Positions 1-64,000 of a DNA stretch of 64,000 nt are shown in pieces. The position numbers and the translations under genes are program-made. Below the pieces are notes generated by a model. It saw only the letters and a list, made by a program, of their open reading frames with translations, searched no databases and had not been told where the DNA came from. The stretch is from the NCBI GenBank assembly GCA_963796055.1, contig CAWCKH010000002.1, positions 32,001-96,000 on the forward strand, in the 5' to 3' direction. The stretch is from an uncultured delta proteobacterium. Its GTDB lineage: Bacteria; Myxococcota; Myxococcia; Myxococcales; Myxococcaceae. Within the stretch, counting starts at the first letter, position 1. The number at the start of each line of letters is the position of its first letter.

Positions 1-209
1 ACCGCGGTTTCCAGCGTCAGGAGGGCGCTCGCCGCTTGCCGGAGGGTGAACGCACTTGCAATCGAGCATCCCCTCCCCGGGGGAGCGGGCGGGCGCGGCG
101 AAGTCGCCAAACCGGTCTCGTCGCGCAGCTCTTGCGCGCCTCGAGCCCTGGGCCCTGGAGTACACGGCCGGTACGAGAAATGCTGTCCCCGGAGCGCGAG
201 AGGCAACCG

Positions 210-1310
210 ATGCGGATCGGAATCAACACCGGTGGGGGCGACGCCCCGGGACTCAATGCCGTCATCCACGCCGTCGTGCTCTCGGCCCATCACCGCGGCT
301 GGGAGGTCTACGGCATCCGGACCGGGTACGCGGGGCTGCTCGACACGAGCAAGACCTTTCGCCTGACCCCGGCACACGTGGAGTCCATCGTCGACCGGGG
401 TGGCACCATCCTCGGCACCACCAACCGGGCCGACCCCTTCCGCTTCCCGGTGAAGGGCCCCTCGGGCGAGGTGACGTTCGCCGACCTCTCGGACGAGGTG
501 GTGCGGAACTTCCGTGCCCTCCAGCTGGACGCGCTGGTGGCGGTGGGCGGAGACGGGAGCATGGGTCTCGCCGCCCGGTTCGCCGCCAAGGGAATGCCGG
601 TGGTGGGCGTGCCCAAGACCATCGACAACGACCTCGCGGACACCAACTACAGCTTCGGGTTCGACACCGCGGTCTCCACCGCCACCGACGCGGTGGACAA
701 GCTGCACTCCACCGCCAGCGCCCATCAGCGGGTCTTCGTGGTGGAGGTGATGGGCCGCTACGTGGGCTGGATCGCCCTGCACACCGGGATCACCGGCTCG
801 GCCGACGTCATCCTCCTCCCGGAGGTGCCGTTCGACCTGGAGCACGTCTGCGCCAAGATCGACTCCAACGAGCGCCGCGGGAAGTTCTACGGCATCATCG
901 TCGCCGCAGAGGGCGCCAGGCCCGTGGGTGGCCAGCTCACCACCCGCGCCCAGTCCACCCTGGGTCGGCAGGAACCGCTGCTCGGCGGCATCGCCGAGTG
1001 GGTCGCTCGCGAGGTGGGCCAGCGCACCGGAAAGGAGACCCGCACCCTGGTCCTGGGCCACCTGCAGCGCGGAGGCTCGCCCACCCCGTTCGACCGTCTG
1101 GTGGCGCTCCGCTACGGCGCCGCGGCGGTGCGCTTCCTCGCCGAGGGCAAACGCAACGTCCTGGTGGCTTACCAGCCGCCGGAGGGCATGGTGCCGGTCC
1201 CGCTGGAGGGCGCCGCATCCCGTCGGAAGACCGTCCCCTTGGACAGCGACACCATCCGGACCTGCCGCGAGCTCGGCATCTCGCTCGGTGACGCGCCCAC
1301 GGTGGGGTGA
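210..1310 (+). CDS. pfkA: 6-phosphofructokinase (PfkA family, probably ATP-dependent group III)
   Basis: Motifs TGGGDAPGLN, GGTILGT, GGDGS, PKTIDND, VEVMGR, LGHLQRGG. ATG at 210 chosen within ORF 36..1310. Confidence 0.93.
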   Translation: MRIGINTGGGDAPGLNAVIHAVVLSAHHRGWEVYGIRTGYAGLLDTSKTFRLTPAHVESIVDRGGTILGTTNRADPFRFPVKGPSGEVTFADLSDEVVRNFRALQLDALVAVGGDGSMGLAARFAAKGMPVVGVPKTIDNDLADTNYSFGFDTAVSTATDAVDKLHSTASAHQRVFVVEVMGRYVGWIALHTGITGSADVILLPEVPFDLEHVCAKIDSNERRGKFYGIIVAAEGARPVGGQLTTRAQSTLGRQEPLLGGIAEWVAREVGQRTGKETRTLVLGHLQRGGSPTPFDRLVALRYGAAAVRFLAEGKRNVLVAYQPPEGMVPVPLEGAASRRKTVPLDSDTIRTCRELGISLGDAPTVG

Positions 1311-1933
1311 GTGCTAGCGTGGGTCCGTTCATGTACCCGGATCGTTTCCGGCTCCCTTTCCTCGCCGGCGTGCTGATCGCCGCCGCCGAGCGTCGGCGCC
1401 CTGGCCTCGGCCCCTGGTCCTTCCAGGTCGAGGAGCAGCTCCGCCACGCATTCGACTCCGAGCTGGAGGACGTGCGGCGGAGCTTCCTCGAGTCGTTCGA
1501 CGACCCCGGATGGTTCACCCGGGTGGAGGAGAAGATCGAGGAGATCGCCCTGCCCCGCTACCTGGTCGAGGCGAAGCGGCAGACCGACCTCGAGCAGCGC
1601 GGCTACGGGCTCTGGCGCGGGGGAGACCTCCTGTCCCGCATCGTCTGGGGGCTGGGCGGCTTCTTCCTCGGCGTCTTCCTGGTGAAGGCGCCCTTCATTC
1701 CCATCCCCACCACCTGGGACCTGCTCGCCTTCGCGCTGCTGCTGCTCTGCCCGTTCATTCCCGACGCGCAGATTGCCCTGCACAAGCGCCGGCATCGTCG
1801 GGCGCTGCGGGCCATCGTGGAGGATCTCCAGGACGCCGAGGCGAAGCTGGAGCTCTACCAACCGCTGTCCGCGCCGGAGCCCTCCCCCACCGCCCTGCCG
1901 GCGGGCCGGGAATCGCTCCGGCAGAAGGGCTGA
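1307..1933 (+). CDS. hypothetical membrane protein (two TM segments)
   Basis: GTG overlaps the pfkA stop (GTGA); two hydrophobic stretches; typical codon usage. Confidence 0.7.
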   Translation: MSASVGPFMYPDRFRLPFLAGVLIAAAERRRPGLGPWSFQVEEQLRHAFDSELEDVRRSFLESFDDPGWFTRVEEKIEEIALPRYLVEAKRQTDLEQRGYGLWRGGDLLSRIVWGLGGFFLGVFLVKAPFIPIPTTWDLLAFALLLLCPFIPDAQIALHKRRHRRALRAIVEDLQDAEAKLELYQPLSAPEPSPTALPAGRESLRQKG

Positions 1934-1935
1934 CC

Positions 1936-3030
1936 GTGCAGCCGATGCAGGTGCCTCCCGGCATGTCCCGCCGCCGCTTCGACCTCCGCGCCGTGGGCCG
2001 GCGGGTCTTCGGCCAGCGCCCGGGGCGCAGGCTGTATCTGGTGGTGGCCGCCGCGGTGTTCGTCCTGATCGTCTGGGGTGTATGCACGGTCTACGTCCAC
2101 CCGAACGAGTTCGCGGTGAAGCAGGTCACCGTCGGCCGCCACAAGGGCATCCTCCCCGAGGTCTACTACCCGGGGCTCCACTTCGTGAGCCCGGGCACCG
2201 AACGGCTCCACGTCTTCCCCACCGACCTCCAGTCGCTCGACCTGACCAGCGATCCCAACGAGCGCCCCAAGGACGACAAGCGGGTCACCCCGGCGATCAA
2301 CATCCAGACCTCGGAGGGGTACACGGTCGCCGTCGACGTCTCGGTACTCTACCGGATCGAGGATCCGTACAAGGTTCTGACTACCATCGGTCCCGGGAAG
2401 CTGTACGAGGACGCGCTGGTCATTCCTCGGACCGAGCAGATCCTCCGCAAGCGGCTCGGCCAGCTCGACGCCGAGGAGTTCTACGACGTGCACAAGCGGC
2501 AGGTGCGGGGCCAGGGCGCACGCGAGGAGCTCAATGCCGAGCTGGTCCCCAACGGCATCCGGGTGACCCACATCTTCATGCGCCGGTACGAGTACGACGC
2601 CCGGTACCAGCAGGCCATCGAGCAGCGGAAGATCCAGGACCAGACCGTCTTCAAGAACATCGCCGAGGCAGAGCTGGCCACGGCAACCGCCGAGCGCGAC
2701 CGGGTGGTGGCGCTGGGTCAGGCGGCGATCCGGGTGGAGCTCGCCCGGGGCGAGGCGGAGAAGAAGAAGCTCGAGGCCGAGGCCGACCTCTACTCGCGGC
2801 GGCAGCGGGCGGCCGGTGAGCTGGCAGTGTCTCTCGCCGAGGCCGAGGGCACCCGGCTGGAGAACGAGGCCCTGCGCGGCGTCGGCGCCGAGAACCTGGT
2901 GGGCCTGAAGATGGCGGAGGTGCTGCGAGGGACGAAGATCATCGTCGTCCCGACCGACGGCGAGTCCGGCGTCAATCCGCTCGACCTGCGCTCTGCCCTG
3001 AAGCGCTTCGACGTGAAGGGTGGCCCATGA
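1936..3030 (+). CDS. SPFH/band-7 (prohibitin/HflK-like) membrane protein
   Basis: N-terminal TM, PGLHF motif, IQTSEGYTVAVDVSVLYRI, C-terminal Ala/Glu coiled coil. Start GTG 1936 or ATG 1945. Confidence 0.85.
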   Translation: MQPMQVPPGMSRRRFDLRAVGRRVFGQRPGRRLYLVVAAAVFVLIVWGVCTVYVHPNEFAVKQVTVGRHKGILPEVYYPGLHFVSPGTERLHVFPTDLQSLDLTSDPNERPKDDKRVTPAINIQTSEGYTVAVDVSVLYRIEDPYKVLTTIGPGKLYEDALVIPRTEQILRKRLGQLDAEEFYDVHKRQVRGQGAREELNAELVPNGIRVTHIFMRRYEYDARYQQAIEQRKIQDQTVFKNIAEAELATATAERDRVVALGQAAIRVELARGEAEKKKLEAEADLYSRRQRAAGELAVSLAEAEGTRLENEALRGVGAENLVGLKMAEVLRGTKIIVVPTDGESGVNPLDLRSALKRFDVKGGP

Positions 3031-4091
3031 GACGGCTGCTCTGGCCCCTGCTGCTGGCGATGCCGCTGGCGGGCTGCACCTGCCACTCCACCCACAGCAC
3101 CGAGGTGGGCGTCCTCACCCGCCGTGCCACTCTGGGCGGAATCCTGGGGAAAGCCGGCATCCAGACCGAGGTCTACGCTCCGGGCGCGACCTACCTCTTT
3201 CCGATCTTCTTCACCGATTGGCACACCTTCGACGTCTCGCTCCAGAACCTGAGCATGGTGCGCGACGTGAAGAAGGGAGACCGGAGCGCCGAGGACGACC
3301 TCTTCTTCAAGACCATCGACGGAAACGACATCCGGGTCGACGTGACGGTGGCCTGGGCGGTCGACCCGAGGCGCGCGCCGTACCTCCTGAACAAGGTCGG
3401 CGAGAGCACCCAGCAGGTGAAGGAGAAGCTGGTCCGCCCGGCGTGCCGGAGCGTCGTCCGCGACGTGCTCAACTCGCTCCGCTCCGAGGAGTTCTACGTC
3501 TCCGAGAAGCGTTTCGCCAAGGCGGCCGAGGCCCGCGACCGGCTGGCGGCGGTGCTCGAGCCGGAGGGCATCCTGGTACGGCAGGTCATCCTGGGCGAGC
3601 ACCACTTCAATCCGGAGTACGAGAAGGTCATCCGGGACAAGAAGCTGGCGGAGCAGAACAGTGAGCGGATGCGCAGCGAGGCCCGGGCCGCCGCCGAGCA
3701 GGTGAAGAGCGAGCTCCAGAAGGCCAAGGGCAGCGTGAACCAGACGCTGGCCGCGGCGCAGGGCGCCCTGGACACCGCGAAGCTCGGTGCCGACGCCCAG
3801 CTCTTCCAGAACCAGAAGCAGGCCGAGGCGTTGGTCGCGGAGAAGAAGGCGCACGCCCAGGGCGTCCGGAAGCAGAACGAGGCGCTCGCCGGAAGCGGCG
3901 GGACGGCGCTGGTGAAGCTGAAGATCGCCGAGGCCCTCGCCGGGAAGGACCTGGTCTTCATCCCCGGCGGCAAGACAGGGGTGGGGGTCCAGACCTTGAA
4001 CATGAACCAGCTGCTCCAGGCGATCACCGCCCAGCAGGCGGTGCAGGCCGCGCAGCCCGCAGATCAGAAGACGGCCGAGCCCGCGCGCTGA
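3027..4091 (+). CDS. SPFH/band-7 protein with lipoprotein-type signal
   Basis: LAGC lipobox, FKTIDGNDIRVDVTVAW SPFH core, coiled coil; ATGA overlap with the upstream gene. Confidence 0.85.
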   Translation: MRRLLWPLLLAMPLAGCTCHSTHSTEVGVLTRRATLGGILGKAGIQTEVYAPGATYLFPIFFTDWHTFDVSLQNLSMVRDVKKGDRSAEDDLFFKTIDGNDIRVDVTVAWAVDPRRAPYLLNKVGESTQQVKEKLVRPACRSVVRDVLNSLRSEEFYVSEKRFAKAAEARDRLAAVLEPEGILVRQVILGEHHFNPEYEKVIRDKKLAEQNSERMRSEARAAAEQVKSELQKAKGSVNQTLAAAQGALDTAKLGADAQLFQNQKQAEALVAEKKAHAQGVRKQNEALAGSGGTALVKLKIAEALAGKDLVFIPGGKTGVGVQTLNMNQLLQAITAQQAVQAAQPADQKTAEPAR

Positions 4092-4247
4092 CGAGGGACG
4101 CTGGCGACGATCGCCCAGCTCCGGATCTGGGCCCGAGCGGACCCGGGGCTCCGCCGGATGCGCGACCTTGCCGTCCGCTGGAGGAAGCGACGGACCTGAG
4201 GAGCACGGGCGAGGAGGACGCGGGGCGTGAGGGTATAGTGCGCCGCC

Positions 4248-5438
4248 ATGCAGACGCCCCGCCGTTTGCACATCGCCTACGCCATCGACACGTTCGACGG
4301 CGTGAAGACCGGCGGCGTCATCTCCGCGCAGCGCTTCGTCTCCGCGCTCCGGGAGCGCCACGAGGTGACGGTCATCGCCGGCGGGCCGAGCGGTGAGGGG
4401 CGGGTCGGGCTGCGTCGCTTCACCATCCCGCCCTTCGGCCGGGTGATGCGAGAGATGGGCTTCATCTTCGCCTGGCCCTCGCGCCGCGTGCTCGAGCCGG
4501 TGCTGCGCCGCGCCGACGTGCTCCACGTCCAGTTCCCCTTCTGGCTCGGCATCCGCGCCACCACCCTGGCGCGCCGGCTGGGCACGCCGGTGGTGGCGGC
4601 CTCGCACCTCCTCCCGGAGAACATGCTCCACAACATCGGCGTCCACTCCCAGTGGTGGGTGGACCGGACCTGGCGGTTCTTCATCTCCGCGCTGTACGGC
4701 CGCGCCGATCACGTCGTGTCCCCCACCGCGTTCGGCCTGGAGCAGCTGCGGCGCCACGGCCTCACCGTCCCGGTGGACGTCATCTCCAACGGCATCCCGC
4801 CACAGTTCCGTCCCGGGCCGGCCGAGCGCGAGGCACGCCACCGCGGCCGGTTCCTGGTGCTGTCGGTCTCGCGACTGGCGAACGAGAAGCGGATCGAGGT
4901 GATCATCGAGGCGGTGCGCCGCTCGCGCCACGCCGCCCGCATTCAGCTGCTGCTGTGCGGGCACGGGCCGGAGGAGGACCGGTTGCGGCGCCTCTCGGCC
5001 ACGCTGCCCTTGCCCGCGGAGATCCGGGTCGTCGAGGCGGAGGACATGCCGGCCCTGATGCGCTCCGCGGATTTCCTGGTCCATGCCGCCGAGGTCGAGC
5101 TCGAGGGGATGGCGCTGCTCGAGGCGCTCGGCACCGGCCTCCCGGCGCTGATCGCCGACGCGCCGCTGAGCGCCGCGAGCCGGTTCGCAGTCGGCGACGA
5201 GTTCCGTTTCCCAGCCGGCGACGTCGACGAGCTGGCCCGGAGAATCGACTTCCTGATCGACCACCCGGACCGGCTGGCCGCGGCACGCCAGGCGAGCCTG
5301 GCCGTCGCCCGAGGGCTGACGCTCGAGGCCTCCGTCGCCAAGCTGGAGGCCGTCTACGACCAGGTCGCCCGTCCCGTCCCTGCTAGCGACGCGGACGCTC
5401 GCCCCGCACCAGCCACAGCGAGCCCGGCAGCGCCGTGA
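4248..5438 (+). CDS. glycosyltransferase family 4
   Basis: ISNGI, SRLANEKRI and ELEGMALLEA (EX7E) motifs. Confidence 0.88.
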   Translation: MQTPRRLHIAYAIDTFDGVKTGGVISAQRFVSALRERHEVTVIAGGPSGEGRVGLRRFTIPPFGRVMREMGFIFAWPSRRVLEPVLRRADVLHVQFPFWLGIRATTLARRLGTPVVAASHLLPENMLHNIGVHSQWWVDRTWRFFISALYGRADHVVSPTAFGLEQLRRHGLTVPVDVISNGIPPQFRPGPAEREARHRGRFLVLSVSRLANEKRIEVIIEAVRRSRHAARIQLLLCGHGPEEDRLRRLSATLPLPAEIRVVEAEDMPALMRSADFLVHAAEVELEGMALLEALGTGLPALIADAPLSAASRFAVGDEFRFPAGDVDELARRIDFLIDHPDRLAAARQASLAVARGLTLEASVAKLEAVYDQVARPVPASDADARPAPATASPAAP

Positions 5439-7659
5439 AGTCGGCGACCATCGCCAGCAGGAACGCGGCGGAGGTGACCAGGCCGAACTGGCGTAGCGGC
5501 GGGAAGCTGGAGAAGGCCAGGCCCAGGAAACCGGCGGCGTTGATCAGGGTGGCGAAGAGGATGGCCCGCCCGGAGACCCGCAGCGCGTGGCGCATCGCCC
5601 CGTCGAGCCCACCTGCGCCCTCCCCCTCGTGGAGGTGGTGGAAGAAATGGATCTGGTCGTTTTCGGTCGTGCCGAGCACGGTGGTGGCGATGAGGATGGT
5701 GGCCACGTTGAGCGAGCCTCCCAGCAGCCGCATCCCCAGGAAGGTGACCAGGATGGCGAAGACCGAAGGGATCATCGCCATCAGCCGTGCCGAGGCGCTG
5801 CGGAAGACCACCAGGAAGGCGGCGAAGATCAGCGCCGCGGTGAGGCTGAAGCTCTCGGTCAGGGTCGGCACCAGGCTGGCGCCCACCTTGGCCTGAAGGA
5901 TCGACTCGCCCACCACCTGCATGCTGGCGCCGTGGAAGGCGGGATCGCCGCCCACCGCCTCGTCCCAGACCCGGCGAAGCTCGCGCGCCAGGGCCTGGTA
6001 GTCGGCCTCCGTGCCGCGGGCGAGCAGCACCGTGAGCTGGACGTTGGAGAGCGTCCCCACGTCGATGAAGCCGCGCAGCTCGGGCTGGCTGAGCAGGAGC
6101 TGCTCCACGTCTCCGGCCAGCCGGGCGAAGGTGGCCGGGTCCTGCGGGAGCGCTTCTCCCTGGCCCGCCAGGGCGCGTCGCATGCGCAGGAAGGTGGTCG
6201 GCCCCACCACCGAGGACACGGCGGGCAGCGCCTCCACCGCGGTGGTGAGACGGTCCAGCCCGCGGAGGACCTCCGGGTCGACCGCGGCGCCGGGAGCCGT
6301 CTTGATCCACACCCGGACGGCGTTCAGCCCGGAGACGTGCTCGCGGAAGAAGACCATGTCGCGATGGATGGGCAGGCTCGGGTCGACGTAGTCGAGCGAA
6401 TCGACGCCCAGCCTCATCGGCGGCAGCCGCCCGGGAATTCCGAACAGCGCCACCAGGCCTGCTGCGGAGAGGGTCAAGGAGGCGACCAGAAGCGGCCACC
6501 GCCAGCGAAAGGTGAAGCCGGGGATCGCCTCCGCCACCCGGTCGTAGAGCGCGGAGCGGATGGGGACCGTGCGGCCGGTCGGTGTGCGCAGCAGCTTCTG
6601 CAGCGCCGGGAACAGCGTGAATGCCACCACCCAGGCGATGGCGAGGCCGGCCGCCGTCCAGAGCCCCATCTCGCGGATGGGGCGAATGCGCGACACCACC
6701 AGCGCGGCGAAGCCCAGCACCGCGGCCACGCTGGAGGCCGTCACCGGCAGGAACTTGTTGGCCAGGGCGTGGAGCTGGTGCACGTCGACCGGCACGCCTT
6801 CCGGCTGGTCCACGAAGCGGGAGTGCAGGTAGACCAGCGATGCCAGCGCGGTGACCATGACCGTGAGCGGCACCACCGCCGAGACCACGGTGAAGGAGAA
6901 GCCGAGTAGCTGGCCCGCCCCCATCGCCAGCGCCACCGCGGTGCCGAGCGCCAGGAGGATCGCCAGCAACGAGCGGACGGAGCGGTAGAGGAACAGCGCC
7001 AGGCCCACCACCAGCAGCCCAAAGACCGGGAACCAGCGGACCGAGGCCTGCCCCGACTCGCGTTCGATCCAGGACTCCACGTAGGGCGCGCCCACCTTGC
7101 GAACGTGGGTCACCGCCTTGAAGGGCGTCGTGGCCACCGCCCGGTCGATCGCCGCGAGCCACCCGTCACGTGCCCTGGCACCCTTCGACGGAAAGCCCAC
7201 GACCAGGCCGAGGAACCGGTCGCCCACCAGCCCCTGCTTGCGCAGGAGCCCGGTGCCCGTGGCGAAGCGGCGCAGCGCCTCTGCGCCCTCGGGCGTCGGC
7301 GCGAAGCCAGGATGGGCGCGCCGCCAGGTGTCCAGGGCGGACACCACCGTCACCTCTGGAACCTTTCCCAGCGACGCCGCCAGCGCGTCGGCGTCGGCCA
7401 GCGCCGCCGGCTGGAAGGGATCGCTCGACTCGAGGAGCAGCAGCACGAACTGCCCCTCGGGGAATACCCTCTGGAAGTCGCGGGTGGCCAGCCAGTCGGG
7501 GTCGTCGCGCATGACCAGCCCGGAGATGGCTCCCTCCGAGGGGATGCGCATCGCCAGGACGGCCGCGGCCGGGACGAGCAGCGCGAACAGGAGCACGATC
7601 GGGACCCGCAGTGCCACGATGCGGGCGAAGATGCGCTCGAGGCGGGAGCTGGAAGTCAC
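5383..7659 (-). CDS. MMPL/RND-family lipid transporter (BstA/HpnN-like)
   Basis: Two repeats of TM + periplasmic domain + 5 TM. GTG at 7659 chosen within ORF 5383..8166. Confidence 0.85.
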   Translation of the reverse strand: MTSSSRLERIFARIVALRVPIVLLFALLVPAAAVLAMRIPSEGAISGLVMRDDPDWLATRDFQRVFPEGQFVLLLLESSDPFQPAALADADALAASLGKVPEVTVVSALDTWRRAHPGFAPTPEGAEALRRFATGTGLLRKQGLVGDRFLGLVVGFPSKGARARDGWLAAIDRAVATTPFKAVTHVRKVGAPYVESWIERESGQASVRWFPVFGLLVVGLALFLYRSVRSLLAILLALGTAVALAMGAGQLLGFSFTVVSAVVPLTVMVTALASLVYLHSRFVDQPEGVPVDVHQLHALANKFLPVTASSVAAVLGFAALVVSRIRPIREMGLWTAAGLAIAWVVAFTLFPALQKLLRTPTGRTVPIRSALYDRVAEAIPGFTFRWRWPLLVASLTLSAAGLVALFGIPGRLPPMRLGVDSLDYVDPSLPIHRDMVFFREHVSGLNAVRVWIKTAPGAAVDPEVLRGLDRLTTAVEALPAVSSVVGPTTFLRMRRALAGQGEALPQDPATFARLAGDVEQLLLSQPELRGFIDVGTLSNVQLTVLLARGTEADYQALARELRRVWDEAVGGDPAFHGASMQVVGESILQAKVGASLVPTLTESFSLTAALIFAAFLVVFRSASARLMAMIPSVFAILVTFLGMRLLGGSLNVATILIATTVLGTTENDQIHFFHHLHEGEGAGGLDGAMRHALRVSGRAILFATLINAAGFLGLAFSSFPPLRQFGLVTSAAFLLAMVADFTALPGSLWLVRGERPRR

Positions 7660-7695
7660 GCCGGTCTCACCGTAGCACCGGGGTAGAGTCGTTCC

Positions 7696-8514
7696 ATGCG
7701 CACTGCGATCGTCGCCCTGGCCACTGCCCTCTCGGCCGCCCCGGTGCACGCAGCCGCCGACCCGCCCCTCACCTTGGTCGCCTGCGCCCCCGGCTATCCA
7801 GGCACCACCGAGGAGGCACAGTCCTCGATGGACGCCTTCGCGGCCGCGGTGACGAGAGGCGCCGGCGCGGCCCCCGGGCCGGTGGTGGCGGTCTACGTGC
7901 CCACCGAGAAGGAAGGGCTCACCCGCATCCGCGACGCGGCCGTGGCGCTGGTGCCGCTTCCCTTCTTCGTGCAGCACGGCGCCGCGCTCGGGCTGACGCC
8001 ACGCCTGGTGGTGGAGCAGAAGGGGCTCGGACCGACCGAGCGGTGGACGCTGGTGGCGAAGAAGGGACGCGTCGCCAGGGCCGCGGACCTGGACGGCATG
8101 ACGGTGTTCTCCATCGCCGGCTACGCGCCGGGGTTCGTGCGCCGTGTGCTCGGGGCGGCGTGGCACCTGCCCGAGTCCACCAAGGTGACGGAGTCGGCGC
8201 AGGTGCTCTCCGCGCTGCGCCGGGTCGTCAAGGGTGAGGACGTGGCGGTGCTCCTCGACGGTGCCCAGGGAAATGCGTTGCCGACGCTTCCCTTCGCCGC
8301 CGAGCTGGACGTGCTGGCCCGCTCGGAGCCACTGCCGGCGGCACTGGTCACGACGGTGGGCAAGCGGCCGGGGTCCGCGCGCTGGGCGACGCTGGAGAAG
8401 GCGCTCCTGTCGCTCCCGGCGGATCCCGCCGGCGCCAGCGCGCTCGACGGCATCCGGATGGTCCGCTTCACGCCCGTCGACCCGGCGGTGCTCGCGGCGG
8501 TGCGCAAGCTGTGA
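7696..8514 (+). CDS. PhnD/SsuA-like periplasmic binding protein (BstB-like)
   Basis: Signal peptide; CAPGYPG N-terminus and AVLLDGAQ; size and layout of a PhnD-type binding protein; divergent from the RND gene. Confidence 0.65.
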   Translation: MRTAIVALATALSAAPVHAAADPPLTLVACAPGYPGTTEEAQSSMDAFAAAVTRGAGAAPGPVVAVYVPTEKEGLTRIRDAAVALVPLPFFVQHGAALGLTPRLVVEQKGLGPTERWTLVAKKGRVARAADLDGMTVFSIAGYAPGFVRRVLGAAWHLPESTKVTESAQVLSALRRVVKGEDVAVLLDGAQGNALPTLPFAAELDVLARSEPLPAALVTTVGKRPGSARWATLEKALLSLPADPAGASALDGIRMVRFTPVDPAVLAAVRKL

Positions 8515-9182
8515 AGCCCAGACCTCTCATCCTGTTGCTCGGCCTCGCTGCCTGCGCCGCGCCGCTGCGCACGCTGCCACCCCCCGCCGAGGGGGCCGCC
8601 CAGGAGGACCCCGCCGCGCTGGCCGCCCAGTCGCGCGAGGCGACGCGCCAGAGCGGGCACGAGAGCTCGGCGGACGCCCGGCACGCCCTGGTGGAGAAGG
8701 CCCTCGAGGCGGGGCAGCGCTGCGTGCAGGTGGCGCCGGCCTCGGCGGAATGCAACTACGCTCTTGCCTTGGCCCTGGGGATCCAGGCCCGCGAGCGCCC
8801 CTCCACCGCCACTCAAGGGCTGAAGGCCATGGTCGAGCTGCTCCAGAAGGCCAACCGCCTCGACCCGAAGCTCGACCATGGCGGCCCGGCCCGCGTCCTG
8901 GCGCTGGTGCTGGTTCGCGCGCCCACCTGGCCGCTCGGTCCGGGCGATCCGGAGGCGGGGCTCACCGCTGCGCGGCAGGCGGTGGAGCTCTTCCCCGACT
9001 ACCCCGCCAATCCGCTGGCCCTCTCCGAGGCGCTCCTGGCCACCGACGATCAGGCCGGCTCGGAGGCGGCGGCCGCCCGGGGACTCGCGCTGGCGCGCGC
9101 CGCGGCGGCGAGGGGCGAGCGCGACGCCGAGGACTGGATCCGCGACGGCGAGGCGCTGATCGCGGGGCAGTCCCCCCGTTGA
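8511..9182 (+). CDS. TatT-like helical-repeat lipoprotein (BstC-like)
   Basis: LAAC lipobox; GGPARVLALVLVRAPTWPLGPGD and PDYPAN motifs; GTGA coupling to the upstream gene. Confidence 0.7.
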   Translation: MKPRPLILLLGLAACAAPLRTLPPPAEGAAQEDPAALAAQSREATRQSGHESSADARHALVEKALEAGQRCVQVAPASAECNYALALALGIQARERPSTATQGLKAMVELLQKANRLDPKLDHGGPARVLALVLVRAPTWPLGPGDPEAGLTAARQAVELFPDYPANPLALSEALLATDDQAGSEAAAARGLALARAAAARGERDAEDWIRDGEALIAGQSPR

Positions 9183-9307
9183 AGGACATCAGAACCCTGC
9201 CGAGGGCCATGTCCAACATTCGAGAACTCCTCGGCTTTTCACCCGCCCCGCAACGGTGCTCGATTCCGGTGTCCTTGTGTAGAGGCCGTCCTCGAAGGAG
9301 TTCACCC

Positions 9308-9487
9308 ATGAAGCTGAAGAGACTGTTCCAGGTCTTGGTGCTCGGCGGGACGAGCCTCCTCGCCGCCTCCGCGTGCGGGAGCGACAGCAGCAGCAACAAC
9401 AACGGCAACACCGTCCCTCCGCCTCATTCGCTCCTCCCGGACGGCGGCACGCCTCCGACCGGCTACACCGGTCCCACGATTTGGTAG
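9308..9487 (+). CDS. 59-aa small lipoprotein ending in Trp
   Basis: AAGGAG RBS upstream; MKLKRLFQVLVLGGTSLLAASAC signal/lipobox; low-complexity tail ending GPTIW. Confidence 0.75.
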   Translation: MKLKRLFQVLVLGGTSLLAASACGSDSSSNNNGNTVPPPHSLLPDGGTPPTGYTGPTIW

Positions 9488-10203
9488 AGGCGACGGAGGC
9501 GCTCATCGCCCAGGTCTGGGCGACGCGCCATGGAGTCGAGACGGGGGCCTCTCTCCGGTTCGCAGCGCTCTCGCAAGGGTTGCGCGCGGCCGGTGCGCCC
9601 GACACGCTCGTGGAGCTGGCGGCCCGCGCGGCGACAGACGAGATCCGCCATGCCGCACACTGCGCTGACATCCTCCGCGCCAGGCACGCGGAGGTCCCGC
9701 CGCCCGAGACGCGGCTGCTGTTCTTCGGCCCCCGGGACCTCACCCCTGAGCAGAAGCTGACCTACGAGGTGGTGGCCCAGTGCTGCATCTCGGAAACCGA
9801 GAGCATGGCTACCCTGGTGACGCTCCTCGACGCCGCCGAGGACGCGCATCTGCGCGCTGTGCTCCAGGAGCTCGCACGGGACGAGGTCCAGCATGCGCGG
9901 CTGGGATGGGCGTACCTCGGCTGGGCGAGGCCCCGCTTCGACCTGGCGTTTCTCTCCGGATATCTCCCCGCGATGGCCACCGCCTCCACCGGGCCGGAGC
10001 TGTTCGGCTCCGCGCCCCCGGAGGTCGACGATGCGGCGCTGCTCCGCTCGGGTGTCGTGCCGCTCCGCGACCGCCGGCGCATCTATCTGGAGACGCTCCG
10101 GTCGGTGGTGATCCCCGGGTTCGAGGAGTTCGGGGTTGACACCGGGCCCCTTCGTCGCTGGACTGAAGAGCGAGAAGCGGCGCTCACCGCGCTGGAACAC
10201 TGA
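9481..10203 (+). CDS. ferritin-like (diiron) domain protein
   Basis: Two ExxH motifs (DEIRH, DEVQH) and CISETE; probable TTG start overlapping the peptide gene stop. Confidence 0.75.
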   Translation: MVEATEALIAQVWATRHGVETGASLRFAALSQGLRAAGAPDTLVELAARAATDEIRHAAHCADILRARHAEVPPPETRLLFFGPRDLTPEQKLTYEVVAQCCISETESMATLVTLLDAAEDAHLRAVLQELARDEVQHARLGWAYLGWARPRFDLAFLSGYLPAMATASTGPELFGSAPPEVDDAALLRSGVVPLRDRRRIYLETLRSVVIPGFEEFGVDTGPLRRWTEEREAALTALEH

Positions 10204-10303
10204 CCGCCGTCCCGTTGTGGACGCCCGCGACTGCACATCCGATGACGCTGCGCATCCGCGTCCACCGGTTCGACATCGGACAGGTGGGGTAAGCCTCCGG
10301 CGC

Positions 10304-11185
10304 TTGCACGGAGCTCCTCTGAATACCGCACTGCTGACGACGCTGGCGATGCTCTGCTTCGCGGGCAATTCCCTCCTCTGCCGGCTCGCGCTGAGAGGCG
10401 GGGCGATCGACGCCTCGAGCTTCACCGCGGTGCGGCTGGGATCCGCGGCGCTGGTGATGGCGGTGCTGGCGCGCGTGGGTGGGAAGGGCCGGGCACACGG
10501 CGGGAGCTGGACGTCGGCGGTGGTTCTGTTCATCTACGCCATCGCCTTCTCCCTGGCCTACCTCCAGATCGGCGCGGGGCTGGGAGCGCTGCTGCTCTTC
10601 GGGGCGGTCCAGGTCACGATGATCGCCTGGGGCCTCTTCCAGGGGGAGCGTCCCGACTCCGCCGAGTGGTCCGGCCTGGCGCTGGCGATCCTCGGACTGC
10701 TGGTGCTCACCCACCCCTCCGTTTCCGGCTCGCCCCTGGGGGGGATGGCCCTGATGCTGCTGGCGGGTGTGGGCTGGGGCACGTATTCGCTCCGGGGGCG
10801 GCGGAGTGGCGATCCGTTGCAGACGACCGCGGCGAACTTCGTGCGCACCGTTCCCCTGGTGCTGGTGATGGTGGCGTTCACCTTCGCCGTCGAGCACCCT
10901 CACCTCTCGACCACCGGCGTCCTCGCCGGGGTGGCCTCGGGCGCCATCACCTCGGGCATCGGATACGCAATCTGGTACCGCGCGCTCACCAGACTCAGCG
11001 CGGTCCAGGCGGCCACGGTCCAGCTCACAGTACCGGTGATCGCCGCGGCGGGCGGAGTGCTCTTCCTCGGCGAACGGGTGACGCTGGAGCTGGTCGGCGC
11101 CGCGGCGCTGATCCTCGGCGGCATCGCCCTGGCGATCCTGAACCGGGGCAAACCTGCCCAGCCTCGCGCCACGCTGGGGCGATGA
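10304..11185 (+). CDS. DMT/EamA family transporter
   Basis: About 10 TM helices, FAGNSLLCRLAL, SGIGYAIWY. Start uncertain (10304-10349). Confidence 0.88.
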   Translation: MHGAPLNTALLTTLAMLCFAGNSLLCRLALRGGAIDASSFTAVRLGSAALVMAVLARVGGKGRAHGGSWTSAVVLFIYAIAFSLAYLQIGAGLGALLLFGAVQVTMIAWGLFQGERPDSAEWSGLALAILGLLVLTHPSVSGSPLGGMALMLLAGVGWGTYSLRGRRSGDPLQTTAANFVRTVPLVLVMVAFTFAVEHPHLSTTGVLAGVASGAITSGIGYAIWYRALTRLSAVQAATVQLTVPVIAAAGGVLFLGERVTLELVGAAALILGGIALAILNRGKPAQPRATLGR

Positions 11186-11351
11186 CGTTCGAGCCGTCCA
11201 TGCCACATCGGGCCACGACCGTTCCTCGAAGGCGCGCGCCGCGGGCTCCGCCGATTGAAGCGGGAACGCTCCCGCGGTAGGGACTGGTAGGGACTGGACA
11301 GGGCCTCCCCCACAATCGGCCCTGCGACAGATCGTTCGGGAGGACTCTCCG

Positions 11352-11810
11352 ATGAAGCTCGTCGTCAACGGTCAGGAGCGTGAGATCGACGCGCCGCCCG
11401 ACATGCCGCTCCTCTGGGTGCTCCGGGACGTGCTCGGCCATACCGGCGCCAAGTTCGGCTGCGGGATGGCCCAGTGCGGGGCCTGCACCGTGCACCTCGA
11501 CGGGAAGGCCGTCCGGGCCTGTGTCACCCCGGTGTCGGCCGTGGGCAGCCGCGCCGTCACCACCATCGAGGGTCTGTCGCCCGATGGATCGCATCCGGTC
11601 CAGCGTGCCTGGGCGGAGATCGACGTCGTCCAGTGCGGTTACTGCCAGCCGGGGCAGATCATGACCGCCGCCGCCCTCCTGGCCACGAACCCGAAGCCGA
11701 CCGACGCGGACATCGACGCCGCCCTGTCGGGGAACATCTGCCGCTGCGGTACCTACCAGCGCATCCGCGCCGCCGTGCACCGGGCCGCCGAGCTGAAGGG
11801 AGGCGCCTGA
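11352..11810 (+). CDS. iorA: (2Fe-2S)-binding subunit of isoquinoline 1-oxidoreductase-type molybdoenzyme
   Basis: [15 protein letters not shown] and CRC motifs; GGGAGG RBS. Confidence 0.9.
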
Positions 11811-11813
11811 GCC

Positions 11814-13961
11814 ATGGGCGCGTTCAGCAGACGCGACTTCCTCCACTCCTCGGCTGTCGCCGGAACGGGGCTGGTCATCGCCTTCACCATCCCTCGCCGG
11901 GCCGAGGCGCTCGCCGGCGGTCCACCGAAGAAGAAGCCTCTGCCCCCGCCCAACGCGTTCCTGCGCATCGCGCCGGACGACTCGGTCACCGTCCTCCTCG
12001 CCCACTCGGAAATGGGTCAGGGCATCTGGACCACGCTGCCCATGCTCCTCGCCGAGGAGCTCGACTGCGACTGGGCGAAGATCCGCGTCGAGCACGCTCC
12101 CGCGGCGCCGGTCTACGCCCACACCGCCTACGGCGCGCAGATGACGGGCGGCTCGACCACCACCTGGTCCGAGTTCGAGCGATACCGGACGGTGGGCGCC
12201 ATCGCCCGCCAGCTGCTGGTCCGCGCCGCCGCCGAGAGGTGGAAGATCGACGCGGCGAAGCTCCGGGTCGAGAACGGGTTCGTCATCGGCGGCGCTCGCC
12301 GGGCCTCCTTCGGAGAGCTGGCCGAGCGGGCGCGGGCACTCCCCACGCCGGAGAAGGTCACCCTCAAGCCCCCCGAGCGGTGGAAGCTCATCGGCAAGCC
12401 GATGCGGCGGCTCGACACCCCCGAGAAGATCACCGGGCGAGCGGTGTTCGGGATCGACGTGCAGTTTCCCGGGCTGCGGACGGCGGTGGTGGCTCGCTCC
12501 CCCGTCTTCGGCGGCACCCTGAAGTCCTTCGACCCGACCGAGGCGCACAAGGTTCCCGGCGTCGAGCAGGTGGTCCAGGTCCCGAGCGGGGTGGCGGTGG
12601 TGGCGGCCAACACCTGGGCGGCGAGGCTCGGACGAGCGGCCCTGAAGACCGACTGGGACCTCGGACCTGGCGCGACGATGGACAGCGAGCGGATGCGGGC
12701 CGAGGCGCTCGCGCTCTCGCGCACCGCCGGACCGGTGGCACTGGACAAGGGAGACGTCGACACCGCGCTGGGCAAGGGCGCCCGGCGGCTGGAGGCCGAC
12801 TACGAGGTCCCCTACCTCGCCCACGCGCCCATGGAGCCTCTCAACGCCACGGTGAAGGTCGAGGGCGATCGGTGCGACATCTGGACCGGGACCCAGTTCC
12901 AGACCTCGGACCAGGCCACCGCGGCGCAGATCCTCGGCCTCAAGCCCGAGCAGGTGGCCATCCACACCACCTTCCTCGGCGGCGGATTCGGCCGGCGTGC
13001 CACCACCAGCTCCGACTTCGTCCGGGAGGCGACCGAGGTGGCCAAGGCCGCGAAGGTCCCGGTCAAGGTGGTCTGGACCCGCGACGACGACATCCGCGGC
13101 GGCTACTACCGTCCGGCGTTCCTTCACCGGATCGAGGCGGCGCTGGATGCGCGCGGACGGCCCGTGGCCTGGAAGCACACCTTGGTGGGCCAGTCGATCA
13201 TCACCGGAACGCCGTTCGAAGGGGCGATGGTCAAGAACGGAATCGACGAGGCCTCCGTCGAGGGCGTGGTCGACTCGCCCTACCTGGCGGCGATCCCCTC
13301 CCGGAAGGTGATGCTCCACTCGCCGAAGCCACCCATCCCGGTGCTCTGGTGGCGGTCGGTCGGAAACAGTCACACCGCCTTCGCCATGGAGTCGATGATC
13401 GACGAGCTGGCGCATGCTGCCGGGCAGGACCCGCTCGCCTACCGCCTGGCGATGCTCAAGGGCTCTCCGCGTCACGCCCGGGTGCTGCAGACCGCGGCGG
13501 AGAAGGCGGGTTGGGGGCGCTCGCCCGGCCCCGGTCGCGCGCTGGGCCTGGCGATGCACGCCTCCTTCGAGAGCGTCTTCGCCCAGGCGGCCGAGGTCTC
13601 CCTCGAGCCGGACGGCCGCATCCGGGTGCACCGGGTCGTGTGCGCCCTGGACTGCGGGCAGCCCATCAACCCCCTCGGGATCGAGGCCCAGGTTCAGAGC
13701 GGCATCGCCTTCGGGCTCGGCGCCGCGCTCCACAGCGCGATCACCTTCCGCAACGGTCGGGTCCAGGAGAGCAACTTCCACGACTACCGGGTCCTGCGCA
13801 TCGACGAGATGCCTCGGGTGGAGGTCCACATCCTCAAGAGCAGCGCGAAGATGGGCGGCATCGGTGAACCCGGGCTTCCCCCCATCGCCCCGGCGGTGGC
13901 GAACGCGCTGTTCGCGCTCAGCGGGAAGCGGCTCCGCTCCCTTCCCTTCCGCCTGGCCTGA
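11814..13961 (+). CDS. iorB: molybdopterin-binding subunit (IorB/xanthine dehydrogenase family), Tat signal
   Basis: SRRDFL Tat motif, EMGQG, HAPMEP, GGGFGRR, GGIGEP. Confidence 0.9.
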   Translation: MGAFSRRDFLHSSAVAGTGLVIAFTIPRRAEALAGGPPKKKPLPPPNAFLRIAPDDSVTVLLAHSEMGQGIWTTLPMLLAEELDCDWAKIRVEHAPAAPVYAHTAYGAQMTGGSTTTWSEFERYRTVGAIARQLLVRAAAERWKIDAAKLRVENGFVIGGARRASFGELAERARALPTPEKVTLKPPERWKLIGKPMRRLDTPEKITGRAVFGIDVQFPGLRTAVVARSPVFGGTLKSFDPTEAHKVPGVEQVVQVPSGVAVVAANTWAARLGRAALKTDWDLGPGATMDSERMRAEALALSRTAGPVALDKGDVDTALGKGARRLEADYEVPYLAHAPMEPLNATVKVEGDRCDIWTGTQFQTSDQATAAQILGLKPEQVAIHTTFLGGGFGRRATTSSDFVREATEVAKAAKVPVKVVWTRDDDIRGGYYRPAFLHRIEAALDARGRPVAWKHTLVGQSIITGTPFEGAMVKNGIDEASVEGVVDSPYLAAIPSRKVMLHSPKPPIPVLWWRSVGNSHTAFAMESMIDELAHAAGQDPLAYRLAMLKGSPRHARVLQTAAEKAGWGRSPGPGRALGLAMHASFESVFAQAAEVSLEPDGRIRVHRVVCALDCGQPINPLGIEAQVQSGIAFGLGAALHSAITFRNGRVQESNFHDYRVLRIDEMPRVEVHILKSSAKMGGIGEPGLPPIAPAVANALFALSGKRLRSLPFRLA

Positions 13962-13962
13962 G

Positions 13963-14580
13963 GTGACCGTGCGCCCTCTGCTCGCCTCCGTGCTCATCCT
14001 CGCCGCGCTCGCGCTCGGCTGTTCCCACGACGCCCGCCAGGGTCCTCCCACGGGCGGCCCCGCGGCCGCCGCGCCGGCCGCATCGTCGGACCCGGTCGCC
14101 GCGTTCGAGACCGTCCGCGCCGTGCTCCAGGACCCCCGCTGTCAGAACTGCCATCCGCCGGGGGATCGCCCGCTCCAGACGGACCGGAGCACGGTGCACA
14201 CGATGAACGTCCAGCGCGGGCCCACCGGACACGGCATGCCGGGCGCCGAGTGCGGCACGTGCCACGGCAGGGCCAACCTCCCCGACAGCTACGGAGCGCA
14301 TCAACCGCCGGGCGTCTCCCCCGACTGGCATATGCCTCCGCCGGAGATGCCGATGGTCTTCGTGGGCCGGAGTTCCCGCGAACTCTGCGAGCAGCTCAAG
14401 GATCCTGCCCGGACCGCGATCTCCACGGTGCCGGCGCTCCTCAAGCACGTGAGCAGCGATCCGCTGGTGCTCTGGGGATGGACACCCGGGTTCGGAAGGA
14501 AGCCAGTTGCGGTGCCACACGCCGAGTTCGTCGCCGCGTTCCAGCGCTGGACGGATGCCGGCCGTCCCTGTCCACAGTGA
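13963..14580 (+). CDS. c-type cytochrome lipoprotein associated with the Ior operon
   Basis: ALGC lipobox; two CxxCH (CQNCH, CGTCH); GTG immediately after the iorB stop. Confidence 0.8.
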   Translation: MTVRPLLASVLILAALALGCSHDARQGPPTGGPAAAAPAASSDPVAAFETVRAVLQDPRCQNCHPPGDRPLQTDRSTVHTMNVQRGPTGHGMPGAECGTCHGRANLPDSYGAHQPPGVSPDWHMPPPEMPMVFVGRSSRELCEQLKDPARTAISTVPALLKHVSSDPLVLWGWTPGFGRKPVAVPHAEFVAAFQRWTDAGRPCPQ

Positions 14581-14621
14581 TGCCGGCGGCCCGGACGTGA
14601 TCGCGTAGCCAGCCGCGAAAT

Positions 14622-14656
14622 GGCCCCGGAACCAGAAACATCCTGATTCCGGGGCC
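14622..14656. terminator. hairpin terminator between tRNA-Pro and the convergent ior operon
   Basis: GGCCCCGGAA...TTCCGGGGCC inverted repeat. Confidence 0.6.
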
Positions 14657-14661
14657 TTCAA

Positions 14662-14738
14662 TGGTCGGGGCGACTGGATTTGAACCAGCGACCACCTGCA
14701 CCCCAAGCAGGTGCGCTACCAGGCTGCGCTACGCCCCG
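14662..14738 (-). tRNA. tRNA-Pro(GGG), CCA encoded
   Basis: Reverse complement CGGGGCGTAGCGCAGCCTGGTAGCGCACCTGCTTGGGGTGCAGGTGGTCGCTGGTTCAAATCCAGTCGCCCCGACCA folds as a cloverleaf. Confidence 0.97.
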
Positions 14739-14777
14739 GGAACTGCTCGGCAATACGGCGGACTGCGGGGAAGCGGG

Positions 14778-14806
14778 GGTGTACCTGCGAGCCCCCGACG
14801 GGTCAA
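14778..14806 (-). promoter_or_regulatory. putative sigma70 promoter of tRNA-Pro
   Basis: TTGACC-17nt-TACACC on the minus strand. Confidence 0.45.
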
Positions 14807-15135
14807 GCCGCTCCGTCCGACCCGGAGCCGCCGCGAGCAGCCGCCTCGGCGGCTTCGGCCGAGGCGTTCAGCGCGCTCTTCAGCACCTGGCTGGGGCGGA
14901 AGGTGAGCACCCGGCGTGCGGAGATCTCGATCTCCTTGCCGGTCTGGGGATTCCGCCCGACGCGCGCGTTCTTCTGGCGCACCTGGAAGTTCCCGAAGCC
15001 GGAGATCTTGATCTTGTCCCCGCGCTCCAGCGTCTCCTTCACCGTGTCGAAGACCAGCTCGACGATCTCCGCGGACTCTTTCTTGGAGAAGCCCACCTTC
15101 TCGTAGACGCCTTCGATGATGTCGGCCTTCGTCAT
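14803..15135 (-). CDS. ihfA: integration host factor alpha subunit
   Basis: MTKADII, KISGFGNF, GRNPQTG; follows pheT. Confidence 0.95.
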   Translation of the reverse strand: MTKADIIEGVYEKVGFSKKESAEIVELVFDTVKETLERGDKIKISGFGNFQVRQKNARVGRNPQTGKEIEISARRVLTFRPSQVLKSALNASAEAAEAAARGGSGSDGAA

Positions 15136-15195
15136 GGACCCCAAGCATGCCTGCCTGCTCGCGAAAGTGTCAACTTACCGGAGTTGCTAAGGGTT

Positions 15196-17616
15196 TTAGC
15201 GACCCCTCAGCTGGCCGCCCAGGCGCCGCTGGACCTCGTCCACGATGCGCCGGTGGGCCTCCTGGACCTCGTCGTCGCGGAGGGTGCGCTCCGGTGAGCG
15301 ATAGGTGAGCGCGAAGGCCAGGTTCTTCTGCCCCTCGGGCAGAGGTGGGCCGGTGTAGACGTCGAACAGCACCGCGTCCTCGACCAGCGGCTGGCCCACC
15401 TCGCGGATGACGGCGCGCACCTCGGCCGCCTCCATCGTGACCGGGACGACCACCGCGAGGTCGCGGAGCACTGCCGGGTAGCGCGGCAGCGGCTGGAACT
15501 GGGGCGAGAGCCGCGCCACCTGCTCCAGCCCCTCGAACTCGAGCTCGAAGGCGAACACGCCCGGGGGGAGCTCGAGGTGCTGCGCCACGAGGGGATGCAC
15601 CTCGCCGATCCACCCCAGCACCACGTCCTCGACCCGGGCCTCGGCCGTCGCCCGCGGGTGGAACGGCGCCACGCGGGCCAGCCGGCAGCTCAGCTCCCCG
15701 GCCGACAGCGCCGAGACGATGGCCTCCACCGCGCCCCGGGCATCGGCGAAGTCGTTCTGCGCGTCCTTCGAGGTCCAGCTCCGCGGCTCGCGACGGCCCC
15801 AGAGCACTCCGGCGACGTGGAGCCGCTCCTCGGCCACCGGCCGGAGGTCCTTGCCGCCGTGCGGATCGCGCAGGTAGGCCCGGCCAATCTCGTAGAGCCG
15901 GAGCGACTCGGGCTGGTGCCGCAGGTTCGAGGCGACGTTGGAGAGCAGCGAGGCCAGCAGGGTGGTCCGCATCACCGCCTGCTGGGGGGTGAGCGGGTTC
16001 TTCAAGCTGACCGCCCCCACCGGCGTCCCGAGCTTCTCCAGCGCCCGCGGCGTCACCCACGGCAGCACGCCCGGATCGACGAAGCTGTAGTTCACCACCT
16101 CGTCGAAGCCGGCACCGGAGAGCGCCCCGCGGATGCGCCGCTCCACCTCGACCCACGCCGGCTCGGGAACCAGCTCGCCTGAGCTGGCCGGGAGGACCGA
16201 GGGGATGTGCTCGTATCCGCGGATCCGTGCGACCTCCTCCACCAGGTCCTCGGGTCGCTCCACGTCCTGGCGCCATCCAGGGACGCGCCAGCGACCGCCC
16301 GCCTCGGCGGCGAAGCCGAGGGACGAGAGAATGGAGCGGACCTCCGAATCGGGCGTTGCGGCCCCGAGCAGGCCGTCCACCTCGCCCGTGGCCAGCGGGA
16401 CGACGCGCGGCTCGGCCGGGCGCGGGTGCACGTCGATGCGCCCCCGCCGCACGGTGGCCCCGGACAGCTCGGCCATCAGCGCCGCGGCATGGTCCAGCAC
16501 CTCGGGCAGCACGGTGCGGTCCACGCCGCGCTCGAAGCGGTAGGACGCCTCGCTGTGGAGCTGGTGGCGTCGGGCCATCCGGCGGATGGTGCCCGGGTCC
16601 CAGTTCGCCGCCTCGAGCAACACCCGGGTCGTCCCGTCGCTGACCTCGGTGTCCGCACCGCCCATGGTGCCGGCGAGCGACTGCGCCCCGCGCGCGTCCT
16701 CGATGACCAGATCGTCCGCCACCAGGGTCCGCTGCTTGCCGTCGAGCGTGGTCAGCGGCTCACCCTCGCGTGCCCGCCGCACCCGGAGGACGCCGCCCTG
16801 GATGCGGTCCAGATCGAAGGCGTGAAAGGGCTGGCCCAGCTCGAGCATCACGTAGTTGGTGACGTCGACCACGTTGCTGATGCTCCGCACCCCGCAGCGC
16901 TCCAGTCGCCGCCGGAGCCACGCGGGCGACGGTCCGATGCGAACGCCCTCGAGCACCCGGGCGGTGAAGCGCCGACAGCCCTCCGGGTCAGCGATCTCGA
17001 TGCGGATCGCGTCCGAGACCGGCGCGCCCGACTCGGCCGGCACCCGGAGCTTGCGCTGCAGCGGGACGCCGAGCACCGCCGCCGCCTCCCGCCCCACGCC
17101 GAGGTGGCTGAGCGCATCGCCCCGGTTCGGCGTCACGTTCACCTCCAGCACCGTGTCCTCGAGCCCCAGCGCCCGGGCCAGCGGCGTCCCGGGCACCAGG
17201 TCCCTGGGGAGGATGAGGAGCCCGCTCGCATCCTCGGAGAGGCCGAGCTCCTTGCCCGAGCAGAGCATTCCCTGGCTCTCGACCCCCCGGAGGCTGGCGC
17301 GCTGGATGGCCGTCCCGCCCGGCAGGGTCGCCCCCACGGTCGCCAGCGGGACGAGGTCACCCACCTGGAAGTTCTTCGCCCCGCAGACGACTTGCAGTCG
17401 CGCGCCGCCCGCCTCCACCTGGGTGACGGACAGCTTCTCGGCATCGGGGTGCGGAGCCGCCGCCGCGATGCGTGCGACCACCACCCCGGCCAGCGCCTCG
17501 CCCGGCCGCTCCATCCCCTCCACCTCGAGGCCCGCCCGGGTCAGACGGCGGGCGAGCTCCTCCGGAGCCGGCAGCGGCGAGACGAACTCTTGAAGCCACT
17601 CGACGGAGACCTTCAT
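15196..17616 (-). CDS. pheT: phenylalanyl-tRNA synthetase beta subunit
   Basis: HPDAEKL, TPNRGD, YRFERG, C-terminal FDX-ACB domain (FDVYTG); 806 aa. Confidence 0.97.
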   Translation of the reverse strand: MKVSVEWLQEFVSPLPAPEELARRLTRAGLEVEGMERPGEALAGVVVARIAAAAPHPDAEKLSVTQVEAGGARLQVVCGAKNFQVGDLVPLATVGATLPGGTAIQRASLRGVESQGMLCSGKELGLSEDASGLLILPRDLVPGTPLARALGLEDTVLEVNVTPNRGDALSHLGVGREAAAVLGVPLQRKLRVPAESGAPVSDAIRIEIADPEGCRRFTARVLEGVRIGPSPAWLRRRLERCGVRSISNVVDVTNYVMLELGQPFHAFDLDRIQGGVLRVRRAREGEPLTTLDGKQRTLVADDLVIEDARGAQSLAGTMGGADTEVSDGTTRVLLEAANWDPGTIRRMARRHQLHSEASYRFERGVDRTVLPEVLDHAAALMAELSGATVRRGRIDVHPRPAEPRVVPLATGEVDGLLGAATPDSEVRSILSSLGFAAEAGGRWRVPGWRQDVERPEDLVEEVARIRGYEHIPSVLPASSGELVPEPAWVEVERRIRGALSGAGFDEVVNYSFVDPGVLPWVTPRALEKLGTPVGAVSLKNPLTPQQAVMRTTLLASLLSNVASNLRHQPESLRLYEIGRAYLRDPHGGKDLRPVAEERLHVAGVLWGRREPRSWTSKDAQNDFADARGAVEAIVSALSAGELSCRLARVAPFHPRATAEARVEDVVLGWIGEVHPLVAQHLELPPGVFAFELEFEGLEQVARLSPQFQPLPRYPAVLRDLAVVVPVTMEAAEVRAVIREVGQPLVEDAVLFDVYTGPPLPEGQKNLAFALTYRSPERTLRDDEVQEAHRRIVDEVQRRLGGQLRGR

Positions 17617-17708
17617 GGCTAGACAGTATGGAGCGACCGGCTCGCTCGTTCAGCGCGGATTAGCCTCGGCAACGCCGCGGCCAGAGCCGCAAACGAGGAG
17701 CCGGTCGA

Positions 17709-18804
17709 GTGAAAACTACAACGCTGACCGTCGGAATGGACGTGCATAAGGAGTCGATTTCCTTCTCGGTGCTGGCCGGTGACCGGGGAGGCGCTCGGCC
17801 CACGGTGAAGATCCGGAACGATGCGCTCGAGCTGAAGCGCTGCTTCGGCAGGCTCAAAAAGGAAGGGGCGGTCCGCGCCTGCTACGAGGCCGGGAGTTGC
17901 GGCTACGAGGTCTACCGGCAGCTCGCAGCGATGAAGATCCCATGCGACGTGGTCGCGCCCTCGCTCATCCCGGTGCGCGCCGGCGATCGGGTCAAGACCG
18001 ACCGGCGCGACGCCGAGAAGCTCGCTCGCCTCTACCGCGCCGGCGAGCTCACTTCGATTCGCGTCCCCTCCGAGGCCGAGGAGGCGCTGCGGGATTCTCG
18101 TTCGCTGCCGAGAGGATGCGCGCGAGGACGTCATCCGCGAGCGCGACCGACTCCTGAAGTTCCTCCTGCGCCACGGGCGCAGCTTTACCGAGGGCAAGAA
18201 GAACTGGTCGATGCCGCACTGGAAGTGGCTTCGCAAACAGACGTTCGAGGCCCCCATCGCACAGACGGTCTTCACCGAGTACTTGGCCCGCCTCGAGGGA
18301 ACGCTCGGACGTCTCAAGGCGCTCGACCAGGAACTCGCGACAGCCGCCGAGAAGGAGCCCTATAAAACTCCCGTTGCGAAGCTCCGCTGCCTGCGCGGCA
18401 TCGACACGCTCTCGGCCGTCATCCTCATCGCCGAGATCTGCGACTTCCAGCGGTTCGAGCACCCCGACCAGTTCATGGCTTTCGTCGGCCTCGTCCCGAG
18501 CGAGCGCTCGAGCGGAGCCAAGGAGCGGCGGGGCAGCATCACCAAGACGGGCAACGGACACGCCCGGCGCGTACTGGTCGAGGCCGCCTGGCACTACCGG
18601 CGCCCGCCACGCCAGAGCGGCGTCATCAAACAGCGCTGGGAGGGCCAGGATGCAAAGGTCGTAGCCCACGCATGGAAAGCCCAGGAGCGGCTGCACCGGC
18701 GCTTCCACCGCTTCGTCTCCCGCGGCAAACCTTCGCAGGTCGCGGCCGTCGCCGTGGCTCGCGAGCTCTGCGGCTTTGTCTGGGCCATCGCCCGCGCCGC
18801 TTGA
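17709..18804 (+). pseudogene. IS110 DEDD transposase/recombinase, frameshifted at ~18096
   Basis: GMDVHK, YEAG and KTDRRDA in one frame; GLVPSERSSG and ITKTGN in another. Removing one T at 18095-18096 gives continuous LRDLVRCRED. May be a sequencing indel. Confidence 0.85.
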
Positions 18805-18864
18805 AAGGAGCAACGTACGTGCATCGCTTCGAAGCCGGCAGGCAGTGGATGAGCCAGGAACGTA

Positions 18865-19000
18865 GGAGGGACTCTCGACAGTTCTAAGTGGCGGCGGGCT
18901 CGACCCGCCGACCCACGCCGCTAGAGCGAGAAAGCCTCCCGACGAATCACGGTCATGCGGCGGCTCCGCCGACCCGCGAATCCTAGAGTGATCAACCGTC
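18865..19000 (+). ncRNA. putative bridge/seek RNA of the IS110 element
   Basis: Two stem/internal-loop/hairpin modules. Loop strands match the target (ACAGTTCTA, GCTAGA) and the donor junction (ATCCTAGA). Boundaries approximate. Confidence 0.75.
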
Positions 19001-19120
19001 GCAGCTCCCTCGCTCGTCCCCTGCCTGAAGGCCTCGAAGTACGAACCACGAGGAGCTGCGAAGCGAACAGACGCATCGCCACCAACGAACGAGAGAGCTG
19101 ACTTGACGGGTCGCTCCATC

Positions 19121-20161
<1,041 letters not shown>

Positions 20162-20174
20162 GTGCTACCTCCCG

Positions 20175-20207
20175 AAACGACAAAGGGCCGCCCCTGGGGG
20201 CAGCCCT
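20175..20207 (-). terminator. intrinsic terminator/attenuator between rplT and pheS
   Basis: Minus strand GAGGGCTGCCCCCAGGGGCGGCCCT hairpin followed by TTGTCGTTT. Confidence 0.55.
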
Positions 20208-20253
20208 CGTGTCGGCTCGCCGGGGTTGACGCCCCCCCGGCAGGGGTCCGATG

Positions 20254-20598
20254 TCAGGCCGCCGCGATCTTCGCGATGGCCGCAAAACCCTGCGGATCGG
20301 CGACGGCGATGTCGGCCAGCACCTTGCGGTCCAGCGCCACGTCCGCCTTTGCCAGCCCGGCGATGAGCCGGCTGTAGCTCAGGCCCGAGAGCCGGGCGGC
20401 GGCGTTGATCCGGACGATCCACAGCGAGCGGAAGTCCCGCTTCTTCCGGGCCCGATCCCGGCTGGCGTAGTCCAGCGCGCGCTCCACGGCCTGGTTCGCC
20501 CGCTTGTAGCAGTTCTTCCGCCGGCCCCGGTAACCCTTGGCCAGCTTCAAAATCCGGTTGCGCCGACGGCGCGCCTTGAAGCCCTTCTTGACCCGCAT
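20254..20598 (-). CDS. rplT: 50S ribosomal protein L20
   Basis: [29 protein letters not shown]. Confidence 0.97.
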
Positions 20599-20607
20599 GA
20601 CTCGTCC

Positions 20608-20817
20608 TCAGTTCGCCCCGTAGGGGAACAGCTCCTTGATGACCTTCTTCGCGTCCATGTCGCGAAGGTAGCCGGTGCCGCGGTGGCGGCGATCGTTGTT
20701 GGCGGTCTTGGAGAAGGTGAACAGGTGCTTCCCGTAGGCCTTGGCGTGCTTCACCTTGCCCGACTTCTTCACCTGGAACCGCTTCTTGGCCGCACTGCGC
20801 GTCTTCAGCTTCGGCAT
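20608..20817 (-). CDS. rpmI: 50S ribosomal protein L35
   Basis: MPKLKTRSAAKKRF; position in the operon. Confidence 0.96.
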   Translation of the reverse strand: MPKLKTRSAAKKRFQVKKSGKVKHAKAYGKHLFTFSKTANNDRRHRGTGYLRDMDAKKVIKELFPYGAN

Positions 20818-20827
20818 CGCTCGACTC

Positions 20828-21463
20828 CTAAACGTGTCCTGGCCCGGCTGGGGCCTTGGAGGCGGCGGCGGCGGCAGGGGCCGGCTCCGTCTTCCGCTCT
20901 GCTTCCTGTTGTGCCGCCCGTTGCCTGGCCAGATCGCGCGCCCGCTGGGCGACCTTGGGGTTGGGGGCGAGGATCATGAACATCTGCCGGCCTTCCATTC
21001 GGGGCACCTGCTCCACCACCCCGACCTCTTTCACGTCCTTGATGACGTCTTCGAGCAACGCCTGGCCGAGCTCCTTGTGGGTGATCTCCCGGCCCCGGAA
21101 CATGATGGTGATGCGCGCCTTGTTCCCCTCCTCGAGGAAGCGCTTCACGTTCCGGACCTTGAACTCGTAGTCGTGCTCCTCCGTCTTCGGCCGCATCTTC
21201 ACCTCCTTGAGGTGAACCACGACCTGCTTCTTCTTCGCCTCCGATGCCCGCTTCTTCTCCTCGTACTTGAAGCGGCCGTAATCCATGATCTTGCAGACCG
21301 GAGGCTTGGCCATGGGGTTGACCTCCACGAGGTCCATCCCGAACTGATTGGCCTGCTCCAGTGCCGCTTCGATCGTCAAAACACCCAGCTGCTCGCCAGC
21401 GGGCCCGACCACGCGCACTTCACGGGCGCGGATCCGCCGGTTCGTTCTCTGGTCGCGAGCGAT
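20828..21463 (-). CDS. infC: translation initiation factor IF-3 (probable ATC start)
   Basis: NRRIRAREVRV, PPVCKIMDYG, KEVKMRP. GGAGG RBS precedes an in-frame ATC at 21463. Confidence 0.93.
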   Translation of the reverse strand: MARDQRTNRRIRAREVRVVGPAGEQLGVLTIEAALEQANQFGMDLVEVNPMAKPPVCKIMDYGRFKYEEKKRASEAKKKQVVVHLKEVKMRPKTEEHDYEFKVRNVKRFLEEGNKARITIMFRGREITHKELGQALLEDVIKDVKEVGVVEQVPRMEGRQMFMILAPNPKVAQRARDLARQRAAQQEAERKTEPAPAAAAASKAPAGPGHV

Positions 21464-21526
21464 GTGAGTCGACCTCCAGCTGGGGGAAGCCTGCCCGTGT
21501 AGGCGCAGGGGTCCAAAAGGCGGGGC

Positions 21527-21554
21527 AAGATACTTGCCTGACGCCCCAAGTCAA
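21527..21554 (-). promoter_or_regulatory. putative sigma70 promoter of infC-rpmI-rplT
   Basis: TTGACT-16nt-TATCTT on the minus strand. Confidence 0.5.
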
Positions 21555-21605
21555 GCGAGCCCTCCGGTTCTCCCCATAGCGCGGAAAGGCGCACACTGCA
21601 CGGCG

Positions 21606-23312
21606 ATGCGAGCCTTGCTGACCCTGGTCCTGGCCGGGTGGACGGTGTCGGCCTCGGCAGCCCCCCGCTCGGGAGGGGACACCTCGACGGGGCTTCTCTT
21701 CCACGACACCTGTGCGGGGGGCAAGGCCCCGGTCTGCAGCCGGCTGGGGCGGATGTTCATGCCCGGGTTTGTGACCCGGAACGAGCAGAGGGCGCTCCGG
21801 GCGTCCAAGGCCTACTGCGAGCTGCTGGGGACGCCCTGGGAGTGTCTGGATGCCCGGGAGCGGGTGCTTCGCCAGCGGCCTCCGGACCTGCCAGCCGCGG
21901 CGCGGTTCGCCGAGGGGGCGTGCAAGTCCGGCTCCCCGCGGGGCTGCGTGCTCTGGGCGGAAGCGGTGGGGTGTGGCCGGGGTGTCCCGGCCGACGTGAA
22001 GAAGGGGCTCGGGGTGCTCCGGCGCCAGTGCGAGCAGAGCCCGCAGGCCTGTCTCGAGCTGGCGGTGTGGCTGGACTTCCCGGGGGCAGCGGCGGCGCTG
22101 GACGGCTCGCCGGCCAAGGCGAGCGCGACCTACGTGGCGGCGGAGATCGCGCTCACCAACGACCGCGTGGACCGCGCCGCCGAACTCCTGGCGCTGCTCC
22201 CCAGGAGCCAGTCGCCATGGCCCGAGCGACGGGCATTCCTCTCCGCGATGATCGGGCTGGCGCGCCGTGACCAGGCGGCCTTCCGTGCCGGGGTGAAGCA
22301 GCTCCAGACGCTGAAGCCGGACGAGCGGGTGACGCGTATCCTGGGGCGAGTGGCGTCGGGCGACTGGACGGCCGGGTGGATGCCAGCGCTGATCTCCGCC
22401 TGGACGGAGGAGCGGAAGCCCGAGCTGAAGGGTGACCCGTTCCTCCTCCCCTCCTTCGAGCCTCAGTCCACCTGCATCCCGGACGAGCGTGAGCCCGCGA
22501 ACGCTGGATCACCGGACACCGTGGAGGGCTTCGTGACCCGCCTCGCGCACCGGTTCCACGGTCGGCCGAGGCTGCCACCCCCGCGCGCGCTGCTCGAGGC
22601 GGCGCAGATCCACGCGGCGGGACGGGACGACGGGGTGCGGCTGATCGCCCTGTCGCTGCTGGTCGAGCCGTTCCTCACCGCCGAGCAGCGGGAGCAGTCA
22701 CGCGCTCCTGCCGCGGCGACCCTTGCCGCCCTGGCCGACGCACACCCGCGGGAGCCGTTCTTCCAGCTCGCGGCGGTGGCAGGCCCGGACGCCGAGACTG
22801 CGCCGGTGGGGGTCCCGGCGCTCGAGCGACTGGAACGCCTGACCAAGCTCGGACAGCTGCGCTTCCCCGGCCGCCTCTTGCAGCAGACGCTGGAGCGCTA
22901 CCTCGCGCCCGACGACTTCTCGGACTTCGGGCTGAGCACCGCGGTGGAGGTGGTGCTGGACATCGACCTCGAGCGGTACCTGGAGCGGGTGCTGAACGAG
23001 GCCGGAGCCCCCGAGCGCCGGGTGGCGGTGGTCCGGACCCTGGCGTGGCAGATGTCCCGGAGCGAGTGGCTGGTGCATCTCTTCACCGGAGCGCGGCTCC
23101 TGTCGGCCGTCGCCGAACGCACCGGCAGCGACGCCGACCGGGCGCTGGCGGCATCAACTCTCGCCCATGGCCAGCGGCTGTGGAGCAGCTGGACGACCTT
23201 CCCCCGGATGGGGCGGTGGCCGGCATCCGCGCTTCCGGACGAGCTGCGGGCCCGCGGGTTCGAGGACGAGGTGGGAGTGCTCGAGCGCTACGCGGCGATG
23301 GGTGCGGAGTGA
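21606..23312 (+). CDS. secreted hypothetical protein with N-terminal Cys-containing Sel1-like repeats
   Basis: Signal peptide; ACKSGSPRGC and GRGVPADVKKG Sel1-like pattern; helical remainder. Confidence 0.6.
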   Translation: MRALLTLVLAGWTVSASAAPRSGGDTSTGLLFHDTCAGGKAPVCSRLGRMFMPGFVTRNEQRALRASKAYCELLGTPWECLDARERVLRQRPPDLPAAARFAEGACKSGSPRGCVLWAEAVGCGRGVPADVKKGLGVLRRQCEQSPQACLELAVWLDFPGAAAALDGSPAKASATYVAAEIALTNDRVDRAAELLALLPRSQSPWPERRAFLSAMIGLARRDQAAFRAGVKQLQTLKPDERVTRILGRVASGDWTAGWMPALISAWTEERKPELKGDPFLLPSFEPQSTCIPDEREPANAGSPDTVEGFVTRLAHRFHGRPRLPPPRALLEAAQIHAAGRDDGVRLIALSLLVEPFLTAEQREQSRAPAAATLAALADAHPREPFFQLAAVAGPDAETAPVGVPALERLERLTKLGQLRFPGRLLQQTLERYLAPDDFSDFGLSTAVEVVLDIDLERYLERVLNEAGAPERRVAVVRTLAWQMSRSEWLVHLFTGARLLSAVAERTGSDADRALAASTLAHGQRLWSSWTTFPRMGRWPASALPDELRARGFEDEVGVLERYAAMGAE

Positions 23313-23460
23313 GGCCCCACGCGGCGCAGTTCTCCGCACACGGCGCACCTACAGCAGCCTGCACGGTGCGTTTTCGAGCGAAGCAACACGAGCTCGAGAG
23401 GTGTTGCATCCGGGTCCACGGGGCCGACGAAACAAAGCCAAACTTCCGGGACACAGGACG

Positions 23461-23475
23461 TGGCACGAGGGATGC
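23461..23475 (+). promoter_or_regulatory. sigma54 -24/-12 promoter
   Basis: TGGCACGAGGGATGC (GG-N10-GC). Confidence 0.65.
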
Positions 23476-23511
23476 GATGGACGGGGGCGTCTCGTCTCTG
23501 GAGGTCGCACC

Positions 23512-23694
23512 GTGAACAGCTCCCCCGCCGCCGTCTCGCCTGTTGTCGTCCGTTGGGTCTCGCTGCTGGCGCTCGGCTACGTCGCCGCCAGCACCCTCCT
23601 CGTCCGGGACTACATCGTCCAGACCCGGACGGCGATTCACTCCCAGGCGGCCCGGCCGGCGCCCGTGAACGACTCGGCGTACGCCAACCGCTGA
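23512..23694 (+). CDS. 60-aa single-TM small protein (paralog of 25799..25993)
   Basis: GGAGG RBS, GTG start; RWVSLLALGYVAASTLLVRDYIVQTRTA...YANR. Confidence 0.72.
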   Translation: MNSSPAAVSPVVVRWVSLLALGYVAASTLLVRDYIVQTRTAIHSQAARPAPVNDSAYANR

Positions 23695-23703
23695 GCGAGC
23701 TCT

Positions 23704-25632
23704 CTAGGGCGCGGAGGCTTCCTTCGAGAGCAGCTCGAGGAACGCGTCGAGCGGCATGCTCTTGAGGTCCTCGCCTCCGTAGCGCCGCGGGGCGACCGCG
23801 CGCTGCTCCACCTCCCGATCGCCGATGACCAGGGTGAAGGGGATCTTCTGGAGCTGGGCCTCGCGGATCTTCGCGTTCATCGTCATCCCGCGATCGTCCA
23901 GCTCGGCGCGGAAGCCACGGCAACGAAGCAGCTCGAGCACCTCGCGGGCGTAGGGCAGCTGGCGGTCGGCGACCGTGACCAGCTGGACCTGGATCGGTGC
24001 GAGCCAGGTGGGGAACGCCCCGGCGTAGTGCTCGACCAGGATGGCGATGAAGCGCTCGAAGCTGCCGTAGATGGCACGGTGGAGGACGACCGGGCGGTGC
24101 TCGGCGTTGTCCTCGCCGACGTAGGAGAGCTCGAAACGCTCGGGGGCGTTGTAGTCGGCCTGGATGGTGCCCAGCTGCCAGGTGCGCCCGATGCTGTCCT
24201 TCACGTGGAAGTCGAGCTTGGGGCCGTAGAAGGCGCCGTCGCCCGGGTTCTGCTCGTACTCGATGCCGAGCGATTTCACCGCCGACTCCAGCGCCGCCTC
24301 GGCACGGTCCCAGAGCGCGTCGTCGCCGATGCGCTGCGGCGGGCGGGTGCCGAACTTGGCGACGTACGTCAGGCCGAACGCGGCGTAGACCTTGTCCAGG
24401 AGCTGGATGAAGCGCTTCACCTCGTCGGCGAGCTGTCCCTCGGTGCAGTAGATGTGCGCGTCGTCCTGGGCGAACTGCCGGACCCGGGTGAGGCCGCTGA
24501 GGCTGCCCGACGCCTCGTTCCGGTGCAGCACGTCCTGGGTGGCGTACCGCAGCGGCAGCTCGCGGTAGCTGTGCTTCCGGGACGCGAAGTACAGATGGTG
24601 CGAGGGGCAGTTCATCGGCTTCAGGCTGAAGTCGTGCTCGCCGGTCTCCTTGTCGAGGACCAGGAACATGTTCTCGCGGTACTTGCCCCAGTGGCCGCTC
24701 TTCTCCCAGAGCGCCTTGTTGTAGAGGAGCGGGGTCTTGATCTCCTGGTAGCCGTTCTCGCGGGTCCAGCGACGGATCTGGTCGGCGAGCACCTGGTAGA
24801 GGACGGTTCCCTTCGGGCTCCAGAAGGCGGCGCCGGGGGCCTCGGGGAAGAACTCGAACAGGTCGAGCTCCCGGCCGAGCTTCCGGTGGTCGCGCTTCTT
24901 CGCCTCCTCCTGCTGCTTCAGCCAGGCGTCGAGCTCCTTCTTGTCGAAGAAGGCGGTGCCGTAGATGCGCTGGAGCATCGGATTGCGGTGGTCGCCGCGC
25001 CAGTACGCGCCGCTGGTGCTCAGCAGCTTGATGACGCCGATCTTTCCGGTCGACGGACCATGCGGGCCGAGGCAGAAGTCGACCCAGTCGCCGTGGCGGT
25101 AGAGAGTCAGCGTCGTGGCGCCCTTGGCGACGATGTCCTCGATGATTTCCACCTTGAACTTCTCGCCCTTGGACTCGAAGAGCTGGATCGCGTCGGCGAC
25201 GTTCACCTCCTCACGGACGAAGGGGAGGTTCTGGGCGACCTCCTTGTTGGCCTCCGCCTCGATCGCCTCGAGCTCCTCCGGGGTGAACGGCTTGTCGCGG
25301 AAGAAGTCGTAGTAGAAGCCGCCGTCGATCGTCGGGCCGATGGTGACCTGGGTCCCGGGGAAGAGCTTCTGGACGGCGCTGGCCACCACGTGCGCGGCGT
25401 CGTGACGGATGGTGTCCAGGGCCTCCGGAGTCCTGGAGGTGAGAATCTCCAGCTTCCCGTTCTCGGTCAGCGGCCGCGAGAGGTCGACCTCGTTGCCATT
25501 GAAGCGCGCGAGGACCGCCGCCTTGGCCAGGCCGGGGCCGATGGACTCCTTGACGAAGTCCCCGACGCGGATGCCGACCGGGGCAGCCTTGGCGCTGCCG
25601 TCCGGGAGGGTGATCTGGATGCTGTCCGACAT
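23704..25632 (-). CDS. thrS: threonyl-tRNA synthetase
   Basis: TGS domain, [31 protein letters not shown]. Confidence 0.97.
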
Positions 25633-25744
25633 GGGAGGCGGATACCTACGGGATTGTTGCCCGTGGCGCCACAGCCCGGCTGGGCCGTCACCCCCAGCGC
25701 CACGCCCAGGGCAACAAATTCCCTAACACAGGCCACACAAAGGC

Positions 25745-25759
25745 CGGCACGGCGAATGC
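25745..25759 (+). promoter_or_regulatory. sigma54 -24/-12 promoter
   Basis: CGGCACGGCGAATGC (GG-N10-GC), in the same relative position as the 23461 site. Confidence 0.6.
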
Positions 25760-25798
25760 GATGGATGGGGCCGTTCTCGCCGTTGGAGGTCAAGCCCC

Positions 25799-25993
25799 AT
25801 GTCCCGCTCCGCCGCCGTCATTCCGTCTGCTCCCCGTTCCCACATCGCCCGCTGGGTTGCCCTTCTAGCCGTCGGCTACCTCGCGGGCAGCGCTCTCCTC
25901 GTTCGGGATTTCGTCGTGCAGAACCGGACGGCGACGCAGGCACAGGTGGCCCACGAGGCGGCCGTTTCCAGTCCCTCGTACGCGGCCCGCTAG
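25799..25993 (+). CDS. 64-aa single-TM small protein (paralog of 23512..23694)
   Basis: GGAGG RBS; RWVALLAVGYLAGSALLVRDFVVQNRTA...YAAR. Confidence 0.72.
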   Translation: MSRSAAVIPSAPRSHIARWVALLAVGYLAGSALLVRDFVVQNRTATQAQVAHEAAVSSPSYAAR

Positions 25994-26108
25994 TACTCCC
26001 CTCGCGGGGCTGCATCAGCCCGATCCACCGGCGTCCCCGAGGTCCTGCACCTCGGTGCGTAAGACCTTGCGCCAGCGACCCCGAAGACTTGAGCCGTCTC
26101 AGATGCTG

Positions 26109-26180
<72 letters not shown>

Positions 26181-26220
26181 CGAAGAGGCAGGGGAAATAC
26201 CTGCCCGCCCCCCGGGGGTG

Positions 26221-26688
26221 TCAAGCACGCTCGACCCGGGCCGCGTAGCAGCCGCGCCCGGCGTTGTGCACATGGAGGTACGCCGTCCCGGGAACCGCGA
26301 GCAGTCGCTCGAAGAGCGGCGCCGCCTCCCGGCCGTTCACCACCACCCCATCGAGCATCTGTCCTGCCTGGTCGAACGCCCGGACCGAGAGCGTGCGGCG
26401 GGCGAGCACCTCCGGAACTTCGTTCACCTCTGGATGCGCTTCCTCGGCGCCATCCTCGACGAAGATCGCGTGCTGCGAGCGGTACGGGGTGGCGGCAGGC
26501 TGGTGCTCGAAGTTCAGGAGGAGCATCCGGGCACCACGCGGAGCGTCCCGGAGCGACACGCGACAGGGGAACCCCGGCGATTCGTCGGCGATCTTCACCT
26601 CGACCCCCCGCTTCACCAGCTCGGCCTCGGGCAGCCCGTAGAGCGGCCGGAACAAGGACGACGGCAGACCCACCACGCGAAACGCCAC
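26221..26688 (-). CDS. DUF1203-like protein
   Basis: PGFPCRVSLRDA, SVRAFD, YLHVHNAGRGCYA; GGAGG RBS. Confidence 0.8.
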   Translation of the reverse strand: MAFRVVGLPSSLFRPLYGLPEAELVKRGVEVKIADESPGFPCRVSLRDAPRGARMLLLNFEHQPAATPYRSQHAIFVEDGAEEAHPEVNEVPEVLARRTLSVRAFDQAGQMLDGVVVNGREAAPLFERLLAVPGTAYLHVHNAGRGCYAARVERA

Positions 26689-26784
26689 GGCGCACCTCCT
26701 GATTCGATGTCGCCGGAGAGTGTGGCGCCGGGTGGCCTCGGTGGCGTTCTGCTTCCTGCGATCGAAGACCGATGGGCTCCGGCC

Positions 26785-27474
26785 TCAGCCCGCGAGCTCG
26801 AGCGCGCGCCGCAGCACGGCATCGAACATCGCCGGGGTGAGCCGTCCGGTCTGCGTGTTCTGCTGGCTCACGTGGTACGCGCCGACCAGCCGCGGTGCGC
26901 CGTCGAGCGACAGCTCCGCCCCGTGCGCGAACTTCGGCGCCGGACGCGGCACCGCGACGCCGCGCCCGCGGAGCACGCCCAGGACGGAAGACCAGGCAAT
27001 GGCCCCCAGCGCCAGCACCACCTGCGGGTGGAGGAGCTCGAGCTCCCGGGCGAGCCACGGTCCGCAGCGGGCGAGCTCGTCCGGACGCGGCACATTGTCC
27101 GGAGGGGCGCACCGCACGGCCAGCATCACCCACACTCCCTGGAGCCGGAGGCCGTCGTCCCGCGACTCGCTCCGCGCCTGATTCGCCAGCCGGGCCCGGT
27201 GCAGGGCCGCGTAGAGGAAGTCGCCCGAGCGATCCCCGGTGAAGACGCGTCCGGTCCGATTTCCACCGTGCGCCGCCGGCGCGAGGCCGACGATCGCCAG
27301 CCGCGCACGCGGATCACCCCACCCGGTAACCGGCCGTGCCCAGTACGTCCAGTCGCGGAACGCCCGCCGCTTCAGCCGGCCTACCTCCTCGCGCCAGCGC
27401 ACCAGCCGGGGACAGGCCACGCAGGTGGGGATGCACGCCTCGAGCGCCGTCAGGGTCCTCAGGCGAGGTGCCAC
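26785..27474 (-). CDS. uracil-DNA glycosylase family 5 (UdgB-like, Fe-S)
   Basis: CVACPRL, GLAPAAHGGNRTGRVFTGD, RCAPPDN, YHVSQQNT. Start uncertain. Confidence 0.88.
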   Translation of the reverse strand: MAPRLRTLTALEACIPTCVACPRLVRWREEVGRLKRRAFRDWTYWARPVTGWGDPRARLAIVGLAPAAHGGNRTGRVFTGDRSGDFLYAALHRARLANQARSESRDDGLRLQGVWVMLAVRCAPPDNVPRPDELARCGPWLARELELLHPQVVLALGAIAWSSVLGVLRGRGVAVPRPAPKFAHGAELSLDGAPRLVGAYHVSQQNTQTGRLTPAMFDAVLRRALELAG

Positions 27475-27579
27475 CAAGGCGGGGCTCCGTACCAGTCCGC
27501 GAGGACAGACCGAACGCGCGCTCACCGGCAACCCTCGGCGCCCCAGCCGGAGAGCCGCGCCCGGGCGAACACCGGCCGC

Positions 27580-27697
27580 TGCCGAGAGGCTATAGCAACA
27601 ACCCTCACACTGGGTGACATCAAACGACCACGGTTCAGTGACTTGGAACCCGGCCTGACGTACTCTCCGTTATAGTTGTTGCTATAGCCTCTCGGCA
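27580..27697. repeat. perfect 23-bp inverted repeat enclosing a 72-nt structured core (candidate ncRNA or MITE)
   Basis: TGCCGAGAGGCTATAGCAACAAC (27580-27602) and its exact reverse complement (27675-27697). Confidence 0.85.
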
Positions 27698-27766
27698 CCC
27701 GCGCCCGGCCCCCGGGCTCCGGCGCAGCCACCGATGGAGCCACCCCTGCCTCCACCCGCGGGCCGG

Positions 27767-28561
27767 TCATCGGCTCCCGCCGTCCCGTGCTCCGCCGCGC
27801 GAGACCACCGGCTGGGGAGTCGCTGAGGCGAGCTCATCGATCAACCGGCGCGCCGCCTCGGCCTGCGCGGGCTCGTCGCCCACGTCGACCATCAGCTCCG
27901 CGTCCGGATGCAGCAGCAGCATCCCGTGTACCTCGCCCGCGTCCACCCCGGCGGGCACCTCCACCCGCAGCGGCAGTCCGCAGACCCCGTCCGCCACGAC
28001 CGATGCGAGCGGCACCCGGATCCGCACCCGCGCCCGCCGCGGCACCGTGCTGCACTCGGCCGGAGCGCCGCCGATCCCCGACAGCTCCACACCGGAGAAC
28101 GCGCGCGCCCGGGTCCACTCCTCGCGCGTGGGCCACCCTCCCCTGCTCCACTGGACCGCCACCGGACGCAGGATGCGGAGGCGCGCCGCGAGGTCCTCCG
28201 TGAACGGCCCCTCCACGTCCACCGCGAGCCGTCCCGGCGACCAGCGCCGCACCCGCGCCACGTCCACCCCGCGCTCCTCGACCCACGGCCCCACCCGTCC
28301 GACGAACGGTGCCAGCGCGGGGGCGCCGAGCGGCGGCCGTACCCGGACGAACGCCGAGCCCGCGAGCCGCAACGTCTCCGCCGTGGACCGCCGGAGCCCG
28401 TTGCTCCGCGTGCGCAGCCAGAGCACCACCTCAGGCCGGGCGAGCGCGCGCAGCCGATCCGCCTCCAGCTCCTCCGAGGCCACCACGTGCATCCGGAACC
28501 CCGGCAGCACCCAGTCGGCAGGGCCCGCGGCCAGCACCACCGCCAGCGCCACCCAGCTCAC
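27767..28561 (-). CDS. hypothetical exported protein
   Basis: GTG overlaps the upstream TGA; hydrophobic N-terminus VSWVALAVVLAA. Confidence 0.6.
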   Translation of the reverse strand: MSWVALAVVLAAGPADWVLPGFRMHVVASEELEADRLRALARPEVVLWLRTRSNGLRRSTAETLRLAGSAFVRVRPPLGAPALAPFVGRVGPWVEERGVDVARVRRWSPGRLAVDVEGPFTEDLAARLRILRPVAVQWSRGGWPTREEWTRARAFSGVELSGIGGAPAECSTVPRRARVRIRVPLASVVADGVCGLPLRVEVPAGVDAGEVHGMLLLHPDAELMVDVGDEPAQAEAARRLIDELASATPQPVVSRGGARDGGSR

Positions 28562-29127
28562 GGGACCCGCCGCGCCGGGGCCACCCAGAGGTACCCCCAG
28601 CGCAGGAAGTACTGCGCGGTGCTGATCGCCACGCACAGCCCCGTGAAGTAGCCCGCAACCAGCAGCCAGGCGTGCAGCAGCGGCGAGTTGGTGAACGTCT
28701 GGTCGAAGAGCCCCAGCACCACGAAGCAGGTGAGCGCGAAGGTGGCGTACTTCCCGATCCGGGAGGGCGCCGCCGGCAGCTCCAGCCCCTTCCGCTTCAC
28801 CATCGCCGCGCCCGCCGCCATCGAACCGTCACGAAACGCGACCAGGAGCACCATCCACAGCGGCGCCTCGTGCTCGACGTAGAGCACGATCAGCGCCGCC
28901 CCGGCCAGCAGCTTGTCCGCGAGCGGATCCAGGAACGCACCGAGCTTCGTCCGCTGATCGAGCAGTCGCGCCAGGAACCCATCGAGCGAATCAGTCACCG
29001 CGGCCACCAGGAACACCACCAGAGCCCAGCCCGGCCTCCCGCCGAGGTGGAGCAGCACGAACACCGGCACCGCGAGCAGGCGTGCGTAGGTCAGCAGATT
29101 CGGGACGGTCCACTTGTCGGCGGGCAC
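28558..29127 (-). CDS. CDP-alcohol phosphatidyltransferase (PgsA-like)
   Basis: PNLLT and DSLDGFLAR...GAFLDPLADK signature. Start 29127 or 29136. Confidence 0.9.
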   Translation of the reverse strand: MPADKWTVPNLLTYARLLAVPVFVLLHLGGRPGWALVVFLVAAVTDSLDGFLARLLDQRTKLGAFLDPLADKLLAGAALIVLYVEHEAPLWMVLLVAFRDGSMAAGAAMVKRKGLELPAAPSRIGKYATFALTCFVVLGLFDQTFTNSPLLHAWLLVAGYFTGLCVAISTAQYFLRWGYLWVAPARRVP

Positions 29128-29230
29128 GGGCAGCACAGATGAGAGTCGATTCGCCGGGCCCCCGCAACGGTGCAGCCCGCGAGCATCCAAGGACTCGCCG
29201 GTGGGCCAGCACTCCAGAAAGAGACGGTTC

Positions 29231-30760
29231 ATGCTCCGCGGTCCGCTTCTGACGCTCGTCCTCTGCTCGATGTGCATCCTGGGCTGCGGGGCCTCCGCAC
29301 GCGGTCCCGGCGGGCCCGATTCGGGCATCCCACCCGCTGCCTCGCTCAGCGTCTCACCGATGTCCCAGCGGTTGGTCGCCGGCTCGGGTGCGGTGAACCT
29401 CCGTGCGACGCTCCTCGGCGCCACGGCCCCCATCACCTGGGCCCTCTCCGGACCCGGCACGCTCGGGGCCACCAGCGGCGAGCAGACCACCTACACGCCG
29501 CCGGCGACGGTCGATGTCGAGACCGCGGCGACCGTGACGGCCAGCGCCGCTCCCGGGCTCAGCGCAGCGGTGAGCATCACCGTGGTGCCGCCGGCGGAGA
29601 TCACGGTCGCCGGCCGGGTCCTGGGAGTCCCGGGCAACCCGCTCGCTGGCATGACCGTGGCCATCGGCACCAAGACCACGCTGACCGATGCCGATGGCCA
29701 CTTCTCCATCTCCGGGGTCACTCCACCCTACGATCTGGCCCTCGCCGCTCCCGGGGACCCACCAATGGCCGGCCTGTACCGGGGCCTCACCCGGCCCGAT
29801 CCGACCCTGGTCTTCGTGTTCTTCGACGGTCTGGGCACTCCCCACTCCGGGGTCGTCTCCGGCATCGTCTCCGGCGGAGACCCGATCCCCGGCGCCGGGG
29901 AGTTCACCGGAGCCGTCTTCGCCTCACCCGAGGCCACCGGACTCGTGACCCTCGACTCGAAGGATTTCACCCTCCCTCTCGCGTGGTTCGGGCCCACCAC
30001 CACCATCGGGACGGTCCACTTGCTCCAGTGGAAGAGCCCCGAGCGCGGCGCGCCACCCACTGCCTATACCGCCTTCGGGACGGTCACCGCGTTGCGGGTC
30101 ACCGACGGCGAAACCGCCTCCGCGGGGGAGATCCCCCTGTTCGACCCCGGAACGGCGTCGATCTCCGGCGAGGTCGTCGCCCCCGCCGGTGCCACGGTGA
30201 TCTCCAAGGAGCTCGCGCTCGAGTTCGCGGACCACGCGATCCTCCCCCTCGGAGCCGACACCAGTCACGACTCGCACTTCACCTTCCCGGTCCCGGCAAA
30301 CATCACCCTGACCGCGGTGGTGACCGCAGTCGCCGAGTTCTTCGCCACGGGCTCGGCCACCTTCCGCCGTGAGACGGGCATCGCCCGAGGAGCAACGGGC
30401 GTGTCCATCGTCCTTCCGGCACCCGCGTTGCCATCCACCCCTGCCGATGAGAGCACCGACGTCTCACCCTCCACCGAGTTCCGATGGAGCCTGGTCCCCG
30501 GCGGGGTGCATCTGATCCTCTTCAATGGGACGGGGACGAAGCCGAGCTACTACGTGGTGACGGCAGAGACCTCCACCCGGATTCTTGATCTCACCGCGCT
30601 GGGGGCTGCGCTCCCGTCGACCTCCCGGTACGCATGGTTCGTCGTGCGGTACGCCCCGTTCGCCAGCGTGGACGAGTACACGGGAATGGGTTCCCTGCTG
30701 CCTCCGGTCGGGACCCTCGAAGGATCGATCAGCATTCCGCGCGGGTTCACCACCCGGTAG
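29231..30760 (+). CDS. beta-rich lipoprotein with carboxypeptidase-regulatory-like/Ig-like domains
   Basis: ILGC lipobox; TDADGHFSISGV motif; Thr/Gly-rich beta strands. Confidence 0.7.
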   Translation: MLRGPLLTLVLCSMCILGCGASARGPGGPDSGIPPAASLSVSPMSQRLVAGSGAVNLRATLLGATAPITWALSGPGTLGATSGEQTTYTPPATVDVETAATVTASAAPGLSAAVSITVVPPAEITVAGRVLGVPGNPLAGMTVAIGTKTTLTDADGHFSISGVTPPYDLALAAPGDPPMAGLYRGLTRPDPTLVFVFFDGLGTPHSGVVSGIVSGGDPIPGAGEFTGAVFASPEATGLVTLDSKDFTLPLAWFGPTTTIGTVHLLQWKSPERGAPPTAYTAFGTVTALRVTDGETASAGEIPLFDPGTASISGEVVAPAGATVISKELALEFADHAILPLGADTSHDSHFTFPVPANITLTAVVTAVAEFFATGSATFRRETGIARGATGVSIVLPAPALPSTPADESTDVSPSTEFRWSLVPGGVHLILFNGTGTKPSYYVVTAETSTRILDLTALGAALPSTSRYAWFVVRYAPFASVDEYTGMGSLLPPVGTLEGSISIPRGFTTR

Positions 30761-30783
30761 GCGCCGCGCGCGCCAGCCCCCGC

Positions 30784-31491
30784 TCAGGGATGCTTCTGCA
30801 AGAAGCGGTCGATGGCGTCCTTCTTCTCCGTCGCCTTGCCGGTCTGGAACTGGGTGTCGGTGATGCGCACCTGACGCCCGGCCTGCAGCTCGACGAAGCG
30901 CCGCTCCCACTCCTCGGCCGTGACCTCGCTGGGCCCCGGCACCTCGACCCGCGGTCCCTTCGGCGGCGGCGGCTTGGCCGCCTTCTTCACCTGCGCGTTC
31001 ACCGCCACCCGGCCCTCGGCCACCCGGACCACCGTCTCGCGGATCTTCGGCGGCCGCGTCCCGGCGATGAGCGGGGTGGCGTCCACGCGGAAGATGGTGC
31101 CTCGTACCCCGGCCACCGCCCGGGCGGCGCTCACCTCGAAGGTCGAGTCGCTGCCGGCGATGGCCTTCTTCACCTTCGCCCAGACCCCGCCCACCAGGAG
31201 CTTCAAGGACACCCGGCTCCGCTCCTGCGCCTGGAACTCCACCCGCTCGATGACCAGCTCGCTGTCCGGGCCGAGCACCACCACGCTCTGGTCGGTCAGG
31301 GTGAGCTTCACGTTGCCCGCCGCGCCGGTGCGCAAGGTGTCGTCGAGGTCGACCTCGGCCCCCTGCGCCAGCGGCTCCTCGGCGCCGCCCTTCGGCGTCC
31401 GGAAGGCCGGTCCCTCGACCACGGTGATGGTGCCCACCGCGGCCAGCGCCGTGGAGGCCGAGACCAGAGCCACGAGAATCGCCGGGCGCAT
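30784..31491 (-). CDS. FecR-domain exported protein
   Basis: Signal peptide; DTLRTG, AVAGVRGTIF, VAEGRV. Confidence 0.8.
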   Translation of the reverse strand: MRPAILVALVSASTALAAVGTITVVEGPAFRTPKGGAEEPLAQGAEVDLDDTLRTGAAGNVKLTLTDQSVVVLGPDSELVIERVEFQAQERSRVSLKLLVGGVWAKVKKAIAGSDSTFEVSAARAVAGVRGTIFRVDATPLIAGTRPPKIRETVVRVAEGRVAVNAQVKKAAKPPPPKGPRVEVPGPSEVTAEEWERRFVELQAGRQVRITDTQFQTGKATEKKDAIDRFLQKHP

Positions 31492-32675
31492 CACTTGCCG
31501 AGCTTGACCTCGAGCGCGTTGCCCGAGACGCCGGTCACCTGCACCTTCTTCTTCCCCAGCGACTTGCCGTCGATCTGTTCCGCCAGACGCTCCGCCGTGC
31601 CCAGGTACGTCACCTCGAGCTTCCCGGTGCCACCGGCCAGCGATGGTGAGCCCACCTGGCGCACGCCGGCGCTCCACACCGGGAGCTGCTGGCGGAAGGC
31701 CTGCAGGGTGGAGAAGTCGATCGCGTTCTGCACCTCCACCACGATGCGGGCGCCGCTCTGCTCGGAGGCACGGAGCGACTCGATGACCGCCTTCCGCACC
31801 TGGCCGGTGATCTCCCCCTCGTGGCCCTTGACGAGGTTGTAGGCGCTCTCCTGGCGGGAGTTGACGCTGACGTTGGACATCTCGCTGTGCAGCTTCCCCG
31901 ACACCTTGGCCAGCTGCGCCCCGGCCGAGGTCTCGAAGACCCCCAGGTCGTAGTCGCCGGTGAGCGGGAAGGCCTCCCGCTGCTTGCCCTCCTGGACCAG
32001 CACCCCGTCCGGCGGGACGTCCCGGAACCCCACCGTCCCGTAGAGGATGTAGTCGGCCTTGCTCAGCGTGCCGATCTCCTTGGCCTCGGTGGCCCCCAGC
32101 CCCACCGCCGATGCGACCCGCAGCTTGCCGGCGGCGAACGACGGGTCGAGCACCGTCCATCCGTCACGCTTGAAGGCGTCGGTCAGGACCGTCGAGGTGA
32201 CACCCGAGCTGGTGGTCACTCCCCTCTCGTCGATGGTCTGTTCTTGCAGGAGCACCACCATCCGCCGCCCCTGCAGCCGCTTGACCAGCGCCTGCACCGC
32301 CTGGAGATCGCGGTCCAGCTCGGCCGTCCCGACCTGCGCGCGGACCTTCACCTTCACCACGCCGCGCTCGGTGGTCTGCGACAGGACGTCGTAGCTCCGG
32401 ACGTAGCCTGCGCTGTGCGAGTACACCTGGTCCGAGACCAGCTGGCTGTTGACCGCCAGCGACTGGGAGCTGACCAGGACGCCGGCGACCTGTTCCACCG
32501 CGCTGCGGAGCGCCGCCTCCTTCGCCTCCCGCGCTGCCCGGTCGACGTTGCCGCCGACGATGGCCGCCTCGCCCTCGGCCTCCCTGGTCACCACCGGCGG
32601 CACCTTCTCCGCCGCCCAGACCGGAGCGACCAGCACGACCAGGAGCAGCGCCGCGCCTCGACGTGCGTTCCTCAT
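31491..32675 (-). CDS. FlgT N-terminal-domain exported protein
   Basis: EAEGEAAI...AKEAALRSAVEQVAGV...GYVRSYDV pattern; signal peptide. Confidence 0.72.
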   Translation of the reverse strand: MRNARRGAALLLVVLVAPVWAAEKVPPVVTREAEGEAAIVGGNVDRAAREAKEAALRSAVEQVAGVLVSSQSLAVNSQLVSDQVYSHSAGYVRSYDVLSQTTERGVVKVKVRAQVGTAELDRDLQAVQALVKRLQGRRMVVLLQEQTIDERGVTTSSGVTSTVLTDAFKRDGWTVLDPSFAAGKLRVASAVGLGATEAKEIGTLSKADYILYGTVGFRDVPPDGVLVQEGKQREAFPLTGDYDLGVFETSAGAQLAKVSGKLHSEMSNVSVNSRQESAYNLVKGHEGEITGQVRKAVIESLRASEQSGARIVVEVQNAIDFSTLQAFRQQLPVWSAGVRQVGSPSLAGGTGKLEVTYLGTAERLAEQIDGKSLGKKKVQVTGVSGNALEVKLGK

Positions 32676-33460
32676 GGGACGATGGCCACCCGTCCCTCGA
32701 TCAGGACCGTGGAGGAGAGCTGCTCGAGCGCGCGGGCCTCGTCGTCCGCGAGGACCAGGTCCGAGCCCTGCGCCTTCTGGGCCTTCACCAGCAGCGGGGT
32801 GCCCCCGAGCGCCGGGGCGTGTGTCGCCTGCTCCAGGCTCTTGAAGTAACGGGCCGGGACCGCGTCCTTGCGCGCCTCCTTGCCCATCATCTCCGCCGAG
32901 TAGAGCACCTTGCCCGAGGCGTCGAGCAGCCGTGGCGCGAGGACCGGCTGCACGCCCAGACCCCGCGCATCGACCAGGAGCCCGGTGTGCCGGCCCTCGG
33001 TCGCCTTGGCGGTGATCGTCTCCGCCGGAGCCGAGGTGGGCTCGAGCACAGCCTGGGCGATGCCCGACAGCGGCACCTCGACGACCATCTCCACGCCCTG
33101 GTCGCTGTAATACCGCTTCTTCACCACCTTGAAGCCCTTCACCACGCCCTCGACCCGGCCCTTCACCTCGTCCCTGGCCATCGCCTCGCCCACCGTCTTG
33201 CTGGAGGAGATGTGGATGCCCTTCGCCTGGGCGATGAGGTTCCGGAAGGCGTCGAGCTGCGCGGCCTTCTCCGCCCCGAGCCGTGCCTGCGCGGGGCTGA
33301 GCGAGCGCATGTCCGGAGCGCCCGAGCCGGTGGCCTTGATGACCTGGCCCTGCCAGTCGACGCTGCCCTCCCGCTTCGCGGGGTCGGTCTTCGTCGCCTC
33401 GCCCTTGGCGGGCTCCGCGGCGAGCAGGGACAGCGTGAGCACAACGGGATGCAGCAGCAT
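32672..33460 (-). CDS. LPP20-like exported protein
   Basis: VDW, ATGSG, AEKAAQLDAFRNL, TGLLVDARG; GGAGG RBS. Confidence 0.68.
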   Translation of the reverse strand: MLLHPVVLTLSLLAAEPAKGEATKTDPAKREGSVDWQGQVIKATGSGAPDMRSLSPAQARLGAEKAAQLDAFRNLIAQAKGIHISSSKTVGEAMARDEVKGRVEGVVKGFKVVKKRYYSDQGVEMVVEVPLSGIAQAVLEPTSAPAETITAKATEGRHTGLLVDARGLGVQPVLAPRLLDASGKVLYSAEMMGKEARKDAVPARYFKSLEQATHAPALGGTPLLVKAQKAQGSDLVLADDEARALEQLSSTVLIEGRVAIVP

Positions 33461-33651
33461 CGCGGCGGAGCACCTCCACCTGCCCCCGGGCGCCGAACGT
33501 CGGTGTGTCAGCGCCCCCAGTCGCGGGAAGGTCTGGAAATCAGACGTGACCGGTCTGGAGGGTGTCAAGGACCGGGTCCGCGCCGCGACGGCAGCCGGGG
33601 CAAAGACACCCCGGTTGTCGTGTGCACGCCGGGGCACAACCACAACGTGCG

Positions 33652-34002
33652 TCAGGCGGCCTCGTCCGACTCCTCCGCCTCGCTGGCGGTCTCCACGTAA
33701 CGGCGGATGAGCCGACGGTGGCGCTCGGTGAGCAAGGTGAAGCGGACGCCGTCGGCCTGCGCGTCCTCGGACTCGATCCACTCCCGGACCACCTCGCCCT
33801 CGGCGTAGATGACCTCGTTCGAGCCGGGAAGCTGGAACTGGAGCCCCACCCGCTTCCCGGCGTGCTCGGGCTCGAGCAGCCGGGCGAGCCGTACCCCGCC
33901 CGGGCTGATGTCGCGCGCACGCGCGGTGTAGGGCACGCCGCCCACATACTTGTTGAGCAGGATGTCGATCTGCGCCCGCCCCGTCCTGCGTTGCTCGGCC
34001 AT
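33652..34002 (-). CDS. PilZ-domain protein
   Basis: RRTGR (RxxxR) and DISPGG (DxSxxG) motifs; GGAG RBS. Confidence 0.85.
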   Translation of the reverse strand: MAEQRRTGRAQIDILLNKYVGGVPYTARARDISPGGVRLARLLEPEHAGKRVGLQFQLPGSNEVIYAEGEVVREWIESEDAQADGVRFTLLTERHRRLIRRYVETASEAEESDEAA

Positions 34003-34179
34003 CGGTCCCGCTCCTCCCGAAGGGCTCCGGGGCAAAGCATGCCTCCCGGGAATGACAGGCCGCTGCAGACCTGTTCACTCGCCCCGAACGGTAGGCCAGG
34101 GTGTCGATCGGTCAAGAAAACGCCGGGACTTCCTGGTAAGCGACCCCGCCAAACACCCGACGAAGGGAAAGCATCCGAC

Positions 34180-34983
34180 ATGCGACGACTGTCCTGGCTC
34201 CTCCTCGCACTGGCCGCGCCGGCCCTGGCCGCCGCGCCGGACGGAGGGGTGAGCGCCACACACGGCAAGCCTGACGGCGGCGTGGCTGCCGCGCCCGAGA
34301 AGCCGGTCGGCTACCTCAAGACGGCCGACGACAAGGAGCTGTACGCCCTCGGCTACAGCTTCGGCCGGAACCTCCAGGTCTTCGACCTCTCGCCCGCCGA
34401 GCTGGAGATCATCCGCAAGGCGCTCACCGAGGGCGCCACCGACAAGAAGCCGCTCATCCCGCTCGAGACCTACGGGCCGAAGATCCAGGAGCTCGCGGCA
34501 GCGCGCCACACCCGCGCCGCGCAGAAGAAGGAAGCCCGCGACAAGCCCTACCTCGACGCGGCGGCGAAGCAGAAGGGCGCGCAGGTCCTCTCCTCGGGGG
34601 TGGTCTACATCCCGGAGAAGCAGGGCACCGGGCCGGCTCCCAAGTCCACCGACGAGGTGACCGTCAACTACGTGGGCAAGCTCACCAACGGCACCGAGTT
34701 CGACTCCAGCTACAAGCGGAACCAGCCGCTCAAGTTCCAGCTGGACAAGGTCATCCCTTGCTGGACCGAGGGCGTGCAGAAGATGAAGGTGGGCGGCAAG
34801 GCCCGCCTGGTCTGCCCGGCCAAGGCCGGCTACGGCGAGAACGGCCAGCCCCGCGCGGGCATCCCCGGTGGCTCGGTGCTCGATTTCAACGTCGAGCTGC
34901 TGGACGCCAAGGCCCCGCCCCCGCCTCCGGTCCCTACCCCGGGCGCCACTCCCGGCTTCACCCCGCCCCCCGCGGGCAAGTGA
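34180..34983 (+). CDS. FKBP-type peptidyl-prolyl isomerase (FkpA/Mip-like)
   Basis: Signal peptide; YALG, VNYVGKL, EFDSS, VIPCWTEG. Confidence 0.92.
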   Translation: MRRLSWLLLALAAPALAAAPDGGVSATHGKPDGGVAAAPEKPVGYLKTADDKELYALGYSFGRNLQVFDLSPAELEIIRKALTEGATDKKPLIPLETYGPKIQELAAARHTRAAQKKEARDKPYLDAAAKQKGAQVLSSGVVYIPEKQGTGPAPKSTDEVTVNYVGKLTNGTEFDSSYKRNQPLKFQLDKVIPCWTEGVQKMKVGGKARLVCPAKAGYGENGQPRAGIPGGSVLDFNVELLDAKAPPPPPVPTPGATPGFTPPPAGK

Positions 34984-36328
34984 GGAAGGGGCCCGCCGCG
35001 CCCCGGACGGCCGCGCGCGGGCAGCCTCGGCGGCGCGCGCCGGTCCCCGACCTCTCCGAGCTTCGCGGGGCGCTCCGGCGCTGGACGGCCGAGTGCGTCC
35101 GCCCACCCCACCTCCGCTTCCGGCACCCCTGGCTCGCCCCCATGCCCCTCAGCGCGGCGGCGGCGCGGGTCCTCGCGGGCAGGGCCTCCGGGGGCCAGCG
35201 CGCCCCGGCGTCCGGGGATGGCTTCAGCTCCGGGGACTACTCGCTCGGGCTCTTCCACCACGACGCGAGCGAGGCGTCGATCGCCCTGCTCGACGATCCC
35301 GAGTTCCAGCGCGCGGCCGCGGGCAGCCTGCTCTGCCTGCTCGACTGCGCCGACCCGGACGGCCGCGTGCACCGCGCCGAGCTACCGCACAAGGCGCGCG
35401 AAGCCGAGCCGTCCAAGCCGGTCATCGCCCAGTACGCGCTGCGCTGCACCCGGGCGCTCGGCCCGGAGTGGGCGGAGCGCCACCAGGTCTATCCACGCGT
35501 CTCCGCCTTCCAGCGGTGGCAGGAGCGCCACCTGGCAGGGCTCCACGGCCTGTTCCTGACGTGGAGCGCGCTCCAGTCCGGCTTCGACACCGACGTGCTC
35601 TCCGCCGGGTTCCCCGAGTGCACCATCGAGGGACCGGACACCAACGCCTTCATGGTGCTCGAGTACGAGGCGCTGGCCGAGCTGGCGCGGCTGCTGGGGC
35701 GCGGCGGCGAGGCGGACGCCTGGCTGCAGTCCGCGGCCACCCTGCGCCGCCGCATCGAGGAGCTGCTCTGGAGCGACCCGCTCGGCCACTACGTCGCGCT
35801 CCGCTGGGAGCACGGGGTGGGCGCGCCGGACGCGGAGATCGTCGGCACCCGGGACGTCGATGGGGTGGTGCGCCCCTTCGTCAGCTGGACCGGGCTGCTT
35901 CCGCTCTATGCCGGCATCCCCTCGGCGGACCGCGCGCGCCGGATGGTGGAGGTGTTGCTCCGGCCCGAGGGGTTCTGGGGACCGGTCGGGGTGCGCACCT
36001 GCCCGGCGGACGATCTCTACTTCCAGCAGTCACCGCGGGTGCTGCTGTTCGATTTCAAGAAGGCCCGCCGAGGCCCGGTGTCCAACTGGAGCGGCCCGGT
36101 CTGGGTGCTCTCCAGCCACTACCTGGCCGAGGGGCTCGCCCGGTACGGCCACGCGGCCGAGGCCCGGGAGCTGGCCCTCAGGACGGCCCGGCTTCTGGCC
36201 GACGACGTCGCCCGGACCGGCGTGTTGCACGAATGCTGGAACGACGGGGGGAGGGGCTGTGGCCCCGGAGCGGAACCTTCGTGTCCTGGAACGTGCTGGG
36301 CCCCCGGATGCTCGACCGTCTCGGGTGA
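34980..36328 (+). CDS. GH63/MGH1-like (alpha/alpha)6 glycoside hydrolase, frameshift in G-run ~36246-36251
   Basis: SGFDTD, NWSGPVW, LHECW. The plausible C-terminus EGLWPRSGTFVSWN lies in another frame ending at 36328. Confidence 0.7.
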
Positions 36329-36350
36329 GCGCCGGGCCTGGACGTGCGAA

Positions 36351-36383
36351 GGCCCGGGACTCCTTCGACGGAGTGCCCGGGCC
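36351..36383. terminator. hairpin between convergent GH and csp genes
   Basis: GGCCCGGG-ACTCC...GGAGT-G-CCCGGGCC inverted repeat. Confidence 0.6.
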
Positions 36384-36417
36384 AGTCGTGAAGGTGCGTT
36401 CTATCGTGTCGAAGGAG

Positions 36418-36621
36418 TTACTGCGGACGGACGTTCTGCGCCTGCAGGCCCTTCGGGCCACGGGTGATGTCGAAGGTCACCTTCTGCCCCTCGGCGAGGG
36501 TGCGGAACCCATCGGCCTGGATGGCGGTGTGGTGGCAGAACACGTCCTCGCCCCCGCCGTCCTGGGTGATGAAACCGAAGCCCTTCGCATCGTTGAACCA
36601 CTTCACGGTACCAGTTGCCAT
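36418..36621 (-). CDS. cold-shock protein (CspA family)
   Basis: [34 protein letters not shown]. It is the tail of ORF 36418..38148. Confidence 0.95.
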
Positions 36622-36776
36622 TTCGTTGCTTCCTTCATGAACGGCCCGGGATCTCAGTCCTGGGCCAGCGACCCCGGCCTTCATGGCTCGAGCGTCGCCG
36701 CCAACATAAGAGCTTCTTCCTCCACTGTCCACGCGCTTTTCCAGGAAGGACGGCTGAGAGGGTATGACGCGGTGCC

Positions 36777-38576
36777 TCACCACCCACACGCGCGGCCGCG
36801 GTTCTGTTCTCTCAACCAGCTCTGGAGCGGGGCGAAGTACTCCAGCAGCGCACCCCCGTCGATCCGCCGTTCGCCGGTGAGCGCCTCGAGGGCATCCGGC
36901 CAGGGCTTGCTCGCCCCGAGGGCAAGCATCGCCTGGAGACGGCGGCCGGCCTCCTTGCTCCCGGCGAACGAGCAGGAGTGGAGCGGCCCGGCGTGGCCCG
37001 CGGCCTTGCAGAGCGCCCGGTAGAACTGGAACTGGAGCACCCGGGCCAGGAAGTAGCGGATGTACGAGACGTTGGCCGGCACGTGGTACTTCGCGCCGGC
37101 GTCGAAATCGGCCTCCGCGCGGGCCACCGGCGGGGACACCCCCTGCTCCCGGGTGCGCAGCGCCCACCACGCTGCCTGGTAGTCCCCGGGGGGCACCTTC
37201 CCGGAGAAGACCTGCCAGCGCCACGCGTCGATGTCCTTGGCGAACGGCAGGAAGGCGACCTTCTCCAGCGCGCTCTTGAGCTGCGCGTCGATCAGCGCCT
37301 TCTGGTTCTCCGGAGGCACCCGGTCGAGCAGGCCCGCCGAGACCAGGTACGCCGGAGTGACCGAGAGCGCGAGCGCGTCCCCCACCGCCTCGTGGAAGGC
37401 CTCGTTCGCCCCGGTCATGTAGAGGAACGGCTGCTGGACGTAGGCGTGCTGGTAGTAGTTGTGGCCCAGCTCGTGGTGGATGGTGAGGAGATCTTCCTCG
37501 TTGGGCCGGATGCACATCTTGATCCGCAGGTCGTCGGCGTAGCTGACGTCCCAGGCCGAGGCGTGACACACCACCTCGCGATCCCGGGGCTTGGTGAAGA
37601 GCGAGTGGGTCCAGAAGGTGGCTGGCAGCGGATCGAGCCCGAGCCCGGTGAAGAAGCTCTCGCCCAGCTTCACCATCCGCCGCGGGTCCCAGCGCTGCGT
37701 CTCGAGCTTCCGCGTGACGTCGAGGCTGGCCACCCCGGGGTACGGCTCGACCAGCGGATAGATGTTGGTCCACTCCTGGGCCCACATGTTCCCCAGCAAG
37801 TGGGCGGGGATGGGTTTCCCGTCCGGGACCAGCGCCTTGCCGTACTTCCGCTGCAGCCCCGCCCGGACGTAGCAGTGGAGGTCGTCGTAGAGCGGCTTGA
37901 CCTGCCCCCAGATCCGGTCGGTCTCCCGCTCGAGCTCCTCCGGGGTCATGTCGTAGGCGCTCCTCCACAGCGCCCCCAGATCGGCGAAGCCGTTGTCCCG
38001 CGCCCCCTCGTTGGCCAGGACGACGAAGCGCTCGTAGAGCGGGCGGATCTGCCGGCCCACCGCGTGCCAGCCCTGCCAGGCCTCGAGGAGCGCCTTCGGA
38101 TCTCGGCTGCGGTCCATCACCCGCTCGAGCTGCTCCAGGTCCCTGCACTTCCTCTTCCCGTCGGTGCCGCAGTCCTTTCCCGCGCCGTACGTCCCCTCCA
38201 TCCGGGCGAGGATGGCGGTGAGCTCGGCGCGGTGGGCAGCATCGGCCGGGGGGAGCACCGCGTTGTTGACCCGGAGCAGCCGGATCATCCGCGCGCTGTC
38301 GGCATCCAGCGTCACCGTGTCGAACCGCTTCGCCTGCTCCAGCGCCTGGCGGGTGTAGGCGAGCAGGTCGTCGTTGGCCCAGGCCGCTGCCCGCTCGCTG
38401 TCCTCGGTGATGAAGGTGGACTTGATCCAGTCGGCCGTGGACTGCTTGACGGCGAGCGACTTCAGATCGTCGTTGACCTTCCGGAGGAAGGCGCGGGCCT
38501 CGTTCGCGGTCGCAGGCGGGGGCGCGGGGAGGGCGGTCGTCGGGAGCAGGAGGAGTGCGAGCAGTCGAGTGTGCAT
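36777..38576 (-). CDS. M2-family metallopeptidase (ACE-like peptidyl-dipeptidase A)
   Basis: [27 protein letters not shown]; signal peptide. Confidence 0.93.
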
Positions 38577-38612
38577 GCGGGGACAGGCACCCTAGGGCAG
38601 GCGTGAGAGCGG

Positions 38613-39653
38613 ATGGAACGGCGAGGCAGCGAACGGATCCTCATCTTTCTGAAGGGCGGGATCGGCGACGTCGTGTTCGCCCTTCCGCTCCTGGGTGACC
38701 TGCGCGCCGGCTTCCCGGGGGCCGAGCTGGTGGTCCTCAGCCACGACCAGGGCGCGGACGTGCTCCGCTACGCGCCCGCGGTCGACGCGGTCCGCTCGAC
38801 GGGTCCCATGTCCACCCGCGCCTCGGTGGCGGCGTCGCTGCGCGCCCTGGGGCCCGGAGGCTTCCAGGTGGCGGTGACCCCGGTGCGGTCGGCGCGCGCC
38901 GCGTGGCTGCTCCTCCGCACTGGCGCCCCGGTTCGGGTGGGCTTCGGCGGCGGGGCGGAGCGGCTCCTCCTCACCCACGTCGCGCCGGTCCGCCCTTTCG
39001 AGGTGGTCTTCTCCCGCCGCTTCGAGCGGCTGGCGACCGCGCTCGGGCTGTCCACGGGCGCGCCGGCGCGTCTCGCCGTCGAGGAGGCGCCGCGGGAAGA
39101 GGCCCGGCGCCGGCTGGAAGCCTCGGGCCGGGAGGAGGCACGGCCGCTGGTCGCGCTCCACGTGGGCGGTGGGTGGCCCACCAAGCGCTGGCCCCTCGAG
39201 CACTGCCGCGCGCTGGTCGGGCACCTCGCCGCGCAGGGCGCGCAGGTGCTCCTGGTGGGCGGTGCCGAGGACCGCGCGCGCGCGCGGGAGATCGCCACCA
39301 CCGCCCCGCCCTCCGCCGTCCTCGACCGGACGGGGGCCAGCGTGGCCGAGACGGTGCCCGAGCTGTCGCTGGCCGGGGCCGCTGTGGGGGTCGACTCGGG
39401 GCTGTCGCACGCGGGGGTGGCGCTCGGCGTTCCGACGGTGCTCCTCTTCGGCCCGAACGATCCCGACTCGGTCGCCCCCGTCCCGCACGCCCGTCTCGTC
39501 ACCCAGCCTTTGCCCTGCCGCCCCTGCAACCGCGCCGGCAAGGAGCGATGCCCCGAGGGTCACCACCGGTGCATGCGGGACACCACACCCGAGCAGGTCC
39601 TGGCCGCGCTCTCAGCGCTCACCCGCGCACCGGGCGTGGTCAGCGCCCGCTGA
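38613..39653 (+). CDS. glycosyltransferase family 9 (heptosyltransferase-like)
   Basis: GGIGDVV, KRWP, DSGLSH, LFGP, LPCRPC. Confidence 0.9.
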
Positions 39654-40413
39654 CCGACTCCAGCGCCTCGAACCACTGCTCGGCCATGCGACCGTAGGCG
39701 GGCTGCGACGGATGAATGCCGTCGGGCAGATTCTCCACCCCACCGTCCACCGCGTCGGTCATCCCGGCGACCCAGGTGATCCGGTAACCCGCGTCGGCGT
39801 AGCGCTCGACGATGCCGTGGACGCGGTCGTTGAACGCCGCCACCTGGTCCGATGGCACCGACGTCTTCCAGGGTACCGGCGAGGCGACCACCCCCACCAT
39901 CGGCGAGAGGGCGAAGATCTGGGCCAGCAGCCGGTCGTACATCGCCGACGTCCTGTCCGGGTAGAGCGTGTCGGGAAAGTTCAGGTTGTTGGTCCCGGCG
40001 AGCAGGAGAATGACGTCGGGCCGGTAGGTGCGCACTGCCGAGTCCACCACCTGGCCCGCGAGCTGCTGCCCACCGTCGGCCGACTCGATCTGGTAGCCAC
40101 CGTGACCCTCGTGCCAGGGCTTCGGCATGTCCGCCGGCGAGCCAATCCGCAGGCTCCCCACGTAGTCGAACTCGTAACCGGCATCGACCAGGAGATTTTC
40201 CAGTGGCCAGCGGTAGCCGCCGAGCTCCGCCTGGTAGCCCACGGTGATCGAATCGCCCAGGGGCATGATCTTCACCCCGGCGTCACGCCGGAACCACGCG
40301 CTGGGACCGGCGTCCGCACCCGCGTCGGCGCCCGGGCCTGCGTCGAGCAGGGGGAAGAGGCTCGTCGGCCCTGCGCCGCCACAGCCAGCGAACACGACCC
40401 AGACCAGGGACAT
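39640..40413 (-). CDS. SGNH/GDSL hydrolase, probable lipoprotein
   Basis: LGDSIT, HEGHGG, AGTNN, DGIHP; FAGC lipobox. Start may be GTG 40449. Confidence 0.85.
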   Translation of the reverse strand: MSLVWVVFAGCGGAGPTSLFPLLDAGPGADAGADAGPSAWFRRDAGVKIMPLGDSITVGYQAELGGYRWPLENLLVDAGYEFDYVGSLRIGSPADMPKPWHEGHGGYQIESADGGQQLAGQVVDSAVRTYRPDVILLLAGTNNLNFPDTLYPDRTSAMYDRLLAQIFALSPMVGVVASPVPWKTSVPSDQVAAFNDRVHGIVERYADAGYRITWVAGMTDAVDGGVENLPDGIHPSQPAYGRMAEQWFEALESVSGR

Positions 40414-40547
40414 CAGGCCCCTGCGCCCCCTTCCCTGACCGATGGACACGGCGCGCCAAGCTGCGGACGCACCTGCTCGCACGCAAGCCCGCACCGCCGC
40501 CGAGCGTGCCGGAAGCGTCCGATGGCCTATGCTCCGGGGTGGACGGC

Positions 40548-42344
40548 ATGGACGTGGACCTGGACATCGCCCGGGCGGAGGTCGGTCCCGCGCCCCTGAT
40601 GGGGGACGGATGGGAGCTCCGTTTGCACACCGGTCGCGCCGCGGGCACCGTGCTGGTCGTGCCGCCAAACGGGGCGGTGCTCGGCAGCTCGCGCGAATGC
40701 GAGATGGTGCTGTCCGACGACGGCGTCGCGCCGCGCCACCTGAAATTCTCCGGGAGCAAGGGCAACCTCGAGTTCGTGCACCTCGGTGGCCGCTGGCCCA
40801 CGCTGCTCGATGGCGAGCCCCGGACGAGCGGCGTGCTGCGGGAGGGAAGCCAGCTTCAGGTCGGAGCGGTGCTCCTCTCCGTGGCCCGGCGCTCGATGAC
40901 CGCCCCACCCGGCGGTCCCGCCACCGAGGACGACGAGCCACCGCTCGCCCCGGGCACCATCCTCGCCGAGCGCTACCGCATCCACGACCTGGTGGGACGC
41001 GGCGGGATGGGCGCGGTGTACCGTGCCGAGCACCTGGCGCTCGGCAACACGGTGGCGGTGAAGGTGCTGCGGGCGTCGCACGGTGCGCATGCAGACATCG
41101 TCCGCCGCTTCCAGCGGGAGGCCGTCGCCGCGAGCCAGATCCGCCACCCAGGCATCGTCGAGGTCACCGACTTCGGCCAGACGCCGGACGGGCGCTTCTA
41201 CCTGGCGATGGAGCTCGTCGACGGCGAGACGCTGGCCCGGCGGCTGGCGAGGCTCGGTCCGCTGGTGCCTGCGGAGGCCGTGTCGCTGGTGCGCGCGCTG
41301 GCCCGGGCCCTCGGCGCCGCGCATGCCCGCGGCATCTACCACCGCGACATCAAGCCCGAGAACGTGCTGCTCGCCCGCGACGGGAGCGTGAAGCTGGCCG
41401 ACTTCGGCATCGCCCGGCTCGCCGAGGGTCCCCGCGACGCGCGGGAGACCGCCGCCGGGCTCATCTTCGGAACGCCGCACTACATGTCGCCAGAGCAAGC
41501 CGCCGGTCAGCGCCAGGATGGGCGGAGCGACGTATACGCGCTGGGGGTGCTCCTCTTCGAGCTGCTCACCGGGGCGCCCCCGTACCTCGGGGCGAGCGCC
41601 ACGCATGTGCTCGCCGCGCATCTGCTCTCGCCCGTGCCGCGGCTGCCGCCCCAGGGGCCGCACGGAGCCATTCCGCGGACCTTGGCCGACCTCGTCGCAC
41701 GGATGATGGCCAAGACCGCCGCCGAGCGTCCGGCGACGATGGCCGAGGTCGAGGCCGCGCTCGACGCCGTGCTCGCCGGCCAGGAGCTCCCCCTCCCCGC
41801 TCCGCGCGTGCTGCCGCGGACCCGGATCGCGCTGGTCGGCCTTGCCCTGGTGGCAGCAACGGTGGCGATCGCCCTCGTCACCCGTGGCGCCCGGAGCCCG
41901 GCCGCGGCCTCGACCTCGGGTCCTGGTCCCGCATCCGCGGGCACTTCGCCCGTGCCCGGAGTCACACCCCCCATCCCGGCGTCTCCGCCCCGGCTTCCCC
42001 AGGACGGCGCGTCGGGGCCGGTAGCGGCGACGGTCGCAGCGATGCCCGCTTCCAGGTCCCCTTCCGCCCCGCCGGCGCGTGCAGAGCGGCCTTTGCCGAT
42101 CGCCGTCGAGCTGCGCTCCACACCCGCCGGCGCCAGGGTCACCCTGCACGGACGGCCGCTCGGGCACACGCCGCTCTCGGTCCGCCTTCCCCCGGACCGC
42201 ACCCTGCTGCTGGTCTTCGAGGCCGACGGCCGGCAGTCCATCGCCGAGCGGGTCAGGGCACGGGCCGGGCTGGTGGTCACCGCGCACCTGCCGCCCGCGC
42301 CCGTCGCTCCGGGTCTGGACGACCTCAAGGCCTCGCCCTACTGA
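40548..42344 (+). CDS. Ser/Thr protein kinase with N-terminal FHA-like domain, TM and C-terminal PEGA domain
   Basis: GRGGMG, VAVK, HRDIKPEN, DFG, GTPHYMSPE; STPAGA...LGHTP PEGA motif. Confidence 0.92.
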   Translation: MDVDLDIARAEVGPAPLMGDGWELRLHTGRAAGTVLVVPPNGAVLGSSRECEMVLSDDGVAPRHLKFSGSKGNLEFVHLGGRWPTLLDGEPRTSGVLREGSQLQVGAVLLSVARRSMTAPPGGPATEDDEPPLAPGTILAERYRIHDLVGRGGMGAVYRAEHLALGNTVAVKVLRASHGAHADIVRRFQREAVAASQIRHPGIVEVTDFGQTPDGRFYLAMELVDGETLARRLARLGPLVPAEAVSLVRALARALGAAHARGIYHRDIKPENVLLARDGSVKLADFGIARLAEGPRDARETAAGLIFGTPHYMSPEQAAGQRQDGRSDVYALGVLLFELLTGAPPYLGASATHVLAAHLLSPVPRLPPQGPHGAIPRTLADLVARMMAKTAAERPATMAEVEAALDAVLAGQELPLPAPRVLPRTRIALVGLALVAATVAIALVTRGARSPAAASTSGPGPASAGTSPVPGVTPPIPASPPRLPQDGASGPVAATVAAMPASRSPSAPPARAERPLPIAVELRSTPAGARVTLHGRPLGHTPLSVRLPPDRTLLLVFEADGRQSIAERVRARAGLVVTAHLPPAPVAPGLDDLKASPY

Positions 42345-42356
42345 GGCCGCTGGGGT

Positions 42357-42427
42357 CTACCGGACGCCGCGGCCTTGACCAACCCGACGCCGGGGCTCCT
42401 GGCCTACCGGACGCCGCGGCCTTGACC
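42357..42427 (+). repeat. 24-bp direct repeat, two copies, 23-nt spacer
   Basis: CTACCGGACGCCGCGGCCTTGACC at 42357-42380 and 42404-42427. Confidence 0.85.
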
Positions 42428-42443
42428 TAACCTCCTGCCCCCG

Positions 42444-43310
42444 ATGCTGGCAGTGGTGATGGCCGGCCTGCTGCTCTCCACTCCTCCCGGCGACGTGGAG
42501 CAGGCCCGGGCCGACTTCGAGCGGGGTGCGGCGCTGTACCGCGCGGGAGACTTCCGCGCGGCGCTGGAGGCGTTCGAGGCGGCCCAGGCCCGCGCCCCGG
42601 CGGCCGAGACGCTCTTCAACATCGCCCGCTGCCAGGAACAGCTGGGGCAGCTCGCCGACGCCGTCGAGTCGTACAGCGCGTACCTCGCCTCGGCGCCCGA
42701 TGCACCGGACCGTGCCGCGGTGAGCGCACGCGTCCTGGCTCTCCGCGCGCGGCTCCCGCTCGAGGCCTCGCTGCGGATCTCGGTCGAGCCGCCGGCGTCG
42801 GTGGCGATCGACGGTGAACCGGCAGGGCTTTCACCGGTGTCGGCCCGGCTCAGACCGGGCTCGCACCAGGTGCGGGCGACGCAGGACGGGTACCAGCCCC
42901 TGGAGCGCGAGGTGGAGCTTGCCCCCGGCGCCCGCGTCCAGCTCGAGCTGTCGCTGGTGGCGCTCGTGCCGCCGGTCGCCGCCACCGAGCGGGCGCCCGA
43001 GGCTGCCGTCCGGGACACGGTGCCGCCGGCGAAGACACAGCCCCGTCGCTGGACCTACGTCGCCGCGGGACTGGCCGCCGTGTGCCTCGCCGCGGGCGTC
43101 ACGTTCGGCGTGAGCGCCCACCAGGCGCAGGAGACGCTCAAGGACGGCACACGGCGCAGCGCCGAGCAGGTGCAACAGGTCTACGACACCGCCGTCGCGC
43201 GCAGCGCCGCGGCCAACGGGTTCTACGCCGCCGCCGGGGTCGCCGGAGCCGCCGCGGTGACGCTCTTCTTCCTCGAGCCTCACCTCGGGGCGCCCGCGGA
43301 GGCCCGCTAG
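42444..43310 (+). CDS. TPR + PEGA domain protein
   Basis: FERGAALY...LFNIARCQEQLG TPR; VEPPASVAIDG PEGA; hydrophobic C-terminal helices. Confidence 0.85.
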   Translation: MLAVVMAGLLLSTPPGDVEQARADFERGAALYRAGDFRAALEAFEAAQARAPAAETLFNIARCQEQLGQLADAVESYSAYLASAPDAPDRAAVSARVLALRARLPLEASLRISVEPPASVAIDGEPAGLSPVSARLRPGSHQVRATQDGYQPLEREVELAPGARVQLELSLVALVPPVAATERAPEAAVRDTVPPAKTQPRRWTYVAAGLAAVCLAAGVTFGVSAHQAQETLKDGTRRSAEQVQQVYDTAVARSAAANGFYAAAGVAGAAAVTLFFLEPHLGAPAEAR

Positions 43311-43361
43311 TGCTCCAGTGGGCCGCCCGGGCGATCGGCACACCCCGGTCGGAGCGCTGAG

Positions 43362-46232
43362 GTGCGTCCCGCGCCGGTCGTTGCCGCGTGCGCGGTGGGG
43401 GTGGTCCTGGTCGTGGGGTGCAAGCTCGACCTCACCGGCGCGACCTGCAACACCAACGAGAACTGCCCGGTCGGGCAGTACTGCTCCGTGCCCGCGGAGT
43501 CGAAGGGGGGAACCTGTCAGCCGGGAGAACGCGTCAGCGCGCTCCTGACGCTCGCTGCGGACCCGTCCATCCTTCCCGCGGGGGGAAGCACTCAGGCCGT
43601 CGCCACGCTGACCGCGCAGGGCGGCCCGCCGGTGCCGGACGGAGGGCTGGTCACCGACCTGGTGGAGTGGAGCGTCGACCCGACCACCGAGGGCATCCTC
43701 TCGGTGGGCAACGACGCCGGCGTGCGCGGTCTGGTGCAGGCGCTCAGACCGGGGCAGGGCATGGTGCTGGGGACGATGACCTTCGCCGGACAGCCGGTGC
43801 ACGGCGCCACCAGCATCGTGGTGAGCAACGCCGAGCTCCAGCGGCTGGTGGTGGTGGCCGACCGACCCCGGTACGCCGCAGGGACGGTCGGGAGCGCAGC
43901 GGCCACCGGCTTCTTCAGCGACGGCTCGCACGCCGACCTCACCTCGCTGGTGAAGTGGTCGAGCAGCGCCCCCTCGGTGCTCACGGTCTCCGGAGCGTCG
44001 GGGAGCTGGGGACGCCTCGGCGCGGGCACCCCGGGCGGGGCGACCATCCAGGCCAGCTACCTGAACGTCAGCGGGTCCACCTCGGTCGCGGTCAGCGACG
44101 CGACGCTGGTCGGACTGTCCATCTCTCCTCCGCAGCCGCGCGGCGTGGAGGGCACCGATCTGCAGATCGAGGCCACCGGCCTGTTCTCCGACGGGTCGGC
44201 GCAGTCGATGAACCGCTCGGTGGGGTGGAACGTCGACGACCAGAGCGTGGGGTACTTCAGCGCGCCGGGCATCGTCACCCTGCTCACCGCGGGAACCACC
44301 GCGGTACGAGCGGTGGCCTCGGGCTTCCAGGCGGCGGCGGCGCTGGAGGTGGCTCCGCGGGCACCCGCCCAGCTGGAGATCTCCCCTGCGCTCCCCGACG
44401 CGCTCCAGCTCCAGGGGACGAGCCGGCTGGCGGCGTGGACCACCCACCAGGACGGGACGGTGTGCGCCGCCACGCCCGGCTGGAGCAGCGCCGACGGCAC
44501 GGTCGAGGTGTCCTCGGTGGGCGAGATCACCGCCGTGCAGCAGCCCGGCGTGGGGACGGTGATCGCCACTGCGGACGGGCTCGAGGCCCGGGCCGCGGTG
44601 GAGGCGACGGACACCGCGGTGGAGGGCTCGCAGGTGTGGCCGCCCGAGCGGGTAGTCCCGGTGGGGGCGGAAGGGCCGCTCGCCTTCGAGCGGATCCTCG
44701 GCCCGGGGATCTCCCAGGACCTCACCACCGCCGCCGGCTGGCGACCCCAGGACCCGGACGCGGGCATCGACGTGGACACGGGCGAGCGCGGCGGGAGGGT
44801 CCGCACGCGGCAGCCGGGGAGCCGCCTGGCGGTGCTCGCCGTGGTGCCCGGGGCGGTGGCCCGGGCGTGGATCCGCGCGCCCGCGGGTGCCCCCACCCTG
44901 GAGATCGTCCCGCCGGCGGGCACGGTCCCGGTGGGAGGGCGCACCCACGTCGCCTCGGTGGGTCACTGGCCCGACGGCACGGTGGTCGACGTGACGGCCG
45001 CGGCGAGCTGGAGCGCCGCACCGGAGGGCATCGTCTGGGCCGGAGACGGGCCCGGCGCCGGGCTCGTGCTCGGGGCCGATGCCGGGGTGACCACGCTGCG
45101 GGTCCGCTTCGGGGACGCCACCGCCCAGGCGCAGCTGAAGGCCGAGCCCGACCCGGGCACGCTGGAGGTCTGGCCCCCCGGGACCACCCTGGCGGCGGGC
45201 ACCGCGCTTCCGCTCGCGGTGACCCTGGTCACTGGCTCGGGGGATTCGACCGACGTCACCCAGGACGCAGTCTGGACCTCCACCCTCCCCGCGGTGGCGA
45301 TCACCACCAATGCCCCCGGACAGCACGGCACGCTCCTCGGGCGCGCGCCGGGAAGCGCGGTGCTGACCGCCCGGGTCGACCGCCTGGAGGCGAGGCTTCC
45401 GGTCACGGTCACCTCGGCCACGCTGCAGGGAGTGGACCTCCATCCACCCCCGACAGTGGTGACCTGGGCTCCGTCCAGCTTCGGCGCGACGGGTCGGTTC
45501 TCGGACGGCACGGTGCAGGACCTCACCGGTCGGGTGAGCTGGGCGCCCTCAGACCGGGGGGTGCTGCGAATCCGCGGCACCGGGCCGGATCGCGGCACGG
45601 CCAGTGGCGTCGACGCCGGCACGGTGCAGGTGCTGGCCCACCCGCTGGGCGGGGCGACGGTGAGCGTCCCGGTGACGGTGACCGGGTCCCCGCCCTCCTC
45701 GCTGGCGGTGAAGTTACCCACCGGCGGGGTGGCAGTGGGCACACGGCCCGGGGCGCAGGCGCTGGCGCAGACACTCGAAGGAACGACCGTCGACGTGACC
45801 GCGCTGGTCGAATGGAGCAGCTCGGACCCGGCGGCGGCCACCGTATCCAGCGTGGTGCGGCCCGGCCGGGTGACGACACTGCGCCCGGGCACGACGACCC
45901 TCGGAGCGCGCTTCGCCGGACTGACCGCCAGCGGTGACCTCCACATCTCGGGCGACACCCTGACCAAGCTCACCCTGTCCGCTCCGGGAAGCCTCTCGGT
46001 GGGCGCCGCGGCGACGGCGGCCGTCACCGCCACGCTGTCCGGGGGAGGTTCCCAGCCGCTCGCGGAGGACGTGGTGTGGTCCACCGACGCCCCGGCCATC
46101 CTCGGCGTCTCCAACGCGCCCGGAAAGCGCGGACGGCTCCTCGGGCTCGCGCCGGGCACGGCCACGCTGAAGGCCCGCACCCGCAGCGGGCTCCCCTCGC
46201 TGCAGGCGAGCACGGTGGTGACGGTCCAGTAG
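43362..46232 (+). CDS. surface lipoprotein with tandem Ig-like (Big_2-type) repeats
   Basis: VVGC lipobox; Cys-rich N-terminus; repeated ATGxFSDG...D(L/V)T...WSS units. Confidence 0.85.
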   Translation: MRPAPVVAACAVGVVLVVGCKLDLTGATCNTNENCPVGQYCSVPAESKGGTCQPGERVSALLTLAADPSILPAGGSTQAVATLTAQGGPPVPDGGLVTDLVEWSVDPTTEGILSVGNDAGVRGLVQALRPGQGMVLGTMTFAGQPVHGATSIVVSNAELQRLVVVADRPRYAAGTVGSAAATGFFSDGSHADLTSLVKWSSSAPSVLTVSGASGSWGRLGAGTPGGATIQASYLNVSGSTSVAVSDATLVGLSISPPQPRGVEGTDLQIEATGLFSDGSAQSMNRSVGWNVDDQSVGYFSAPGIVTLLTAGTTAVRAVASGFQAAAALEVAPRAPAQLEISPALPDALQLQGTSRLAAWTTHQDGTVCAATPGWSSADGTVEVSSVGEITAVQQPGVGTVIATADGLEARAAVEATDTAVEGSQVWPPERVVPVGAEGPLAFERILGPGISQDLTTAAGWRPQDPDAGIDVDTGERGGRVRTRQPGSRLAVLAVVPGAVARAWIRAPAGAPTLEIVPPAGTVPVGGRTHVASVGHWPDGTVVDVTAAASWSAAPEGIVWAGDGPGAGLVLGADAGVTTLRVRFGDATAQAQLKAEPDPGTLEVWPPGTTLAAGTALPLAVTLVTGSGDSTDVTQDAVWTSTLPAVAITTNAPGQHGTLLGRAPGSAVLTARVDRLEARLPVTVTSATLQGVDLHPPPTVVTWAPSSFGATGRFSDGTVQDLTGRVSWAPSDRGVLRIRGTGPDRGTASGVDAGTVQVLAHPLGGATVSVPVTVTGSPPSSLAVKLPTGGVAVGTRPGAQALAQTLEGTTVDVTALVEWSSSDPAAATVSSVVRPGRVTTLRPGTTTLGARFAGLTASGDLHISGDTLTKLTLSAPGSLSVGAAATAAVTATLSGGGSQPLAEDVVWSTDAPAILGVSNAPGKRGRLLGLAPGTATLKARTRSGLPSLQASTVVTVQ

Positions 46233-46285
46233 AGCCAGAGCTTCGTGGCGCCGGGACCGGGGGGGTGCTAGCTCCCGGAGCGGGC

Positions 46286-47662
<1,377 letters not shown>

Positions 47663-47681
47663 CAGCGCCCTGGCGAGCCGA

Positions 47682-49520
47682 TCAGACTGAACGGGGGCGC
47701 TCGGCGTCCGGCAGCTCGAGCCAGAACACGCTGCCGGCTCCGGGCGCACTCTGCACGCCCACCTTCCCTCCGTGCGCCTCCACCACGTCACGGACGATCG
47801 ACAGCCCGAGGCCGGCACCGCCCGGCTCGGAGCCAGGCACCCGGTAGAACTTCTCGAAGAGGCGTGGCTGGTATTCGGGGGCGATGCCCGGCCCGTCGTC
47901 GCGGACCTCGATCCGGACCCCACCGGCGTCCCGCATCGCCCGGACGCGGACCGGTCGCCCCGGCGGCCCGTGCCGCACGGCATTGGAGAGGAGGTTGGTC
48001 AGCGCCAGGTCGATGCGGTCGGGGTCGGCAGTCACCCGCTCGGCCCCTGGCTCGATCTCCAAGTCGATCGAGATCCCTTGTCGGTCGCTCAGGTCGCGGA
48101 CCGCCTGTCGTGCCTGTTCCAGCAGCAGCTCGGTGGAGACCTCCCGGGGATGGAGCTCCAGACGCCCCGAGCGGATGCGGGCCAGGTCCAGGAGATCGTC
48201 GACGATGCCCTGGAGCCGGTCACACTCCTCGCGCGCCGCAGCCACCAGGTCCAGCTGTCGCTCGTTGAGTTGCCCCACCGTCTGCTCGGCCAGGAGGTGA
48301 ATTGCCATCCGCAGGCTGGTGAGCGGGGTCCGGAACTCGTGGGCCACGGTGGCGACCAGGTCGTCCTTCAGCTCGTCGAAGCGCCGGACCCGGGTGATGT
48401 CCTGCAGGAGCACCGTCACCCCGAGCAGCTGTCCCTCGTCGCTCGAGACCCGGTTGGCCCGAGGAAGCAGCGCCCGGTTTCCGTCGCTCGACTCCACCAG
48501 GAGCGCGTCCTCGAAGCCGCGCGGCTGAACCGTGGGGGCGCCCGAGAGCACCTCGTCCCGGATGCGCTCCACCCGCTCCCGCACCGCCGGCGGCGCCGAG
48601 GCCAGGTGTCCGTCCGAGGCGCGAATGCCCAGGATCTCCTCCGCGGCGCGATTGGCGTTGGCCACCTTTCCCTTGATGTCGAAGACCAGCACCGGATCCG
48701 GAAGGCTGTCGATGGTGGCCTGGGCCGCCAGCTGCGCCTCGAGGAGCTCTCCCAGGCTGGAGTCGCGGTAGCGCTGGAGGCTCTCGGCCATGGCATTGAA
48801 GTCGTTCGCCAGCTGGGTGAGCTCCGAGCCGCCGTCCTCCGGCACCCGGACCCGGACCGCGTAGTCGCCCTGCCCGAGTCGCCGCACCGACTGTCCGAGC
48901 ACCGAGACCGGTCGCAGCGCCCGCGAGGTCAGCGCCGCCGAGGCGAGCAGCCCCAGCACCAGCGCCGCGAGCACGCCGCCGACCACCGCGGTCTCCAGCC
49001 ACTCGCTTTGCCGGCGCAACTTGGTGCTCTTGAGGACCATCGCGTCCTGGTTGAGCGAGAGGATCTCGTCGGCGGCGGCCTTCACCCTGACGAAGCCGGG
49101 CTGGAGGACCTCCAGATAGAGCTGCCGGAGCTGGTCCTCTGGCGCGGCGAGGAACCGGTCGTAGTCGCTCTGGTACTGGGTCCAGGCCTCGCGGAGCCTT
49201 CGCGCCGCCTCCGCCTCCCCCGGCTCGGTGATGTTCCGCTCCTCCACCTCCAGCTCGCGCTCGAACGTTGGGCGATGCTCGCGGACCAGCGCCAGCCCGC
49301 GCTCCCGCTCGCCGATGACCAGGAAGAGGGCGGCACTGTCCATCCGCTCGATGGACTCCTTCATCCGCTGTGCGGCCAGGACGCTGCGGTAGTTGTCGGA
49401 GAGGATCCGCTCACCGGCGCGCCCCAGCGCATTGCTGGTGACCACCGACAGCACTGCCACCACCGCCAGGGCCACCGCCAGCGGAGCCTGGGCGATGAGG
49501 AGGCGGCTCCGGAGAGTCAC
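47682..49520 (-). CDS. sensor histidine kinase (periplasmic helical bundle, HAMP, PAS)
   Basis: AHEFRTPL, NLLSNA, DDGPGI, GAGLGL; two TM. Confidence 0.92.
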   Translation of the reverse strand: MTLRSRLLIAQAPLAVALAVVAVLSVVTSNALGRAGERILSDNYRSVLAAQRMKESIERMDSAALFLVIGERERGLALVREHRPTFERELEVEERNITEPGEAEAARRLREAWTQYQSDYDRFLAAPEDQLRQLYLEVLQPGFVRVKAAADEILSLNQDAMVLKSTKLRRQSEWLETAVVGGVLAALVLGLLASAALTSRALRPVSVLGQSVRRLGQGDYAVRVRVPEDGGSELTQLANDFNAMAESLQRYRDSSLGELLEAQLAAQATIDSLPDPVLVFDIKGKVANANRAAEEILGIRASDGHLASAPPAVRERVERIRDEVLSGAPTVQPRGFEDALLVESSDGNRALLPRANRVSSDEGQLLGVTVLLQDITRVRRFDELKDDLVATVAHEFRTPLTSLRMAIHLLAEQTVGQLNERQLDLVAAAREECDRLQGIVDDLLDLARIRSGRLELHPREVSTELLLEQARQAVRDLSDRQGISIDLEIEPGAERVTADPDRIDLALTNLLSNAVRHGPPGRPVRVRAMRDAGGVRIEVRDDGPGIAPEYQPRLFEKFYRVPGSEPGGAGLGLSIVRDVVEAHGGKVGVQSAPGAGSVFWLELPDAERPRSV

Positions 49521-50671
49521 TCCCGCGCCTCCCCCAGGGGCACCACCTGCACGTCGAGGTCGGTCGCCTCGCGGACCAGGCGGAGGTCCACGGTGCGTCC
49601 GAGCAGTCGGCGAAAGCCGCTCTGGTGAGAACGGCCGATCAGGAGCAGGCCTACGTTGTGGCTGCGTGCGAAGTCGAGCAACGCCGGGACCGGGTCCGCG
49701 GCGCGCAGCCGGACCACCTCGGCCCCGAGGGCACGGGCGCGCTCGATGTTCTCCAGGAGATGCCGCTGCGCCTCGGAGTCGATCCGGTCCGGGGCCTCCT
49801 CCGGGGTCTCCACGTACACCACGAACCAGTCGGTGTTCAGCCGCCCCGCCACCCGGGATCCCCGTCGAAGGAGCTCTGCGGCCCGCGGGGGGTAGGAGGA
49901 CATGCAGACCATGACCCGAGCCCCCGTGGAGCGCGGGACCGCCTCGGAGGAGTCCCGCCGGAAAGTGTCCCGCTCCAGCGATTCGGCCACCTCCCGGAGG
50001 GCCAGCTCGCGCAGGGTGGCCAGGTTCCCCGGCTGGAAGAAGCGCTCCAGGGCCTGCGGCACCTTCTCGCTGGCGTAGATCTTCCCGGACCGGAGCCGCT
50101 CCTCCAGGTCCTCCACCGCCAGATCGAGGTTCACCACCTGATCGGCAGTCTTCAGCCAGGCATCAGGGACGGTTTCCCGCACCCGGACCCCGGTGGCACG
50201 GGCCACGAGATCATTCAGCGACTCGAGGTGCTGGACGTTGAACGCCCCGATGACGTTGATCCCTGCGGCGATCAGCTCCTCCACGTCCTGCCACCGCTTG
50301 CGGTTGCGGCTGCCCGGGGCGTTGGTGTGGGCGAGCTCGTCCACCACCGCAATCTGGGGCTTGCGGGCGAGGATGGCGTCGAGGTCCATCTCCTCGACCT
50401 CCACCCCGCGGTACTCGATCTTCCTGCGAGGGACGACCTCCAGCCCCTCCACCAGGGCCGCGGTCTCCTCCCGTCCGTGGGTCTCCACGAAACCTACCAC
50501 CACGTCGACGCCGCGCTCGCGGAGGGCGTGCGCCTCCTCGAGCATCCGGTAGGTCTTCCCCACCCCGGCGGCGAAGCCGATGTACAGCTTGAGCCGTCCC
50601 CGCTGTCCCTGGCGCACCAGAGCCAGGAAGTCCTCCGCCCTGCGCTCTGGGCGGTCGGGGACCGAGGTCAT
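49517..50671 (-). CDS. kdpD: KdpD N-terminal sensor domain + USP domain (split KdpD)
   Basis: GFAAGVGKT, VDELAHTN, NVQHLESLND, LRELALR; no TM or kinase domain. Confidence 0.88.
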   Translation of the reverse strand: MTSVPDRPERRAEDFLALVRQGQRGRLKLYIGFAAGVGKTYRMLEEAHALRERGVDVVVGFVETHGREETAALVEGLEVVPRRKIEYRGVEVEEMDLDAILARKPQIAVVDELAHTNAPGSRNRKRWQDVEELIAAGINVIGAFNVQHLESLNDLVARATGVRVRETVPDAWLKTADQVVNLDLAVEDLEERLRSGKIYASEKVPQALERFFQPGNLATLRELALREVAESLERDTFRRDSSEAVPRSTGARVMVCMSSYPPRAAELLRRGSRVAGRLNTDWFVVYVETPEEAPDRIDSEAQRHLLENIERARALGAEVVRLRAADPVPALLDFARSHNVGLLLIGRSHQSGFRRLLGRTVDLRLVREATDLDVQVVPLGEARE

Positions 50672-51285
50672 GGCTTGCCGGTGGCCGTCTTTCCGTCTCG
50701 GTCCGGAGCGCCGAACTGGCGGTCCAATGCCAGATTCAGGGTCAGGACGTTGACCCGCGGCTCACCGAGGACCACCAGGTCCCGCCGCTCGATCTGCGAT
50801 TCGACCAGAGTTCGCACCCGGTCCTCGGCCACGTGTCTCGCCCGCGCCACCCGGGGAACCTGCCACAGCGCGCCGGCGGGCGACAGATGGGGATCGAGAC
50901 CACTGCCAGAGGCGGTCACCAGCTCCACCGGTGCCGGACCCTGGGCGTCCGGGTTCTCGGCCTGGAGCTTCTGCAGCGCATCCACCGCCCCGTCGCGGAG
51001 CTTCTTGCTGGTCGGACCGAGGTTCGAGCCGCCCGAGCTGGTCGCATCCCAGCCGTCCTTGCCCGCCGCCGAGGGGCGGGGGTGGAAGTAGCCCGAGGCG
51101 CTGAAGCCCTGCCCCAGCAGCTCCGAGCCCACGACCCGACCGGCCTCGTCCTTCACCAGGCTCCCGTTCGCACGCCAGGGGAAGAGCACCTGGGCGAGCC
51201 CGGTAGCCACAAACGGGTAGACCAGCCCGGTGAGAACCAGGGTGACGGCGGTGACGCGAAGAGCGACCACGAGTTCCTTGCGCAT
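50668..51285 (-). CDS. kdpC: K+-transporting ATPase C subunit
   Basis: ANGSL, YFHPRPSA, SGSGLDPH, GEPRVNV. Confidence 0.95.
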   Translation of the reverse strand: MRKELVVALRVTAVTLVLTGLVYPFVATGLAQVLFPWRANGSLVKDEAGRVVGSELLGQGFSASGYFHPRPSAAGKDGWDATSSGGSNLGPTSKKLRDGAVDALQKLQAENPDAQGPAPVELVTASGSGLDPHLSPAGALWQVPRVARARHVAEDRVRTLVESQIERRDLVVLGEPRVNVLTLNLALDRQFGAPDRDGKTATGKP

Positions 51286-51295
51286 GATGGCTGCC

Positions 51296-53341
51296 TCAGA
51301 CCAGACCGAACGCGGCGACCACCAGGTCGACCAGCTTGATCCCGATGAAGGGGACGATGACTCCGCCCACGCCGTAGATGAGCAGGCTGCGCTTGAGCAG
51401 CGCCGCCGCCCCCACCGGGCGGTAACGCACGCCGCGGAGGGCGAGCGGGATGAGGGCGATGATGATCAGCGCGTTGAAGATGACCGCGGAGAGCACCGCC
51501 GAGTAGGGCGAGGCCAGCCGCATCACGTTCAGCGGGGCGATCTCCGGATACACCCCCACGAACAGCGCCGGGAGGATGGCGAAGTACTTGGCGACGTCGT
51601 TGGCGATGCTGAAGGTGGTGAGCGTCCCCCGGGTCATCAGGAGCTGCTTGCCGACCTCCACCACCTCCAGGAGCTTGGTGGGGTTGGAGTCGAGGTCCAC
51701 CATGTTCCCCGCCTCCTTCGCCGCCTGGGTGCCGGTGTTCATCGCCACCCCCACGTCGGCCTGGGCCAGTGCCGGGGCGTCGTTGGTGCCGTCTCCGGTC
51801 ATGGCCACCAGCTTGCCCTTGGCCTGCTCCTCGCGGATGAGGCGCATCTTGGCCTCGGGCGTGGCCTCGGCCAGGAAGTCGTCCACTCCCGCCTCGCGGG
51901 CGATCGCCGCGGCCGTCCGGGGGTTGTCGCCGGTGATCATCACCGTCCGGATGCCCATCGCCCGGAACCGGTCGAAGCGCTCCTTGATCCCGCCCTTCAC
52001 CACGTCCTTGAGGTGGATGATTCCCAGGATCCGTGCCCCCTCGGACACCGCGAGCGGGGTGCCGCCGCTGTCACCGATGCGGGAGGCGATCTGCAGCGCC
52101 TCCTCGGGAACCTTGCCCCCCAGGGACTCGATGTGACGGGCCACCGCGTCGACCGCGCCCTTGCGGATGATGCGGCTGCCCAGGTCCACCCCACTCATGC
52201 GGGTCTGGGCGCTGAAGGCGACGAAGTGCGCCTCCTGGTGACCGACCTCGCGGCCCCGGAGCCGGTAGCGCTCCTTGGCCAGGACCACGATGCTCCGACC
52301 CTCGGGGGTCTCGTCGGCCAGGCTGGAGAGCTGGGCTGCGTCGGCCAGGTCCTCGATCCGCACCCCGGCCAGGGGGAGGAACTCGGTGGCCATCCGGTTG
52401 CCAAGGGTGATGGTCCCGGTCTTGTCCAGGAGCAGCGTATCCACGTCCCCGGCCGCCTCCACCGCCCGTCCGCTGAGGGCGATGACGTTCTTGCGCAGCA
52501 GCCGATCCATCCCGGCGATGCCGATCGCCGAGAGCAGACCGCCGATGGTGGTGGGAATGAGGCAAACCAGAAGCGCCACCACCGCGGTGGTGGAGAGGTG
52601 GACCCCGCTGTAGACGGCCAGCGGCACCAGGCTCACGCAGGCGAAGAGGAACACCGCGGTGAGCCCCACCAGGAGGATGTGCAGGGCAATTTCGTTGGGC
52701 GTCCTCTGCCGGGCAGCACCCTCGACCAGGGAGATCATCCGGTCGAGGAAGGACTCGCCGGGGTTGGTGGTGATCCGGACCACGATCCGGTCGGAGAGCA
52801 CCCGCGTGCCTCCGGTCACCGCGCTCCGGTCTCCCCCGCTCTCCCGGATGACCGGGGCGGACTCGCCGGTGATCGCGCTCTCGTCCACCGAGGCGATGCC
52901 CTCGATGACCTCGCCGTCACCGGGGATGTACTGCCCGGCCTCCACCACCACCGTGTCACCCTTGCGCAGGGTGGAGGCGGTGACCTTCTGCTCCCGGCCG
53001 TCGACCAGCTTCCGGGCCTCGACGTCCTTGCGCATCTTTCGGAGCGACGCGGCCTGGGCCTTGCCGCGTCCCTCGGCCACCGCCTCGGCGAAGTTGGCGA
53101 AGATCACCGTGAACCAGAGCCAGATGGACACCAGCCCGGTGAACCACAGCGGCGCGGAGTGGTGTGCCGAACCGATGTCCCGGACGAACTGGATGGTGGT
53201 CAGCAGTGCCCCCACCTCCACCACGAACATCACCGGGTTCCGGATCACCTCCCGCGGAGACAGCTTGCGGAAGCTCTCCCAGATCGCCGGACGGACGATG
53301 GAGGGGTCGAAGAGCGACAGCTCTCGGGTCGTGGAAGCCAT
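51296..53341 (-). CDS. kdpB: K+-transporting ATPase B subunit
   Basis: [21 protein letters not shown]. Confidence 0.97.
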
Positions 53342-53345
53342 GACG

Positions 53346-55067
53346 CTAGTAGACCTTTCCGGCCAGGCCGGCGAAGTGCTCGACGATGGGGCCCAGCGAC
53401 AGCGCAGGGAAGAAGGTCAGCGCGCCGACGATGAGGACCACCGAGACGAGGAGGAAGGTGAACAGCGGCCCGTTGGTGGGGAACGTGCCGGGCCCGGCGG
53501 GAACGACCTTCTTCCCCACCATTGCCCCGGCGATGCCCAGCGCGGGGATGATCATCAGGAACCGGCCTCCGAGCATCGTCAGGCCAAGCAAGGTGTTGTA
53601 CCAGGGGGTGTTGGCGTTCAGGCCAGCGAAGGCCGATCCGTTGTTCCCCGCGCCGCTGCTGAAGGCGTAGAGAATCTCGCTCAGGCCGTGGGGACCGGCG
53701 TTGTTCAGCGACGACGTCCCCCACTGGGTCACCGAGGCCCAGGCGCTGAACCCGAGGATGATCAAGGGGAAGATGAGGACGTAGAGCATCGCCAGCTTCA
53801 TCTCCCGGCTCTCGATCTTCTTTCCTAGATATTCGGGCGTGCGGCCCACCATCAGGCCGGCGATGAACACCGAGAGCACGACGAACACCAGCATCCCGTA
53901 GAGGCCGGCGCCGACCCCGCCGAAGATGACCTCTCCCAGCTGGATGTTCAGCAGGGGGATCAGCCCGCCCAGTGGGTTGAAGCTGTCGTGCATCGAGTTC
54001 ACCGCCCCGCACGAGGCGTCGGTGGTGATGGTGGCAAAGAGCGCCGAGGTGGAGGTTCCGAACCGCACCTCCTTGCCCTCCATGTTCCCCGAGCGATGGT
54101 CGAGCGCCAGCGAGGCCAGCGCCTGGTTGGGCTTGGCCTCGGCCCAGTGCGCCACCAGGGTTCCGCCGAGGAACATGACCCCCATGGCCGCGAGGATCGC
54201 CCACCCCTGCCGGGTGTCTCGGGCCATCCGGCCGTAGGTATAGGTCAGCCCCGCGGGGATGGCGAAGATGAGCCAGATCTCCACCAGGTTGGTGAAGGGG
54301 CTCGGGTTCTCGAAGGGGTGGGAGCTGTTGGCGTTGAAGAAGCCGCCGCCGTTGGTGCCCAGCTCCTTGATCGACTCCTGGGAGGCGACCGGGCCGAGCG
54401 CCACCACCTGCTTGGCGCCCTCGACGGTGGTGACCTCCTGGTAGGCGGAGAAGTTCTGGATCACCCCCTGGCTCGCCAGGACCAGGGCGAAGATCAGGCT
54501 CATCGGGAGGAGCACGTAGACCGTGCAGCGGATCAGGTCCGACCAGAAATTGCCGAGGGTCCGGGCCGCGCCAGGCGCCAGCCGACGGGTGAGCCCGCGG
54601 GCCAGAGCGATGGCGATGGCGATCCCCGCGGCGGCAGAGACGAAGTTGTGCCAGGCCAGCCCCGCCATCTGGGACAGGTAGCTCATCGTCGATTCGCCGC
54701 TGTACGCCTGCCAGTTGGTGTTGGTGGTGAAGCTGGCCGAGGTGTTGAAGGCCAGCGCCTGCTCCACCCCCCCGAACTTCTGCGGGTTGAGGGGCAAGAA
54801 GCCCTGGAGGCGAAGGATGCCGTAGGTCACCAGCACCCCGAAGAGGCTGAAGATCATCACCGAGCCGGCGTAGCGAACCCAGGTCTGCTCGTCCTTCGGG
54901 TCCACCCCGGAGAGCCGGAAGAGGAATCGCTCCACCGGGCCGAAGACGCGCGGCCAGGGCTGGCGGTCGCCCTCGAACACCCGGGCCATGTAGATGCCGA
55001 GCGGCTTGGTCGTGAGAAGGACCAGTCCTGAATACAGGGCCAGCTGGCCCCAGGCTGCAATGGTCAC
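53346..55067 (-). CDS. kdpA: K+-transporting ATPase A subunit
   Basis: [38 protein letters not shown]. Confidence 0.97.
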
Positions 55068-55077
55068 GGGAATGCCC

Positions 55078-55167
55078 TCAGAAGCGTTCTGCGCGCACCA
55101 GCGCGTAGACGAGATAGACGGTCAGCAGCACCGCCACGATGCTGCCCAGGAGGTCGTCGAGGTTCAT
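55078..55167 (-). CDS. kdpF: K+-transporting ATPase F subunit (29 aa)
   Basis: Translated by hand: MNLDDLLGSIVAVLLTVYLVYALVRAERF; YLVYAL..ERF signature. Confidence 0.9.
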   Translation of the reverse strand: MNLDDLLGSIVAVLLTVYLVYALVRAERF

Positions 55168-55265
55168 TGGTGACGGTTCTCCATGAGATTTTCGCAGCCC
55201 TGGATGTACGCCAGGGCGACGACGAAGAAGACGACGGTCAGTGCGATGAAGATGAGATCAGCCAT
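55164..55265 (-). CDS. 33-aa hydrophobic peptide upstream of kdpF
   Basis: GGGAG RBS; MADLIFIALTVVFFVVALAYIQGCENLMENRHQ; ATGA overlap with kdpF. Confidence 0.75.
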   Translation of the reverse strand: MADLIFIALTVVFFVVALAYIQGCENLMENRHQ

Positions 55266-55279
55266 TCGTTCGGCTCTCC

Positions 55280-56368
55280 CTAGAAGGCGGCCACTGCGCC
55301 GAGGACGATCAGGCCCTGGCTCTGGACCTTGCCCAGGCTCCCGTCCGGGAGGACAGTGGAGTTGCTGAAGACAGAGGCGGTGGAGTGATCGTAACGGCCC
55401 TCGAGCTTGAGGATCAGGATGTCCCAGGGCCGGTATTCGACGGTGAGCGTGCCCTCGGTCAGCGTCTGGGGGGTTCCACTGATGAATCCCTGCGCGTCCC
55501 GGTAGTACTCGACGCGTAGCGCTGCGGCCCATTTTGGCGAGAGCTGCTGGCGAAGGTAGAGCCCTGCCCCGTGCCAGTAAGCAGCGTCCGTGGCCGGGCG
55601 CTGCTGCATGCCGGCATCGAGGCTCAGGCCGAGCTTGGTCGACTCGGTCACGTCGAGCAGCCAGAGCAGATTGCCGTAGTAGCGCCAGTCACCGTTGTCG
55701 TTGTCCAGCTCGGGGCCGATGAAGGTGTTGAAGGTCAAGGTGCTCGGGCCGGCCTTCCAGGCGACCTGGGTACCGATGGCCTTCCCGTTGTTGTTGTCCC
55801 CGATGCGCTGCCAGCCGTTCAGGAGGTGGAACTGCACCGACCAGGCGTCGTCGAAGGCGTACGAGAACTTGATCCCCGTCTGGTAGTACGGCGAAAACTC
55901 ACCGAGCCAGGAGCGGGTGTAGTTCCAGTTGCCCTGACTCGCCAGGCCCTCCATCCCGATGTGGCTGGGGTAGATGCCGCCTTCGATCACCAGCCCGCGA
56001 CCCACCGGGACCTTCGCCGACACCGACGCCTGCTGCACGTACTGCCAGACGTCGGGACCGGCGGCCGGTCCGACGAGCTCGCCGGAGTGCACCACGTTCG
56101 CTCCGGTGCCGGCGGCGACCCAGAGGTGGAAGCCGACGGGCTCGGGATCCTTCACCAGCTCGATGGAGGCGAGGTTCACGGACGCCTCGTTGGCTCGCTT
56201 GGCGCTGGTCCCGACGCCGGGAAACCAGTTGGCGTGGTCCGCAGGCCCGTTGGTGTTGACGTCGGCGTAGACGTCGACGGCGCCGTGGACCTGGATTCCC
56301 AGGGGAAGGTCGGCCCCGGCAGCCGGCAGCGCGGTCGCCAAGAGCAGCGTGGAGAGGGCGTTTCGCAT
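55280..56368 (-). CDS. outer-membrane beta-barrel porin (BBP2/OmpL-like), kdp-associated
   Basis: Signal peptide; NWNYTRS, PYYQTG, LEGRYDHS; terminal Phe. Confidence 0.82.
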   Translation of the reverse strand: MRNALSTLLLATALPAAGADLPLGIQVHGAVDVYADVNTNGPADHANWFPGVGTSAKRANEASVNLASIELVKDPEPVGFHLWVAAGTGANVVHSGELVGPAAGPDVWQYVQQASVSAKVPVGRGLVIEGGIYPSHIGMEGLASQGNWNYTRSWLGEFSPYYQTGIKFSYAFDDAWSVQFHLLNGWQRIGDNNNGKAIGTQVAWKAGPSTLTFNTFIGPELDNDNGDWRYYGNLLWLLDVTESTKLGLSLDAGMQQRPATDAAYWHGAGLYLRQQLSPKWAAALRVEYYRDAQGFISGTPQTLTEGTLTVEYRPWDILILKLEGRYDHSTASVFSNSTVLPDGSLGKVQSQGLIVLGAVAAF

Positions 56369-56385
56369 TTTGGCCGCCCTGGCTC

Positions 56386-56401
56386 AGCAGGAACCGAGCC
56401 A
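56386..56401 (-). promoter_or_regulatory. putative sigma54 promoter of the porin-kdp operon
   Basis: TGGCTCGGTTCCTGCT (GG-N10-GC) just upstream of the porin ATG. Confidence 0.55.
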
Positions 56402-56532
56402 TCCGACCGCCCCGGCCAGAACAGGGGCCATTGGCCTCGCGGGCCTGCATTTCGCAAGGCCGACGAGCGTCCACCCATGCAGGTTGCACGTGTCTCCCCC
56501 CGTCCTCCTGTTCGGTCACGCCGGGGCGATGG

Positions 56533-56547
56533 TGGCACGCATCGTGC
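56533..56547 (+). promoter_or_regulatory. putative sigma54 promoter of 56571..56909
   Basis: TGGCACGCATCGTGC (GG-N10-GC). Confidence 0.6.
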
Positions 56548-56570
56548 CCTGGTGAGTCCCTGATCGATCG

Positions 56571-56909
56571 ATGGGCAGCGGCTCCGACAGGTCTTCCGTC
56601 TTCACTGCACGCCGGGCACAGGAGTCCGTGCCCTGGCTGGTCCGGCTCCTCCTGCTGCTCGCGGTGGCGCTCGTGGTGGGGGTGTGGGGCTGGCTGCGGA
56701 ACGCCGACTCGCGGGCGCTGGCGAGCATGAACCCGGATCTCCGACGGGAGCTCTACGTCCGGAGCCGAGCCGAGGCGGAGGTGCTGTGCGCTCGGCCCGA
56801 GCTCGAGGACGAGTGCCGAGCCCGGGTCGAGTTCCTCTCACGCTTCCCCGAATGCGACACGAGCTGTCGCGAGCTGGTGGCGCATCAGCTTCGGCAGCCC
56901 ACCCGCTGA
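56571..56909 (+). CDS. small membrane-anchored protein with four Cys
   Basis: One TM, then LC...C...FPECDTSC. Confidence 0.65.
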   Translation: MGSGSDRSSVFTARRAQESVPWLVRLLLLLAVALVVGVWGWLRNADSRALASMNPDLRRELYVRSRAEAEVLCARPELEDECRARVEFLSRFPECDTSCRELVAHQLRQPTR

Positions 56910-56933
56910 CTGACTCCCGGACCACCGTGACGG

Positions 56934-58022
56934 TCAGCCCGGTCGCGGACCGACGTAGCGCGATTCGGGACGGATGAGCCGCCCGGTCCGGCGTTGCTCC
57001 TCGATGTGCGCCAGCCAGCCGACGACGCGCCCGCAGGCGAACAGCGGGCTGAACGCCTCGCGGGGGAGTCCGAGCGCGTCCAGCAGCACCGCGGTGTAGA
57101 ACTCCACGTTGGCCCGCAGCGGCCGGTCCGGGTAGCGGCGGCCGAGGACGTCCTCCGCGGCACGCTCCACCGCCCGCGCCAGCTCCAGCCGCGGGGTGCG
57201 GTGGCCCTCCTTCTCCAGGCGCTCCACCGCCCGCTCCAGCACCGCCGCCCGCGGATCGCGCGTCCGGTAGATGCGGTGCCCCATGCCCATGATCCGCCGG
57301 CCGGCGAGCAGCTCGCGCTCCAGCCACCCGGCCGCGGCCTCGGGCCGGCCGATGGCGTCGAGCATGTCCAGCACCGGCCCGGGGGCTCCGCCGTGCAGCG
57401 GTCCCTTCAGCGCACCCACTGCCCCCACCACCGCCGACACCGCGTCCGATCCAGTGGAGGCGATGACCCGCGCGGTGAAGGTGGAGGCGTTCATCCCGTG
57501 GTCACTGACCGTCACCAGATACGTCTCCAGCCCGGTGGCCCGATGGGTGGTGGCCTTGCCGCGGAGCATCGACACCAGGTCTTCGGCGTGCCCCGCCTCG
57601 GGATCGGGTGCCAGCGGGGCGAGCCCCTCCCGGCGGCGCCACCAGGCGGCAGTGAACACCGCGGTGGCCGCGGTGAGTCGGACGGCGACGTCCCAGCTGC
57701 TGCCCTCCGCGGGGAGCTGCGCCAGCGCACCCCGGAGCGCGTCCATCCCATCCGGCGCGAGAAGCGCACGGCCGAGCCACTCCATCTGCGCGAAGGCCCA
57801 CACCCGCTCGCGACCGAGGGCGCGGCGGAGCTCGGATGCCGGCGTCGCACCGGGAATGGCGCTCCAGAGCTCGCGGCACAGCTCCTCGAAGGAGGCCCGC
57901 CCGGCGAGCGCCTCGACGTCGTGGCCGGCGATCACCAGCCGGCCGCGCTCGCCGTCCACCTCGCTGAGGGAAGTATCCGCCACCACCACCCCCTCCAGCC
58001 CCGATGCCGCCGAGCCCGTCAT
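56934..58022 (-). CDS. citrate synthase / methylcitrate synthase
   Basis: GLEGVV, DHGMNASTF, GPLHGGA, MGMGHRIY, RDPRA, NVEFY; GGAGG RBS. Confidence 0.9.
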   Translation of the reverse strand: MTGSAASGLEGVVVADTSLSEVDGERGRLVIAGHDVEALAGRASFEELCRELWSAIPGATPASELRRALGRERVWAFAQMEWLGRALLAPDGMDALRGALAQLPAEGSSWDVAVRLTAATAVFTAAWWRRREGLAPLAPDPEAGHAEDLVSMLRGKATTHRATGLETYLVTVSDHGMNASTFTARVIASTGSDAVSAVVGAVGALKGPLHGGAPGPVLDMLDAIGRPEAAAGWLERELLAGRRIMGMGHRIYRTRDPRAAVLERAVERLEKEGHRTPRLELARAVERAAEDVLGRRYPDRPLRANVEFYTAVLLDALGLPREAFSPLFACGRVVGWLAHIEEQRRTGRLIRPESRYVGPRPG

Positions 58023-58061
58023 GTGCACCTCCGGTCCAACCTGTCCTAGCGTGGGTCTCAT

Positions 58062-59309
58062 ATGGATCCACCTGGATTCGACAATCCACATGAGGCCCTG
58101 GTGGACGCGCGCGAGGCCGCCCGCATCCTGAGGGTGAAAGTGGCCACGCTGTACTCTTACGCCAGCCGCCGATGGGTGCGCTCGTTCCCGTCCGGACGGC
58201 ACCGCGAGCGACGCTATCTCCGCGACGATCTGGAGCGGCTCCGGCACCGGGCGGACGCCCGGCTGGGCCACGAGGCGGTCGCGGCCGGCGCGCTCCGGTG
58301 GGGAGAGCCGGTCCTCAGCTCGGCGCTGACCGAGATCCGACCCGACGGTCCGTCGTACCGGGGACACCCGGCGGTGGAGCTCGCCCGCACCGCCCCCTTC
58401 GAGGCGGTGGCCGAGCTCCTCTGGACGGGCGTCCTCCCCGCGACCCGCCCGGTCTGGCGGCGCCCGCGGACCCTCCCCTCCGGACTCCCGCGCGGGCCGG
58501 TGGACCCCATCGACGCGCTCCTCTCCGGCCTGTCCGCCGTCCGGCTCGCCCGGCAACGCGCGCGGGCCAGGTGGGCCCGGGCAGCCGGGCCACGCTCCCG
58601 CCCCCTCGCCGCGACGGATTCCGGGGCCCCCGAGCTGGTGTGGACCCTGGTCGGGCTCGTGGCCGCCGCCACGGGACGCCGCCCCACCGACGCGCTCGCC
58701 GCGCCCGACGGGGCCTCCGGCGTCCAGCGGGCACTCGGGGCACCGGCCCGCGGGGCGCGCCTCATCGAGGCGACGCTGGTGGCCTGCGCCGACCACGAGC
58801 TCAACGCCTCCTCGTTCGCCGCCCGGGTCGCGGCCTCGACCGGCGCGGACATGGAGGCGTGCCTCCTCGCCGCCCTGGCAACGTTCAGCGGTCCTCGGCA
58901 TGGCGCCGAGAGCTTGCGGGTCCAGGCGGTGGTGTCCGAGGCCGACCGCCCCGAACGTGCCCGGGCCACCCTCCTCGCCCGGGTGCGGCGCGGGGAGGCG
59001 CTGCCCGGGTTCGGCCACCCGCTGTATCCCTCCGGCGATCCGCGGGGTGCCCTCCTCCTGGCGCTCGCCGCGCAGCAGCCGCGGCCCGGTCGAGCACTGG
59101 CCACCCTCGATGCGCTGGTGGCCGAAGCGGCGCGGCTCGGCCTCGGTGCGCCGACGGTCGACGTCGGGCTCCTCGCCGTCGCCCATGCGCTGCAGCTTCC
59201 GCCGTGGGCCGGGCAGGTGATGTTCTGCATCGGCCGCAGCGCCGGCTGGATCGCCCACGTCGCCGAGCAGCGGAGCTCGAGCGAGCTGCTGCGTCCTCGC
59301 GCCCGTTAG
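58062..59309 (+). CDS. HTH-citrate-synthase-like fusion protein
   Basis: AARILRVKVATLYSYASR HTH; DHELNASSF, GPRHG, PGFGHPLY. Start may be GTG 58101. Confidence 0.85.
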   Translation: MDPPGFDNPHEALVDAREAARILRVKVATLYSYASRRWVRSFPSGRHRERRYLRDDLERLRHRADARLGHEAVAAGALRWGEPVLSSALTEIRPDGPSYRGHPAVELARTAPFEAVAELLWTGVLPATRPVWRRPRTLPSGLPRGPVDPIDALLSGLSAVRLARQRARARWARAAGPRSRPLAATDSGAPELVWTLVGLVAAATGRRPTDALAAPDGASGVQRALGAPARGARLIEATLVACADHELNASSFAARVAASTGADMEACLLAALATFSGPRHGAESLRVQAVVSEADRPERARATLLARVRRGEALPGFGHPLYPSGDPRGALLLALAAQQPRPGRALATLDALVAEAARLGLGAPTVDVGLLAVAHALQLPPWAGQVMFCIGRSAGWIAHVAEQRSSSELLRPRAR

Positions 59310-59415
59310 GTGGGCCCACGCGCGCCAGAAGCGCGGTGAGACAGCAGAGATCGGTTGGGCTGGTCGCGAGGACCGATCAGCCCAGCCGATTTCTGCTGTA
59401 GGGTCGCCGCCGAAC

Positions 59416-60237
59416 ATGCGCACCCTCCAGGGAAAGACGCTCTTCATCACCGGCGGGAGCCGGGGCATCGGGCTCGCCATCGGCCTCCGGGCCGCGCGCG
59501 ACGGGGCCAACGTCGCCATCGCCGCCAAGACCACCGAGCCCCACCCGAAGCTGCCCGGCACGCTCTTCACCGCCGCCGAGGAGATCGAGAAGGCCGGTGG
59601 TCGGGGCCTTCCCTGCGTGGTGGACATCCGGTTCGAGGATCAGGTCCATGCTGCGGTGGAGCAGACGGTGAAGACCTTCGGGGGCATCGACATCCTGGTG
59701 AACAACGCCAGCGCCATCCACCTCTCGGGCACGCTGCAGACCCCGATGAAGAAGTGGGATCTCATGCACGGCATTAATGCACGAGGCACCTTCCTCTGCT
59801 CCCAGGCCTGCCTCCCGCATCTGAAGAAGGCGAAGAACCCGCACATCCTCAACAACTCTCCGCCGCTCAGCCTGGAGGCGCGCTGGTTCGCGCCCCACGT
59901 GGCCTACTCGCTGGCCAAGTTCGGGATGAGCTTCTGCGCCCTGGCGATGGCCGAGGAGTTCCGCGACGAGGGAATCGCGGTGAACACCCTCTGGCCGAAG
60001 ACCATCATCGCCACCGCCGCGGTGCAGAACCTTCTCGGGGGCGACGACACCGTTCGCGGAAGCCGCAAGCCGGAGATCATGGCCGACGCCGCCCACGCCA
60101 TCCTCACCCGCCCCAGCCGCGAGTTCACCGGCCACTTCTGCGTGGACGAGGACGTGCTCCGGACGGAGGGGGTGACCGACTTCTCGAAGTACTCCACCGT
60201 GCCCGGCGCCGAGCTGATTCCGGACTTCTTCCTCTAG
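59416..60237 (+). CDS. short-chain dehydrogenase (HSDL2-like)
   Basis: TGGSRGIG, AAKTTEPHPKLPGT, NNASA, YSLAK. Confidence 0.92.
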   Translation: MRTLQGKTLFITGGSRGIGLAIGLRAARDGANVAIAAKTTEPHPKLPGTLFTAAEEIEKAGGRGLPCVVDIRFEDQVHAAVEQTVKTFGGIDILVNNASAIHLSGTLQTPMKKWDLMHGINARGTFLCSQACLPHLKKAKNPHILNNSPPLSLEARWFAPHVAYSLAKFGMSFCALAMAEEFRDEGIAVNTLWPKTIIATAAVQNLLGGDDTVRGSRKPEIMADAAHAILTRPSREFTGHFCVDEDVLRTEGVTDFSKYSTVPGAELIPDFFL

Positions 60238-60247
60238 GGAGGCTCCC

Positions 60248-61465
60248 ATGGACTTCAGCACTCCGCCGCGCGTCGCCGATCTCCTCCCCGCCATCCACGC
60301 GTTCGTCGGCGAGCGGATCCAGCCGCTGGAGAAGCGCATGTCCGAGGGCTGGGCGGTGCTGGAGCCGGAGCTGGAGCGCATCCGCGGCGAGGTGAAGGCG
60401 CGCGGCTGGTGGGCGCCGCACTTCCACCGCGAGCACGGGGGGATGGGGCTGTCGCTGATGGAGTTCGCCTTCGTCAGCGAGGAGCTGGGCCGCACCCCGC
60501 TCGGCCACTACAGCTTCCACTGCCAGGCGCCGGACGTGGGGAACATGGAGATCCTCCACGAGTTCGGGACACCGGAGCAGAAGCGCACCTGGCTCGAGGC
60601 GCTCGCCACCGGGCGGATCCGCAGCTGCTTCTCCATGACCGAGCCTGGAATGCCGGGCTCGAACCCCGCCTGGATGGGGACCCGGGCGCGGCTCGAGGGC
60701 GACCGGTGGGTCATCGATGGGCGGAAGTGGTTCACCACCGCCGCCGAGGGCGCGGCCTTCGCCATCGTCATGGCGGTGACCGACCCCGAGGAGGCCAACG
60801 TCTACACCCGGGCGAGCCAGATCATCGTCCCCATGGACACCCCGGGCGTGCGGCTGGTCCGGAACATCCCGGTGATGGGCGAGGCGGGCGGAGGGTGGGC
60901 GTCGCACGGGGAGATCTCCTACGAGAACGTCCGGGTACCGGCGGCGAACCTCCTCGGTGAGCGCGGCGCGGGCTTCGTCATCGCCCAGGCCCGGCTCGGC
61001 CCGGGCCGCATCCACCACTGCATGCGGTGGATCGGCATCTGCCAGCGCGCCTTCGACCTGCTCTGTGACCGCGCCGTCGCCCGCGAGCTGTCCCCGGGGC
61101 GGCCGCTGGGCCTGAAGGGCACCATCCAGCAATGGATCGCCGAGAGCCGGGCGGAGATCGACGCTGCGCGGCTGCTGGTGCTCCACGCCGCGTGGCGCAT
61201 CGACCGGGACGGCGCCTACGCCGCCCGGGACGACATCTCGATGATCAAGTTCGTGGTGGCCAACACCCTCTTCCGGGTGCTCGACCGGGCCATCCAGGCC
61301 CACGGGGCGATGGGCATCACCGACGACACCCCGCTGGCCTGGTGGTTCCGGCACGAGCGCGGGGCGCGCATCTACGACGGCCCGGACGAGGTGCACCAGG
61401 CCTCGGTGGCCCGCCACATTCTCCGGGCGCACGGGCTGCCCGACCGGAGGGGCGGCGCAGGGTGA
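60248..61465 (+). CDS. acyl-CoA dehydrogenase (ACAD10/11, LvaC-like)
   Basis: APDVGNME, FSMTEP, GRKWF, RLGPGRIHHCMR, RIYDGPDEVH. Confidence 0.92.
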   Translation: MDFSTPPRVADLLPAIHAFVGERIQPLEKRMSEGWAVLEPELERIRGEVKARGWWAPHFHREHGGMGLSLMEFAFVSEELGRTPLGHYSFHCQAPDVGNMEILHEFGTPEQKRTWLEALATGRIRSCFSMTEPGMPGSNPAWMGTRARLEGDRWVIDGRKWFTTAAEGAAFAIVMAVTDPEEANVYTRASQIIVPMDTPGVRLVRNIPVMGEAGGGWASHGEISYENVRVPAANLLGERGAGFVIAQARLGPGRIHHCMRWIGICQRAFDLLCDRAVARELSPGRPLGLKGTIQQWIAESRAEIDAARLLVLHAAWRIDRDGAYAARDDISMIKFVVANTLFRVLDRAIQAHGAMGITDDTPLAWWFRHERGARIYDGPDEVHQASVARHILRAHGLPDRRGGAG

Positions 61466-62550
61466 CCTCGCTCGATCCGACCCGGCCCGTCCGCCCCGGC
61501 GAGGAGCTGGACTCCGATGCGCTCCGCCAGCTGTTCGACCGATACGCTCCCGAGATCACCGGCCCGGTGGTGGTCGAGCAGTTCCCGAAGGGGCACTCCA
61601 ACCTCACCTACCTCCTCAAGGTTGGCGGCACCGAGCTCGTCCTCCGCCGTCCACCGAAGGGCGCCAAGCAGATCAAGGCCGGCCATGACATGCGCCGCGA
61701 GTACACGGTGCTGACCCGCCTCCGGACCGTCTGGCCCAAGGTGCCGCGCACCCTGTTCTACGTCCCCGAGGAGGAATCGCCCTTCGGCGCCCAGCTGTAC
61801 GTGATGGAGCGAGTCCAGGGGCTCATCCTCCGCGGGACCAGGCTTCCACCGGACGTTCTGCTCGATGCCGCCGGGATGCGCGCCGTCTCCGAGACGCTGG
61901 TGGACACGCTGGTCGAGCTCCACGCGGTGGACCCGGCTGCCGCTGGCCTCGCCGACTTCGGGAAGCCGCAGGGCTACGTGGAGCGCCAGGTCACCGGCTG
62001 GACCGAGCGCTACGCCCGGGCCCGGACCGACGACGTTCCGGACATGGAGCGGCTCGCAGGCTGGCTGGCCTCGCACCTCCCGCCGGACCGACCGGGGGCG
62101 ATCATCCACAACGACTTCAAGTACGACAACGTGGTGCTCGACCCGGCGGCCACGACCAAGGTCCGGGCGGTGCTCGACTGGGAGATGGCCACGCTCGGCG
62201 ACCCGATCTCCGACCTGGGCATGACGCTCGCCTACTGGTTCGAGCCGGGCGAGGCGGAGATGGTGGGCCCGGCCGCGTTCGGGCCGACGGCGCTCCCTGG
62301 CAACCTGACCCGGGAGGAGATCGTCCAGCGCTATGCCACCCGGAGCGGCCGTGCGGTGGACGACGTCGTCTTCGAGTACGTGCTCGGCCTGTTCAAGGTC
62401 GCGGTCATCGCCCAGCAGATCTACTTCCGGTACCGGCAGGGGCTCACCCAGGACGAGCGGTTCGCCGGGCTCGGCTTCGCGGTGGCGCTGCTCGCCCAGG
62501 TGGCGGCGCGGGCGGTGGACAAGAACCGGATCAGCAAGCTGCTCGACTGA
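61462..62550 (+). CDS. APH-family phosphotransferase (ACAD10/11 kinase, LvaA-like)
   Basis: GHSNLTY, HDMRRE, HNDFKYDN, LDWEM; GTGA coupling. Confidence 0.9.
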   Translation: MTSLDPTRPVRPGEELDSDALRQLFDRYAPEITGPVVVEQFPKGHSNLTYLLKVGGTELVLRRPPKGAKQIKAGHDMRREYTVLTRLRTVWPKVPRTLFYVPEEESPFGAQLYVMERVQGLILRGTRLPPDVLLDAAGMRAVSETLVDTLVELHAVDPAAAGLADFGKPQGYVERQVTGWTERYARARTDDVPDMERLAGWLASHLPPDRPGAIIHNDFKYDNVVLDPAATTKVRAVLDWEMATLGDPISDLGMTLAYWFEPGEAEMVGPAAFGPTALPGNLTREEIVQRYATRSGRAVDDVVFEYVLGLFKVAVIAQQIYFRYRQGLTQDERFAGLGFAVALLAQVAARAVDKNRISKLLD

Positions 62551-62562
62551 GCGGACCCGCGT

Positions 62563-63945
62563 TCAGGCCGAGTCGCTCTCGCGGAGCTGGACGCCACAGC
62601 CGATCTGCAGCTCGAATCGCCCCCGCCTCACGGGGCGGATCTGCACCTCGGGGCACTTCTCCTCCAGTCGCTTTCGCAACAGGATCAGCCGCGACTCGAG
62701 GTTGTCCCGCAGCTCGGGAAGCCCCAGTGAGTCATCGAGCCGCAGCTCGCGGTTGCTGAACTCGGTCCGGCCGTTCGCCGCGTGGCACCGCAGCAGCTTC
62801 CAGAGAATCTTCGCCGGGATGTTCCGGATGAGGTACTCGCCGTCGACGAAGATGCAGTCGTCGTTCCGGAACAGCTGGAACACCCGGGTGCGCGCCGCGG
62901 ACGGGCCGCTCCCGCCCCGCTGCCCCGGGCCCGGCGCCGGCTCCCCCTCCTCCTCCGCGCTGCTGGCCCGATCGATGCCCAGGGCGATCTGGTTGGCCAG
63001 GATGTTGAGGAAGGTCTCGGTCCAGGCGTCGAACGCCATCGCCTCGCGGCTCTCGAGGGCCAGCACCCCCACCAGCCGGTCCCCCACCAGCAGCGGCAGC
63101 GCCAGCTGGGCCTGCGCGTCGGGCAATCCGGGGAGAGGGATCTCCGGAGCAGCCGGCGCCTTCCCGGCGTGCTGCAGCTCGGCGCGGATGGTCCGCCAGT
63201 ACCGGAGCTCGGCGCCTACCCCCGCGACCCGCATCGGACGCCGGCGCGCCGCCACTGTGCCGATCAGCCCCTCGTCCAGCGGGACCTCCGCCCCCACCCC
63301 GCCCGACCCGTAGCCGTGGCTGGCGGTGGTGACCAGATGCCCGCGCTCGTCGGGGAGGAGCACCATCGAGTGACGAAACCCCAGCTCCTCGTCCAGGGCC
63401 TGCAGCCCGTTCTCCAGCAGCACCTCGAGGCAGCTGGCCCGGTTCACCCGATCGGAGATGGCCCGGAGGCTCCGGAGCTCCCGGGCCATCGCGTCCAGCA
63501 CCCCGGTGGTCGGCTGCGGTGGGTCGAGGCGCGGGTCCGCCGGGAGGAAGTAGTGGGTGAGCTGCTCGACCGAGAGCACCTCATACACGTCCGCGGATCG
63601 GAGCTTGAAGATGCCCAGCATCCCGGTGTGCGAGGCGATGACTTGAAGTCGAGCCGACATTTCCTCGAACAGCGGCCCCTCGCTCTCGCAGTGGTCGAAC
63701 CGCAGCTGCAGCCGGTACAGGTGGTACGTCACCGGAGCGAAGACCAGGATCGTCGCGTGGGGGTTCTCGCGGACGTTGCGCTGGGTCTTGTTGAAGAACT
63801 GGTGCGAGAGCGCCACGTGCTTCTCGTCCACCAGGTGCACCTGGCTGATCTCGGTGACGTTCGGCTCACCCTCCAGGGAACAGGTGGCCATCATCGCCGG
63901 GATGACGCCCTCGAAGCAGGGGGCGATGTCGCGCAGCGGAATCAT
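62563..63945 (-). CDS. PNPOx-like FMN-binding + GAF + C-terminal putative winged-helix protein
   Basis: ATCS..GEPN, QFFNKT..N (split barrel); GLIGTVA...LPL...GVL (GAF); ILWKLL...NLESRLILLRKRL tail. Confidence 0.8.
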   Translation of the reverse strand: MIPLRDIAPCFEGVIPAMMATCSLEGEPNVTEISQVHLVDEKHVALSHQFFNKTQRNVRENPHATILVFAPVTYHLYRLQLRFDHCESEGPLFEEMSARLQVIASHTGMLGIFKLRSADVYEVLSVEQLTHYFLPADPRLDPPQPTTGVLDAMARELRSLRAISDRVNRASCLEVLLENGLQALDEELGFRHSMVLLPDERGHLVTTASHGYGSGGVGAEVPLDEGLIGTVAARRRPMRVAGVGAELRYWRTIRAELQHAGKAPAAPEIPLPGLPDAQAQLALPLLVGDRLVGVLALESREAMAFDAWTETFLNILANQIALGIDRASSAEEEGEPAPGPGQRGGSGPSAARTRVFQLFRNDDCIFVDGEYLIRNIPAKILWKLLRCHAANGRTEFSNRELRLDDSLGLPELRDNLESRLILLRKRLEEKCPEVQIRPVRRGRFELQIGCGVQLRESDSA

Positions 63946-64000
63946 GCCTGCGGGCCCGGGCTGCGCAACGGACCCTGGAAGAGCTCGCCAGCGGCGGGAC

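Follow-up and report, generated by a model that had tools for sequence, protein, structure and literature searches.

An IS1111-type insertion sequence between pheS and pheT of a myxococcal bacterium, with a predicted bridge RNA whose target and donor guides covary with its own DNA

The window analysed here is a stretch of 64,000 nucleotides from an uncultured delta proteobacterium of the family Myxococcaceae (GenBank assembly GCA_963796055.1, contig CAWCKH010000002.1, positions 32,001 to 96,000). An insertion sequence lies in it between the intact genes pheS and pheT, in the orientation opposite to both (Table 1). Both same-genus genomes examined have an empty pheS-pheT junction with a single AG. 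The two genes are 2 nucleotides apart in relatives and 1.5 kb apart here, through the antisense-oriented element (17616-19123). No obvious ribosome-binding site remains for pheT after the insertion. The genes around pheST, which we take from inspection by eye to be thrS, infC, rpmI, rplT and an ihfA-like gene, form with them an ordinary cluster flanked by tRNA-Pro(GGG) (14662-14738) and tRNA-Val(GAC) (26108-26180), both on the minus strand.

Table 1. Coordinates in the window of the insertion sequence, its predicted RNA and the adjoining genes
Feature	Position	Strand	Basis or remark
pheT, intact	15196-17616	-	B3_4, tRNA_synthFbeta, FDX-ACB and B5; starts 2 nt after the left-junction TAG
Antisense open frame	17619-19119	-	ATG in right inverted repeat to TAG at left junction; significance uncertain
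Whole insertion sequence	17621-19122	+	Five-copy alignment, homologue ends, lengths, empty site in 2/2 same-genus genomes
Left terminal extension: AG core + 5 nt (donor +1..+5)	17621-17627	+	AG 7 nt before left repeat and 3 nt after right repeat in 105/120 flanked elements
Left subterminal inverted repeat, 11 bp, perfect	17628-17638	+	
IS110-family (DEDD) transposase/recombinase gene	17709-18804	+	PF01548 and PF02371; extra base at 18095 in the window copy
Target-binding module (module 1) of predicted bridge/seek RNA	18865-18939	+	In 54 homologues, 91-97% pairing of the helices and compensatory changes
5' target guide	18879-18886	+	Complementary to target +5..+1, core (CT) and -1; corresponds to IS621 LTG with DNA read on minus strand
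3' target guide (RTG equivalent)	18920-18924	+	Same sense as target -3..-1 and core AG
Target-module handshake position	18925	+	Follows donor +1, not target +1
Donor-binding module (module 2) of predicted RNA	18941-19000	+	Conserved in family alignment
5' donor guide (LDG equivalent), weak	18949-18954	+	5/6 match here, mismatch at 18951
3' donor guide (RDG equivalent)	18980-18986	+	Same sense as donor -5..-1 and core AG
Donor-module handshake position	18987	+	Follows target +1
-35-like hexamer (5/6)	19103-19108	+	Expected to build a promoter across the circle junction
Right subterminal inverted repeat, 11 bp	19109-19119	+	
3-bp right extension and second AG core	19120-19124	+	Minus strand gives the pheS TAG stop (19121-19123)
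pheS, intact, ends on insertion site	19121-20161	-	PF01409 and PF02912

The bounds of the element were set by the IS1111 convention, with extensions of 7 bp on the left and 3 bp on the right, which gives a length of 1502 bp in the window copy and 1501 bp in the copy with an intact transposase gene (the C3 copy). The 364-amino-acid product of that copy carries residues D11, E60, D98, D101 and S268, which are invariant across 54 homologues and, in an alignment to IS621 and ISCro4, fall on D11, E60, D102, D105 and S241 of IS621, the catalytic residues named in Hiraizumi 2024 (PMC11208158). Features of the IS110 family are the domains PF01548 and PF02371, this catalytic D/E/D/D set with a serine in the Tnp domain, and a match to NF033542 in two pieces, each under the whole-protein cut-off, as well as a short core common to target and donor with no true target duplication. 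Features of the IS1111 group are subterminal repeats in the 11-13 bp range, the 7/3-bp extensions and a long downstream noncoding region, with 318 nucleotides 3' of the transposase gene versus 88 on the left side. A search of the linear element for sigma-70 promoters gave no complete promoter. A -35-like hexamer matching at 5 or more of 6 positions stands 11-17 nucleotides ahead of the core in 71 of 75 homologous elements, counted without a shuffle control, and may form part of a circle-junction promoter.

The host genome holds five copies of the element that are at least 99.6% identical overall and 100% identical in their right ends. Left flanks end in GCT-AG in all four readable copies, the fifth (the C5 copy, L004) being interrupted by the start of its contig, and right flanks begin with AG-AAC in all five. 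Farther out, the right flank agrees with the target at +4 (T) in three copies, at +5 (G) in four and at +6 (T) in two. The common target is GCT-AG-AAC(TG); its octamer is found unoccupied only 17 times in 5.5 Mb, and no unoccupied match to the 10-mer is left. We sought orphan copies of the RNA in the host genome and found nothing beyond the five full copies. A search at an E-value of 1e-125 found no nearer relatives among 400 genomes of the phylum, and an RNA-motif scan of viral contigs likewise gave none; the closest relatives obtained are only L111 (88%) and L112 (70%).

Some observations concern individual copies. We looked on contig C6 for an unoccupied version of the C5 site and found none. 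The C5 copy has the last 60 bases of C6 in its right flank as well, possibly as a repeat or an assembly overlap, and the sequence adjacent to the insertion is unique to C5. The gene that ends at the C5 site, in the right flank of L004, looks by eye like one for an outer-membrane beta-barrel with a C-terminal Phe. The intact copy lies directly downstream of an smc-like gene, also recognised by eye, in the same orientation (L001 3444-5363, minus strand), and read-through from this gene could express the transposase and RNA of the intact copy without circularisation.

Searches of genomes, metagenomes and viral contigs yielded 248 loci. A near-full-length match was present in 209, and 200 were left after removal of 9 duplicates of the element's own copies. 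Most homologues are 42-56% identical to this transposase. We detected an inverted-repeat pair in 144 of the 200, using a search that demanded ATG...CAT and 10 of 12 matches but did not demand AG, and 120 of the repeat-paired loci have both flanks. AG is situated exactly 7 nucleotides before the left repeat and 3 nucleotides after the right repeat in 105 of these 120; the 15 that do not have AG at both places were omitted from the covariation counts. Among 93 distinct elements, target and donor have 2 nucleotides in common in 71 cases, 3 in 19, 4 in 1 and 5 in 2. Because AG occurs at both ends so often and only two nucleotides are usually shared, the core is, as far as sequence comparison can define it, the dinucleotide AG; the opposite strand reads CT, like the core of IS621. 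The same counts led us to reject the CTAG(A) core of the original prediction; the CTAGA seen here is a coincidental overlap.

Several homologues depart from these patterns. L193-L196, L191, L200, L051 and L166 have GG or AA at one end, and L191, L200, L051 and L166 carry TT at the core-binding positions of the 5' target guide, hinting at natural variation of the core. L037, L047, L114 and L220 sit within short tandem repeats of their own target, which suggests repeated insertion and excision, or amplification of the target.

The original prediction placed a bridge or seek RNA in the right end of the element, and every sequence string that it quoted is present where it had been located. Folding of 18805-19120, carried out as it proposed, gave a structure better than all 100 shuffles (z -3.9), and the predicted fold contains the expected outer stem (18865-18877/18927-18939), the inner hairpin (18888-18916) and the stems of module 2. 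Module 1 alone has a z of -3.5, with 0 of 200 shuffles as good, and module 2 alone does not fold significantly (z -1.0, 29 of 200 shuffles as good). Across 54 homologues, the outer helix of module 2 is paired in 95% of cells and the inner pairs in 99-100%; the weakest helix is the middle one, ATCAC/GTGAT (68.5%), which overlaps the 5' donor guide. Over the entire family structure 91.5% of cells are paired, compared with 82.1% in shuffled and 28-59% in slid controls of 54 chosen sequences, from which the structure itself was derived, so that the slid control favours it. At minimum energy the naked RNA folds with one target guide paired to the other, because the site holds a CTAG palindrome, and the probability of being unpaired falls to 0.02-0.12 at 18882-18885 and 0.02-0.04 at 18918-18926. 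The open internal loop of module 1 appears in the family consensus, not in the single-sequence fold. Rfam gave no matches at E<=1 over 17500-19300.

Starting with the RNA of the window copy, a flank-independent iterative search retrieved 136 of 145 right ends. Individual columns were tested on 75 elements, all below 90% RNA identity to one another; comparisons within 37 disjoint pairs of neighbours on a FastTree tree of the proteins served as a control for kinship. As the original prediction anticipated, loop sequences covary with the flanks across homologues, in the two target guides as well as in the 3' donor guide (n=75; 37 neighbour pairs). Without any alignment, cognate combinations of guide and flank score 6.7 and non-cognate ones 3.1, the cognate being within the top 5% for 64 of 93 elements and strictly best for 27; a reverse-order control scores 4.9 against the background of 3.1, as palindromic targets inflate such scores. 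The column test gives z values of 8-13 along the guide diagonals. At the window site 9 bases outside the core are paired, a number reached by 20 of 5000 random AG sites.

Positions 18883 to 18879 of the 5' target guide complement target +1 to +5 in 0.89, 0.89, 0.75, 0.75 and 0.48 of the 75 elements (0.25-0.30 permuted), and the value for 18886 and target -1 is 0.84 (0.56 permuted). This guide had been drawn as nine nucleotides, 18878-18886, complementary to the target flank. The complementarity stands for 18879-18886; the outermost base, 18878, was dropped, as it does not covary with the target (0.23, and 0.23 permuted, n=75) and +6 matches in only two of the five copies. For the 3' target guide, 18922 to 18920 equal target -1 to -3 in 0.96, 0.91 and 0.61 of elements (0.55, 0.39 and 0.25 permuted). 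Within neighbour pairs that differ in target, both RNAs fit their own DNA in 20/25, 16/22, 13/25, 14/27 and 7/27 cases at +1 to +5, and in 13/16, 18/24 and 9/27 cases at -1 to -3. Swapped matches number 0 for +1 to +4, and 0-1 over all target positions.

The donor loop also follows the element's own DNA. Positions 18984 to 18982 of the 3' donor guide equal donor -1 to -3 in 1.0, 1.0 and 0.99 of elements (0.73, 0.69 and 0.78 permuted, n=75), and in neighbour pairs own-DNA fit is seen in all differing cases (6/6, 8/8 and 3/3). The second donor guide had been described as matching weakly, and we observe the same: its best-register match averages 4.2 of 6, versus 3.4 permuted (maximum 3.7 in 1000), and only 1-4 of 3-17 differing neighbour pairs per position are concordant. 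Inspected by eye, a subgroup with T after the core at the left end (L181, L190, L043, L162, L165 and kin) has its 5' donor guide one base out of register. The predicted RNA combines, as bridge RNAs do, a target loop with two covarying guides and a donor loop with two guides, the 5' one weak, and it agrees with the IS1111 rule that the top-strand complement lies 5' of the bottom-strand match.

Handshake bases are described as lying immediately 3' of each right guide and pairing with the other DNA after strand exchange (Hiraizumi 2024, PMC11208158). Among the 62 elements in which donor +1 and target +1 differ, position 18925 of the target module has the base of donor +1 in 61 and that of target +1 in none, and 5 of 6 informative neighbour pairs agree with the donor reading; the signal rests on about six changes of donor +1 on the tree. 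The corresponding position of the donor module, 18987, agrees with target +1 in 0.52 of elements versus 0.23 permuted, and with the donor in 0.45 versus 0.51 permuted. When it is not A it matches target +1 in 23 of 26 elements, and it is A in 49 of 75 whatever the target. Because target +1 and donor +1 are both A in the window element, the two positions had been taken for bases of the cognate guides. The string GCTAGA (18920-18925) indeed tracks the target over 18920-18924, and only its last A belongs with the donor; ATCCTAGA (18980-18987) similarly contains the 3' donor guide in 18980-18986, whereas its last A goes with the target. From these comparisons, 18925 and 18987 appear to behave like the handshake positions of IS621, cross-reading the non-cognate DNA.

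We assign a probability of roughly 0.86 to the reading that this is an IS1111-type element of the IS110 family, belonging to the ISCARN28/ISPye17/ISSso6 transposase cluster, and that its right end (about 18865-19000) encodes a predicted bispecific bridge RNA. Under an alternative that we regard as unlikely, module 1 (about 75 nucleotides) is the working guide, processed from a longer transcript, and the protein reads the ends via the inverted repeats, with module 2 either unnecessary or an aid to folding or processing. An 82-nucleotide seekRNA on its own gave better transposition of ISEc11 than the long form did (Siddiquee 2024, PMC11187229), the long inverted repeats are a possible protein-binding site, and both the insignificant fold of module 2 alone and the weakness of the 5' donor guide would fit. 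However, in 74 of 75 elements the variable triplet of the 3' donor guide is identical to the triplet at the right end of the same element, although the right-end triplet has changed 13 times on the tree, and 18987 in module 2 follows a target base; both facts are hard to account for without pairing of module 2 with DNA. Moreover, the cluster is about 20% identical to ISEc11-type enzymes in the identity matrix of the same study, and the ISEc11 results may not transfer. We give next to no credence to the view that the matches arise by chance, or that protein-only recognition of the CTAG palindrome explains targeting. The guides are short, with 3-5 variable bases each, the site does hold CTAG, and the reverse-order control exceeds background, but homologues with non-CTAG targets carry guides that follow their own flanks, as do nearest neighbours, and the comparison of the 37 neighbour pairs refutes this explanation.

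It could also be that the RNA signature is real but that the element is a decaying relic, most copies being dead by frameshift. As assembled, four of the five copies have one extra base in the transposase gene, in two GATCT contexts and with two different inserted bases. A codon model was used to locate +1 frame breaks in host genes, in place of a cruder first test that was noisy and showed modest enrichment only, and the top three of all 6-mers at such breaks are the frameshift 6-mers of the copies: breaks fall at 7 of 87 GGATTCT sites, 8 of 73 AGATTCT sites and 0 of 65 CGATTCT sites, against a background of 0.2%. Since the contexts are the same, we infer that systematic sequencing error probably accounts for the frameshift. 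The repair of it that had been proposed is not needed, one copy being intact in any case. The near identity of the copies likewise argues against decay, and the absence of the element from 8 same-genus genomes searched (E 1e-125) fits recent arrival. We therefore think a relic improbable and return to the bridge RNA reading, under which the element is, on sequence evidence, a recently spread one. Assembly-wide, GATTCT/ATTCTG/ATCTCG contexts show a strong excess of +1 breaks in host genes, suggesting systematic error at a possibly methylated GATCT-type motif, and because of this concentration apparent pseudogenes of this assembly need caution.

According to the codon model, four of the five copies occupy the TAG stop of a gene on the opposite strand whose product ends in Phe, and this TAG is restored by the right end of the element; a test of gene ends by GC pattern had given five of five. 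The guide sequence explains most of this siting, because 6 of the 17 empty target motifs are also opposite-strand gene ends. CTAG is rare in this genome, and 440 of its 1207 occurrences look like gene ends. At the family level, where 53 of the 75 elements have enough flank and 22 have flanks that are too short, stop triplets overlapping the core are seen at 50 of 53 sites, compared with 1204 of 5013 control AG sites, and gene ends at 14 of 53, compared with 46 of 5013. Survival bias, through purging of insertions inside genes, could yield the same enrichment of gene ends. Family-wide selection of the right end to restore stops is unsupported, since a single conserved triplet accounts for 59 of the 65 cases.

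An open frame on the opposite strand runs through the element. It has 499 codons in the intact copy (L001:1933-3429) and is broken in the window by the same extra base; it starts 1 nucleotide after the host stop, ends 2 nucleotides before the pheT start and has no Pfam match. The full-length frame is present in only 4 of 120 elements, namely this element, its closest relative L111, L090 and L155. Its retention in L111, which is 88% identical, has a chance of about 32% of surviving that divergence by chance, right-end length exhibits no frame bias (38/40/42), and 61% of host gene stretches are open in its register. Such tests have little power, because L111 and L112 are the only close relatives obtained. 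The frame is possibly there by chance, and chance is an adequate explanation. A bolder interpretation, which we consider doubtful, is a self-neutralising, stop-codon-seeking transposon, whose guides would read the Phe-TAG end of a gene on the opposite strand, whose right end would rebuild the TAG, and whose antisense frame would carry ribosomes across, keeping pheS and pheT coupled. If true, it would be a stop-codon counterpart of the hed arrangement of IS900, another IS110-family element, in which a complementary-strand frame dependent on host translation signals spans the whole element (PMC8141618). However, IS900 targets translation initiation signals and its frame has no start codon, whereas the present element lies at a stop codon and its antisense frame begins with an ATG of its own; nor is the antisense frame a family trait here.

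Sequence comparison documents the boundaries, the AG core, the target common to five copies, the two-module RNA structure and the covariation of guides and handshake positions. How such an element would move can be sketched from known systems. As in IS621 and ISEc11, it would excise as a circle, and joining of the ends would bring the right-end -35 beside the left end, driving expression of transposase and RNA. Recombinase dimers on each RNA loop would open target and donor and come together in a tetrameric synapse, the RuvC DEDD and the serine site of the Tnp domain would cut beside the core by serine-linked cleavage, handshake bases would pull strand exchange forward, and insertion would leave one AG at each end of the element. 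Read on the minus strand, the layout of the guides is that of IS621, with a 5' guide for the left arm and CT, and a 3' guide for the complement of CT and the right arm, followed by the handshake base. For this reason, the "reversed order" reported for IS1111 seekRNAs may correspond to DNA ends that are inverted relative to the gene.

Compared by eye, the protein motifs match those that the supplements of Durrant 2024 and Siddiquee 2024 give for ISCARN28, ISPye17 and ISPye19, and on this comparison we place the transposase in the ISCARN28/ISPye17 cluster. The diagnostic motifs, judged from the supplement text, extend along the full length, the proteins are of similar length and the RNA is in the right end; target and guides differ. 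Members of the cluster are 38-50% identical among themselves, which matches the range of most homologues found here, and about 20% identical to other IS110/IS1111 enzymes (Siddiquee 2024, PMC11187229). The source data of that study label ISCARN28, ISSso6 and ISEc45 as IS1111 though they are about 20% identical to IS1111-type enzymes. Bridge RNAs have been predicted in 93% of IS1111 elements, and one is drawn for ISCARN28 (Durrant 2024, PMC11208160). The description of the element as a possibly uncharacterised member is fair for the element itself, and does not extend to its cluster, which is catalogued. Among the papers listed by a literature search on cluster names there is no functional study of the cluster; the Durrant work aside, their titles and the starts of their abstracts describe genome surveys and tools.

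The IS1111 elements with seekRNAs, ISEc11, ISKpn4, ISPst6 and ISPa11 (Siddiquee 2024, PMC11187229), share with this element 11-bp subterminal repeats, 7/3-bp extensions, a junction -35, here a predicted one, a downstream noncoding region and a top-strand complement 5' of the bottom-strand match. Unlike their transposases of 330-350 amino acids, the one studied here has 364 and falls in a separate cluster, and its donor-reading second module covaries, whereas the passages of that paper considered here describe target matches only. IS621 and ISCro4 (Durrant 2024, PMC11208160; Hiraizumi 2024, PMC11208158; PMC13626964) have the same DEDD and serine set, a CT core (minus strand here), two loops with four guides, and handshake positions that read non-cognate DNA. 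They differ in that their RNA is in the left end, not the right; the inverted repeats of the present element are long, its ends are inverted with respect to its gene, its putative programmable target is shorter (about 3+2+5 bp), and its protein similarity to them is only E ~1e-8.

A targeted literature search found no paper devoted to handshake or donor-loop covariation in IS1111-type elements. The Evo-PIN preprint (2026; 10.64898/2026.08.14.744561) covers 32,190 bridge RNAs with 86 models and reports covariation for target and donor, and the donor-guide and handshake covariation of this clade may already be contained in these models or in figures of Durrant 2024. As a system, the element is known: it represents the RNA-guided bridge recombinases and not a new kind. 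Its appeal as an editor is reduced by the shortness of the natural target (about 8-10 bp). The intact, apparently recently spreading copy is nevertheless a candidate recombinase from a cluster far from IS621 and ISCro4. The main result is the clade-wide covariation, which points to a donor guide like that of IS621, together with both handshake positions, in an IS1111-type cluster with inverted repeats and a right-end RNA. This covariation bears on whether IS1111-type elements use the full bridge mechanism or a target-only seekRNA, and it indicates the exact bases for mutation.
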